Position numbers and translations under genes: made by a program
Notes under the pieces: model-generated
What the model saw: the letters and a program-made list of their open reading frames with translations, nothing else
What the model was told of the DNA's origin: nothing
Databases searched by the model: none
Shown: positions 1 to 37,404 of the stretch, piece after piece
Position numbering within the stretch: position 1 is the stretch's first letter
Layout: the number at the start of each line of letters is the position of its first letter
NCBI GenBank assembly: GCA_041891555.1
Contig: JASDTK010000026.1
Coordinates: 1 to 37,404 of the forward strand
Reading direction: 5' to 3'
DNA length: 37,404 nucleotides
Source: Oscillospiraceae bacterium
Lineage (GTDB): Bacteria; Bacillota; Clostridia; Oscillospirales; Oscillospiraceae

Positions 1-479
1 ATTTTGGTTTAAATGCGTACAATTCGGATACGCTTCAGGTGTTAAACGCGGCGGGACTGCTGTCCGCGACAGCCTCCTTCGAGTTGCGTCTTAGTCAGAT
101 AAGGGATATGCACAAACCAATAAATACAGAAATTATTGCCTATGGACGCCTGCCCTTGATGGTAAGCGACCAGTGCATCATAAAAAACAGTGCCGGAGCT
201 TGCAACTGTCAAAACGCGATTTCACTTTCCGACCGCACGGGACAGCTTTTTCCCGTCGTTAAGGAATCTGGCTGCCGAAATGTTATCCTGAACGCGCATA
301 AGCTGTTTCTTGGAGACAGGAAGCGCGACCTTGAAAGCTGCGGACTCTGGGGCATCAGGCTTCTGTTTACCAATGAAGGTCCCGAGGAATGCGTGCGTAT
401 TGCGGACAGCTTTCTGGGAAAAACAGATTACGCTCCGAACGGTCTCACAAGAGGACTTTATTACCGCGGCGTTGAATAG
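1..479 (+). CDS. C-terminal part of a peptidase U32-family-like protein (5' end outside window)
   Basis: The frame is open from the window edge to TAG 477-479. A Cys-rich segment (DQCIIKN...GACNC) and the position just upstream of maf resemble clostridial U32 proteins. Family assignment is from memory only. Confidence 0.45.
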   Translation, partial: FGLNAYNSDTLQVLNAAGLLSATASFELRLSQIRDMHKPINTEIIAYGRLPLMVSDQCIIKNSAGACNCQNAISLSDRTGQLFPVVKESGCRNVILNAHKLFLGDRKRDLESCGLWGIRLLFTNEGPEECVRIADSFLGKTDYAPNGLTRGLYYRGVE

Positions 480-508
480 CGAGATTTTATAAAAACAGAG
501 GAAAACTT

Positions 509-1081
509 ATGAACATCGTTCTTGCGTCCGCTTCACCGCGGAGACGTGAGCTAATGACTATGCTCGGCGTGAAGGACTTCAAAGTCTTACCCGCCGAGGG
601 CGACGAGATAATCGAAGAAGAAATGACGCCGGCCGAAGCGGTCTGCGCGCTATCCCACGCCAAGGCGGATGAGGTTTCAAAAAAATGCTCACCTACGGAT
701 ATCATCATTGCGGCGGACACGATAGTCGTGCTCGACGGAGATATTTTGGGGAAGCCATCGAATAAGAGCGATGCGTTTAGTATGCTCACGCTTCTTTCAG
801 GAAGGGCGCATTCGGTTTTTACAGGCGTGACGGTAATTCAGGGCGAAAAGGTATTTACCGAATTTGAACGTACGCTCGTTCGCTTCCGCGATATATCGGA
901 GCGGGAAATGGAAGCCTATATCGAAACAGGCGAGCCTATGGACAAGGCCGGTTCTTACGGCGCGCAGGGCATAGGCGCCCTGTTTATAGAAGGCATCGAG
1001 GGCGATTTTTTTAATGTGATGGGTCTGCCGCTTTGCAGACTTTCAAAAATGCTTGAACAATTGGGAGTTTATTTGCTTTGA
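509..1081 (+). CDS. maf: Maf-family nucleoside triphosphate pyrophosphatase (septum formation protein Maf)
   Basis: The N-terminus reads LASASPRRRELM. AADTIV, KAGSYGAQG and FNVMGLP are present. The gene sits directly upstream of mreC/mreD. Confidence 0.9.
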   Translation: MNIVLASASPRRRELMTMLGVKDFKVLPAEGDEIIEEEMTPAEAVCALSHAKADEVSKKCSPTDIIIAADTIVVLDGDILGKPSNKSDAFSMLTLLSGRAHSVFTGVTVIQGEKVFTEFERTLVRFRDISEREMEAYIETGEPMDKAGSYGAQGIGALFIEGIEGDFFNVMGLPLCRLSKMLEQLGVYLL

Positions 1082-1929
1082 ACAGTTTTAAGGATTACAT
1101 GAGGAAAAACGGGGTTAAGCTCGGGATAGTCGTCGTCATCGTCGCTGTCATTTTCGGGTTTTCCGCCAGCCGTTCTCCCGACGGTACGAGCGGAATGGAA
1201 AATGCTGCGGCGTCCATAACCACACCCGTCAAGGAGGGCTCAACCGGAATCAAAGGCTGGCTTGAGGGCATTTACGGCTATATGTTCCGCTACGACAAGC
1301 TGGCCGAGGAAAATGAGCAGCTCAAGGTTCAGCTTGCTGAGAGCGAAAAGAAGCTTCGCGAGGCTGAGGAAGCCGAAAGCGAAAATGTGCGTCTGCACGA
1401 GCTGCTCGACCTGCGCGAAAAGCACGAGGACTTCGTTTTTGAATCCGCAAACATCATCGACCGCCCGGCTTCGAACTGGAGCGTGACCTATACACTGAGC
1501 AAAGGTACCGAAAGCGGGATTGCTGTCGGCAACTGTGTAATCGATAGCAAGTATAACCTTGTAGGACAGGTGACGGAGGTCGGCTCCGGCTGGTCGACTG
1601 TCCGCTCGGTGATAGACGCGGATATGCGCGTCGGAGCGCTCGTCGGCGAAGGCGGAAACGCCGCGATGATAGTCGGTGATTTCGCTCTCATGCAGAAGGG
1701 CGAGACAAAACTTACTTACCTCACCGAGGAAACTCAGGTTCTCGAAGGCGACGTGCTCATTACCTCCGGCAAGGGCGGAGCCTTCCCCAAGGGTCTTGAT
1801 ATCGGTACCGTGACTTCCGTCCAGACCGAGGCGGGCGGACAGGTTGAATACGCGGTAGTAAAGCCCGCGAGCGAGCTTGGCGCGCTGTCCGAGGTGTTTG
1901 TTATCAAGGATTTCAACATCATCGAATAG
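1078..1929 (+). CDS. mreC: Rod shape-determining protein MreC
   Basis: It has an N-terminal TM segment and a coiled-coil (EENEQLKVQLAESEKKLREAEE). The C-terminal motif LITSGKGGAFPKGLDIGTV is present. The start is uncertain: TTG 1078 overlaps the maf TGA, or ATG 1099. Confidence 0.88.
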   Translation: MNSFKDYMRKNGVKLGIVVVIVAVIFGFSASRSPDGTSGMENAAASITTPVKEGSTGIKGWLEGIYGYMFRYDKLAEENEQLKVQLAESEKKLREAEEAESENVRLHELLDLREKHEDFVFESANIIDRPASNWSVTYTLSKGTESGIAVGNCVIDSKYNLVGQVTEVGSGWSTVRSVIDADMRVGALVGEGGNAAMIVGDFALMQKGETKLTYLTEETQVLEGDVLITSGKGGAFPKGLDIGTVTSVQTEAGGQVEYAVVKPASELGALSEVFVIKDFNIIE

Positions 1930-1974
1930 TTTTGACAGGCCTGAATTCTCATTACCACAGATTGGAGGCGCGGT

Positions 1975-2490
1975 ATGCTTCTCGATATAGTGAACATTGA
2001 AAAAGTGCGAAGAGCAATAGTCTACTTCGGAGTTATGCTGCTCGTGCTTCTGGTTCAGAATGATATTCTATCAAATTTTTCGATCTTCAGAGTGCACGCA
2101 CTGATAGCGCCAATTGCCGTAGTTGCCGTGGGCTTTTTCGAGGGCGGCATCTGGGGCGGAGTTTTTGGACTCTTTATGGGACTTTTCTGCGATATGTACC
2201 TAAATGACGTGCCGGTGCTTTTAACCGTAGTGTTGCCTGTTATCGGTTTTTTGTCCGGCGCGCTGGTAATGAATTTCGTAAACAAGCGCTTTTTCTCTTT
2301 CTTTTTTGTTTGTCTTGCGGCGCTGGTGCTGACGGCCTTATGCCAGATGTTCAGATTTGTAGCGCTTGCGAACGCAAACTTTCTGCCGGTGCTTATAACT
2401 GCGGGGCTTCAGACTCTGTGGTCGCTGCCCTTTACACTCGCAATTTATTATCCGTGCCGCAGACTTTCGGGCGTGGATCTGAGCAAGTAG
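1975..2490 (+). CDS. mreD: Rod shape-determining protein MreD
   Basis: A small polytopic hydrophobic protein immediately after mreC, with GGAGG upstream of the ATG. Confidence 0.8.
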   Translation: MLLDIVNIEKVRRAIVYFGVMLLVLLVQNDILSNFSIFRVHALIAPIAVVAVGFFEGGIWGGVFGLFMGLFCDMYLNDVPVLLTVVLPVIGFLSGALVMNFVNKRFFSFFFVCLAALVLTALCQMFRFVALANANFLPVLITAGLQTLWSLPFTLAIYYPCRRLSGVDLSK

Positions 2491-2511
2491 TTCCTTGCGA
2501 AAGGAAAGATA

Positions 2512-4602
2512 ATGGATAGAACAATTAAACCCTGGCGGCTTGCGGCAATGATAATTCTGATCTTATCGTTGGCGGTCGTTTACGCTGTGAACCTCTACCG
2601 TCTGCAGATAATCAAGGGCGCCGAATATTATGCGCAGTCCCAGAACAGTACAGTTACAACGAACACCGTTATTGCGGCGAGGGGGAACATCCTTGACCGC
2701 TATGGCAGAGTCCTTGTTTCAAACAAGGTCTGCAACAACATCTACATAAATGCAGACGAGCTCTTCGAACAGCCCGACCCGAATGCCATAATTCTGGAAC
2801 TCACACAGGCGGTCAAGGATTCCGGCAACACCTACACTGACACGCTTCCCATAACGAAAGAAGCGCCTTTTGAATATGTTCCGAATATGACGGATCTTCA
2901 AAAAACAAGGCTTGACGCCTACCTTAAGGCGAACGACCTGCCCGCTTCAACGACCGCCGTCGAGCTGATGGCCTTTTTCAGAGACGCTTTTGATATTGAT
3001 AACAACTACACTTCCGAACAGATGAGAGCCGTTGCGGGAGTGCGCTATGAAATCAAGATACGCTATGTCATTAACACCTCAGACTATGTATTCGCGGAGG
3101 ATGTGAGTATTGACCTCATCACAAAGCTGATGGAAAACAATGTGCCGGGATTTACGGTTCAATCCTCCTATGTCCGCGAATACAACACAAACTACGCAGC
3201 GCATCTTCTGGGCTACGTGGGAATGATGGACGAGGATGAGTACAAGGAATATAAGAACGACGGCTATCCGCTGAACGCTATGGTAGGCAAGGACGGCGCG
3301 GAAAAAGCCTTTGAAACTTATCTGCACGGGACGGACGGTACCGCGAGGGTGACAACCACAAAGGGCGGCACAGTTATTAGCACAAACTATACTAAGGAAC
3401 CGGAACCCGGCGATCAGGTTTATCTGACTATAGACCTGGGCTTGCAGGAGGCGGCTGAAATCTCACTCGGCAACTTCATTACGGAGACAAACAAGCAGCG
3501 TCTGGTTGATAATGCTAATTTTGAAGCCCAGGGAGAGACTGACAAGATAAAGCAGCAGATTACTGGCGGAGCAGTCGTCGCAATAAACATTAAGACGGGT
3601 GAGCCTCTGTGCATAGCAAGCTATCCGACCTTTGACCTGAGCACACTGATGGACAACTATTCGAAGCTGCTTGAGGACAAATCCGGACCGCTTTTCAATC
3701 GTGCGCTCATGGGCGCATATGCTCCTGGCTCTACCTTCAAGCCTGTCACGGCTATCGCTGCGCTTGACCAGAAAATAGTCACGACAGCTACGACCATATA
3801 CGATAAGGGAATTTTCACGAAGTATGAGGATGCGGGCTATACTCCTAAGTGCTGGCTTTATCCGCACGGCTCTCACGGAGATGTGAACACGACAAAAGCT
3901 ATAGAGGTATCCTGCAACTATTACTTCTATACGATTGGCGATCAGCTTGGCATAGATAAACTTTCAAGTTATGCGCTTCGTTTCGGACTCGGCGTACCGA
4001 CAGGTATCGAGCTTACAGAGAACACGGGTATCATGGCAACACAGAAATATAAGGAAGAGACCACCGATACGCCGTGGTATATAGGAGATACACTGCAGGC
4101 GGCAATCGGCCAGTCCTACAGCATATTTACACCGTTGCAGCTTGCAAACTATTTTGCAACTATCGCTAATAATGGTACGCGCTACAAGGCTTCAATACTG
4201 AAATCGGCGCGGAGCTACGACTATTCAAAAAGCGTATTTGAGCGCAAGGCCATCGTTGCCGACACCGTGAATGTTGATCAGTCCTATTACGACGCTGTGC
4301 ATCAGGGCCTTTATAACGTCGCAAACTCTGTCGACGGTACGGCGTATGCGATTTTCGGAAGCTACCCTTATAAGGTCGCGGCGAAGACCGGTACCGCTCA
4401 GCTGGGCGAAGGCGTTACGAATAACGGCGTCTTTGTTTGCTATGCTCCCTACGATGACCCACAGATTGCCGTTGCCGTAGTCGTCGAAAAGGGCGGCGCG
4501 GGTAGCGCAATAGGATATATTGCCAGAGATGTTCTGGACTACTATTTTAGCTTCAAGAACAGCTCCGTATCGCTCGAAACCGAAAATTCTCTGCTAAAAT
4601 AA
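2512..4602 (+). CDS. mrdA: Penicillin-binding protein 2 (class B transpeptidase)
   Basis: It has an N-terminal TM anchor and the SxxK (STFK), SxN (SCN) and KTG (KTGTA) motifs. It follows mreCD. Confidence 0.9.
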   Translation: MDRTIKPWRLAAMIILILSLAVVYAVNLYRLQIIKGAEYYAQSQNSTVTTNTVIAARGNILDRYGRVLVSNKVCNNIYINADELFEQPDPNAIILELTQAVKDSGNTYTDTLPITKEAPFEYVPNMTDLQKTRLDAYLKANDLPASTTAVELMAFFRDAFDIDNNYTSEQMRAVAGVRYEIKIRYVINTSDYVFAEDVSIDLITKLMENNVPGFTVQSSYVREYNTNYAAHLLGYVGMMDEDEYKEYKNDGYPLNAMVGKDGAEKAFETYLHGTDGTARVTTTKGGTVISTNYTKEPEPGDQVYLTIDLGLQEAAEISLGNFITETNKQRLVDNANFEAQGETDKIKQQITGGAVVAINIKTGEPLCIASYPTFDLSTLMDNYSKLLEDKSGPLFNRALMGAYAPGSTFKPVTAIAALDQKIVTTATTIYDKGIFTKYEDAGYTPKCWLYPHGSHGDVNTTKAIEVSCNYYFYTIGDQLGIDKLSSYALRFGLGVPTGIELTENTGIMATQKYKEETTDTPWYIGDTLQAAIGQSYSIFTPLQLANYFATIANNGTRYKASILKSARSYDYSKSVFERKAIVADTVNVDQSYYDAVHQGLYNVANSVDGTAYAIFGSYPYKVAAKTGTAQLGEGVTNNGVFVCYAPYDDPQIAVAVVVEKGGAGSAIGYIARDVLDYYFSFKNSSVSLETENSLLK

Positions 4603-4645
4603 GGTTTTTCGGCAAATCTCTTTGATTAAATAAAGCTTCTTGATA

Positions 4646-4674
4646 TTGCGTTTTCTGGAAGACTAATGTATAAT
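4646..4674 (+). promoter_or_regulatory. Putative sigma-A promoter for mgsA (TTGCGT-N17-TATAAT)
   Basis: -35 TTGCGT at 4646-4651, a 17-nt spacer, and -10 TATAAT at 4669-4674. This places the transcript start downstream of the ORF-track ATG at 4666. Confidence 0.5.
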
Positions 4675-4734
4675 GGAATATCAGCAAAGCGGCGCTCTCG
4701 TCAACTGCCGCAGCGCACTGAAAGGATGAAGGCA

Positions 4735-5136
4735 ATGAATATCGCTATAATGGCGCATGACAATAAGAAAGAACTTATGGTACAGTTCTGCATCGCATAT
4801 TGCGGGATACTGTCCGAGCATTCAATCTGCGCCACGGCTACCACCGGACGACTGGTTGCAGAAGCGACGGGTCTGCCGATATCTATGTATTTAAGTGCCG
4901 CTCAGGGTGGCTCACAGCAGATCAAGTCGCGCATCGCGTATAACGAAATCGATCTGGTGCTGTTCTTCTGGGACTCTTCAAGCACAGACGACGATAAGGA
5001 AGTCGTTGCGATATCGCGTGCCTGCGATCAGCACAGCATTCCGTTTGCCTCCAATGTCGCTACTGCGGAGGTGCTTATTCAGGGGCTCAAGCGCGGTGAC
5101 CTCGGCTGGCGCGATATTGTAAACCCCAAGAAATAA
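4735..5136 (+). CDS. mgsA: Methylglyoxal synthase
   Basis: Reads MNIAIMAHDNKKELM... with the hallmark IAxxAHDxKK. AAAGGA lies about 9 nt before ATG 4735. The longer ORF from 4666 begins upstream of the predicted promoter -10. Confidence 0.85.
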   Translation: MNIAIMAHDNKKELMVQFCIAYCGILSEHSICATATTGRLVAEATGLPISMYLSAAQGGSQQIKSRIAYNEIDLVLFFWDSSSTDDDKEVVAISRACDQHSIPFASNVATAEVLIQGLKRGDLGWRDIVNPKK

Positions 5137-5158
5137 CCGAGCTTTGTTTTTCTGCGTA

Positions 5159-5192
5159 ACGCTCTCGTCCCTTTGCGGGAGAGGGCGTTATT
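5159..5192 (+). terminator. Weak hairpin after mgsA (possible terminator)
   Basis: ACGCUCUC(G)UCCC-UUUGC-GGGAGAGGGCGU forms about 12 bp with one bulge. It is followed only by UAUU, so the U-tract is poor. Confidence 0.3.
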
Positions 5193-5233
5193 GACTGTTA
5201 AGGAAGAACTACCAATCGAAAGGATTTTGATAT

Positions 5234-6586
5234 ATGGAGAGGATCAAACCCCGCACCCTGTCGGGATTTATGGAGCTTCTGCCCGATAAGCAGGCACAGA
5301 TGGAGCGCATCATGGAAACGCTACGAAAAACCTATTCCCTCTACGGCTTCGCGCCTCTCGACACGCCGATAATCGAAGCGTCCGAAGTGCTGCTTGCCAA
5401 AGGTGGAGGAGAGACAGAAAAACAGATTTATCGTTTTGAAAAAGGCGACAGCGATCTGTCACTGCGCTTTGACTTAACTGTTCCGCTTGCCAAATACGTT
5501 GCAATTAATTACGGACAGCTGGCCTTTCCATTTCGCCGCTATCAGATAGGCAAGGTCTACAGGGGAGAGCGGGCGCAGCGAGGACGCTTCCGCGAGTTCT
5601 ATCAGGCGGATATCGACGTCATAGGCGACGGCGAGCTGGATATAATGAACGAAGCCGAAATTCCCGCCATTATCTATCGCACCTTCACGACGCTGGGACT
5701 GAAAAAATTTAAAATCCGCGTAAACAACCGCAAGGTATTAAACGGTTTTTTCGCATCTCTAGGGCTAACTGACAAGGCCTCCGATATCATGCACACAATA
5801 GACAAGCTTGATAAGATAGGAGCGGAAAAGTGCCGCGCGCTCCTAATTGAGGACGGCGTTAAGGTTAAAAACGCGGACGAGATAATGAGCTTTATCGCAA
5901 TTTCGGGAACAAGCACCGATAAGCTGGAAGCGCTCAAGAAATATGTTGGGAAAAACAATATATTTGACCTAGGACTTGATGAACTCAAGGCGGTCGCAGA
6001 CTATTTGCCCGCTTTCGGCGTGCCTGAGGAAAACTTCGAAATTGACCTCACGATAGCACGCGGGCTCGATTACTACACGGGTACGGTATATGAAACGACG
6101 CTTACAGAGCACCCCGAAATCGGTTCCGTCTGCTCCGGCGGACGTTACGATAACCTCGCGGAATACTATACGGATAAAAAGCTTCCGGGCGTCGGAATAT
6201 CAATCGGGCTTACGCGCCTGTTCTTCGTGCTTGAGGAGCAGGGAATGCTTTCGGACGAAACCATAACATCCCCTGCGGATGTGCTGATTATTCCGATGAC
6301 CGAGGATTTCTCGAAAGCCGTTGAAACCGCCACGCTTCTGCGTGAAAGCGGTATCCGCACGATGCTCTACAGCGAGGACAAAAAGTTCAAGGCTAAGATG
6401 AGCTACGCGGACAAAATCGGTGTGCCTTTCGTCGTTTTCATAGGCGACGACGAGATAGGACAGGGCGTTATCAAGGTAAAGGACATGAAAACCGGCGAGC
6501 AGCTTTCCGAAAAGCCGGAGGACGCTGTAAAGCGTATCAGGGCAGAAATCGATAAGCGCGGCAAAGGCAGCGTTATAAAAGACTGA
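5234..6586 (+). CDS. hisS: Histidine--tRNA ligase
   Basis: Class II aaRS motifs are present (FRRYQIGKVYRGE, FYQADIDVIG, CSGGRYDNL), followed by a C-terminal anticodon-binding domain. Confidence 0.93.
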   Translation: MERIKPRTLSGFMELLPDKQAQMERIMETLRKTYSLYGFAPLDTPIIEASEVLLAKGGGETEKQIYRFEKGDSDLSLRFDLTVPLAKYVAINYGQLAFPFRRYQIGKVYRGERAQRGRFREFYQADIDVIGDGELDIMNEAEIPAIIYRTFTTLGLKKFKIRVNNRKVLNGFFASLGLTDKASDIMHTIDKLDKIGAEKCRALLIEDGVKVKNADEIMSFIAISGTSTDKLEALKKYVGKNNIFDLGLDELKAVADYLPAFGVPEENFEIDLTIARGLDYYTGTVYETTLTEHPEIGSVCSGGRYDNLAEYYTDKKLPGVGISIGLTRLFFVLEEQGMLSDETITSPADVLIIPMTEDFSKAVETATLLRESGIRTMLYSEDKKFKAKMSYADKIGVPFVVFIGDDEIGQGVIKVKDMKTGEQLSEKPEDAVKRIRAEIDKRGKGSVIKD

Positions 6587-6638
6587 AACCTCGCGGCGAA
6601 AATGCCGCTACCAATGATAAAGAAAGGTTCTAAACATT

Positions 6639-8411
6639 ATGATGCAATCCCGTACTCACACCTGTAACGAGCTCCGCATCGGAGACGTGGGGAAGAAGGT
6701 CAAAATAGTCGGCTGGATGGAGAATGTCCGCGAGGTAAGCGCTTCTCTGGCGTTCGTCGTTGTGCGTGATTTTTACGGTACAACACAGGTGGTCGTCGAG
6801 ACCGAGAATATGATTAAGGCTGTGAAGGACATTACCCGTGAGTCCACGATAAGCGTCGACGGCCTTGTCCGCGAGCGCGCATCGAAGAATCCGAAGCTCC
6901 CGACCGGCGATATTGAGATCGTCCCTGAGAAGATTGAAATTTTGGGGCGCTGCCGCTATAACGAACTGCCCTTCCAGATAAACCACAGCCGCGAGGCGGA
7001 CGAGACGGTACGCCTTAAATACCGCTATCTCGACCTCAGAAATCCTGAGGTTAAAAACAACATCATTCTGCGCTGCAACGTGGTAGCCGCTCTGCGCATG
7101 AGCATGCTTGAGCACGGCTTTCTTGAGATAACGACGCCGATATTGACCGCGTCCTCCCCCGAAGGTGCGAGGGACTATCTCGTTCCGGCGCGCAACCATC
7201 CGGGTAAGTTCTACGCCCTGCCGCAGGCTCCCCAGCAGTTCAAGCAGCTCCTGATGACATCAGGCTTTGACCGCTACTTCCAGATCGCACCCTGCTTCCG
7301 CGACGAGGACGCGAGAGCAGACCGCTCGCCCGGCGAGTTCTATCAGCTTGATATGGAAATGGCTTTCGCAAATCAGGAGGACGTTTTCGCGGTACTGGAA
7401 GACGTTCTGCCCCCGATTTTTGCAAAGTACGGCAAGTATAACATCGCTTCGGCCGCGCCGTTCAGAAGAATTTCATTCAACGACGCAATGGAGACCTATG
7501 GCTCGGACAAGCCCGACCTGCGTATTGACTTGACTGTACAGGACGCAACGGAGCTGCTCTCCGGCTGTGGCTTTGAGCCTTTTGCGGGCAACACCGTGAA
7601 GGCCGTTGTCGTGCCGGAATTTGCGCAGACGCGCAAGTTCATTGATCAGCTTTGCGCTGATGTTGAGGTGCAGTCCGGAAATAAGGCCTACTGGTTCCGC
7701 CTTGACGAAAACTTTGATCTTGTCGGCGGAATTTCGAAGTTCGTATCTGAGAAAAAGGAAGCGGTTATCGCCGCTCTCGGGCTTAAGCCAAACTGCTTTG
7801 TAGGCCTTGCCTCCGGCAAAAAGTCCGCCGCACAGAAGACCGCCGGCGTTCTGCGTAAGATGCTCGGCGCTTCCGTTCCGGGACACATGGACACAGAGCG
7901 CTATGAATTCTGCTGGATAGTCGATTTCCCGATGTACGAAATAGGCGAGGAATCGGGGGAGCTTGAGTTTTGCCACAACCCGTTCTCCATGCCGAACGGC
8001 GGACTCGAAACTCTCAATAAATCCGAAAAGGGCGAAGTTGACCCGCTTACTATAACCGCATATCAGTACGACCTCGTGTGCAACGGCGTTGAGCTTTCCT
8101 CGGGCGCGGTGAGAAACCACGATCCCGAAATCATGATAAAGGCGTTTGAGCTTGTCGGTCTGGGCGAGGACGACGTCAAGGCAAAATTCCCCGCGATGTA
8201 CAACGCTTTCTGTTACGGAGCTCCCCCCCACGCGGGCATTGCCCCGGGAGTCGACCGCATGGTCATGCTGCTCGCGGGCGAGGACAGCATACGCGAGATT
8301 ATCCCGTTCCCGATGAACAAGAACGCCCAGGATTTGATGATGGGCGCGCCCTCCGAGGTCGAGCCGAAACAGCTACGCGAGCTACACATCGCGCTCGACA
8401 TAAAAGAGTAG
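6639..8411 (+). CDS. aspS: Aspartate--tRNA ligase (bacterial type)
   Basis: Motifs FYALPQAPQQFKQLLM, FYQLDMEMAF and PPHAGIAPGVDRMVMLL. At 590 aa it includes the bacterial insertion domain. Confidence 0.95.
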   Translation: MMQSRTHTCNELRIGDVGKKVKIVGWMENVREVSASLAFVVVRDFYGTTQVVVETENMIKAVKDITRESTISVDGLVRERASKNPKLPTGDIEIVPEKIEILGRCRYNELPFQINHSREADETVRLKYRYLDLRNPEVKNNIILRCNVVAALRMSMLEHGFLEITTPILTASSPEGARDYLVPARNHPGKFYALPQAPQQFKQLLMTSGFDRYFQIAPCFRDEDARADRSPGEFYQLDMEMAFANQEDVFAVLEDVLPPIFAKYGKYNIASAAPFRRISFNDAMETYGSDKPDLRIDLTVQDATELLSGCGFEPFAGNTVKAVVVPEFAQTRKFIDQLCADVEVQSGNKAYWFRLDENFDLVGGISKFVSEKKEAVIAALGLKPNCFVGLASGKKSAAQKTAGVLRKMLGASVPGHMDTERYEFCWIVDFPMYEIGEESGELEFCHNPFSMPNGGLETLNKSEKGEVDPLTITAYQYDLVCNGVELSSGAVRNHDPEIMIKAFELVGLGEDDVKAKFPAMYNAFCYGAPPHAGIAPGVDRMVMLLAGEDSIREIIPFPMNKNAQDLMMGAPSEVEPKQLRELHIALDIKE

Positions 8412-8421
8412 GTCAGAAGAT

Positions 8422-8934
8422 ATGGACGAGTCTGTTGAATTAAAATATCGCAAGGGTACAAAAGCGGATATAAACGCCGTTTTTCAGGTCTTTGTCGATG
8501 CGATTGCCGAGATGGACAGAAACGGTATTCCGCAGTGGGACGAGCTGTATCCTGACAGAGATATTCTTGCGGAGGACATATCAAAAGATGAGCTTTTTGT
8601 CGGAACGATAGGCGGCGAGATTGCCTGCGTTTTTGTCCTGAACTCCGAGTGCGATGAGGAATACGAAGCAGGGGAGTGGCAATATCCGGAAGCGTCGTTT
8701 TGTGTCATACACCGCCTTTGTGTGAATCCCAAATTTCAAAACAGGGGCGTTGGCGCGTATACGATGAAGCATATCGAGGAGAAGCTGAAAAAGGAAGGGT
8801 TTGAATCAATCCGTTTTGACGCGTTCACGCTTAACCCCTATGCGCTGCGTCTGTATGACAAGCTCGGCTACGCAAAGGTCGGCTATGTCAACTTTAGAAA
8901 AGGCCGCTTTGTTCTGATGGAGAAAAAGCTGTAG
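8422..8934 (+). CDS. GNAT family N-acetyltransferase
   Basis: Acetyl-CoA binding motif RLCVNPKFQNRGVGAYTMKHIE. The gene starts 10 nt after the aspS stop. Confidence 0.8.
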   Translation: MDESVELKYRKGTKADINAVFQVFVDAIAEMDRNGIPQWDELYPDRDILAEDISKDELFVGTIGGEIACVFVLNSECDEEYEAGEWQYPEASFCVIHRLCVNPKFQNRGVGAYTMKHIEEKLKKEGFESIRFDAFTLNPYALRLYDKLGYAKVGYVNFRKGRFVLMEKKL

Positions 8935-8944
8935 GGATGCTGAC

Positions 8945-9391
8945 ATGATGAGATATGCACATACGAATATAATTGCGCGGGACAGCGCAAGGCTGATTGC
9001 GTTTTATAAAGAAGTTCTCGGATGCAGAAGTATCGGAGAAACAAGAGACCTGCGCGGTGAATGGCTGGACGCTTTGACCGGAATAAAAAACGCCCACATT
9101 GTTGGCGAGCATCTGTGTCTGCCCGGATATGACGACAAGCATCCGACTCTTGAGATTTTCTCGTATGATGACATGCCCGCAACGGAAAATCACCGGATTA
9201 ACCAGTGCGGACTGGCACATCTTGCGTTTGAGGTCGAAAATGTGGCTGAAACGCTGGAAAAAGTCCTCACAGCAGGCGGCGGTCAAATCGGGGAACTGGT
9301 GAACGCCGAGTACGAGGATGGGCGCAAAGCCCAGTTCGTCTATGCAGCGGACATCGAGGGAAACATTATTGAGCTTCAGAGCTGGTCATAA
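8945..9391 (+). CDS. VOC (glyoxalase/bleomycin-resistance/dioxygenase fold) family protein
   Basis: About 148 aa with a paired beta-alpha-beta-beta-beta pattern. Segments HTNIIARD, GLAHLAFEV and GNIIEL are typical of VOC proteins. Confidence 0.65.
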   Translation: MMRYAHTNIIARDSARLIAFYKEVLGCRSIGETRDLRGEWLDALTGIKNAHIVGEHLCLPGYDDKHPTLEIFSYDDMPATENHRINQCGLAHLAFEVENVAETLEKVLTAGGGQIGELVNAEYEDGRKAQFVYAADIEGNIIELQSWS

Positions 9392-9416
9392 CGTCAGACG
9401 GCTTTCAGGAGAAGAT

Positions 9417-10049
9417 ATGTCGAATAAATACGAGGTCATTGACCTTGAAACATGGAAGAGAAAAGATTACTGCCAGATTTACAGACAGGCGGTGCAGCCG
9501 CAGTATTGCGTGAGCTTTGAGCTTGACGTGACCGAATTTCTGAAGCGCGTCAAGAATAACGGCCGGTCGTTTACACTTGCGTTTATATACGCGGTTACAA
9601 AATGTGCGAATGAGATTGAGGAGTTCAGATACCGTTTTCTGGACGGGCAGGTCGTGCTTTATGAATCCGTCGATACCTCCTTTACCTATCTCGAAAAGGA
9701 AACCGAGCTGTTCAAGGTCGTCAATGTGCCCATGTGCGGTACGATGGAGGAATATGTGAAGCTTGCCGCCGAAACAGCGGAAAAGCAGACGTCGCATTTT
9801 ACGGGGCCGGTGCCTAACGATGTATACCAATTTTCAGCTTTGCCCTGGGTTAATTTCACTCATGTGTCTCATACGGATTTCGGCAACAGCGAAAAGGCAC
9901 AGCCGATTTTTGACTGGGGCAAATACTGTCAGAAGGACGGCAAAACGCTCATGCCCTTTGCGGTTCAGGTTCATCACGCCTTTGTAGACGGCATACATAT
10001 CGGAAAGCTCGCTGACAGGCTTCAGCGGCACCTGAACGAGGGCAGATGA
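9417..10049 (+). CDS. cat: Type A chloramphenicol O-acetyltransferase family protein
   Basis: SALPWVNFT and the catalytic-His region FAVQVHHAFVDGIHIGK are present. AGGAGAAG lies before ATG 9417. Length is about 210 aa, as in CAT enzymes. Confidence 0.85.
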   Translation: MSNKYEVIDLETWKRKDYCQIYRQAVQPQYCVSFELDVTEFLKRVKNNGRSFTLAFIYAVTKCANEIEEFRYRFLDGQVVLYESVDTSFTYLEKETELFKVVNVPMCGTMEEYVKLAAETAEKQTSHFTGPVPNDVYQFSALPWVNFTHVSHTDFGNSEKAQPIFDWGKYCQKDGKTLMPFAVQVHHAFVDGIHIGKLADRLQRHLNEGR

Positions 10050-10050
10050 A

Positions 10051-10557
10051 ATGCCTGAATTGCTGGACTTATACGATGAAAACCGCAGGCTGACCGGAAA
10101 AACCATTATTAGAGGAACCGCACTGGACGAGGGCGAGCACTATCTTGTGGCTGATATCTGGACGATAACGCCCGACGGGCATATCCTTGTTGACAAAAGG
10201 CATCCCGATAAGTCCTTCGGAGGCATGTGGGAATGTACCGGAGGAGCTGTTCAGGCGGGGGAAGACTCCCTTTCAGGCGCGGTGAGAGAGCTCGGGGAAG
10301 AACTGGGAATCAAGGTGGACGAATCGGAGCTTCGCCTGATTCACAGCTGCCGGTGCACGAATAAATTTGTTGACACCTATCTCCTTGTAAAAAATCTGGA
10401 GCTTGCTGACCTCAGCTTGCAGAAAGAAGAAGTCACTGAAGCAAAGCTGGTCACATTTGACGAGCTTGAGAAAATCGCTGCGGACGGAAGGCTTGCCATA
10501 AGCAGCGGCAGGTTTGAGGAGTATAAGGATGCTTTAATAATATCAAAGTATATATGA
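10051..10557 (+). CDS. NUDIX hydrolase
   Basis: Nudix box GGAVQAGEDSLSGAVRELGEELGI. The ATG is 1 nt after the cat TGA. Confidence 0.85.
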   Translation: MPELLDLYDENRRLTGKTIIRGTALDEGEHYLVADIWTITPDGHILVDKRHPDKSFGGMWECTGGAVQAGEDSLSGAVRELGEELGIKVDESELRLIHSCRCTNKFVDTYLLVKNLELADLSLQKEEVTEAKLVTFDELEKIAADGRLAISSGRFEEYKDALIISKYI

Positions 10558-10633
10558 AATTGCTGAGTAATGATATAAACCGAAGCCATGGCAGGATCCA
10601 GAAACAATGCGTTCTATCTGTATGAGGATAAAA

Positions 10634-11026
10634 ATGACTGAGGAAGATATAAGAAAGCAGATAAAAAGAGCGAAGAGGTTTAATTACACGGTCTTTGTAA
10701 TCTTTACGATAATCGCCGTGATTATTGGCGTTAGTGTAATCAAATACGAGGTTCGGCACGAATATTCGCCATCAAAATGGGCTAAAAGTCCATCTCATAG
10801 GATCGAGATAGTGAACGATATGCTGTCCGAGACCGAGATGAAAGGAATGACAAAAGCCCAAGTCATTGCCCTTCTCGGGAAAGAAAGCGACAGCAACGCA
10901 AACGATACAGAAGATACTATGACCTATTATCTCGGAGTCGAACGCGGGCTTACGAGTGACAGCGAATGGCTCAAAATATACTTTACGGACGGACGCGTTT
11001 CTAATTATAAAGTGACATTTGGCTGA
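10634..11026 (+). CDS. Hypothetical membrane-anchored protein
   Basis: GAGGA lies 5 nt before ATG 10634. There is one TM helix (FNYTVFVIFTIIAVIIGVSVI) and then a domain of about 85 aa with no recognisable motif. The DNA is A+T-rich: 21 G+C in the 60-nt line at 10681. Confidence 0.6.
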   Translation: MTEEDIRKQIKRAKRFNYTVFVIFTIIAVIIGVSVIKYEVRHEYSPSKWAKSPSHRIEIVNDMLSETEMKGMTKAQVIALLGKESDSNANDTEDTMTYYLGVERGLTSDSEWLKIYFTDGRVSNYKVTFG

Positions 11027-11036
11027 AAAAACTGAA

Positions 11037-11147
11037 AAAGGCGGTGCGGCTTATGGTTTCAAAAATACGCTCCTTAGGCATCAAGGGCATCGGGGAATAT
11101 GAGGTATCCGTCGAGTGCTTTCTGTCGAGCAGGCTGCCTGCCTTTGA
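11037..11147 (+). repeat. Direct repeat copy 1: comM RBS region plus first 31-32 codons
   Basis: It aligns with 11732-11843. AAAGGCGG is shared, an ATG follows 16-17 nt later, and I count 81 of 96 coding nt identical. Confidence 0.9.
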
Positions 11148-11163
11148 GAAAGTGGGATACTAA
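11053..11163 (+). pseudogene. Truncated 5' fragment of comM/yifB (36 codons, then TAA)
   Basis: It translates to MVSKIRSLGIKGIGEYEVSVECFLSSRLPAFEKVGY*. The intact gene at 11749 reads MVSKIRSLGIKGIGGYEVSVECFLSSGLPAFDIVGL.... Similarity ends after GCCTTTGA. Confidence 0.85.
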
Positions 11164-11192
11164 GACCATACGCATTATGAAAGGTTAAAAAA

Positions 11193-11708
11193 ATGAATTA
11201 TGAACTCCGTAAGTTATCAATAAACGACGGACGCGATGTTTATGAAATGTTACAGGAGATTTCGAAAGACGAAAACGGATTTGAAAACTCGGTAAATGGC
11301 TTGAGTTTTGATGAATACAGCCTCTGGCTCAAACGCAGCATCGATATGTCAAACGCGATTGGCTTAGAAAGCTGGATGGTTCCGCAAACGACATTTTGGT
11401 TGTTTGTTGAAGGAGTACCAGTTGGTTTTGGAAAAATACGCCATTACTTAACCGACAAATTAAAAGCCGAGGGAGGTCACGTTGGATATGCCATCAGGCC
11501 AAACCAGCGTGGAAAAGGATATGGGAAACTGCTACTTAACCTTCTTCTTGCCGAGGCAAATAAAATGGGTATTGAAAATATACTGGTAACTGTAAGAAAT
11601 GAAAATAAGCCATCGCTTAAGGTCGCTCTTGCCAACGGCGGTGTCATAGACAAGGTGGATGAAGGCCGACATTATATTTGGCTTAACAGCAAGACACTTT
11701 GTTTGTAG
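11193..11708 (+). CDS. GNAT family N-acetyltransferase (low-GC, between the comM repeats)
   Basis: Acetyl-CoA motif IRPNQRGKGYGKLLLNLLL. G+C is 22-24 per 60-nt line (11221, 11401), against 39 per 60 in comM (11821). Confidence 0.8.
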   Translation: MNYELRKLSINDGRDVYEMLQEISKDENGFENSVNGLSFDEYSLWLKRSIDMSNAIGLESWMVPQTTFWLFVEGVPVGFGKIRHYLTDKLKAEGGHVGYAIRPNQRGKGYGKLLLNLLLAEANKMGIENILVTVRNENKPSLKVALANGGVIDKVDEGRHYIWLNSKTLCL

Positions 11709-11731
11709 ATAGATTACTAATCTTGGATAGG

Positions 11732-11843
11732 AAAGGCGGACGTCCAACATGGTTTCAAAAATTCGCTCACTGGGCATCAAAGGCATCGGGGGATACGAAG
11801 TGTCCGTCGAGTGCTTTTTGTCGAGCGGATTGCCCGCCTTTGA
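11732..11843 (+). repeat. Direct repeat copy 2: authentic comM RBS and 5' coding end
   Basis: Partner of 11037-11147. Confidence 0.9.
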
Positions 11844-13281
11844 CATCGTCGGATTGCCGGACACGGCGGTCAAGGAGGCGCGAGACCGTGTTCGCGCCGC
11901 TATTAAAAACGCGGGACTGAGCTTCCCCGTTTCGAGACTGACTATTAATCTTGCTCCCGCCGACACCAAAAAGGGCGGCACAACCTATGATTTGCCGATG
12001 CTCCTTGCAATACTTTCGGCTTCGGGCGCAATTAAAGCTCCCGCCGAGGATTGCGCGTTTTTCGGAGAACTGGGACTGACGGGAGAGCTTCGCTCTGTGC
12101 GCGGCGCGCTGCCTATGGCTCTCGCCGCAAGACGGGCGGGTATAAAAAAGCTCTATGTTCCCGAGGACAACGCGCCGGAGGCCTCATTCGCCGAGGGTGT
12201 TGAGGTGTATCCCGTGAAAGATGTGTCCGCGCTTCTGCGTCACTTTTCAAATGAGGCGCCGATTACTCCCACCGAGACTCCTGACCTCATAGACAGCACC
12301 GCGCACGTTGCGGATTTTTCGGAGGTCAAGGGCCAGGAAAATGTCAAAAGAGCGCTTGAGGTCGCGGCGGCGGGCGGACACAACATACTGCTTGTCGGCC
12401 CTCCCGGAGCGGGAAAATCCATGCTCGCAAAGCGTCTGCCGTCGATTCTGCCGGATATGAGCGGAGCTGAGGCGCTTGAAACCACCGAAATACATTCTGT
12501 AATGGGACTCACAAGCCGCGAAAATCCTCTGGTGACACAAAGACCGTTTCGCGCTCCGCACCATACGCTCTCTTCGTCTGCTATGGCGGGCGGAGCACAG
12601 CTCCAGCCGGGCGAAATATCGCTCGCGCATAACGGAGTTTTATTTTTGGACGAGCTGCCCGAGTTCCACCGCGATGTGCTTGAGGTCATGCGCCAGCCGC
12701 TTGAGGACGGCTGTGTCACGATTTCACGTTCGACAGGTTCCGCCACATATCCCGCGAGCTTTATGCTCGTGTGCGCGATGAACCCCTGCAAGTGCGGCTG
12801 GTACGGGCATCCCTCCGGACGCTGCAAATGCTCGGAAAGCAGCGTGAAAAAATACCACAGCAAGCTCTCCGGCCCGCTTATCGACCGCATTGACATAGTG
12901 GTCGAGGTGCCGGCGCTCGAATTTGATGAGCTGCGCGCGAAAAGGCCCGCTGAAAAGAGCGAGGATATTAAAAAGCGCGTCAACGCGGCGCGGCTCATTC
13001 AGAGAAAGCGCTTTGAATCGGAGGGCTTCGGCTGCAACGCCAGGATGGAGCAGAAACAACTCCGCGAAAACTGTGAGCTTTCCGCAGAGTGCGAACAGCT
13101 TATGAAAATGGCGTTTGAAAGAATGGGGCTCACGGCAAGAAGCTATGACCGCATACTTCGCGTCGCGAGAACGATCGCCGATCTCGACGGGGCGGAAAAC
13201 ATCGGACCCGCGCATCTTGCCGAGGCGATACAGTACCGTACCTACGATTTCCGCGAGGCGGGCGGAGCGATGCAGGAATAG
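11749..13281 (+). CDS. comM: YifB/ComM family Mg-chelatase-like AAA+ ATPase
   Basis: Lon-like N-terminal domain, Walker A GPPGAGKS, Walker B VLFLDELPEF and a C-terminal Mg-chelatase subunit-like region. Length 510 aa. Confidence 0.92.
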   Translation: MVSKIRSLGIKGIGGYEVSVECFLSSGLPAFDIVGLPDTAVKEARDRVRAAIKNAGLSFPVSRLTINLAPADTKKGGTTYDLPMLLAILSASGAIKAPAEDCAFFGELGLTGELRSVRGALPMALAARRAGIKKLYVPEDNAPEASFAEGVEVYPVKDVSALLRHFSNEAPITPTETPDLIDSTAHVADFSEVKGQENVKRALEVAAAGGHNILLVGPPGAGKSMLAKRLPSILPDMSGAEALETTEIHSVMGLTSRENPLVTQRPFRAPHHTLSSSAMAGGAQLQPGEISLAHNGVLFLDELPEFHRDVLEVMRQPLEDGCVTISRSTGSATYPASFMLVCAMNPCKCGWYGHPSGRCKCSESSVKKYHSKLSGPLIDRIDIVVEVPALEFDELRAKRPAEKSEDIKKRVNAARLIQRKRFESEGFGCNARMEQKQLRENCELSAECEQLMKMAFERMGLTARSYDRILRVARTIADLDGAENIGPAHLAEAIQYRTYDFREAGGAMQE

Positions 13282-13373
13282 AGCAAAGCTTTATTCCTGA
13301 TTTTCGGAAACAATACATATTTAAGACAGATAATTAGGCGCTGACGCAAATACTATATTAAGGAACAAATAGA

Positions 13374-14546
13374 ATGAACGATATGATACTCCTGAAGCAG
13401 GGCGAAATCATCCTGAAGGGACAAAACCGTCGCTTCTTTGAAGGCAAGCTGCTTTCAAACGTGAAGCGCAGACTGAAGCCCTTCGGCGATTTCGATGTTA
13501 GCTCCATGCAGTCCACCGTGTATGTCGTGCCGAAAAGTGACGGCTGCGACATGGACGGCGCACTGGACGCGATGCTTACGGTTTTCGGCTTTGTGAGCGT
13601 GACACGCGCACTGGCCTGCGAAAAGGATAAGGACGCGATTTATGAAGCCTGTAAAAGATACTTAGGTGAAGCGTTGGAAAACGCCAAGAGCTTTAAGGTT
13701 GAGACAAAACGCTCTGATAAGCGTTTTCCAATGTCCAGTATCGAAATTTCCCAATATGTAGGCGGACTTCTGAGCGACGACTATCCCGACATAGCGGTTG
13801 ACATGCATGATCCCGAGCTCATGATTCGCATCGAGGTGCGCGAAGTTTCGGCCTACGTCCACGCGAAGGCGCTTCCCGGCGCTGGCGGGATGCCCGTAGG
13901 AAGTAACGGCAGCGCAGTGACGCTGCTCTCCGGCGGAATTGACAGCCCGGTTTCGAGCTATATGATAGCTCGCCGCGGCATTCATCTTGTGCCGGTGCAT
14001 TTTTTCTCCTTCCCCTATACCTCCGAGCAGGCGAAGGAAAAGGTGCTTGAGCTAGCGAAGATTCTTACAAAATCCTGCGGCAGACTTGCGGTCGAGATAG
14101 TGCCTTTTACGCATATTCAGGAGGAAATCCGTGCGAAATGCCCCGAGGAGTATTTTACGCTCATAATGCGGCGCTTCATGATGCGGATAGCGGATAAAAT
14201 TGCGTATCAGAACAACTGCAAGGCGCTTGTAACGGGAGAAAATCTCGGTCAGGTCGCAAGTCAGACGATGGAGGCCCTTCGAGTTACGGAGGAGTGTGTG
14301 ACGCTTCCCGTCCTGCGTCCGCTCATCGGAATAGACAAGACGGATATAGTGAGTATAGCAAGAAAAATCGGCACTTTTGAGACTTCAATTTTGCCCTACG
14401 AGGACTGCTGCACGGTATTCACACCGCGCCATCCGAGAACGAAGCCAAAACTTCAGGATGTGCTGGAGGTTGAAAGCGCGCTGGACGTCGAAGCCCTTGT
14501 GGATGAGGCGATGCAGAACAAATATACTGTGAAATTTGATATATAG
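13374..14546 (+). CDS. thiI: tRNA 4-thiouridine(8) synthase ThiI (no rhodanese domain)
   Basis: Ferredoxin-like and THUMP N-terminal region, with the PP-loop LLSGGIDSPVSSYM. Confidence 0.9.
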   Translation: MNDMILLKQGEIILKGQNRRFFEGKLLSNVKRRLKPFGDFDVSSMQSTVYVVPKSDGCDMDGALDAMLTVFGFVSVTRALACEKDKDAIYEACKRYLGEALENAKSFKVETKRSDKRFPMSSIEISQYVGGLLSDDYPDIAVDMHDPELMIRIEVREVSAYVHAKALPGAGGMPVGSNGSAVTLLSGGIDSPVSSYMIARRGIHLVPVHFFSFPYTSEQAKEKVLELAKILTKSCGRLAVEIVPFTHIQEEIRAKCPEEYFTLIMRRFMMRIADKIAYQNNCKALVTGENLGQVASQTMEALRVTEECVTLPVLRPLIGIDKTDIVSIARKIGTFETSILPYEDCCTVFTPRHPRTKPKLQDVLEVESALDVEALVDEAMQNKYTVKFDI

Positions 14547-14590
14547 TTAAGACACGCTTTCCGTGCCTTGCATATGAAAGGAAGGGTCTT

Positions 14591-15868
14591 ATGAGCGATA
14601 CTCTGAATGCCGAAATTTTGTCCGTCGGGACGGAGCTCCTTCTGGGCGGAACGACGAACACCGATGCGAGGGATATTTCCATTTATCTCTCGGAAATCGG
14701 TATCAACGTTTTTTATCACACGGTCGTGGGCGACAATCCCGAAAGACTCACGGAAGCTGTCAAGATTGCGCGCGGGAGAGCCGATATAATCATTACCACG
14801 GGCGGACTCGGCCCCACCTGCGACGACCTCACAAAGCAGGTGCTGGCAAAGGCCTTCGACCTTGAGATGGTCTTCCATGAGGAGCTTGCCGAGGAGATGA
14901 AGCGCTACTTCAAGGAAGTCATCGGCGTGGACTATATAACGGAAAACAACTTTCAGCAGGCGTATCTGCCGGCGGGCTGCACGATTTTTCGCAACGAATG
15001 GGGAACCGCGCCCGGCTGTGCCTTTGAGGCAAAGGGCGTGCGCGTTCTCATGCTGCCGGGACCCCCGCGCGAGTGCAACGCCATGTTCAAGGCTTGCGCT
15101 ATGCCATATCTCAGAGCGCTTTCCGATGAGGTGATACTCTCACACAACCTCAACATAGTCGGAAGCGGGGAGAGCGCCGTTGAGGCAAAGCTCCGCGACA
15201 TGATGAACGAGCTTACAAACCCGACCCTTGCGCCCTACGCCAAGGAGGGAGAGGTTCAGCTCCGAGTAACCGCTAAGGCCAAAACCGTTGAGGAAGCCGA
15301 AAAAATGACGAAGCCCGTCATAGAGCGCGTCCGCTCCGTTTTGGGGGATATTATCTACGGCATAGACGCGGGCAGTCTGGAGCAAGTGGCTTTTGAGCTT
15401 CTGTGTGAAAAAAACCTGACTCTCTCAACTGCGGAGAGCTGCACCGGCGGCTTAATCGCGAAGCGCATCACCGACCTGCGCGGCTCATCAAATGTATTTG
15501 TCGGCGGCGTCGTTACCTATGCGACCGAGAGCAAAATAAATGTTCTGGGTGTTCCGAAGGAGCTCATAGAAGAACACGGTGTTATAAGCGCTGAAGTCGC
15601 ATCCGAAATGGCAAAAAGAGCGAGAGAGCTTTTTAAATCTTCTCTTGCGGTTGCAACGACGGGACTTGCCGGCCCGGAGGGCGACGGTATTAACCCCGTA
15701 GGAACGGTGTTTGTCGCGCTTGCAACAGAAAACGAGGTCTTTGTCACGCAGCTCAACTCTGGTTTCGGCCGTACGAGAGTGAGAACTCTTGCCTCAAACT
15801 GCGCGCTGGACATGATAAGAAGATTATTGACCGGACTTCCGGTTGTAGTTGACTACCACAGAAGATGA
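14591..15868 (+). CDS. cinA: Competence/damage-inducible protein CinA (MoCF-like domain plus nicotinamide-nucleotide amidase PncC domain)
   Basis: N-terminal LSVGTELLLG...TTGGLGPT and a C-terminal domain with STAESCTGGL. Confidence 0.9.
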   Translation: MSDTLNAEILSVGTELLLGGTTNTDARDISIYLSEIGINVFYHTVVGDNPERLTEAVKIARGRADIIITTGGLGPTCDDLTKQVLAKAFDLEMVFHEELAEEMKRYFKEVIGVDYITENNFQQAYLPAGCTIFRNEWGTAPGCAFEAKGVRVLMLPGPPRECNAMFKACAMPYLRALSDEVILSHNLNIVGSGESAVEAKLRDMMNELTNPTLAPYAKEGEVQLRVTAKAKTVEEAEKMTKPVIERVRSVLGDIIYGIDAGSLEQVAFELLCEKNLTLSTAESCTGGLIAKRITDLRGSSNVFVGGVVTYATESKINVLGVPKELIEEHGVISAEVASEMAKRARELFKSSLAVATTGLAGPEGDGINPVGTVFVALATENEVFVTQLNSGFGRTRVRTLASNCALDMIRRLLTGLPVVVDYHRR

Positions 15869-15907
15869 GCTGTTCGTGAAAAAAGGATGCGGATGGCTCT
15901 GATAGTG

Positions 15908-15935
15908 TTGATTTTTTCAAAAAAACCTGTATAAT
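15908..15935 (+). promoter_or_regulatory. Putative sigma-A promoter (TTGATT-N16-TATAAT)
   Basis: -35 at 15908-15913 and -10 at 15930-15935, upstream of the phosphoribosyltransferase gene. Confidence 0.5.
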
Positions 15936-15958
15936 AAAAATGTTGTTTGTAAATAAAA

Positions 15959-15989
15959 ACGGGACGTTCCGAACACGGAAAAGTCCCGT
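15959..15989 (+). promoter_or_regulatory. 5' leader hairpin of unknown function
   Basis: ACGGGACGUUCCG-AACA-CGGAAAAGUCCCGU: the outer stem is ACGGGAC/GUCCCGU and the inner stem UUCCG/CGGAA. No U-tract follows, and the hairpin lies 32 nt before the start codon. Confidence 0.4.
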
Positions 15990-16021
15990 ACAACGACAAA
16001 ACAGATTTAGGAGGATGCCTA

Positions 16022-16579
16022 ATGCTTACTTATGAGATAGATATAGCCGGATTGAAACGCCAGCTGCCCATCTGCCGCGTGACGGATGATCTCTATATCG
16101 GTTCCTTCGTCATTTTCGGCGATGTGGAGCTCACTATACACTGCGCGACGGAACTTCTTAAAAAGGCTCCCGAATACGACTACTTACTGGCTCCTGAGGC
16201 GAAGAGCATACCCCTCCTCTACGAAATGGCTCGTCAGAGCGGTAATAATAAGTATTTTCTCGCCCGCAAGTCCGCGAAGCTCTATATGACGGACGTGTTT
16301 GAAGTGGAAGTCAAATCCATCACGACCGAAAAGGTTCAGAAGCTGGTACTCGACAAGGCGGACGCAGATGAGATGCGCGGCAAGCGCGTACTCATCGTGG
16401 ACGATGTTATATCAACCGGAGAATCCCTCAAGGCCGTCGAGGAACTGGTTGAAAAAGCCGGCGCCATTATCGCGGGGCGTGCTTTTATCCTTGCCGAGGG
16501 CGATGCCTGCGATAGAGACGATGTAATTTTCCTTGCACCGCTGCCGCTCTTCAATGCGGACGGTACTCAGAAAAAGTAA
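16022..16579 (+). CDS. Type I phosphoribosyltransferase family protein (Apt/Xpt-like)
   Basis: PRPP-binding motif VLIVDDVISTGESL. Substrate cannot be assigned from sequence alone. Confidence 0.75.
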   Translation: MLTYEIDIAGLKRQLPICRVTDDLYIGSFVIFGDVELTIHCATELLKKAPEYDYLLAPEAKSIPLLYEMARQSGNNKYFLARKSAKLYMTDVFEVEVKSITTEKVQKLVLDKADADEMRGKRVLIVDDVISTGESLKAVEELVEKAGAIIAGRAFILAEGDACDRDDVIFLAPLPLFNADGTQKK

Positions 16580-16633
16580 AATATAAAATACGACGGACAC
16601 CGTTTCCCGAATGGCTGTCAGAAGATAAATAGA

Positions 16634-16682
16634 CACAGCAAGGTAAGTTGCAGAGCTATAAATTACCTTGCTGTGCTTTTAC
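16634..16682. terminator. Intrinsic terminator between convergent genes
   Basis: A 13-bp perfect stem (CACAGCAAGGTAA 16634-16646 paired with TTACCTTGCTGTG 16663-16675). CTTTT follows on the plus strand, and the flank on the minus strand is T-rich. Confidence 0.75.
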
Positions 16683-16706
16683 TATTCAATAAAAATCAGG
16701 CGCGCT

Positions 16707-17843
16707 CTATTCCACAAGCCTCACAGTCATTTTCGGGAGACAGCTAAGGTCGTCCTCTCCGGAAGTAATCCTTATCGAGCTGCCGTTAAAGTTCAGGACT
16801 TTCCCGATGACCCTTCCGTTTATTGTCTGGTTTGAGCCGTTCATCATGATTGTGCCGTTTGGAGCGTAAACAAGCCCTTCCAGCTGGATGCCTGAGCCGT
16901 TAATCGTTATGTTTCCGCTTTCCGAATAGAAGCATACCGAATCTTTTGAGGAATACATCAGATTACTTCCGTTAAATGTAATACTGCCCGACACCAGAAC
17001 TACGCCGCTGCCGGTGAAGTCGCTTCCGTTGACGGTTAAGCTGCCCTTTACATATATGGGAGAATCAACGCTTACCCTGCTGCCGTTAAAGGTCTTGTTT
17101 CCGTTGTATGCCTGTCCCGCTGCCTGAGCCTCGGCCTGTATTGCTTCGGAAAAGTCTGGCATATCGATTATGGGCGCGGCGCTGAAGACTTTGCTTCCGA
17201 TATTGATGCCGCTGCCGTTTACAGTAATAGCCGCGGCCTGGCATGCCCCTCCGACAGTAATGCATGAACCGTTCATAGTAATGCTGTTTACGGCTTCGAC
17301 CGAGCCCGTAATGTTTTGAGAAGAGCCATACATATTGAATTTGTAGTTTGAATGAACGTTACCCTTGATATATTGGCTGCTTCCGTTTATGGCCAATATG
17401 TCGGAGCTGCTGCCCGAAAAAACCGTATAGTTGAACGGACCTGTGTTCATACCCGTTTTTTCCGCAACAGAGCTTGCCAATATGGTTTTGCTGTGTAAGC
17501 CCAGAACAGTTGCTATTGTATAGCTGACCGTTCTTGTGCAAACGACCTCAATTTTTTCGGAATCACCGTTAAAAGGAGCGGAGACCGCTATCTCGGAAGC
17601 CAGCATTCCGTTTTGTTCGGCGAGTTTAACCGCTGTGCTTTTAGCTGCGGAGCTTGACGGCAAATCCTGCGCTCCGCCCAGGGCCGCCGAATCTGCGGCA
17701 GTCTGCAGCCGATCTTGTTCAAGAGAAATTCGCCCCAAGTCAATTGCCAGCGCGGATCCCGCGCATAAAACTGCAAAGACCAATACAAATATCACCATAG
17801 ACTGGCCGGCTTCGTCTTTAAAAAGCTTAAATTTTGATACCAT
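16707..17843 (-). CDS. TadE/TadG-like N-terminal domain protein with a C-terminal NGS-repeat (beta-solenoid-like) region
   Basis: The N-terminus reads DEAGQSMVIFVLVFAVLCAGSALAIDLGRISLEQDRLQTAADSAALGGA, as in Flp-pilus TadE/G-like proteins. There are nine [IL]T[VFIM]NGS units. GGAGG-N6-ATG precedes the gene. It is monocistronic, sitting between a riboswitch terminator and a gene-end terminator. Confidence 0.75.
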   Translation of the reverse strand: MVSKFKLFKDEAGQSMVIFVLVFAVLCAGSALAIDLGRISLEQDRLQTAADSAALGGAQDLPSSSAAKSTAVKLAEQNGMLASEIAVSAPFNGDSEKIEVVCTRTVSYTIATVLGLHSKTILASSVAEKTGMNTGPFNYTVFSGSSSDILAINGSSQYIKGNVHSNYKFNMYGSSQNITGSVEAVNSITMNGSCITVGGACQAAAITVNGSGINIGSKVFSAAPIIDMPDFSEAIQAEAQAAGQAYNGNKTFNGSRVSVDSPIYVKGSLTVNGSDFTGSGVVLVSGSITFNGSNLMYSSKDSVCFYSESGNITINGSGIQLEGLVYAPNGTIMMNGSNQTINGRVIGKVLNFNGSSIRITSGEDDLSCLPKMTVRLVE

Positions 17844-17916
17844 AAAAAACCTCCGGTAAACAGCATTGATCAGTATCCAACATCGTCATTCTGATTTTCA
17901 CCCAAAAAGCAGGAAT

Positions 17917-17946
17917 AAAAAAAGTCGTTCAGGTTACCTGAACGAC
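17917..17946 (-). terminator. Intrinsic terminator forming the riboswitch expression platform
   Basis: The minus strand reads GUCGUUCAGGU-A-ACCUGAACGAC (11-bp perfect stem, 17924-17946) followed by U7 (17917-17923). It lies between the aptamer and the RBS. Confidence 0.85.
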
Positions 17947-17971
17947 ACTCGGCACAAATAGACAGAGTAAC

Positions 17972-18060
17972 ATTTTCGGCAACCGGCTGTCATAGTCTTT
18001 ATGACCTTAGACCCTTGGCTTTGCGTCCCTGTCTTTCGGCAGGTTTGCTATTATCGACCT
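17972..18060 (-). promoter_or_regulatory. c-di-GMP-I (GEMM-I) riboswitch aptamer
   Basis: Minus strand: AUAGCAAACCUGCCGAAAGACAGGGACGCAAAGCCAAGGGUCUAAGGUCAUAAAGACUAUGACAGCCGGUUGCCGAA. It shows GCAAACC, a GAAA-capped hairpin (CCUGCC/GACAGG), the invariant GGGACGCAAAGCC (18017-18029), a second hairpin (GUCAUA/UAUGAC) and a closing CAGCCGGUUGCC. Confidence 0.85.
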
Positions 18061-18089
18061 GTATATTCAATTTTTCACTTTATGATATA

Positions 18090-18118
18090 AAGATATATGC
18101 GAACCGGACATCTGTCAA
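18090..18118 (-). promoter_or_regulatory. Possible promoter for the riboswitch transcript (TTGACA-N17-TATCTT)
   Basis: -35 TTGACA at 18113-18118 on the minus strand. The -10 candidate TATCTT at 18090-18095 is imperfect. Confidence 0.35.
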
Positions 18119-18169
18119 TATATTATTTCTCGAAGCCAACACGAAATATCACATATTAGCTGAAAATAC

Positions 18170-18619
18170 CTATTTCCGCATTTTTTTAAAAAATTGTGAT
18201 AAAAGTGTGGTACAATCATCCTCTAGAACGCCGGAATATACAGCCGGACGATGACCGTAACGCTCGGAAAAGAGATCGATGACGCTGCCACAGGAGCCGA
18301 AGCTTTCCTCTCTCGCGCCGAAAACAACGCGGGGTATGCGGGAATTTATTATCGCGCCCGCGCACATCGGGCAGGGCTCAAGCGTCACATAGATAGTGCA
18401 GCCCTCTAGCCGCCAGTCTCCGATATTACGGCAGGCCTCGTCAATTGCCACAAGCTCCGCATGGCCCAGAGCGGAACGAGTGCGCTCGCGGGTATTCGCT
18501 CCTCGGCCAATAATCTCGCCGTTTTCATTTACGATAACACAGCCTACGGGGATCTCGCCGGCCCTAAAGGCTTCCAGTGCCAGTTCAAGCGCAAGGCGCA
18601 TATATTTTTCGTGTTCCAT
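18170..18619 (-). CDS. tadA: tRNA adenosine(34) deaminase
   Basis: CDA zinc motifs HAELVAI and PCPMCAGA. Length 149 aa. Confidence 0.92.
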   Translation of the reverse strand: MEHEKYMRLALELALEAFRAGEIPVGCVIVNENGEIIGRGANTRERTRSALGHAELVAIDEACRNIGDWRLEGCTIYVTLEPCPMCAGAIINSRIPRVVFGAREESFGSCGSVIDLFSERYGHRPAVYSGVLEDDCTTLLSQFFKKMRK

Positions 18620-18659
18620 TTATAACAGCCTTACTATATAGAAAATTTGGAGGATAGCA

Positions 18660-19244
18660 ATGCTCGAAGCGATACTGACAGAAATACTGCTAGGGGCAAG
18701 CCTTTCGATGGATGCCTTTGCCGTGACCGTCGGAGAAGGTCTTGCCTGTCCGCGGGGCGGGCTGAAAAACGCACTTAAGCACTCGCTCTATTTCGGCTTT
18801 TTTCAGGCTCTGATGCCGCTCATAGGCTATTTTCTCGCCGGAACGGTCAGCGGAAAAATAATGTCGCTGGGCCCGTATATCAGCTTTTTCATGCTCGTTT
18901 TCGTTGGCGGGAAAATGCTCATAGACGCCCTGAGGGGAAAAGAGGAAGACGGTGAAAAGGGCTGCGGCACATCGGGAGACTTCAGCCACCCGAAGGCCAT
19001 AGTACTCGCCCTCGCGACAAGCATCGACGCGCTAGCGGTCGGCGTGAGCTTTGCCTTTACCGAAACAAACATATTTGCGGTCTGCTCCATAATCGGCATT
19101 ACTACTTTTATAATCTGCGCACTCGGCGGGCTTCTATGTTCAAAGCTCCCGAAGGGTTCCGGCAAGGCCGCCGGCATAGCGGGCGGAACCGTGCTTATAG
19201 GGATCGGCATAAAGCTGCTGGTAGAGGGAGTATTCCTGAAGTGA
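18660..19244 (+). CDS. mntP: Manganese efflux pump MntP
   Basis: Two DUF204-type half repeats (LSMDAFAVTVG and TSIDALAVGVS), six TM segments, and GGAGGA before the ATG. Confidence 0.85.
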   Translation: MLEAILTEILLGASLSMDAFAVTVGEGLACPRGGLKNALKHSLYFGFFQALMPLIGYFLAGTVSGKIMSLGPYISFFMLVFVGGKMLIDALRGKEEDGEKGCGTSGDFSHPKAIVLALATSIDALAVGVSFAFTETNIFAVCSIIGITTFIICALGGLLCSKLPKGSGKAAGIAGGTVLIGIGIKLLVEGVFLK

Positions 19245-19251
19245 TTTTACG

Positions 19252-19284
19252 CAAGGCGTGCCGAAACAGCACGCCTTGTTTTTA
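19252..19284 (+). terminator. Intrinsic terminator after mntP, overlapping the lepA stop
   Basis: CAAGGCGTGC-CGAAACA-GCACGCCTTG followed by TTTTT. Confidence 0.8.
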
Positions 19285-21087
19285 CTCGTCAAGCTTTAAT
19301 ACAGCCATAAAAGCCTCCTGAGGGACGGAAACAGAGCCAAAACTGCGCATGCGCTTCTTGCCCTCCTTCTGTTTTTCCAGAAGCTTCTTTTTTCTCGTGA
19401 TATCTCCGCCGTAGCATTTTGCGAGAACATCCTTGCGCACAGCCTTGATAGTTTCGCGAGCGATTATTTTGCCGCCGATTGCCGCCTGCACGGGAATTTC
19501 AAAAAGCTGGCGGGGTATGTTGTCCTTGAGCTTCTCGACGATCTTCCTTGCCCGTGGGTAGGCCTTGTCCCTGTGCACGATAAAGCTTAGCGCGTCCACA
19601 ATGTCCCCGTTAAGGAGAATGTCCAGCTTTACAAGATTGCTTTCGCGATAGCCCGTGAGCTCGTAGTCAAGAGAACCATAGCCGCGGGTGCGGGCCTTGA
19701 GCGCATCGAAAAAGTCATAGATGATTTCGTTCAGCGGCATGTCGTAGTGCAGCTCGACTCTCGTTTCGTCAAGATAGGTCATGTTTTTGTACTCGCCCCG
19801 CCTGTCCTGACAAAGATCCATAATGTTGCCGACATACTCCGACGGAGTGATTATCGAAGCCTTGACGAAAGGCTCCTCCGCGCTTTGGATATGTGAGGGA
19901 TCGGGATAGTTCAGCGGATTATCGATAACAAGCATTTCACCGTCTGTTTTGATAACGTGGTAGATAACGCTCGGAGCGGTTGTGATAAGATCCAGGTCGT
20001 ACTCGCGCTCAAGGCGCTCCTGAATAATTTCCATGTGAAGCAGGCCCAGAAAGCCGCAGCGGAAGCCGAAACCGAGAGCCGCGGAGGACTCCGGCTCAAA
20101 ATGGAGAGCCGCGTCGTTGAGCTTCAGCTTTTCAAGCGCGTCGCGCAAATCAGGATATTCCGCACCGTCCGCGGGGTAGATGCCCGAAAAGACCATGGGC
20201 TGCGCTTCGCGATAGCCGGGAACGGCAGTAGCCGCGGGGTTATCGAAGCCCGTAACCGTATCGCCGACCTGAGTGTCGGATACATTCTTGATGCTCGCGG
20301 TGAAATAACCGACGTCGCCCGCCGAGAGCCCCTCGCAGGGCTCGAGCCCGAAGGGACGCATATGTCCGATCTCGACAACCTTGTATTTTGCGCCAGAAGC
20401 CATCATCTGAACGTTCATATCCTTTTTGATTTCGCCGTCCATGATACGCATAAGAACGATGACACCGCGATAGCTGTCGTACTGGCTGTCGAAAACCAGC
20501 GCGCGCAGGGGGGCGTTCGGGTTGCCCTTAGGGGGCGGAACTTTGCTTACCACAAGCTCCAGCACGGCTTCAATGTTGATTCCGTTTTTTGCGCTGATTT
20601 CCGGCGCGTCTAGCGCGGGTATGCCGATAATATCCTCAATCTCGGTTTTGGTTCGCAGGGGATCCGCGCTCGGAAGGTCTATTTTGTTTATGACGGGCAG
20701 AACTTCGAGATTGTGCTCAAGGGCGAGATAGGTGTTCGCAAGCGTCTGAGCCTCAATGCCCTGGGACGCATCCACAACGAGTAGCGCGCCTTCGCAGGCG
20801 GCAAGAGAGCGCGAAACCTCATAGTTAAAGTCCACATGTCCCGGAGTATCGATAAGATTCAGTGTATAGGTCTCATTGTCCGCCGCTTTATACGAAAGCC
20901 CGACGGCGCGCGCCTTGATGGTTATGCCGCGCTCACGCTCAAGCTCCATATTATCCAGCATCTGCGGGGTCACATCGCGGCTGTCCACCGCACCGCATTT
21001 TTCAAGGAGGCGGTCCGCGAGCGTAGATTTACCGTGATCTATGTGGGCGATTATCGAAAAATTTCTGATTTTGTTCTGATCTGTCAT
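19282..21087 (-). CDS. lepA: Translation elongation factor 4 (LepA)
   Basis: GTPase motifs [17 protein letters not shown] and NKID, plus the LepA-specific C-terminal domain. Length 601 aa. Confidence 0.96.
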
Positions 21088-21155
21088 ATTGTCCCTCCAA
21101 GGACGGAAATTTATGCCGTAAGTATATTACACGAAGGGCTTAAAGCTGTATGCTG

Positions 21156-21596
21156 TTATAAATCGTTTCTTTTTGGGCAAAGTCTGACTATAATGAGCTC
21201 AGCTTCGGCCATTGCCGCCGTCTGCTCGGCCAGAAACAGCTCATCATGATAGGTGAGGTGAGCGGTCATTTTTCGCGCCGCGCTGTCCACGTAATCGAGG
21301 GCGGCCTTGTGAATCGCGGCGTCTCCCGTTTCGGAAAGCGCCCTGTTAAGCTCTGTTACCGCTCCCGTAGCACACAAACCGGAGCTTTCGTCATCGCTTC
21401 TGCCGAGAATGAAATCCGCAGACACGCCGAAATAGTCGCAAACGCGGCATACAAATGGCAGTCCGGGCTCACGCGTTCCGTTTTCATAGTGCGACAGCAG
21501 AGCCTGACTGATATGCAGTTCGGCGGCGAGTACGCGCTGGTTCAGGTCTCTGGAATGCCGAAGCTCCGATAAGGTGGTTCCAAAACTGCGTTCCAT
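21156..21596 (-). CDS. XRE-family helix-turn-helix transcriptional regulator
   Basis: N-terminal HTH LSELRHSRDLNQRVLAAELHISQALLSHYENGTREP and a helical C-terminal half of unknown function. Confidence 0.8.
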   Translation of the reverse strand: MERSFGTTLSELRHSRDLNQRVLAAELHISQALLSHYENGTREPGLPFVCRVCDYFGVSADFILGRSDDESSGLCATGAVTELNRALSETGDAAIHKAALDYVDSAARKMTAHLTYHDELFLAEQTAAMAEAELIIVRLCPKRNDL

Positions 21597-21628
21597 GAGC
21601 GTCCCTCCCCCGCGTGATTACTTTCTGT

Positions 21629-21657
21629 ATTATAAGGTGACACCCGCGATTTGTAAA
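21629..21657 (-). promoter_or_regulatory. Putative sigma-A promoter of the XRE gene (TTTACA-N17-TATAAT)
   Basis: On the minus strand, -35 is at 21652-21657 and -10 at 21629-21634. GGAGG lies before the ATG. Confidence 0.6.
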
Positions 21658-21727
21658 CAAAAATCTAAGACCTCGCAGGACACCGCCGGATTCAAAATTT
21701 GTGCAAAAATTGTTTTAAAATATTTCC

Positions 21728-21756
21728 TCATTTGTTCATGCGTTCTTAACAAATGA
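21728..21756. promoter_or_regulatory. 9-bp perfect inverted repeat (candidate operator)
   Basis: TCATTTGTT-N11-AACAAATGA in the divergent XRE/htrA intergenic region, about 70 nt upstream of the htrA ATG. Confidence 0.4.
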
Positions 21757-21824
21757 ATACTAGTATAGCCATAGTACAAAATAAGTCTATTCGATACTCA
21801 TAAGTAACTAAGGAGGTCCTAGCC

Positions 21825-23297
21825 ATGTACGAGCAGGAAAATGACAACAACTTCGGCGGAGAGAACGTGAGCACGCCTACTGACGTACAAAATTCCGAGT
21901 ATAGCTACACAAAAGAGAATCTGCCCCATCGCTCTTATATGGACGCGAACTTTGTGCCTCGGAGCGAGGAACAGTCCGCACCCAGAACCTATTACACACC
22001 ACCTGTGAAACCGCCCAAGAAAGTTAAAGAGAAAAAGCACGGCGGCTTTGGCAAATTCATAGCGGCCTGCCTCGTTTGTGCTATACTTGGCGGAGTCGGC
22101 GGGGGGGCTCTGGTTGCGGCGCAGCTCCCAAAGTCGGCAGCTACGGATTACAGCGGACTGAATGTAACCACTTCTGACGAAACCACAAAGCAGACGGCAA
22201 GCCCGGTTTCTTCCGGCGAGACGCTGACCGGAGCACAGATTTACAGCCTCGGCTGCGCGCAGGCGGTCGGAATCTCTACAGACATAACTTATACTAATTA
22301 TTTCGGAATGCAGTCCAAGTCCGCGGTTTCCGGCTCTGGCTTCATCGTTACCAGCGACGGGTATATCGTCACCAATTACCACGTTATTGCTGACGCCTAT
22401 ACCGGCGGCTACAAGGTTTCGGTGATGCTTTATAACGGGGACAAGTACGATGCCAAGATAGTCGGTGTCGAAGAAGCAAGCGATATCGCGGTCCTCAAAA
22501 TCGATGTGAAGGGCCTTTCGGCCGCGACTCTTGGCAACAGCGACAACCTGCAGGTCGGTGAGACGGTGTACGCTATCGGCAATCCTCTCGGAGAACTGAG
22601 CTTTTCTATGACGAGCGGAATGATAAGCGCTCTTGACAGGGATATAACAACTCAGGATTCGAATACCGGCGAAACTGTCACCAACAACATGTTCCAGATT
22701 GACGCCGCCGTAAATGAGGGCAACTCGGGCGGCCCCGTATATAACGACAGGGGCGAGGTCGTGGGTATTGTAACTGCCAAGTACTCCGACACAGGAGTTG
22801 AGGGTCTCGGCTTCGCAATTCCGATAAAGGATGTGACGGACACCGTTGACCAGCTCATCAAGAACGGTTATGTCAGCGGCAAGGCAAATTTCGGCATTAC
22901 CGTGACCACTGTTGACAGCGCTGTCGCTCAATATTACAACATGGTAGAAGGTGCTTACGTCTACTCGGTTGTTTCAGGCAGCTGCAGTTATAAGGCGGGA
23001 CTCAAGGTTGGCGATATTATCACTGCGATTGACAAGACTGAGGTCAAGAGTTCCTCCGAGCTTACAAATGCCAAGAAGGACTACAAGGCGGGCGATACGG
23101 TGACGCTTAAGGTCTATCGTCAGGGCCAGTATATCGATATCAAGGTGACGCTCGACGAGGCCACCAAGGAATCGCAGCAGAGCACGCAGAACAGTGAAAA
23201 CGCCCAGAACGGCGAAAACTCGCAGAACGGCGGAGGCCAGAGCGGCAATAATTCAAACGGTGGAAACGCCACGCTTCCAACGGTCCCGAAATTCTGA
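21825..23297 (+). CDS. htrA: HtrA/DegP-family (S1C) serine protease with PDZ domain
   Basis: A TM anchor, a catalytic region ending in GNSGGPVYN, a PDZ domain (GLKVGDIITAID) and a Q/N/G-rich tail. Confidence 0.92.
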   Translation: MYEQENDNNFGGENVSTPTDVQNSEYSYTKENLPHRSYMDANFVPRSEEQSAPRTYYTPPVKPPKKVKEKKHGGFGKFIAACLVCAILGGVGGGALVAAQLPKSAATDYSGLNVTTSDETTKQTASPVSSGETLTGAQIYSLGCAQAVGISTDITYTNYFGMQSKSAVSGSGFIVTSDGYIVTNYHVIADAYTGGYKVSVMLYNGDKYDAKIVGVEEASDIAVLKIDVKGLSAATLGNSDNLQVGETVYAIGNPLGELSFSMTSGMISALDRDITTQDSNTGETVTNNMFQIDAAVNEGNSGGPVYNDRGEVVGIVTAKYSDTGVEGLGFAIPIKDVTDTVDQLIKNGYVSGKANFGITVTTVDSAVAQYYNMVEGAYVYSVVSGSCSYKAGLKVGDIITAIDKTEVKSSSELTNAKKDYKAGDTVTLKVYRQGQYIDIKVTLDEATKESQQSTQNSENAQNGENSQNGGGQSGNNSNGGNATLPTVPKF

Positions 23298-23312
23298 TTT
23301 GAATAAAAAATT

Positions 23313-23350
23313 CGTCCGCAGCGTTATACTGCGGACGGGTTTTTTATTTT
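23313..23350. terminator. Bidirectional intrinsic terminator (htrA / lysC convergent)
   Basis: CGTCCGCAG-CGTTATA-CTGCGGACG is flanked by AAAAAA upstream and GGTTTTTTATTTT downstream. Confidence 0.85.
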
Positions 23351-23373
23351 GTCACAGCGTCAGAGAGCAGGTT

Positions 23374-24579
23374 TCAGTTGAAGAACTTGTTGTGGATGAC
23401 CTGAACGGCCTTGTCCGCGCTGGTTTCGTCGATAAGTACGGAGACCTTGATTTCACTGGTGGAAATCATCTGAATGTTTATCTTTGCCTCACTCAGAGCT
23501 TCGAACATGGTTGCCGCGACGCCGGAGGACGAGAGCATCCCCGCGCCGACGATACTGACCTTGGCGACGCTCTTGTCGCCGAAAAGCTCCGTGTAGCGGA
23601 GAGTGTCCTTGCGCTCCTCGACAATTTTCATTGCTTTTTCAAAATCAGATTCCGAAACGGTGAAGCTGATATCGTTCGAGCCGTTCCTGTCTATAGACTG
23701 GAGTATGACGTCAACATTTATTTTTGCGCTCGCAAGCTCCCTGAAAAGCCTGAAAGCGACGCCGGGCTCGTCGGGAACTCCCACGACCGCTATGCGCGCG
23801 ACGTTTGTGTCCTTTGCTATACCGCTGATTTTCATCTGTTCCACGTTCTTCACGACCTCCTTAACTTTTGTGCCGGGCTTTCTCTCATAGCTGGAGAGAA
23901 CCTCAAGATTCACCCCGTAGCGCTTTGCCATTTCAACGCTGCGATTGTGCAGAACCTGCGCGCCCAGCGAGGCAAGCTCCATCATCTCGTCGTATGTGAT
24001 TTCATCCAGTTTCCGTGCGCCTTTGACCTTGCGGGGGTCAGCCGTGAAAACGCCCTCGACGTCCGTGAAAATCTGGCACTTGTCCGCGTGGAGCGCCGCG
24101 GCGACAGCCACAGCGGAGGTGTCCGAACCGCCCCTGCCGAGGGTTGTAATATCGCCCGTGCCGTTGACGCCCTGGAAGCCCGTTACGATAACTATGCGGC
24201 GCTTATCCAGTTCCTGGCGTATCCTTTCGGTTGAGACGGAACGTATGCGGGCATTTCCGTAATCGAAGTTCGTGCTGATCTGCACCTGCCAGCCCGTAAG
24301 CGATACGACGGGCAGCCCCATTTTTTCGAGAGCCATGCTCATAAGCGCTACCGAAATCTGCTCTCCGGTCGACAGGAGAACGTCGAGCTCACGCTTAGAG
24401 GGGCTGGTGTTTATCTCGGCCGCCTTTTCAAGCAGGTCGTCGGTGGTGTCACCCTGCGCCGAGAGAATTACGACCACGTCGTTCCCTTCGCAGAATGAAT
24501 CGGCGATTATCCCGGCGACGCGCATAATCTTTGCGGCATCTGCAACGGAGCTCCCGCCGAATTTTTGTACGATAAGCAT
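23374..24579 (-). CDS. lysC: Aspartate kinase
   Basis: N-terminal MLIVQKFGGSSV, GRGGSDTSA, and two C-terminal ACT domains. Confidence 0.95.
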   Translation of the reverse strand: MLIVQKFGGSSVADAAKIMRVAGIIADSFCEGNDVVVILSAQGDTTDDLLEKAAEINTSPSKRELDVLLSTGEQISVALMSMALEKMGLPVVSLTGWQVQISTNFDYGNARIRSVSTERIRQELDKRRIVIVTGFQGVNGTGDITTLGRGGSDTSAVAVAAALHADKCQIFTDVEGVFTADPRKVKGARKLDEITYDEMMELASLGAQVLHNRSVEMAKRYGVNLEVLSSYERKPGTKVKEVVKNVEQMKISGIAKDTNVARIAVVGVPDEPGVAFRLFRELASAKINVDVILQSIDRNGSNDISFTVSESDFEKAMKIVEERKDTLRYTELFGDKSVAKVSIVGAGMLSSSGVAATMFEALSEAKINIQMISTSEIKVSVLIDETSADKAVQVIHNKFFN

Positions 24580-24668
24580 ATAGAAAATTCCTCCAGTCAG
24601 GGATTGAAAAGTCTTATTTTGAGCGGAGAAGCCTACTTCTCCATTTTATGACGCGAAACCGCACGCCG

Positions 24669-25880
24669 TCAATCAAGAATTCGGAACATTGTCCGGACAG
24701 TCATGCCGCTTGTAAGCTTGAGTATGGTGCTCTCGTCTAAAACGTCAGTCGCGAAGGCGTATTCATCAGGGGCGGCGCCGGTGTAGGTCACGACCTTAAC
24801 CTTGACGACGGCCCAGCCGATTGGCTGAAGAGCGGTTGCGGCTCTGCCATACCAGCGTGTCGCGACATAAGCGCTGTCGGTGAAATAGCCCGCGGGGGCG
24901 TCGTCCCAGTCAAGATATTTTCTTGCCTTAACGTGCTTTACAGCGTCGATGACGTCTGCAACGACGGCACTCGCGGTGGGGCGTTTGCCGGCGCCCGCGC
25001 CGTAGAACATCGTATCGCCCAGAGCGTTGCCGTGAACGACAATGCCGTTCATAACCCCGTCTACATTTGACAGCAGGCTGGACTTGCTTACGAGATGGGG
25101 GGCGACATAGGCCGTCGCGGTATCGTGACCCGTCCGCAGAGCGCGGCCCAAAAGCTTTATCTTGCAGTTGAGACGCTTTGCGTATTCCACATCTGCGCTT
25201 GTAACTCCTCTGATGCCCACAGCCTTAACGTCCGACGGGCTGACGTGCTTTCCGAAGCAAAGGTCTGTAAGTATACAGATTTTTCTCGCTGCGTCCACAC
25301 CCTCAATGTCGGCCGTGGGATCCTGCTCCGCGAAGCCGTTCGCCTGCGCCTGATGCAGGGCATCGTCAAAGCTCGCGTTGTTTTTTATCATTTCGGTGAG
25401 AATATAGTTTGTCGTGCCGTTGAGAATCCCATAGACCTCGTCGATTTTGTTCGCCGCAAGACATTGGGTGATGGGACGTATAATCGGGATGCCGCCGCCG
25501 ACGCTGGCCTCGAAAAGATAGTTGAGGTTCTTTTTCTTGGCAATCGCGATGAGCTCGTGCCCCTTTGTGGCGACCAGCTCCTTGTTTGAGGTTACAACAC
25601 TCTTGCCTGCGAGCAAGGCCCTTTTTGTAAATTCGTATGCGATTTTGACACCGCCGATAGTCTCGATGACTACGGAGATTTCAGGATCTTGTTCTATTAT
25701 CGAGAAATCATGAATAATGCTTTTTTCAAAGGGATCCCCCGGAAACTCTCTGTTATCGAGTATATATTTAATCGAAACCTCCTCGGCCGCATTTCTTGCT
25801 ATGCTGTCCGCGTTTTCCACGATGACCTCAGCAACGCCGCTGCCGACTATTCCGTATCCGCATATTGCAATTTTTGCCAT
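24669..25880 (-). CDS. hom: Homoserine dehydrogenase
   Basis: NAD-binding ICGYGIVGSGV, a catalytic domain (ILNGTTNYIL) and a C-terminal ACT-like region. Confidence 0.92.
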   Translation of the reverse strand: MAKIAICGYGIVGSGVAEVIVENADSIARNAAEEVSIKYILDNREFPGDPFEKSIIHDFSIIEQDPEISVVIETIGGVKIAYEFTKRALLAGKSVVTSNKELVATKGHELIAIAKKKNLNYLFEASVGGGIPIIRPITQCLAANKIDEVYGILNGTTNYILTEMIKNNASFDDALHQAQANGFAEQDPTADIEGVDAARKICILTDLCFGKHVSPSDVKAVGIRGVTSADVEYAKRLNCKIKLLGRALRTGHDTATAYVAPHLVSKSSLLSNVDGVMNGIVVHGNALGDTMFYGAGAGKRPTASAVVADVIDAVKHVKARKYLDWDDAPAGYFTDSAYVATRWYGRAATALQPIGWAVVKVKVVTYTGAAPDEYAFATDVLDESTILKLTSGMTVRTMFRILD

Positions 25881-25919
25881 GATGGTAGCTCTCCTTTGAG
25901 AATGATGTTTACTGTTTTT

Positions 25920-26372
25920 TCAGCCCGCGATAACGTCGACTTTCTTCACGCCGCCGGTTTCATGTAGCTGGTTCAGCAGATCCTCGCTTGTGATGGCCAT
26001 GCCCGTTGTTTCGGCGGAGATTGTGACGAGCGCCGTGCCGTTAATTGGGATACTCTGGTTAATGGTTAGTATGTTAGCCCCGCTCGATGCGAACACATTG
26101 AGTACGGAGGACAGAACGCCCATCTTGTCACGGAGTGTGATGTGGAAGGTAATAATCCTTCCGCGCTTTAAGTCCTGAAACGGCGTTATCGAATCCTTGT
26201 ATTTGTAAAAAGCGCTCCGGCTTATACCGACTGCGTTCGCAGCCTCCGCGACAGTCTGAGCCTCGCCGGTTTCCAAAAGCTCTTTAGCCTTGGCAACTTT
26301 TACATATATCTCGGGCAGCATATCGGCCTCGACCAAAAAATACTTGGGCTCGTATCCGGCGCTCATCATCAA
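25920..26372 (-). CDS. ACT domain-containing protein with N-terminal HTH (UPF0735/PheB-like)
   Basis: HTH segment TVAEAANAVGISRSAFYKYK followed by an ACT fold (ITFHITLRDKMGVLSSVLNVFA). It is the first gene of the hom-lysC operon. Confidence 0.75.
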   Translation of the reverse strand: MMMSAGYEPKYFLVEADMLPEIYVKVAKAKELLETGEAQTVAEAANAVGISRSAFYKYKDSITPFQDLKRGRIITFHITLRDKMGVLSSVLNVFASSGANILTINQSIPINGTALVTISAETTGMAITSEDLLNQLHETGGVKKVDVIAG

Positions 26373-26414
26373 TGTCCCCCTCTGAAAGTCAAATGTTTTT
26401 CAGGTGTGTATTGA

Positions 26415-26443
26415 ATAATAACACGGCGCAGGTAAAATCGCAA
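26415..26443 (-). promoter_or_regulatory. Putative sigma-A promoter of the ACT-hom-lysC operon (TTGCGA-N17-TATTAT)
   Basis: On the minus strand, -35 is at 26438-26443 and -10 at 26415-26420, about 40 nt before the start codon. Confidence 0.5.
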
Positions 26444-26508
26444 CTGTTTGTTTACAAAAAATGACACAGATTTTAAGCTCGCATATTAAAAAACAATGTT
26501 CAAATTGT

Positions 26509-26557
26509 AAAAAACGAAGAAAATCGGGTATTCCGAAGAGATTACGGAATACCCGAT
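26509..26557 (-). terminator. Intrinsic terminator after the 64-aa membrane protein gene
   Basis: A 13-bp perfect stem (26523-26535 paired with 26545-26557) followed on the minus strand by UUUUCUUCGUUUUUU. Confidence 0.8.
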
Positions 26558-26585
26558 ACTTATATTACCTGAAAAACGAAGTGAA

Positions 26586-26780
26586 TTATGCACCCAGAAA
26601 CGCGGTGATGCTGTTTAATATGTTTTCGGGCGAGAGCAGCTCGAGTATCGGAAGAGCGGCCTTGTTATTATAAAGGTTGTCCACACTGCCTCCTATGAAA
26701 TAGGCGACGCCGATGCAGACAGCTCCGACGACGCATAGAATAACAGTAGTCAGAAAAACGGCCTTCCAAATCTTTTTCAT
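26586..26780 (-). CDS. Small membrane protein (64 aa)
   Basis: One N-terminal TM helix (AVFLTTVILCVVGAVCIGVAYFI). The gene lies 6 nt downstream of the HAAS gene and is followed by a terminator. Confidence 0.55.
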   Translation of the reverse strand: MKKIWKAVFLTTVILCVVGAVCIGVAYFIGGSVDNLYNNKAALPILELLSPENILNSITAFLGA

Positions 26781-26786
26781 AATGTA

Positions 26787-27494
26787 TCACTCCTTGTCCA
26801 GGCCGGAATATCCGGCTCCGCAGGCGCTTCTGAATAGCTTTGAAATCAGGCTTATCGCAGACCAGGCCGCAAACCATATGATTATTAGGCCGAGTCCCGC
26901 GCAGACCAGCCCGCCGCCAAAGAGCAGCAGTGCGTCCGTAAGATATACAAGGCTCTTAAGTCCGGCTATCATCAGGTAGCACATCGCAACAAGCAGCCCC
27001 GCGCCTATTGCGGCTATAGCAAGGAAGAACGCCGCGATAAGAAGGCTTATCAGCGAGGCGCCCAGAATTGCAAAAACAAATTTTGCGCCTTTCGGTTTTG
27101 TCCTTTCAGCGGTATAGGGCGGCTCAGGCTCAGAGATAGAATCTTCCAAGGCTTCTTCCTCCGCTGCTTCAAAGGAGGCTTCTGCATTTTCGCTACTGAG
27201 CGTTTCCTCTGTTTCTGTCTCAACGCTGTACTCGGACACGGATTCATCAGACCTCTCTTCACAGGACGTTTCTTCTCCGAAGCTGATTTTCTCGCCGGAC
27301 TCCATGCGCCTTTTCAGGTCAATGGCGGTCATCATCGGCGTGCCAAACGTTGCCAGAAGAGCGGATTCAAGCTCAGGACCGGCGGCTTCGAATTTCTCAT
27401 TGTAGGCGGAGATAACTCTTGCCTTCTCTTCGGGAGAGAAAAACGTAAGGTATTGGTAGAGTTCCGCAAGGAACTGCTGTCTGTTCATCTTCAA
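26787..27494 (-). CDS. DUF1700 (HAAS) domain membrane protein, no adjacent PadR
   Basis: The N-terminus MNRQQFLAELYQYL..SPEEKARVISAYNEKFE...FGTPMMTAIDL is typical of DUF1700. An acidic linker and a C-terminal multi-TM region follow. Confidence 0.75.
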   Translation of the reverse strand: MKMNRQQFLAELYQYLTFFSPEEKARVISAYNEKFEAAGPELESALLATFGTPMMTAIDLKRRMESGEKISFGEETSCEERSDESVSEYSVETETEETLSSENAEASFEAAEEEALEDSISEPEPPYTAERTKPKGAKFVFAILGASLISLLIAAFFLAIAAIGAGLLVAMCYLMIAGLKSLVYLTDALLLFGGGLVCAGLGLIIIWFAAWSAISLISKLFRSACGAGYSGLDKE

Positions 27495-27537
27495 TCCCTC
27501 TTTGCAAAATTATATTTCGCGTTATTTTGCTCCGTAC

Positions 27538-27566
27538 ATTATATTCGTATTTATGTAAACCGTCAA
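27538..27566 (-). promoter_or_regulatory. Putative sigma-A promoter (TTGACG-N17-TATAAT) for the DUF1700 operon
   Basis: On the minus strand, -35 is at 27561-27566 and -10 at 27538-27543, about 40 nt upstream of the ATG. Confidence 0.6.
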
Positions 27567-27638
27567 GAGTTTTCAAACTTAATAAAACAAATATGGACCT
27601 TTTTGAGGGGGAAATGCGGGCCTGAGATATTAATTACA

Positions 27639-27667
27639 TTGCAAAAGGCGCCCACCGAAGGTATAAT
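27639..27667 (+). promoter_or_regulatory. Putative sigma-A promoter (TTGCAA-N17-TATAAT) facing capA
   Basis: -35 at 27639-27644 and -10 at 27662-27667. The -10 lies inside the left arm of the 15-bp palindrome. Confidence 0.55.
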
Positions 27668-27694
27668 AATTGCAATCGGTTATTATACCTTCGG
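27655..27694. repeat. 15-bp perfect inverted repeat with 10-nt spacer
   Basis: CCGAAGGTATAATAA (27655-27669), spacer TTGCAATCGG, then TTATTATACCTTCGG (27680-27694). Confidence 0.9.
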
Positions 27695-27770
27695 CAATTC
27701 TTAGAATAAAGGCTTACTGTACTAATCTCCGGCGCGCTATATAATACTTTATTTTTGCAGGTGCTCTTTT

Positions 27771-28892
27771 ATGAAAAAAGAACCAAGTAAAGCATTGATC
27801 GTTGTTTCGAGGCTCGTCGCGATTGCGGCAACAGTATCCCTGTGCCTGCTGCTTTCAACGACCTCAAGGCTTCCTCAAGTCGTTACCGCCGAAGCACAGG
27901 AGACACCGGCTACCACGCCTGCCGCTTCAACCGCACCGACGCCCGAGCCCACACCGCAGTATTTTGAGCTCAGCTTTGTCGGCGACTGTACACTTGCCAG
28001 CACGACCTATAACAAGAAGCTTGCAATTTCCTATGAGAACGTCGTCAAGGACAACTACGCCTACCCCTTTGAAAAGACAGTGCAGTATTTCAAGGACGAC
28101 GATTTCACCTTCGCGAACCTCGAATGCGCACTCACGGTTTCAACCTCTTCTGACGATAAAAATTTCTGTTTCAGAGCCGATCCCGCCTATGCGCAGATAC
28201 TTACAAACGGCAGTGTGGAGTTTGTGACGCTTGGAAACAACCATACCCTTGACTACGGCGAACAGGGCTATGACGATACCAAGGCGACGCTCGACTCAGC
28301 GGGCATATGCTACGCGGGACGCGACGAGGGAAAAATATACGAGACAAAATCGGGACTTAAAATCGGCGTGTACGCGCTGAGTTTTGGCAAAACGGAGCAA
28401 ATCAAAGCGGGTGTCGCGGCGCTCAAGGCGGCTGGTGCGGAGTTCGTGATAGCGGCTATCCACTGGGGCGACGAGGGGAGCTACGACGTAAACGGCCTGC
28501 AAAAAGAGCAGGGACACGCGGCCATCGATGCGGGCGCGGATATCGTCATCGGAAGCCATCCGCATACGCTGCAGCCGGTTGAGGAGTATAACGGGAAATA
28601 CATATATTACAGCATGGGCTACTGGTCCTTCGGCGGCAACACGGCTCCGCGCGACCCCGACACATTTATTCTAAAGCTCAAGGTCGAGCGTGACATCGAC
28701 GGAACGATAAGCGTTGCGGATCGCAAGTACATACCCTGTGCCTGTACGGGCGTCGTTGGAGGCAACAATTACCAGCCTGTGCCCTATGAGGAGGGCAGCG
28801 AACAGTATACCCGCACGCTCTCAAAGCTCGACGGCAGTTTTGACGGTCCGAACCTGACGATAGGGTACCAGTACAATTTTAGCGAATATTGA
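27771..28892 (+). CDS. CapA-family (PGA_cap, metallophosphatase-like) protein
   Basis: N-terminal TM anchor and a T/P-rich linker, then FVGDCTL, FANLECAL, LGNNHTLDYG, IHWGDEG and GSHPHTLQP. Confidence 0.85.
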   Translation: MKKEPSKALIVVSRLVAIAATVSLCLLLSTTSRLPQVVTAEAQETPATTPAASTAPTPEPTPQYFELSFVGDCTLASTTYNKKLAISYENVVKDNYAYPFEKTVQYFKDDDFTFANLECALTVSTSSDDKNFCFRADPAYAQILTNGSVEFVTLGNNHTLDYGEQGYDDTKATLDSAGICYAGRDEGKIYETKSGLKIGVYALSFGKTEQIKAGVAALKAAGAEFVIAAIHWGDEGSYDVNGLQKEQGHAAIDAGADIVIGSHPHTLQPVEEYNGKYIYYSMGYWSFGGNTAPRDPDTFILKLKVERDIDGTISVADRKYIPCACTGVVGGNNYQPVPYEEGSEQYTRTLSKLDGSFDGPNLTIGYQYNFSEY

Positions 28893-28923
28893 GTCAGGAC
28901 AGACTATATGGACACTTTTCAAT

Positions 28924-28963
28924 AAAAATCGCTTCCCCCCGTTGGCGGGGAAGCGATTTTTTT
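28924..28963. terminator. Bidirectional intrinsic terminator (capA / ABC ATPase convergent)
   Basis: ATCGCTTCCCC-loop-GGGGAAGCGAT (28928-28957) is flanked by AAAAA upstream and TTTTTTT downstream. Confidence 0.85.
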
Positions 28964-29765
28964 AATTTCCGCATTCCACGGAGATTTCGTTGAAGATTTT
29001 TAGCAGCTGGTCGACTGTGCAGGCGTCTTTTTCATGGTATGAAACATCCTTTACAACCGTGCCCTTGTGCATCATAACAAGTCTGTCGCCGTACTCAACT
29101 GAGTAGCGCAGATTATGCGTAACCATGATGGCGGTAAGCTTTTTTTCTCGCACGAATTTATCCGTGAGATCCATGACGCTCTCCGAGGATTTGGGGTCAA
29201 GCGCCGCTGTGTGCTCGTCGAGGATGAGAAGCTCAATGGGCGTGAGAGTTGAAATCAGGAGCGCAAGCGCCTGCCGCTGTCCGCCGGAAAGAAGTCCGAC
29301 GGGCATATTTATCTTGTCCTCAAGGCCGAGGTGAAGCAGCTCAAGCTGTCCCTTATAATAGTCAATACGCTTTTTTGAAACGCCGCGAGTGAGGTTATAG
29401 CTTTTGCCCTTGTTGTCCGCAAGTGCCATGTTTTCGAGTATCGTAAGACTCGGACAGGCACCCATAGAGGGGTCCTGAAACACGCGCCCGATATGCGCCG
29501 AACGCTTATATTCGGGCATTTTGGTAATGTCGCGCCCGTCAAGGAGTATAGTACCGCCGTCCGGCATAAGACTGCCGCAGATGAGGTTTAGAAGCGTTGT
29601 CTTTCCGCTGCCGTTTGAGCCGACAACCGAGATGAACTGTCCCTTGTAAGCCGAAAAATTAAAGTCCTCAAAAAGCACGGCTTCGTTGACGGAGCCTTGG
29701 TTGAATGTCTTTTTAATGTGCCGAAACTCGACAAGCGGGCGGATTTCTTCAGGCATGAGCCTCAC
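28962..29765 (-). CDS. ABC transporter ATP-binding protein
   Basis: Walker A GSNGSGKTT, signature LSGGQRQ and Walker B LLILDEH. Confidence 0.92.
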   Translation of the reverse strand: MRLMPEEIRPLVEFRHIKKTFNQGSVNEAVLFEDFNFSAYKGQFISVVGSNGSGKTTLLNLICGSLMPDGGTILLDGRDITKMPEYKRSAHIGRVFQDPSMGACPSLTILENMALADNKGKSYNLTRGVSKKRIDYYKGQLELLHLGLEDKINMPVGLLSGGQRQALALLISTLTPIELLILDEHTAALDPKSSESVMDLTDKFVREKKLTAIMVTHNLRYSVEYGDRLVMMHKGTVVKDVSYHEKDACTVDQLLKIFNEISVECGN

Positions 29766-30639
29766 CGCCTTTCCTGCCGATTTTCTGCGAAACGATGGAG
29801 ATTGTCAGAAGCACCGCCATAAGGAGCTTGAGATAGGTGGAGGGCAGCCCGAGCAGCAGCGCGAGCTGTAAGCAGGCCTTGTAGAGTATGGCGCCCAATA
29901 TTGCCATTGTCGTGAGCTTCAAAAAGCTGACACGGCGGAAAACGCCTGTTCCGATAATGACAGCCGCGAGAGCCATAACGACCATGCCCTTACCGGCGTT
30001 GACATCCGCGTTCTCGTTCAGCTGGGCAAGAACGCAGCCCGCGAGAGCCGTGCAGCCGTTGCCGATTGCAAGCCCTAGAATTTTCACATGACCGGGATTG
30101 TGAGCGAGGCCGGTTACAAAGCGGCTGTTGTCTCCGCCCGCGCGGAGCAGAAGACCGGACTTCGTTTTGAGAAAATAATCCAGAGCGAGCTTCACTATAA
30201 CGGCAAGCAGGAAAACAAGGATTAGCTGGCGGTGCGCGGAAAGCGCGGGGGGCAGAGCCTTGGCAATACCGGAATTGAAAATTGTCGGGAGATTGAAAAA
30301 TTGAAAAATCGCCGTACCGCCCGTGATGATGAGGTTTACGGACCACGAGGCGGTCATAACCAGAATTCCGGAAAGCAGGTCGGTTATACCGAGCTTGACA
30401 TGGAGTATGCCGGTGATGCTGCCCATACACGCGCCCGCGAGGAACGCGGCAACGCAAGCGAGCCAAGGATTAACGCCGGCGGTGATGAGCACTGCGGCAA
30501 CGCAGGCTCCGAGAGGGAAGGTGCCGTCCACCGAGAGGTCCGGAAAGTCCAGTATTTTGTATGTTATGAGGACACCCATTGCCATGAGCGCATATATAAA
30601 GCCCTCACGGAAAACGGTTTCTATCAGACCTAAAGCCAT
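29749..30639 (-). CDS. ABC transporter permease
   Basis: A polytopic membrane protein that overlaps the ATPase start by 17 nt. Confidence 0.85.
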   Translation of the reverse strand: MALGLIETVFREGFIYALMAMGVLITYKILDFPDLSVDGTFPLGACVAAVLITAGVNPWLACVAAFLAGACMGSITGILHVKLGITDLLSGILVMTASWSVNLIITGGTAIFQFFNLPTIFNSGIAKALPPALSAHRQLILVFLLAVIVKLALDYFLKTKSGLLLRAGGDNSRFVTGLAHNPGHVKILGLAIGNGCTALAGCVLAQLNENADVNAGKGMVVMALAAVIIGTGVFRRVSFLKLTTMAILGAILYKACLQLALLLGLPSTYLKLLMAVLLTISIVSQKIGRKGGEAHA

Positions 30640-30673
30640 TTAATAACCACCTGCTTTTATCTCTGAATTGATG

Positions 30674-31711
30674 TTATTGTGCGTCAACATTAGTCGCCGA
30701 AGAATAATCCGTCGGGAGAGAAAGCTTGAACTTTGCCATGTTTACGAGAGAGTAGACGGGCTTTGAATCTGTTATGACGGAAACAGGCATGGTTTTAACA
30801 TCTGCGCCCTTGAGTATTTTACCCGCCATTTCACCGGTTGTCACTCCCAGAGCGATATAGTCGAGAGTTTCGGAAGCCACGCAGCCGTACTTGGCAACCT
30901 GCTGCTGCTCGGAGCCGAATATCGGTATTCCCGCCGCGTCAGCGGCATTCGTCACGACGGAGAGATTGTTTACGACGTTGTTGTCGGTGAGGTTGTTTAT
31001 GCAGTCAACGCCCTGCGCAATCAGGGAAGCCGCGCCTGCCGCGACCTCGGAAGCGTCGGTCACGCCGACGGAGACAATTTCAAAGCCGTAATCAGGAGCA
31101 AGCTCTGTAAGCTTCTTGAGCTGGGAGACTGAGTTTGCTTCGCTGGTTGTGTAGAGAACTCCGATTTTTTTCGCGTCCGGCATAAAAGCGCGTATCATCT
31201 TTAGCTGAGCGTCAAAATTCAGGCTGTCGCTCGTGCCGGTTGCGCCGGTGTTCGGAGCCTCAAGAGATTCGGCGAGTCCCGCCGCTACAGGGTCGGAGCA
31301 GGCGGAGAATACAACAGGGATACCTGCGTCCTTCGCGGCGGCATAGCAGGTGGTGGCGGCTGGGGTGGCGATTGCGATGATGATGTCATAGCCCTTCGTC
31401 ACAAAATTTGATGCAGTTAGAGTGTTCGTCTCAGTTTCGCCCTGACCGTCCACATATTCGATGGAGCAGGTTTTGCCGTTTTCATAGCCCTCGTTTTTGA
31501 GGCCTTCAAGGATGCCGGTGTAGCAGTCGTACAGACTCGCGTGAGTCGCGTACTGAAGAATGCCGATTTTGACGTCGGAAGCGGCGGGGGACGCGTCACC
31601 GGAAGCGGAGGGAGACGTCGATGCCGAGGGTGCGCTCTTGGCGCAGGCGCCAAGGCTCAGGACAAGAACCAATGAAAGTATTGCTGCTGCGATTTTCTTT
31701 GACTTTTTCAT
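30674..31711 (-). CDS. ABC transporter substrate-binding lipoprotein (ABC_sub_bind / COG2984-like)
   Basis: GGAGG lies before ATG 31709-31711. Signal peptide with lipobox LSLGAC. KIGILQYATHASL is typical of this SBP family. The ORF-track start at 31774 falls inside the T-box leader. Confidence 0.85.
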   Translation of the reverse strand: MKKSKKIAAAILSLVLVLSLGACAKSAPSASTSPSASGDASPAASDVKIGILQYATHASLYDCYTGILEGLKNEGYENGKTCSIEYVDGQGETETNTLTASNFVTKGYDIIIAIATPAATTCYAAAKDAGIPVVFSACSDPVAAGLAESLEAPNTGATGTSDSLNFDAQLKMIRAFMPDAKKIGVLYTTSEANSVSQLKKLTELAPDYGFEIVSVGVTDASEVAAGAASLIAQGVDCINNLTDNNVVNNLSVVTNAADAAGIPIFGSEQQQVAKYGCVASETLDYIALGVTTGEMAGKILKGADVKTMPVSVITDSKPVYSLVNMAKFKLSLPTDYSSATNVDAQ

Positions 31712-31801
31712 GATATTTCCTCCAAAAATGATTTTCGGGCGTGATGGACGGTCCTGCCAATGACCGATTATCAAAGCCTGCTATCCTTTTGCGGGACAAA
31801 C

Positions 31802-32076
31802 AAAAAAGCTCCTGCCCCGCAAGGGACAAGAGCTAAACTCCTGCGATACCACCCAAATTGACGAAAATTTCGCCCACTCGCTTCACGCACCACCATGCGT
31901 GTCCCCAACTGATAACGGGAGGGATACCCGTCGAAGCCTACTAAAGCTTTGAGCTTTTTCGGTTCGCCCTCAGAAGTCCATTCGCCGACACACCAAACGC
32001 CTCTTTTACACCGCAAGAAGCTCTCTTTGGATTGGTTTGCGTCGGTTACTACTCTTCGTCTATGGTTTTGGTTTAT
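31802..32076 (-). promoter_or_regulatory. T-box riboswitch leader, tryptophan specifier (UGG)
   Basis: Elements read on the minus strand: AGUAGUA and GAA-UGG-A specifier loop (UGG at 31978-31980); AGAGA bulge (32022-32026); distal GGUG; F-box CCGUUA (31913-31918); T-box AAUUUGGGUGGUAUCGC (31843-31859); and a 12-bp terminator stem AGCUCUUGUCCC/GGGGCAGGAGCU plus U6 (31802-31834). Confidence 0.9.
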
Positions 32077-32082
32077 GAAGTG

Positions 32083-32112
32083 ATTATAAGCACGCAGTTT
32101 TTCGATTGTCAA
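32083..32112 (-). promoter_or_regulatory. Putative sigma-A promoter of the T-box leader (TTGACA-N18-TATAAT)
   Basis: On the minus strand, -35 is at 32107-32112 and -10 at 32083-32088. Confidence 0.65.
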
Positions 32113-32189
32113 GAATTTTTATATTTTTCGGAAAAACTTACAATCAACCGACGGTTTCAGATGGAAAAGTATAAACGCATTCACAAGCT

Positions 32190-34034
32190 CTATGCGAGTT
32201 TGTATTTTGCAAGCCAGTAGTTCACCTGCAGCATATACGCCATGAGCTGAGGCCCCGCCATAAGCTGTCCGAACCACGGCTTTCCGTATTCTGAGGGAGC
32301 CTTGGTAAATTCAAGTACCTTGTTCTTATCAACTATGGCGGAAAGCGGTGCGGCGGGATCGAAAACGATGCCGAGGAGTTTTTGTGAGAGCAGACGCTCG
32401 TAATTCGGATTGTAGGTTTTCGGATAGGGGCTCTTCTTGCGGTACAGTATTTTTTCGGGCAGAAGGTCGCGGCAGGCGTCCCGCAGGAGGGATTTTTCCC
32501 GGCCTTCCCTGTATTTCATATCCCACGGAACATTGAAAAGATACTCGACTATGCGGTGATCAGCAAAGGGCACACGCGCTTCGAGCCCCGAATACATGCT
32601 CGTCCTGTCCATACGGTCTAAGAGCGTCTGCATGAACCACTTTATGTTGAGATAGGCGATTTCGCGGCGCCTGCGCTCCTCCTCGTTTTCGCCGTAAAGG
32701 GGAGGCACAGCCTTTATCGACTCTTCATACCGTGCGCGGACGTATTCGGGCAGTTCAAGCTTTTTTTTGAAGCTGTCGTTAAGCAGCGAGGTTCTTGTGT
32801 CAAGGTCGCGGGACCACGGAAAGCCGTCTGTGTTTATCAGTTCCTCTCTGTAAAACCACGGATAACCGCCGAAAATCTCGTCCGCGCACTCGCCTGTCAG
32901 CACGACCTTGTTTTGCTTTTTCACGAGACGGCAGAAGTAGAGCAGGGAAGCGTCCACGTCCGCCATCCCGGGCATATCCTTCGCGTCAACTGCGGTTTTG
33001 AGAAGAGATATAAGCTCGGCCTCGTCGCACTCGAGATAGCTGTGGTTCGTTTTATAATTTGCGAGCATTTCGTCGACATAGGGCCTGTCGCGCTCCGGCT
33101 GAAAGGAGTTCGATTTAAAATAAAGGTCATTTTGCCTGAAATCAAAGGAAAAGGTGTTGAGAGCGGAGCCGTTTTCGGAGAGCATTTTGGAAGCGACGGC
33201 GGTTACAATGCTGGAATCGAGCCCGCCGGAAAGGAAGCTGCACACGGGAACGTCCGACACCATCTGCCGCGTAATCGCGTCCCGGACGAGAAAAGACACC
33301 GTTTCAACAGTTTCCGCATAGCTGTCTGTGTGCTCGCGGCTTTTAAGTTCCCAATAGCGTACTTCCGAGAAGTTGTCTCTGCCGAAAACAATGTAGTGTG
33401 CGGGCTTCAGCTCATAAACGTTTTTGAATACGCCGTTTCCGGCTGTACGAGCGGGTCCGATACCGAAAATTTCCCGGAAGCTGTCGATATCGACCGAAGG
33501 CACGACATAGGGATGGCGGAAAAGCGCCTTTGGCTCCGAGCCGAAAACCAGCATGTCATTTTTAAGCGTATAGAAAAGAGGCTTGATGCCGAACCTGTCA
33601 CGGCAGAGGATAAGCCGCTCGAAGGTTTCGTCCCATATAGCGAAGGCGTAAATGCCGTTGAGCATTTCGAAAGATTCAACGCCCCAGTGCATGTAGGCAT
33701 AGAGTATGACCTCCGTGTCCGTCGTCGTTTCGAAAACATAGCCGGCTTCTTCAAGCTCGCGTTTAAGCTCATCCGTATTGTAAATTTCACCATTATAGAT
33801 TATCACGTATCTGCCGCCGCTGTGCTCTCTTATAATCGGCTGAGCGCCGTTTGAGAGGTCTCTTATTGAAAGCCTTGTGTGGCTGAAGCCCAGATGCGGT
33901 GTCAGGTATTCGCCAGTGTTATCGCTGCCGCGATGCGCAATCGAAACGCGCATATCGATGAGCACCTTCGCCCAGTATTTATAGTTATCGGTGAAGTTTT
34001 GACGAAAGCCGCAGAAACCAGCTATTCCGCACAT
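32190..34034 (-). CDS. asnB: Asparagine synthase (glutamine-hydrolysing)
   Basis: N-terminal nucleophile MCGIAGF and PP-loop SFLSGGLDSS. Length 614 aa. Confidence 0.92.
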   Translation of the reverse strand: MCGIAGFCGFRQNFTDNYKYWAKVLIDMRVSIAHRGSDNTGEYLTPHLGFSHTRLSIRDLSNGAQPIIREHSGGRYVIIYNGEIYNTDELKRELEEAGYVFETTTDTEVILYAYMHWGVESFEMLNGIYAFAIWDETFERLILCRDRFGIKPLFYTLKNDMLVFGSEPKALFRHPYVVPSVDIDSFREIFGIGPARTAGNGVFKNVYELKPAHYIVFGRDNFSEVRYWELKSREHTDSYAETVETVSFLVRDAITRQMVSDVPVCSFLSGGLDSSIVTAVASKMLSENGSALNTFSFDFRQNDLYFKSNSFQPERDRPYVDEMLANYKTNHSYLECDEAELISLLKTAVDAKDMPGMADVDASLLYFCRLVKKQNKVVLTGECADEIFGGYPWFYREELINTDGFPWSRDLDTRTSLLNDSFKKKLELPEYVRARYEESIKAVPPLYGENEEERRRREIAYLNIKWFMQTLLDRMDRTSMYSGLEARVPFADHRIVEYLFNVPWDMKYREGREKSLLRDACRDLLPEKILYRKKSPYPKTYNPNYERLLSQKLLGIVFDPAAPLSAIVDKNKVLEFTKAPSEYGKPWFGQLMAGPQLMAYMLQVNYWLAKYKLA

Positions 34035-34061
34035 AGATATTCTCCTCGCTCACAGTGAAAT

Positions 34062-34105
34062 AGGGCTGCCGGCAAGCCGCTGTTTTCTTGCCCGGCCAAC
34101 CCTGC
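34062..34105 (-). promoter_or_regulatory. Strong imperfect hairpin in the asnB leader
   Basis: The minus strand reads GGGUUGGCCGGGCAAG-AAAACAGCGG-CUUGCCGGCAGCCC (about 14 bp, two bulges) followed by UAUUU. It ends about 27 nt before the start codon. Confidence 0.4.
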
Positions 34106-34181
34106 CGTTCTTATGTATTCTATGCGTTTCAGGTAAAAATGATTACTTGAGGCATAACTCAAAGATTTTTTGTTTCTGCTC

Positions 34182-34209
34182 TTGACAAAATTAAAAACTA
34201 GTATATAAT
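34182..34209 (+). promoter_or_regulatory. Putative sigma-A promoter of padR (TTGACA-N16-TATAAT)
   Basis: -35 at 34182-34187 and -10 at 34204-34209. Confidence 0.65.
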
Positions 34210-34212
34210 GTG

Positions 34213-34237
34213 CAATAGTAGATAAACGATACTATTG
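34213..34237. promoter_or_regulatory. 8-bp perfect inverted repeat, candidate PadR operator
   Basis: CAATAGTA-N9-TACTATTG starts 4 nt after the -10 box and covers the predicted transcript start. Confidence 0.5.
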
Positions 34238-34263
34238 GAATACTCATCCGAAGGAGGGCCTTA

Positions 34264-34590
34264 GTGAACACTCAATATAAAAAGGGCGTGCTTGAGCTCT
34301 GCGTTCTCGCCATGCTCAAGAGAGAAGACAAATATGGCTATGAGATAGCGGAAACGTTGGCAAAGCATATCGATATCGCGGACGGCACCGTCTATCCGAT
34401 ACTGCGAAAGCTGAAAAGCGACGGATTTGTAACCACTTATCTTTCGGAGGAGAGCGGCGGGCCTCCGAGAAAATACTATTCGCTGACGGAGCTGGGGCAA
34501 AGCACATATGAAGCAGACAGGGCAGACTATCTGGAATTTGCAAAGACTGTTGAAATGCTATTAAAGGAGAATAAAGATGACAAAGAATGA
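34264..34590 (+). CDS. PadR family transcriptional regulator
   Basis: GTG start after AAGGAGGG. Winged-helix signature LLKREDKYGYEIAETL...GTVYPILRKLKSDGFV. Confidence 0.9.
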   Translation: MNTQYKKGVLELCVLAMLKREDKYGYEIAETLAKHIDIADGTVYPILRKLKSDGFVTTYLSEESGGPPRKYYSLTELGQSTYEADRADYLEFAKTVEMLLKENKDDKE

Positions 34591-35278
34591 ATATCTCGAC
34601 AAGCTTAAATCAGAACTTAAAAAAAATAACGTCGCCGATATGGGCGACATAGTTTCCGAATATGAACAGCACTTCGCCTTCAAGCTGGCTGACGGCTATG
34701 GGGAGGAGGAGATTGCCGCAAAGCTCGGTGCGCCGGAGACTGTTGCCGCGCAGTTTGACAGCGCGAGTGAAGCCGGAAAAACCGGTGCCGGCGCGTTCGT
34801 GAAAATCGGACTGTTTTTTACAGCAATCTTCGAAGCCATGCTTTACATCGTGTTTTTGGCCTGGAACATCGCGCTCGGCGTTTCCGCTGTGGCTGTCGCA
34901 GTGCTGGGTGTCTGCCTTGCCACAGGTATCAACATTATGGGCCTCATCCCGTATATGCCCTATACCGGCTCGCTTCTGATGGGACTGTGTGTTCTGGGAC
35001 TCGCGTCGATTTTCGGAGTCGCAACCGTATATTGCTTCGCGTTTTTGAAGCAGATGATAAAAGCAAGCGCCAGATGGCACAAAAACATGACTGGGAATAC
35101 GGCGCTGCCTCCGCTTTCGTGGAGCCCGCAATTTACACCTAAAGCGAAAAGGACGCTCCGCAATGTTCTGCTATGGTCGGTCATTATTTTCGGAGTGCTT
35201 TTCGTAGTCGCATTCATAGTTTTGGTGCTCCAGGCAGGGACAATGGGCTTTTGGCATCACTGGAACTGGTTCGTGTGA
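34577..35278 (+). CDS. DUF1700 (HAAS) domain membrane protein, PadR partner
   Basis: N-terminus MTKNEYLDKLKSELK...IVSEYEQHFAFKL..EEIAAKLGAPETVAAQF, followed by four or more TM segments. It overlaps the padR end by 14 nt. Confidence 0.8.
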   Translation: MTKNEYLDKLKSELKKNNVADMGDIVSEYEQHFAFKLADGYGEEEIAAKLGAPETVAAQFDSASEAGKTGAGAFVKIGLFFTAIFEAMLYIVFLAWNIALGVSAVAVAVLGVCLATGINIMGLIPYMPYTGSLLMGLCVLGLASIFGVATVYCFAFLKQMIKASARWHKNMTGNTALPPLSWSPQFTPKAKRTLRNVLLWSVIIFGVLFVVAFIVLVLQAGTMGFWHHWNWFV

Positions 35279-35480
35279 TATGAGGCCTCGATTGAAAAAC
35301 CTATGCACCCGTCTTTTCGCCGAATTTAGTGTCGGACTGCGTTAAAATTTCTTGCCATAAACAAATTATGCCTGCAAAATTTTGCCTTGCCCGACGCAAA
35401 ATTCTTCAGAAAATCCAAGTACATTGATTTTTCAAACAAGGCCTAAATGTGAGTTATGAAAAAACTTTAAAGGAGAAAAA

Positions 35481-36332
35481 ATGAAAACTGTAGTTATAAC
35501 CGGCGCCACTTCAGGCATCGGTCTGGCAACTGCACGCAAATTTGCGGGCAAAGACTATCATATTATCGGCATCGGACACAGCAAAAGCAATTGTGACAAG
35601 GCGCGCGAGCTGATTTTATCCGAAAACCCCGAAGCAAAAATCGTATACTTTGCGGTAGAGCTCATGCAGCAGCGCGAGGTGTTAAGAATTGCCTCAGAGC
35701 TTGAAAAATACATTTCCGAAAACTGCGGAGGCGAGCTCTGGGCACTTATAAATAACGTCGGCGGAGTGCGCAGCATGTACACCACGACCGAGGAGGGCTA
35801 TGAGCAACAATTCGCGCTCAACCATCTCGCGGGCTTTATGCTCACAAACAGGCTTCTGCCCTTTATCGAAAAGGCGCACGGGCGCGTAATAATGACGGGG
35901 AGCAACTCGCACAAGGGTATAAAAATGCACTGGGACGACCCGATGCTTAAAAAAGGCTACAATACGCTTACCGCTTACAAGCAGGCGAAGCTCTGCAACA
36001 TTCTTTTCGCGAAGGGACTGAACGACAGGGGCGTGCGCGCTTATACAGTCGACCCCGGGCTTGTGAATACGGATATCGGAAACAAGCAGACCGGAGGAAT
36101 TGTCAATCTTATCTGGTCGCTGCGCAAAAGACATGGCGTGCTTCCGGAGATTCCGGCGGAAACCTACGCGTATCTTTGCGAGCAGGAGAGAGCGCCGGAA
36201 GGACTTTACTATTATCTCTGTCATGAGCAAAAGTTCAGCGGAGAGGTGACAACGGAAAACGCAAACAGGCTTTTTGAGCTGAGCGAGAAGCTCTGCGGTA
36301 TAAAATACCGCGATTTGGTGGTGGAGTTATGA
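35481..36332 (+). CDS. SDR family oxidoreductase
   Basis: Cofactor motif TGATSGIG, NNVG, and catalytic YKQAK. Confidence 0.88.
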   Translation: MKTVVITGATSGIGLATARKFAGKDYHIIGIGHSKSNCDKARELILSENPEAKIVYFAVELMQQREVLRIASELEKYISENCGGELWALINNVGGVRSMYTTTEEGYEQQFALNHLAGFMLTNRLLPFIEKAHGRVIMTGSNSHKGIKMHWDDPMLKKGYNTLTAYKQAKLCNILFAKGLNDRGVRAYTVDPGLVNTDIGNKQTGGIVNLIWSLRKRHGVLPEIPAETYAYLCEQERAPEGLYYYLCHEQKFSGEVTTENANRLFELSEKLCGIKYRDLVVEL

Positions 36333-37024
36333 ACGTATTTATAACAGGAGCAAGCGGCGGACTCGGACGGGCGATTGCTACGGAATGCGCGTCCCGCGGC
36401 TATAAGCTCTTTCTAACGGATGTAAACGAAGCGGGGCTGCGCTCCCTGCAGCAGGGGCTTGAGCGCCAATTCGGCGCCTGTGTCACGACCCGCGCCTGTG
36501 ACATTACGAAGGACGAGAGCGTCGATGAGATGCTTGCGCTGATAGATGCAAGCGGTCTCCGCTTTGATATGCTTTTCAATATTGCGGGCATTGATTACGA
36601 GGGCAGCTTTCTCGAACGCGAACGCGGCAGCGTCGTAAAAATCGTCTCGCTGAATGTCGAGGCAACTCTCAGAATAACTCACGCGATTTTGTCGCGCCGC
36701 AGAGAAGGCAGAGCTTTTTCGCTCGTTTTCGTTTCGAGCCTTGCGTCGCTTTATCCAATGCCACTCAAGGCGACCTACGCCGCTTCCAAGCGTTTTTTAA
36801 CGGATTTTGCCGAGGCGCTCAGACAGGAACTTAAATCGCAGAACGTCAAGGTGCTGACACTGTGTCCGGGCGGACTTCCAACAACAGAAGAGGCGATTAG
36901 CGGGATAAACGCCCAGGGCTTCTGGGGCAGCGTCACGACGAACAGGCTCGAACAGGTCGCGTTTGAAACGGTCGAAAAGGTACAGGGACGAGCGGGACTC
37001 TATATCCCCGGAGCGGTGAAATGA
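36329..37024 (+). CDS. SDR family oxidoreductase, apparently C-terminally truncated by an in-frame TGA
   Basis: TGASGGLG and catalytic YAASK. The ATGA overlaps the upstream SDR gene. The same frame stays open from 37025 to TAG 37133-37135. Confidence 0.8.
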   Translation: MNVFITGASGGLGRAIATECASRGYKLFLTDVNEAGLRSLQQGLERQFGACVTTRACDITKDESVDEMLALIDASGLRFDMLFNIAGIDYEGSFLERERGSVVKIVSLNVEATLRITHAILSRRREGRAFSLVFVSSLASLYPMPLKATYAASKRFLTDFAEALRQELKSQNVKVLTLCPGGLPTTEEAISGINAQGFWGSVTTNRLEQVAFETVEKVQGRAGLYIPGAVK

Positions 37025-37126
37025 ACGCTGTCCTTCCTGGGAAAGCTTCTGCCGCGATCACTTATCGCCGCTATAATCTCTAAAAGATGGAGCGGCGCTC
37101 AGGAAAAGTGGCTGTGTACGGAAAAC

Positions 37127-37161
37127 GCCAAATAGCCGGTTACGGCTATTTGGCATTTTTA
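37127..37161 (+). terminator. Intrinsic terminator
   Basis: GCCAAATAGCCG-GTTA-CGGCTATTTGGC followed by ATTTTTA. It sits between the SDR gene and the convergent mnmA. Confidence 0.8.
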
Positions 37162-37163
37162 TG

Positions 37164-37404
37164 TCACTCTATAGTTCCTCCGCCGATGATGATGTCGCCG
37201 TCGTAAAACACAGCGGCCTGACCAGAGGTCACGGCGCGCTGAGGCTCACGGAATATGACCTGTATCCTGCCGTCATCAAGCGGGCAAAGGACGGCGGGAG
37301 CTTCCGTCTGGCTGTAGCGCGTTTTAACACAGGCCGCTATGGGCTCAGTTATTGTTTCTACGGATATAAGGTTAAGGTTCTTCACCGTCATGCTGTCGCT
37401 GTAC
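37164..37404 (-). CDS. mnmA: C-terminal part of tRNA 2-thiouridine(34) synthase MnmA (5' end outside window)
   Basis: The frame is open to the window edge. The C-terminal sequence RAVTSGQAAVFYDGDIIIGGGTIE is characteristic of MnmA/TrmU. Confidence 0.8.
   Translation of the reverse strand, partial: YSDSMTVKNLNLISVETITEPIAACVKTRYSQTEAPAVLCPLDDGRIQVIFREPQRAVTSGQAAVFYDGDIIIGGGTIE

Follow-up and report, generated by a model that had tools for sequence, protein, structure and literature searches.

A TadG-like protein with a C-terminal beta-helix, encoded behind a c-di-GMP-I riboswitch: a candidate minor pilin detached from its tad operon in an Oscillospiraceae bacterium

Tad pili are widespread colonisation organelles, and the composition of their tips is only now emerging through work on proteins such as CpaL and KilN. 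Together with TadG of Aggregatibacter, CpaL of Caulobacter crescentus and KilN of Myxococcus xanthus are large modular minor pilins of Tad pili; their genes are found in tad loci beside those of TadE-type minor pilins, and in predictions they make up the backbone of a tip or priming complex (PMC12075869, PMC12607857). Aggregatibacter TadG has long passed for a membrane protein without a known role (PMC6916266), and in Myxococcus separate loci encode alternative sets of tip proteins (PMC12075869, PMC12607857). A structural parallel comes from ComZ of Thermus thermophilus (6qvi), in which a pilin is combined with a beta-solenoid; from its structure, the tip has been argued to be the only place in the pilus where it fits (PMC6561018). 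In the Firmicutes, pilus-associated proteins with an adhesive module include PilB and PilC of Streptococcus sanguinis and the tapirins of Caldicellulosiruptor, all of which are type IVa proteins with modules (vWA, lectin) other than the one described below. The tapirins have beta-helical C-terminal domains and are not known to have a pilin module. On the regulatory side, c-di-GMP-I aptamers followed by an intrinsic terminator are found in Firmicutes, for instance Cd1 upstream of flgB in Clostridioides difficile, a riboswitch with OFF logic. The domain architecture discussed here has been catalogued, the riboswitch class is known and the association with cpaA dates from 2007, when GEMM motifs upstream of cpaA and cheW appeared on a gene-family list (PMC1950547). 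This list was all that a literature search returned on a riboswitch combined with a TadE/Flp pilus.

The gene of interest lies on the minus strand of a 37,404-nt stretch of DNA from an Oscillospiraceae bacterium (the window), where an open reading frame at 16707-17843 encodes a protein of 378 residues. A GGAGG ribosome-binding site, read from the sequence, is located 7 nt 5' of the ATG (17850..17854, minus strand). Compared with TadG, CpaL and KilN, the C-terminal module is a DUF7305 beta-helix and not a vWA domain, and the gene lies outside the tad operon, behind a riboswitch of its own. The host also differs, being a member of the Clostridia related to genomes labelled Firmicutes/Bacillota and presumably single-membraned, with no obvious secretin at the loci. 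Between the ends of this gene and its convergent neighbour lies a hairpin (16634..16675) with a 13-14-bp stem and a 16-nt loop in the minus-strand fold, and the folded stretch around it has an energy of -25.1 kcal/mol. The hairpin is probably a bidirectional terminator for both genes, because its U-run is poor when read in the minus-strand direction and a little better in the other.

The N-terminal third of the protein resembles a pilin. Residues 1-13 (17805..17843, minus strand) form a short polar leader ending in Gly13, at a prepilin-peptidase-like site (KDEAG/QSMV) that parallels those of Flp (ESG/QGMVEY) and TadE (EKG/QATVEF) in the same genome. Gly13 is unchanged in 30/30 aligned homologues, and the +1 residue is usually Gln, as in the same Flp and TadE. 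Position +5 is Ile, Leu or Val and is Glu in none of the 113 homologues scored, which sets the site apart from the G/XXXXEY pattern of (pseudo)pilins of the Flp/TadE/TadF type processed by TadV; the protein is therefore filed as TadG-type and not as TadE/F-type. A missing Glu at +5 is typical of the fibre-capping subunit in other type IV filaments (GspK-type pilins). Cleavage after Gly13 is uncertain because the site does not have the Glu or Phe at +5 of the published prepilin consensus, G/A-X4-F/E (PMC12607857). Residues 14-135 (17439..17804, minus strand) make up a pilin-like module, modelled by AF2 as an alpha-1 helix (residues 12-58) and a small alpha/beta head. Residues 13-60 score 41.1 bits with the Pfam Tad profile (PF13400; cut-off 22.3, E 2.3e-10), and by this score the protein is a member of the TadE/TadG-like family. 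The architecture of Pfam Tad plus DUF7305 is present in all 30 aligned homologues, and Tad_C (PF09977) can be matched in 21 of them.

The remainder of the protein, residues 136-378 (16710..17438, minus strand), is predicted from DUF7305 and the AF2 model to be a beta-helix with some ten coils, each about 19 residues long. DUF7305 (PF23981) matches residues 256-356 with 34.0 bits against a cut-off of 27 (E 3.5e-8). The AF2 model, in which a long helix at the N terminus is followed by a small head and a body made up of beta strands only, has a pLDDT of 87.9, with values mostly above 85 over the beta-helix. Each coil has an x-T-x-N-G-S corner, and one helix is inserted at residues 232-241. Nine NGS tripeptides are present (residues 153, 191, 209, 253, 272, 291, 315, 335 and 353), compared with a mean of 0.40 and a maximum of 4-5 in 20,000 shuffled sequences, and YGS172 is a tenth, degenerate copy, with NGS at the same place in 23/30 homologues. 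The copies stack on one another at intervals of about 19 residues, and the Asn-Gly-Ser corner that recurs in every coil is most simply explained as a turn in the structure. Other conserved motifs of the beta-helix are MPDFS, VCFYS, YAPNG and NGR. The C-terminal half is the best conserved part of the protein; diversifying selection on the beta-helix was considered and dismissed, as no sign of it was seen.

In Foldseek searches, ComZ was the top PDB match (E 1e-4, probability 1.0), with TM-scores of only 0.26-0.39. On this match, the two proteins would share the plan of a pilin framework combined with a large beta-solenoid; ComZ differs in being type IVa and not Tad, and in having no detectable sequence similarity to the protein described here. 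Next in rank were beta-helical ice-binding proteins and tapirins, with pectate-lyase folds among the weak matches. A sequence-level relation to any PDB chain, ComZ included, was not found at E up to 1, and the ice-binding family DUF3494 gave no Pfam match at E up to 1, which leaves the resemblance to ice-binding proteins at the level of the fold. The beta-helix module is also present in giant proteins, where it is combined with Big_2, CBM_X2, lectin, CBM_2 and vWA domains, and the family amounts to more than 1,000 clusters at 50% identity. DUF7305 occurs once in this genome and was not found by profile search in 14 model genomes, and a literature search for it returned nothing. Most of what the original prediction had described in this gene was borne out: the 378-residue reading frame with nine NGS copies where chance would give 0.4, the TadE/G-type N terminus (PF13400, above its cut-off), the repetitive C-terminal beta-solenoid (in the AF2 model and in matches to beta-helix and ComZ folds), the monocistronic layout behind an aptamer and a terminator, and the downstream hairpin with its 13-bp stem, though its U-run proved weak.

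Ahead of the riboswitch is a possible sigma-70-like promoter, TTGACA-17-TATCTT (18090..18118, minus strand), which matches the consensus at 10/12 positions in a scan and is a pattern match only. It is followed by a full-length c-di-GMP-I (GEMM-I) aptamer (17975..18059, minus strand; Rfam RF01051, 78.4 bits against a gathering threshold of 35). The aptamer ends 132 nt before the ATG, and between the two lies a terminator with its U7. With a full-length aptamer on the same strand in its 5' leader and an expression platform behind it, the gene is, on sequence grounds, under c-di-GMP-I riboswitch control. The intrinsic terminator (17917..17946, minus strand) has a 10-bp stem and a UAA loop (17946-17924) and is followed by U7. 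Folding of the nascent transcript suggests an antiterminator between the GGUUGCC of the aptamer 3' strand (17978..17984, minus strand) and the GGUAACC of the terminator apex (17932-17938, minus strand), which pair in the lowest-energy fold of a transcript cut at 17932. From this structure, the leader looks like an OFF switch. In the same genome, GGUUGCCGAA is found again in the terminator 3' arm of the tad-operon leader, and the aptamer before the tad operon is the genome's most similar to that of this gene, with 80% identity. A close relative (G151) has the same two-riboswitch layout. Like Cd1, these leaders join an aptamer of this class to an intrinsic terminator; unlike Cd1-type riboswitches, sister aptamers are here placed on two unlinked units, a tad operon and a satellite gene for a TadG-like protein, and their direction is a prediction. 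Control by the riboswitch is not a general feature of the family. A riboswitch is nearby at only about 10 of 79 related loci and directly upstream of 4 of 25 stand-alone copies, and the idea that orthologues are always preceded by GEMM-I is thus rejected.

No other tad genes are present in the window, as had been stated, and one full tad locus is found elsewhere in the genome, on contigs C129 and C100. It encodes a prepilin peptidase, Flp, TadE, a second TadG, CpaB, TadZ, CpaF, TadB and TadC, with Pfam support from Peptidase_A24, Flp_Fap, TadE, Tad, T2SSE and T2SSF. Among related loci, 36/79 have tad genes, with the homologue either within a tad operon or at its end. Some of these in-operon homologues occupy the TadG slot between TadE and CpaB, sometimes behind tandem c-di-GMP-I aptamers, and others come after genes for TadC, DUF192 and a DivIVA-like protein. 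The cultivable Acetobacterium bakii DSM 8239 has its homologue in the TadG slot. At 25 of the 52 fully flanked loci the homologue is unlinked to tad genes, and Pseudobacteroides cellulosolvens DSM 2933 is a carrier of a stand-alone homologue. CpaF orthologues are nonetheless encoded in 22/25 genomes with a stand-alone copy (41-92% identity, at least 57% in 20 of them); in one genome, G156, whose homologue is riboswitch-controlled, a search for CpaF with a limit of E 1e-80 found nothing. Some related loci have two or three paralogues in an array, and the distribution is patchy, with 5/151 genomes of the window's own taxonomic order having the protein. The description of the gene as an orphan and self-contained system therefore does not hold: its homologues are ordinary members of tad operons at those 36 loci, the stand-alone copies mostly have a CpaF orthologue elsewhere in the genome, and here the full Flp/Tad locus lies behind the most similar aptamer. 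Nor does it hold that the protein matches no characterised system, as it fits the modular minor pilins TadG, CpaL and KilN (PMC12607857, PMC12075869).

From the observed domains, fold, riboswitch and genomic links, the processing, location and adhesin role of the protein and the direction of switching can be proposed. We give a probability of roughly 0.6 to the reading that the gene product serves the Flp/Tad (type IVc) pilus as a modular minor pilin of the TadG class, located at the tip and co-repressed with the operon at high c-di-GMP. Most likely, the gene has become separated from the rest of a known machine and does not represent a new system that works on its own. The protein would be anchored in the membrane, where the TadV-type peptidase of contig C129 may trim it, and would join TadE in the priming complex of the C129/C100 Tad machine. 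It would end at the pilus tip, a placement that we infer by analogy, with the bulky beta-helix as the contact (adhesin) module. In the absence of ligand, pairing of GGUUGCC with GGUAACC would allow RNA polymerase to read through; with c-di-GMP bound, the aptamer would close and the terminator would form. High c-di-GMP would repress the gene and the tad machine together, since the most similar aptamer, that of the tad operon, has the same logic. The in-operon TadG-like protein has the same pilin module (29% identity over its residues 13-142, E 1e-6) and a C-terminal domain of a different alpha/beta fold, confidently modelled and without a PDB match, so the two proteins are probably alternative or complementary tip modules. 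A bolder proposal, offered tentatively and with considerable doubt, is that the DUF7305 beta-helix represents an undescribed class of Tad tip that was detached in this lineage and given a copy of the operon's OFF riboswitch, one messenger thus synchronising a swappable tip with the machine. If this is true, Tad pili would, like the chemotaxis genes, be part of the motile, exploring state of the cell at low c-di-GMP.

Other functions for the protein must be weighed against a minor pilin at the tip. The lack of Glu at +5 throughout the homologues scored (113/113) would also suit a TadG-like assembly factor, that is, an unprocessed bitopic membrane protein whose beta-helix, in the wall space, aids or anchors the Tad machine and which never enters the fibre. 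TadG has been listed among Tad proteins of unknown function, as a component of the cytoplasmic membrane (PMC6916266), and linkage to tad operons fits such a factor as well as it fits a tip protein. We nevertheless consider it quite unlikely, given how closely the leader resembles the sites in this genome's own Flp and TadE, its invariant Gly and the ComZ-like overall shape. Furthermore, Aggregatibacter TadG has been reported in pilus preparations and CpaL and KilN have been modelled at tips (PMC12607857, PMC12075869), and the two- and three-copy arrays are easier to explain as exchangeable surface modules. The fact that ComZ, the best structural match, binds DNA (PMC6561018) raises the idea of a DNA receptor on a Tad-type competence pilus, a functional analogue of the Thermus protein. 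This is highly improbable: ComZ binds DNA via lysines, whereas the beta-helix here is acidic (pI 5.1, 12 K/R vs 15 D/E) and unrelated to ComZ in sequence, and the occurrence of the module in proteins with carbohydrate-binding and Ig-like domains points to adhesion. We see very little chance that the protein is independent of Tad altogether, as a surface protein anchored in the membrane and possibly N-glycosylated, whether a fibre or an enzyme with a beta-helical fold (for instance a polysaccharide lyase). The missing linkage to tad genes, both in the window and at the 25 unlinked loci, would be explained in this way, and pectate-lyase folds among the weak matches and 15 N-x-S/T sequons are in keeping with it; against it stand Pfam Tad in every aligned homologue, the homologues in tad operons, the CpaF orthologues in genomes with stand-alone copies and the sister riboswitch on the tad operon of the same genome. 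In the case of glycosylation at NGS, which had been raised as a remote option, neither GT41 (PF13844) nor STT3 (PF02516) was matched in the genome (86% complete), and the once-per-coil position favours a structural turn, so N-glycosylation of these sequons was rejected.

The direction of the switch requires similar care. An ON switch, in which c-di-GMP induces both the gene and the tad operon, would agree with the general tendency of c-di-GMP to favour adhesion, and ON-type GEMM designs were the first to be described (PMC1950547). The terminator is also the more stable state at equilibrium, by 2.5 kcal/mol over the antiterminator, and an unseen ligand-dependent antiterminator is conceivable. 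The antiterminator helix is only 7 bp long, and single leaders are just modestly better than shuffles. The layout of the leader makes an ON switch unlikely in our view: the terminator is self-contained, about 28 nt past the aptamer, and has a 5' arm distinct from the aptamer 3' strand, while in the nascent-transcript fold the antiterminator forms only when the aptamer is open. In addition, a segment complementary to the aptamer 3' strand, in the 5' arm or apex of the terminator, is present in seven leaders with differing terminators (shuffle fractions 0.005-0.08), and this riboswitch design recurs on chemotaxis genes elsewhere in the genome.

If the preferred reading of a co-repressed minor pilin at the tip is right, the DUF7305 family may be a common beta-helical type of tip in anaerobic Firmicutes and Chlorobi. 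The paired riboswitches would provide a simple example of how an unlinked accessory gene can be kept in step with its machine. Should the OFF logic be correct, the cell would make these pili when c-di-GMP is low, in contrast to the type IV pili of C. difficile, and their role would have to be read differently. An OFF switch on an adhesive pilus runs contrary to the usual link between c-di-GMP and adhesion.

The product of the minus-strand ORF at 16707-17843 is most likely a modular minor pilin of the TadG class that carries a beta-helical head and is repressed together with the tad operon via sister riboswitches. Its main value is a widespread family of putative tip modules and a paired-riboswitch arrangement. 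Processing of the protein, its tip location, a ligand for its beta-helix and the direction of switching are each steps that we infer. The gene itself was accurately described in the original prediction, from the ORF and its nine repeats to the aptamer, the terminator and the window's lack of other tad genes, where none was found besides this one. Translation confirms a real gene of 378 residues, with GGAGG 7 nt 5' of the ATG. Rfam places a full-length c-di-GMP-I aptamer at 17975-18059 (minus strand, 78.4 bits; gathering score, 35); a terminator of 10 bp and U7 lies at 17946-17917 (minus strand), and a hairpin separates the convergent gene ends at 16634-16675. The gene 5' of the riboswitch (18170-18619, minus strand), with the deaminase motifs HAE and PCxxC, is by eye the tRNA adenosine deaminase TadA; an ATPase of Tad pili goes by that name too, a possible source of confusion, and is a different protein.

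Pfam finds two domains above cut-off, Tad (PF13400) at residues 13-60 (E 2.3e-10), bearing out the predicted TadE/TadG-like N-terminus, and DUF7305 (PF23981) at residues 256-356 (E 3.5e-8). A database search returned more than 444 proteins, with length and architecture common to nearly all of the 120 matches listed, and source names, where given, are TadG or TadE/TadG family pilus assembly proteins. Tad and DUF7305 are both matched in 30 of 30 aligned members, and Tad_C in 21. The AlphaFold2 model built with this alignment is confident (pLDDT 87.9, pTM 0.71) and begins with a long helix (12-58), followed by a small alpha/beta head (64-130) and a body (140-376) that is all beta apart from one short helix. 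The best-matching PDB structure is that of Thermus thermophilus ComZ (E 1e-4, prob 1.0), in which a pilin bears a beta-solenoid; the resemblance is one of fold, and no solved structure with sequence-level similarity to the protein was found. Lower-ranked matches include beta-helical ice-binding proteins, tapirin C-terminal domains, pectate lyases and bactofilin, and together with the all-beta body these agree with the solenoid guessed from the repeats. NGS tripeptides occur nine times (residues 153, 191, 209, 253, 272, 291, 315, 335 and 353) against a mean of 0.40 and a maximum of 5 in composition-preserving shuffles, and they align in register when the C-terminal part is set out at about 19 residues per line. 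A tenth, degenerate copy is YGS172, where 23 of 30 homologues have NGS. We interpret the NGS corner as a turn in the structure rather than the glycosylation site once floated as a distant option, and no GT41 or STT3 enzyme was found in the 86% complete genome.

The leader, KDEAG/QSMVIF (slash, predicted cleavage site), aligns with those of the same genome's Flp (ESG/QGMVEY) and TadE (EKG/QATVEF). The Gly before the site is invariant among aligned homologues, and of 113 homologues scored, 69 carry Gln at +1. This leader match and invariant Gly suggest that the prepilin peptidase expected to process Flp and TadE would also act on this protein, but the Glu of those two is missing: +5 is occupied by Leu, Ile or Val, and by Glu in none of the 113 homologues. 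Ordinary pilin subunits dock onto the subunit above through this Glu, and its absence marks the capping subunit in other type IV filaments (GspK-type pilins).

The gene had been called an orphan unlike any characterised system, a description that does not survive a search of its own genome (351 contigs, 86% complete), where it most likely belongs, as a detached part, to a known machine, Tad. Five c-di-GMP-I aptamers are present. One, on contig C129 (331-415), directly precedes genes for a prepilin peptidase, Flp pilin, TadE, a second TadG-like protein and CpaB, and contig C100 carries on with TadZ, CpaF, TadB and TadC; six of these assignments are supported by Pfam, and the genome has no other such locus. 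Its aptamer is 80% identical to that of the study gene, and each is 57-63% identical to the genome's other two strong aptamers. The pilin module recurs in the in-operon TadG-like protein (29% identity over residues 10-127, E 1e-6), whose C-terminal domain has a different, mixed alpha/beta fold (model pLDDT 86.6) for which no PDB match was found; other genomes carry a DUF7305-type protein at this position of the operon. A shared pilin module with an exchangeable C-terminal domain would fit recent tip-pilin work. CpaL/TadG combines a pilin module with a vWA domain and is predicted at the tip beside two small minor pilins (PMC12607857). In Myxococcus, the large TadG-like KilN, with a modular C-terminal domain, forms the backbone of the four alternative tip complexes of the Kil Tad pilus (PMC12075869). 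ComZ has been argued to fit only at the tip (PMC6561018).

Transcription probably terminates at high c-di-GMP, as predicted from leader folds and from complementarity in leaders with unrelated stems. The study-gene terminator is self-contained and starts 28 nt past the aptamer. In a transcript cut at 17932, before the terminator 3' arm, the minimum-free-energy structure has the aptamer 3' strand GGUUGCC base-paired to the GGUAACC of the terminator apex. With the complete leader, forcing the antiterminator gives -39.3 kcal/mol, close to the -41.8 kcal/mol of the terminator state. The tad-operon leader, which repeats GGUUGCCGAA in its terminator 3' arm, is a textbook OFF layout. Terminator stems are unrelated in leaders of the related loci L039, L041 (both aptamers) and L054 and in the CheW leader, yet every one of these leaders has a stretch complementary to the aptamer 3' strand; ranked against shuffles, the duplex energies are among the lowest 0.5-8%.

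Among 79 related loci fetched from other genomes, at least one tad machinery gene lies within the fetched flanks in 36, and at least three in 31, which argues against a stand-alone system. In one layout, (tandem riboswitch)-TadV-Flp-TadE-homologue-CpaB-TadZ-CpaF-TadB-TadC, the homologue occupies the TadG slot (Acetobacterium bakii, L041 and L045, with the Flp-to-CpaB portion in L069). A second runs TadZ-CpaF-TadB-TadC-DUF192-DivIVA-like-homologue, and Chlorobi show a third. In each of the four inspected second-layout loci with an intact gap between TadC and the homologue (L030:4561-5967, L079:4603-5998, L057:4539-5894 and L044:4672-5891), that gap contains two genes, for a ~108-aa DUF192-like and a ~290-355-aa coiled-coil DivIVA-like protein. 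Several loci carry two or three tandem paralogues, which suggests diversification of the module; there are three copies each in L051, L056 and L082 and two in L019, L027 and L090, at 29-46% identity to the study protein.

Copies unlinked to tad genes occur in 25 of 52 loci with full flanks, and 22 of those 25 genomes encode a CpaF orthologue elsewhere. In a Candidatus Limiplasma MAG (G156), where a stand-alone homologue (L029) is under riboswitch control, no CpaF match reaching E 1e-80 was found; the tad locus may have diverged or be absent from the MAG, or else the homologue may work without one. The close relatives L015 and L016 keep the gene in the same block, LepA-MntP-tRNA deaminase-riboswitch-gene-phosphoribosyltransferase-CinA-ThiI, and both genomes have a second riboswitch about 4.6 kb upstream of CpaF, with peptidase, Flp and TadE genes directly behind it in that of L015. 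The study gene is the most divergent of its block (79-80% identity; neighbours 81-97%).

Homologues are not always preceded by GEMM-I, as scanning with a covariance model from nine aptamers showed. A same-strand c-di-GMP-I aptamer lies upstream in about 10 of the 79 loci. Among 18 genomes searched both for riboswitches and for CpaF, 7 have a same-strand riboswitch 4.5-6.5 kb ahead of CpaF; the link to Tad is therefore recurrent, not universal. Four aptamers directly precede stand-alone copies (L015, L016, L029 and L039). Of four tandem pairs, those of L034, L041 and L045 precede tad operons that include the homologue, and that of L054 precedes a Flp gene and the homologue, downstream of machinery genes. 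GEMM upstream of cpaA and cheW was listed as early as 2007 (PMC1950547).

Residues 140-378 gave 1,010 hits at E <=1e-3 (64 at 1e-30) among 1.84 billion representative proteins. Many are far longer, and those scanned pair the module with Big_2, CBM_X2, legume-lectin, CBM_2, PKD, vWA or TSP3, a setting that, judged by domain content, is extracellular and adhesion- or carbohydrate-related. The module is acidic (pI 5.1), and its C-terminal half, bearing VCFYS, YAPNG and NGR motifs, is best conserved. DUF7305 was found in none of 14 model genomes, and no mention of it was found in the literature library searched.

The genome's remaining aptamers are at C255:1050-1136 (plus), C155:6458-6544 (minus) and C153:16633-16716 (plus). 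One precedes CheW and a methyl-accepting chemotaxis protein, another a 450-aa protein resembling, by eye, a cNMP-binding and zinc-ribbon protein, and a weak one (40.6 bits) a 999-aa protein resembling, by eye, a PLD/helicase, beside two integrase-like genes. Two 4-kb contigs, C108 and C111, carry further clusters with CpaB-like, ParA/MinD-like ATPase and CpaF-like ATPase genes, the last at 31-33% identity to the tad CpaF, and C111 adds one membrane protein; these could represent additional type IV filament systems or strain variation in the MAG. The genome of L039, a Syntrophomonadaceae MAG, has four c-di-GMP-I aptamers in direct tandem at 256-nt spacing (L119:1501-2354, minus strand), and it is unusual for such an array to exceed two. 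The gene downstream of them encodes 455 aa, with an N-terminal segment that is hydrophobic and resembles a signal peptide.

Follow-up and report, generated by a model that had tools for sequence, protein, structure and literature searches.

Vc2 of Vibrio cholerae is the structural archetype of the class-I c-di-GMP (c-di-GMP-I or GEMM-I) riboswitches, and in the GEMM-Ib variants selectivity also depends on features of P1 and lower P2. The Cd1 c-di-GMP-I riboswitch upstream of flgB was reportedly described by Sudarsan in 2008. Cd1, located 5′ of flgB in Clostridioides difficile, is an OFF switch in which the antiterminator pairs the ligand-binding C87 with a strand of the terminator (Landgraf et al. 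2022, PMC9262584). An adenine at position 20 in Vc2 numbering (A20) is the signature of GEMM-Ib. When the motif was discovered, cpaA and pil genes were among the GEMM-regulated families (Weinberg 2007, PMC1950547).

The window, i.e., the whole stretch of 37,404 nt analyzed here, contains a minus-strand leader that shares with Cd1 the aptamer class, the GAAA tetraloop with its receptor, a P1 that is weak or missing, an intrinsic terminator located separately downstream and an antiterminator formed by the aptamer 3′ strand, including the ligand-pairing C, and the terminator 5′ strand (P-A-T-H). Unlike Cd1, which has a G at the position-20 equivalent (G11), it has an A there; the complement of its A strand lies at the terminator apex, on the loop side, and its antiterminator encloses the whole 5′ arm. 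Cd1 controls a flagellar operon, whereas the switch in the window is a predicted one and would control a gene for a pilin-like protein. With Vc2 the window aptamer has in common the three-helix junction, the docking of a GNRA tetraloop into its receptor and an A47/C92-type pocket, but Vc2 has G20, a longer P1 and an expression platform that is not a simple terminator. The GEMM-Ib riboswitches (Gs1761, Gm0970 and pilM of Geobacter; the bispecific Cbe 1-2, which likewise comes from a Clostridium) resemble it in A20, the retained C92 and the overall fold; the Geobacter examples are cGAMP-selective and often ON, whereas the switch in the window is predicted to be OFF.

From this analysis, we propose that the minus-strand segment 18118-17917 is the leader of an orphan TadE/G-like pilin gene and probably works as a class-I c-di-GMP riboswitch of the transcriptional OFF type. 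Its features are the following.

18090..18118, minus strand: predicted sigma-70-type promoter, TTGACA-17 nt-TATCTT (consensus scan, 10 of 12 matches)
17975..18059, minus strand: c-di-GMP-I (GEMM-I) aptamer (full-length match to RF01051, 78.4 bits)
18049, minus strand: ligand-contact position "20" (Vc2 numbering), an A in place of the consensus G (cmscan alignment)
17979, minus strand: ligand-contact C, the "C92" equivalent, retained (pairs with G17937 in the antiterminator)
17932..17984, minus strand: antiterminator hairpin, 53 nt (folding and conservation in four genomes)
17917..17946, minus strand: intrinsic terminator GUCGUUCAGG-UAA-CCUGAACGAC followed by U7 (10 bp, six G-C pairs, 3-nt loop)
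17844..17916, minus strand: spacer with the ribosome-binding site GGAGG (17854-17850) at its 3′ end (poorly conserved)
16707..17843, minus strand: regulated gene, encoding a 378-aa TadE/G-like pilin-type protein with a C-terminal beta-helix (DUF7305)

A class-I c-di-GMP aptamer in the leader

The stop codon of tadA (18170) and the next start codon on the minus strand (17843) are separated by a 326-nt gap. The listing of open reading frames agrees with the earlier note that it holds no credible ORF; the only one seen, a 79-aa TTG ORF on the opposite strand that overlaps tadA, is not credible. Read on the minus strand, the promoter (18118-18090), aptamer, terminator, ribosome-binding site and ATG (17843) follow one another, so that the riboswitch has the orientation of the downstream gene and the place of its 5′ UTR, and the reported GGAGG-N6-AUG of that gene is correct in the sequence. 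The promoter implies a predicted transcription start at ~18083, about 24 nt 5′ of the aptamer. The aptamer spans 85 nt and is followed by a 28-nt linker and then the terminator.

We scanned the whole window against Rfam 15 with gathering thresholds and obtained two matches. One of them is RF01051 (c-di-GMP-I), with an E-value of 6e-14 and covering model positions 1-87 of 87 (cmscan). The assignment to GEMM-I had been made from motifs, with a covariance-model search against the RF01051 threshold proposed as a check; a score of 78.4 bits against a gathering score of 35, across the full model, leaves it standing. The motif GCAAACC, the near-invariant junction GGGACGCAAAGCC (18029-18017) and the closing CAGCCGGUUGCC are all present at the places described for them, and the junction of the aptamer reads ACGCAAAGC.

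The two hairpins of the aptamer had been drawn less accurately. P2 is CCUGCC-GAAA-GACAGG (18043-18028), capped by the GAAA tetraloop as proposed, with five of six pairs, a C·A mismatch adjoining the loop. This helix covaries over 23 related aptamers, among which 13 distinct P2 sequences each retain five or six of the six pairs. The second hairpin had been read as GUCAUA/UAUGAC, which is complementary on paper but lies in the wrong register according to both the Rfam alignment and the substitutions in relatives. The Rfam alignment pairs P3 as GGGUC/GAC..CC with an inner helix GUC/GAC, flanked by the unpaired CUAAG and UAUG as an internal loop, which we take to match the 11-nt receptor of the GAAA tetraloop. 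In two related loci (L002 and L003, introduced below) A18002 is replaced by U, giving a U-A pair in the Rfam register and a U·U clash in the other, and in a third (L001) UAUGAC has become UACGAC, which breaks an A-U pair of the GUCAUA/UAUGAC hairpin. By these alignments, the P3 substitutions in L001-L003 fit the Rfam register and break the alternative one. On its sequence, the element is a genuine and ordinary class-I c-di-GMP riboswitch, for which ligand binding is predicted.

A predicted antiterminator competes with the terminator

The terminator begins 28 nt 3′ of the aptamer end and does not overlap the aptamer. Its stem (17946-17924) and U7 (17923-17917) have a folding energy of −15.8 kcal/mol (z −5.08 in folding versus shuffles), and it is conserved in L001-L003. 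The earlier note had placed a hairpin plus U7 at 17917-17946 with a perfect 11-bp stem; the terminator stands, but the stem has 10 bp and a 3-nt loop, because an eleventh pair would leave an impossible 1-nt loop. Together, the aptamer match and the terminator with its folding support bear out the transcription-attenuation layout that had been suggested.

The competitor of this terminator is a longer hairpin that is based on the pairing GGUUGCC::GGUAACC (17984-17978 with 17938-17932) and continues with AAUG::CGUU and (U)ACUC::GAGU(G). Its left strand, GGUUGCC, joins the 3′ side of the P3 base to G91, C92 and C93, and therefore holds the cytosine that makes a Watson-Crick pair with one ligand guanine. 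Its right strand, GGUAACC, runs from the last part of the terminator 5′ arm across the loop into the first two bases of the 3′ arm, and the hairpin encloses all of these together with the rest of the 5′ arm. From this composition it follows that the antiterminator excludes both a ligand-competent aptamer and the terminator. Folded alone, it reaches −17.4 kcal/mol (z −3.88), and 0 of 200 dinucleotide shuffles were as good. A short-duplex shuffle test of the aptamer tail against the terminator arm was not significant for the leader of the window (−8.0 kcal/mol, ~25% of shuffles as good); the arm used there ended before the second C of GGUAACC, and the whole-hairpin test was used instead.

Folding the whole leader to its minimum free energy (MFE) with and without aptamer constraints did not discriminate between states, since both contained the terminator, and the antiterminator was exposed only by length-resolved folding. 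For this, transcripts were folded at increasing length, and the bound state was modeled by blocking the first nine bases of the antiterminator (GGUUGCCGA). At transcript lengths of 132-138, which reach past the terminator loop into the beginning of the 3′ arm, the antiterminator is the unconstrained MFE structure, and with the GGUUGCCGA strand free it stays so until the entire 3′ arm is out (−18.6 vs −18.1). With the strand blocked, only a linker hairpin of −6.6 kcal/mol is left and the terminator nucleates as soon as CCUG emerges. In these models, a switch of the OFF type would be expected to show just this difference between the free and the blocked strand. Once complete, the terminator state (−19.3) and the antiterminator state (−18.6) are nearly isoenergetic; because the finished terminator is thermodynamically slightly more stable, the argument for OFF depends on co-transcriptional kinetics.

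An alternative long-range antiterminator would join the 5′ strand of P2 to the 5′ arm of the terminator (−10.2 kcal/mol). It was set aside because the local P2 hairpin, which forms early, would have to unfold; such a pairing would likewise give OFF logic.

Conservation of the leader

The downstream protein has hundreds of homologs, the closest being P0002 with 85% identity, and we examined 65 genomic loci encoding relatives of it. The same leader occurs in three of them, L001-L003, which belong to metagenome-assembled genomes of Oscillospiraceae/Bacillota and have protein identities of 79-84%. From the −35 box to the U-tract, the leader is 96.5% (L001), 87.5% (L002) and 89.1% (L003) identical to that of the window. 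The coding sequences reach 76-82% overall, with 62.8%, 54.4% and 54.9% identity at third codon positions in the same order. Leader identity lies far above third-position identity, and the block of promoter, aptamer and terminator is therefore under purifying selection as a unit. TTGACA is invariant in the three loci and the −10 region is kept as well. The spacer from terminator to start codon is 66-78% identical, with an indel of roughly 39 nt in L002 and L003, and no conserved structure was seen in 17844-17916 in this comparison.

The antiterminator keeps each of its 15 consensus pairs in the four genomes (window and L001-L003), and its variable positions fall in the apical loop. Both G-to-A changes in L001 convert G·U pairs of the antiterminator to A-U: GGUUGCC to GGUUACC in a consensus pair, and GUGCC to GUACC in an apical pair of the MFE fold of the window. 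A compensatory double substitution was found at none of the 15 pairs, as the four leaders are too similar, and this is the main weakness of the comparative support for OFF. A metagenome scan with the 29-nt aptamer core yielded 95 stretches with 43 unique leaders, all with G20 and all from other lineages; it contained no further sequences of the window type and no compensatory changes.

More distant leaders were informative in another way. In eight independent leaders with unrelated terminators (L012, L020, both aptamers of L022, L028, both aptamers of L017 and an abundant gut-metagenome lineage), a complement of the aptamer tail lies in the 5′ arm or apex of the terminator. Folded six bases before completion of the terminator, each of the eight has a free MFE structure with 7-11 pairs between tail and terminator and no terminator pairs, and in each the terminator forms when the tail is blocked. 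Not all relatives share this design: in L067 and L068 the tail hairpin stands apart from the terminator, a layout that does not clearly fit either the ON or the OFF type.

Polarity of the switch

The earlier note left ON or OFF undecided; by our folding models, the switch is most likely OFF, and given a working riboswitch we consider this polarity quite likely. The eight more distant leaders and the characterized Cd1 switch point the same way. At low ligand, the antiterminator would form first and trap the 5′ arm of the terminator, so that RNA polymerase would read on into the gene. When ligand is high, the aptamer would hold GGUUGCC, leaving the weak linker hairpin (−6.6 kcal/mol) as the only competitor; the terminator would then zip as its 3′ arm emerges and transcription would stop. 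High c-di-GMP would thus mean that less of a pilus-tip or adhesin-like protein is made. The usual expectation is that c-di-GMP promotes adhesion. Repression of a pilus-related gene by c-di-GMP runs counter to it, which is a point against OFF.

An ON switch built from the same aptamer and terminator is unlikely. In such a switch, the ligand would free the linker GUUACUCUGUC to pair with the 5′ arm and loop of the terminator, and in its absence the linker would pair with the P2 3′ strand and let the terminator form. The unconstrained MFE of the full-length leader (−40.5) does pair CCGAAAGACAGGG with the linker CUCUGUCUAUUUG and has the terminator, the pairing GUUACUCUG::CAGGUAAC amounts to −6.9 kcal/mol, and a distant relative, L059, has a terminator 5′ arm that contains C92-C93-G94, i.e., a layout of the ON type. 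However, the two linker pairings that the earlier note had pointed out, GUUACUCUG::CAGGUAAC with the terminator 5′ arm and loop and CUCUGUC::GACAGGG with the P2 3′ strand, were rejected because neither is conserved: GUUAC has become GUAAC and CUGUC has become CUUUC in L002 and L003, where both pairings are broken while the remaining leader is conserved. Moreover, folds in which the aptamer is imposed or its 3′ strand is masked offer no stable antiterminator (−6.6) and contain the terminator, and a linker helix with P2 would need to open a local hairpin formed ~60 nt earlier.

An adenine at position 20 of the ligand pocket

Directly 5′ of GCAAAC, the aptamer has an A (A18049) at a strongly conserved G of the covariance model (model position 11). 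Based on the Vc2 sequence, we take this nucleotide to be the equivalent of Vc2 G20, which recognizes one guanine of the ligand at its Hoogsteen edge. The equivalence of Cd1 G11 and Vc2 G20 is consistent with this mapping (PMC9262584). A47 and C92 are retained, so the window aptamer shows the GEMM-Ib sequence combination of A20 with C92. An A at this position is also found in L001-L003 and in L020. When the window aptamer is tabulated with 22 aptamers from related loci, leaving out the near-identical L001-L003, A20 occurs in six of the 23 (window, L020, L017a, L022b, L028a and L063 at 4476).

A20 confers binding of 3′,3′-cGAMP, several natural A20 aptamers are bispecific, and c-di-GMP is accommodated via a protonated adenine (PMC6140456). 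The Vc2 variant G20A binds c-di-GMP at 53 nM and 3′,3′-cGAMP at 120 nM, and for the natural A20 aptamer of Clostridium beijerinckii, Cbe 1-2, the corresponding values are 30 nM and 463 nM (PMC6140456). By analogy, the physiological ligand of the window aptamer is most likely c-di-GMP, and the aptamer probably also accepts 3′,3′-cGAMP in vitro; because position 20 is an A, c-di-GMP as the sole ligand is likely, not guaranteed.

That the physiological ligand is 3′,3′-cGAMP, or both dinucleotides instead of c-di-GMP alone, appears quite unlikely. This reading draws on the A in the G20 column, as in GEMM-Ib riboswitches, with C92 and A47 retained, on the cGAMP binding and natural bispecificity of A20 aptamers (PMC6140456), and on three tandem pairs near homologous genes that each combine one A20 with one G20 aptamer, which would fit two different ligands. 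Against it, the only characterized clostridial A20 aptamer favors c-di-GMP about 15-fold (PMC6140456), and the cGAMP-selective examples so far come from Geobacter-type bacteria with Hypr-GGDEF enzymes (PMC8835794). By taxonomy, the window aptamer is more likely to behave like the c-di-GMP-preferring Cbe 1-2. A search of the 37-kb window for a cyclic-dinucleotide synthase of any kind found none.

A broader version of this idea, which we put forward as very unlikely, is that in Clostridia of the Oscillospiraceae type A20 aptamers sense 3′,3′-cGAMP or both dinucleotides and G20 aptamers c-di-GMP only, the A20 aptamer of the window being the sensor of a second channel. If this were true, the tandem A20-G20 pairs in front of homologous Tad-type operons (L017, L022, L028) would be two-input logic gates, the single A20 OFF switch of the window would tie a cGAMP signal to production of the pilus-tip protein, and riboswitch signaling by cGAMP would extend well beyond Geobacter.

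The regulated gene and its pairing with riboswitches

The regulated gene (17843-16707) is monocistronic, because the next gene, for a phosphoribosyltransferase (16022-16579, plus strand), converges on its 3′ side. In its 378-aa product, residues 13-60 match PF13400 (Tad) with 41.1 bits against a cut-off of 22.3, and PF23981 (DUF7305) is matched with 34 bits; NCBIfam gave only a sub-threshold TadE-like match (27 bits against a cut-off of 51). An AlphaFold2 model from a 60-sequence alignment (mean pLDDT 88.4) consists of a long N-terminal helix (12-58), a small alpha/beta head and a beta-helix over roughly residues 140-360. The best PDB match of the model is ComZ of Thermus thermophilus (6qvi; Foldseek E 1.8e-4, probability 1.0, TMq 0.37-0.41), followed by beta-helical ice-binding proteins and Caldicellulosiruptor tapirins. 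ComZ likewise joins an N-terminal pilin helix and head to a large beta-solenoid domain, but sequence identity is only 9-11%, and ComZ is part of a type IVa competence pilus, unlike the window protein with its TadE/G-type (type IVc) N-terminus; no DNA-binding role is implied. By this structural analogy, we regard the product as a probable minor or tip pilin equipped with a binding domain.

A tad/flp pilus cluster or other Tad machinery was not found in the 37-kb window, and the gene is an orphan here. The other genes in the window are all housekeeping genes (Maf, MreC, PBP2, HisRS, AspRS, ThiI, CinA, LepA, HtrA, aspartokinase, homoserine dehydrogenase and AsnB). It is an orphan in L066-L068 as well, and at several loci it stands alone behind a leader of 266-580 nt, in a different neighborhood each time. 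Homologs lie 3′ of TadE or a prepilin peptidase in L005, L017, L022 and L035. In L028, the gene shares its riboswitch-led leader with an upstream ORF that looks Flp-like by eye.

A c-di-GMP-I aptamer is located directly 5′ of the homologous gene in the window, L001-L003, L012, L020, L059, L061, L063, L067 and L068. In L017 and L028, tandem aptamers precede an operon to which the gene belongs, and in L022 two aptamers lie further upstream of it. Further aptamers precede the next genes in L014, L061, L063, L064 and L065. When the literature was searched for work connecting c-di-GMP riboswitches with TadG, nothing specific came up.

It is hardly credible that a decaying aptamer, or one without a regulatory role, is left here as a relic while the hairpin with U7 serves the upstream tadA as a constitutive terminator. 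In favor of this reading, no terminator was predicted from the tadA stop (18170) up to the riboswitch promoter, so that tadA transcripts probably run into the element, and at ~45 of ~60 loci the homologous gene has no aptamer within 3 kb. Against it stand the high score of the RF01051 match over the full model with every core motif present, a leader conserved far beyond synonymous sites, the conserved promoter that separates tadA from the aptamer, and an antiterminator that is statistically unusual.

Meaning of the riboswitch for the pilin-like gene

The riboswitch class, the type of expression platform and the natural pocket variant are all already known, and annotation of the aptamer is routine because any Rfam scan would flag it. 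What is added is a concrete and testable prediction of polarity, OFF, with the antiterminator at 17984-17932. With its natural A20 variant, the window, from an uncultured relative of the Oscillospiraceae, joins the few candidates for bispecific recognition of c-di-GMP and cGAMP. In Clostridia, a recurrent link emerges between c-di-GMP-I riboswitches and a widespread, uncharacterized family of ~378-aa proteins that combine a pilin N-terminus with a beta-helix (PF13400 and DUF7305), whose genes are often orphans with a leader of their own. If the OFF assignment is right, the pilus-tip or adhesin-like protein would be made at low c-di-GMP, the opposite of the textbook picture.

Possible transcription into the riboswitch from tadA

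Terminator prediction found no terminator in the stretch that separates the stop codon of tadA from the promoter of the riboswitch (18119-18169, minus strand). Transcripts of tadA may therefore run into the c-di-GMP-I aptamer, and the riboswitch terminator may also serve as a conditional terminator of tadA. A consensus scan additionally called a terminator-like site on the opposite strand (18028-18043, plus strand), which we rejected: it is just the P2 hairpin of the aptamer in reverse complement with T-rich sequence after it, and the call is artefactual, arising because both strands were scanned.

Other regulatory elements in the window

The window carries a T-box leader, with an ABC transporter operon downstream of it, and an MntP-type gene that is divergent from tadA, with about 40 nt separating the two start codons.

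31819-32071, minus strand: T-box leader (RF00230; 102.6 bits, gathering score 93)
31774-30674, minus strand: ABC substrate-binding protein (PF04392)
30639-29749, minus strand: ABC permease
29765-28962, minus strand: ABC ATPase
18660-19244, plus strand: MntP-type manganese efflux gene

Genes of the MntP type often have a yybP-ykoY Mn2+ riboswitch upstream. The search for yybP-ykoY across the window gave no match at the gathering threshold.

Riboswitches at homologous loci

A distant homologue of the TadG-like gene (30% identity), in a genome bin assigned to Solirubrobacterales, lies at a locus where aptamer and terminator overlap.

L059 2857-2990: c-di-GMP-I aptamer overlapping a terminator, whose 5′ arm GCCGCCAG includes C92-C93-G94

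This overlap is an ON-type layout. The same kind of gene lies downstream in L059 and in the window, but the switch layout is the opposite one.

Upstream of three further homologous TadG-like genes, c-di-GMP-I aptamers occur in pairs, and in all three cases one aptamer has A and the other G at position 20. The pair in L028 matches RF03167 (c-di-GMP-I-GGC).

L017 1144-1226 and 1307-1392: adjacent tandem pair, position 20 in the order A, G
L022 195-279 and 623-707: pair about 430 nt apart, order G, A
L028 1718-1798 and 1899-1979: adjacent tandem pair, order A, G

The A20 and G20 members of a pair could differ in sensitivity or in ligand, or their combination could be due to chance.

As a separate observation, one gut-metagenome copy of a related aptamer (L105, contig ERZ772821.10209, around 381-409) carries the receptor segment GGUCUAAG about six times in tandem within P3. 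The repeat may have expanded, or it may be an artefact of assembly.

At three other homologous loci, two or three c-di-GMP-I aptamers are arrayed within 1-2.5 kb.

L061 2829-2921, 4280-4372 and 4564-4652: array of three aptamers
L063 2745-2832, 4476-4562 and 4974-5058: array of three aptamers
L064 997-1084 and 1235-1319: array of two aptamers

The first aptamer in L061 and L063 lies upstream of the TadG-like gene and the remaining ones downstream of it, while in L064 the gene lies upstream of both. In some Clostridia, riboswitch use in the vicinity of this TadG-like gene family is unusually dense.
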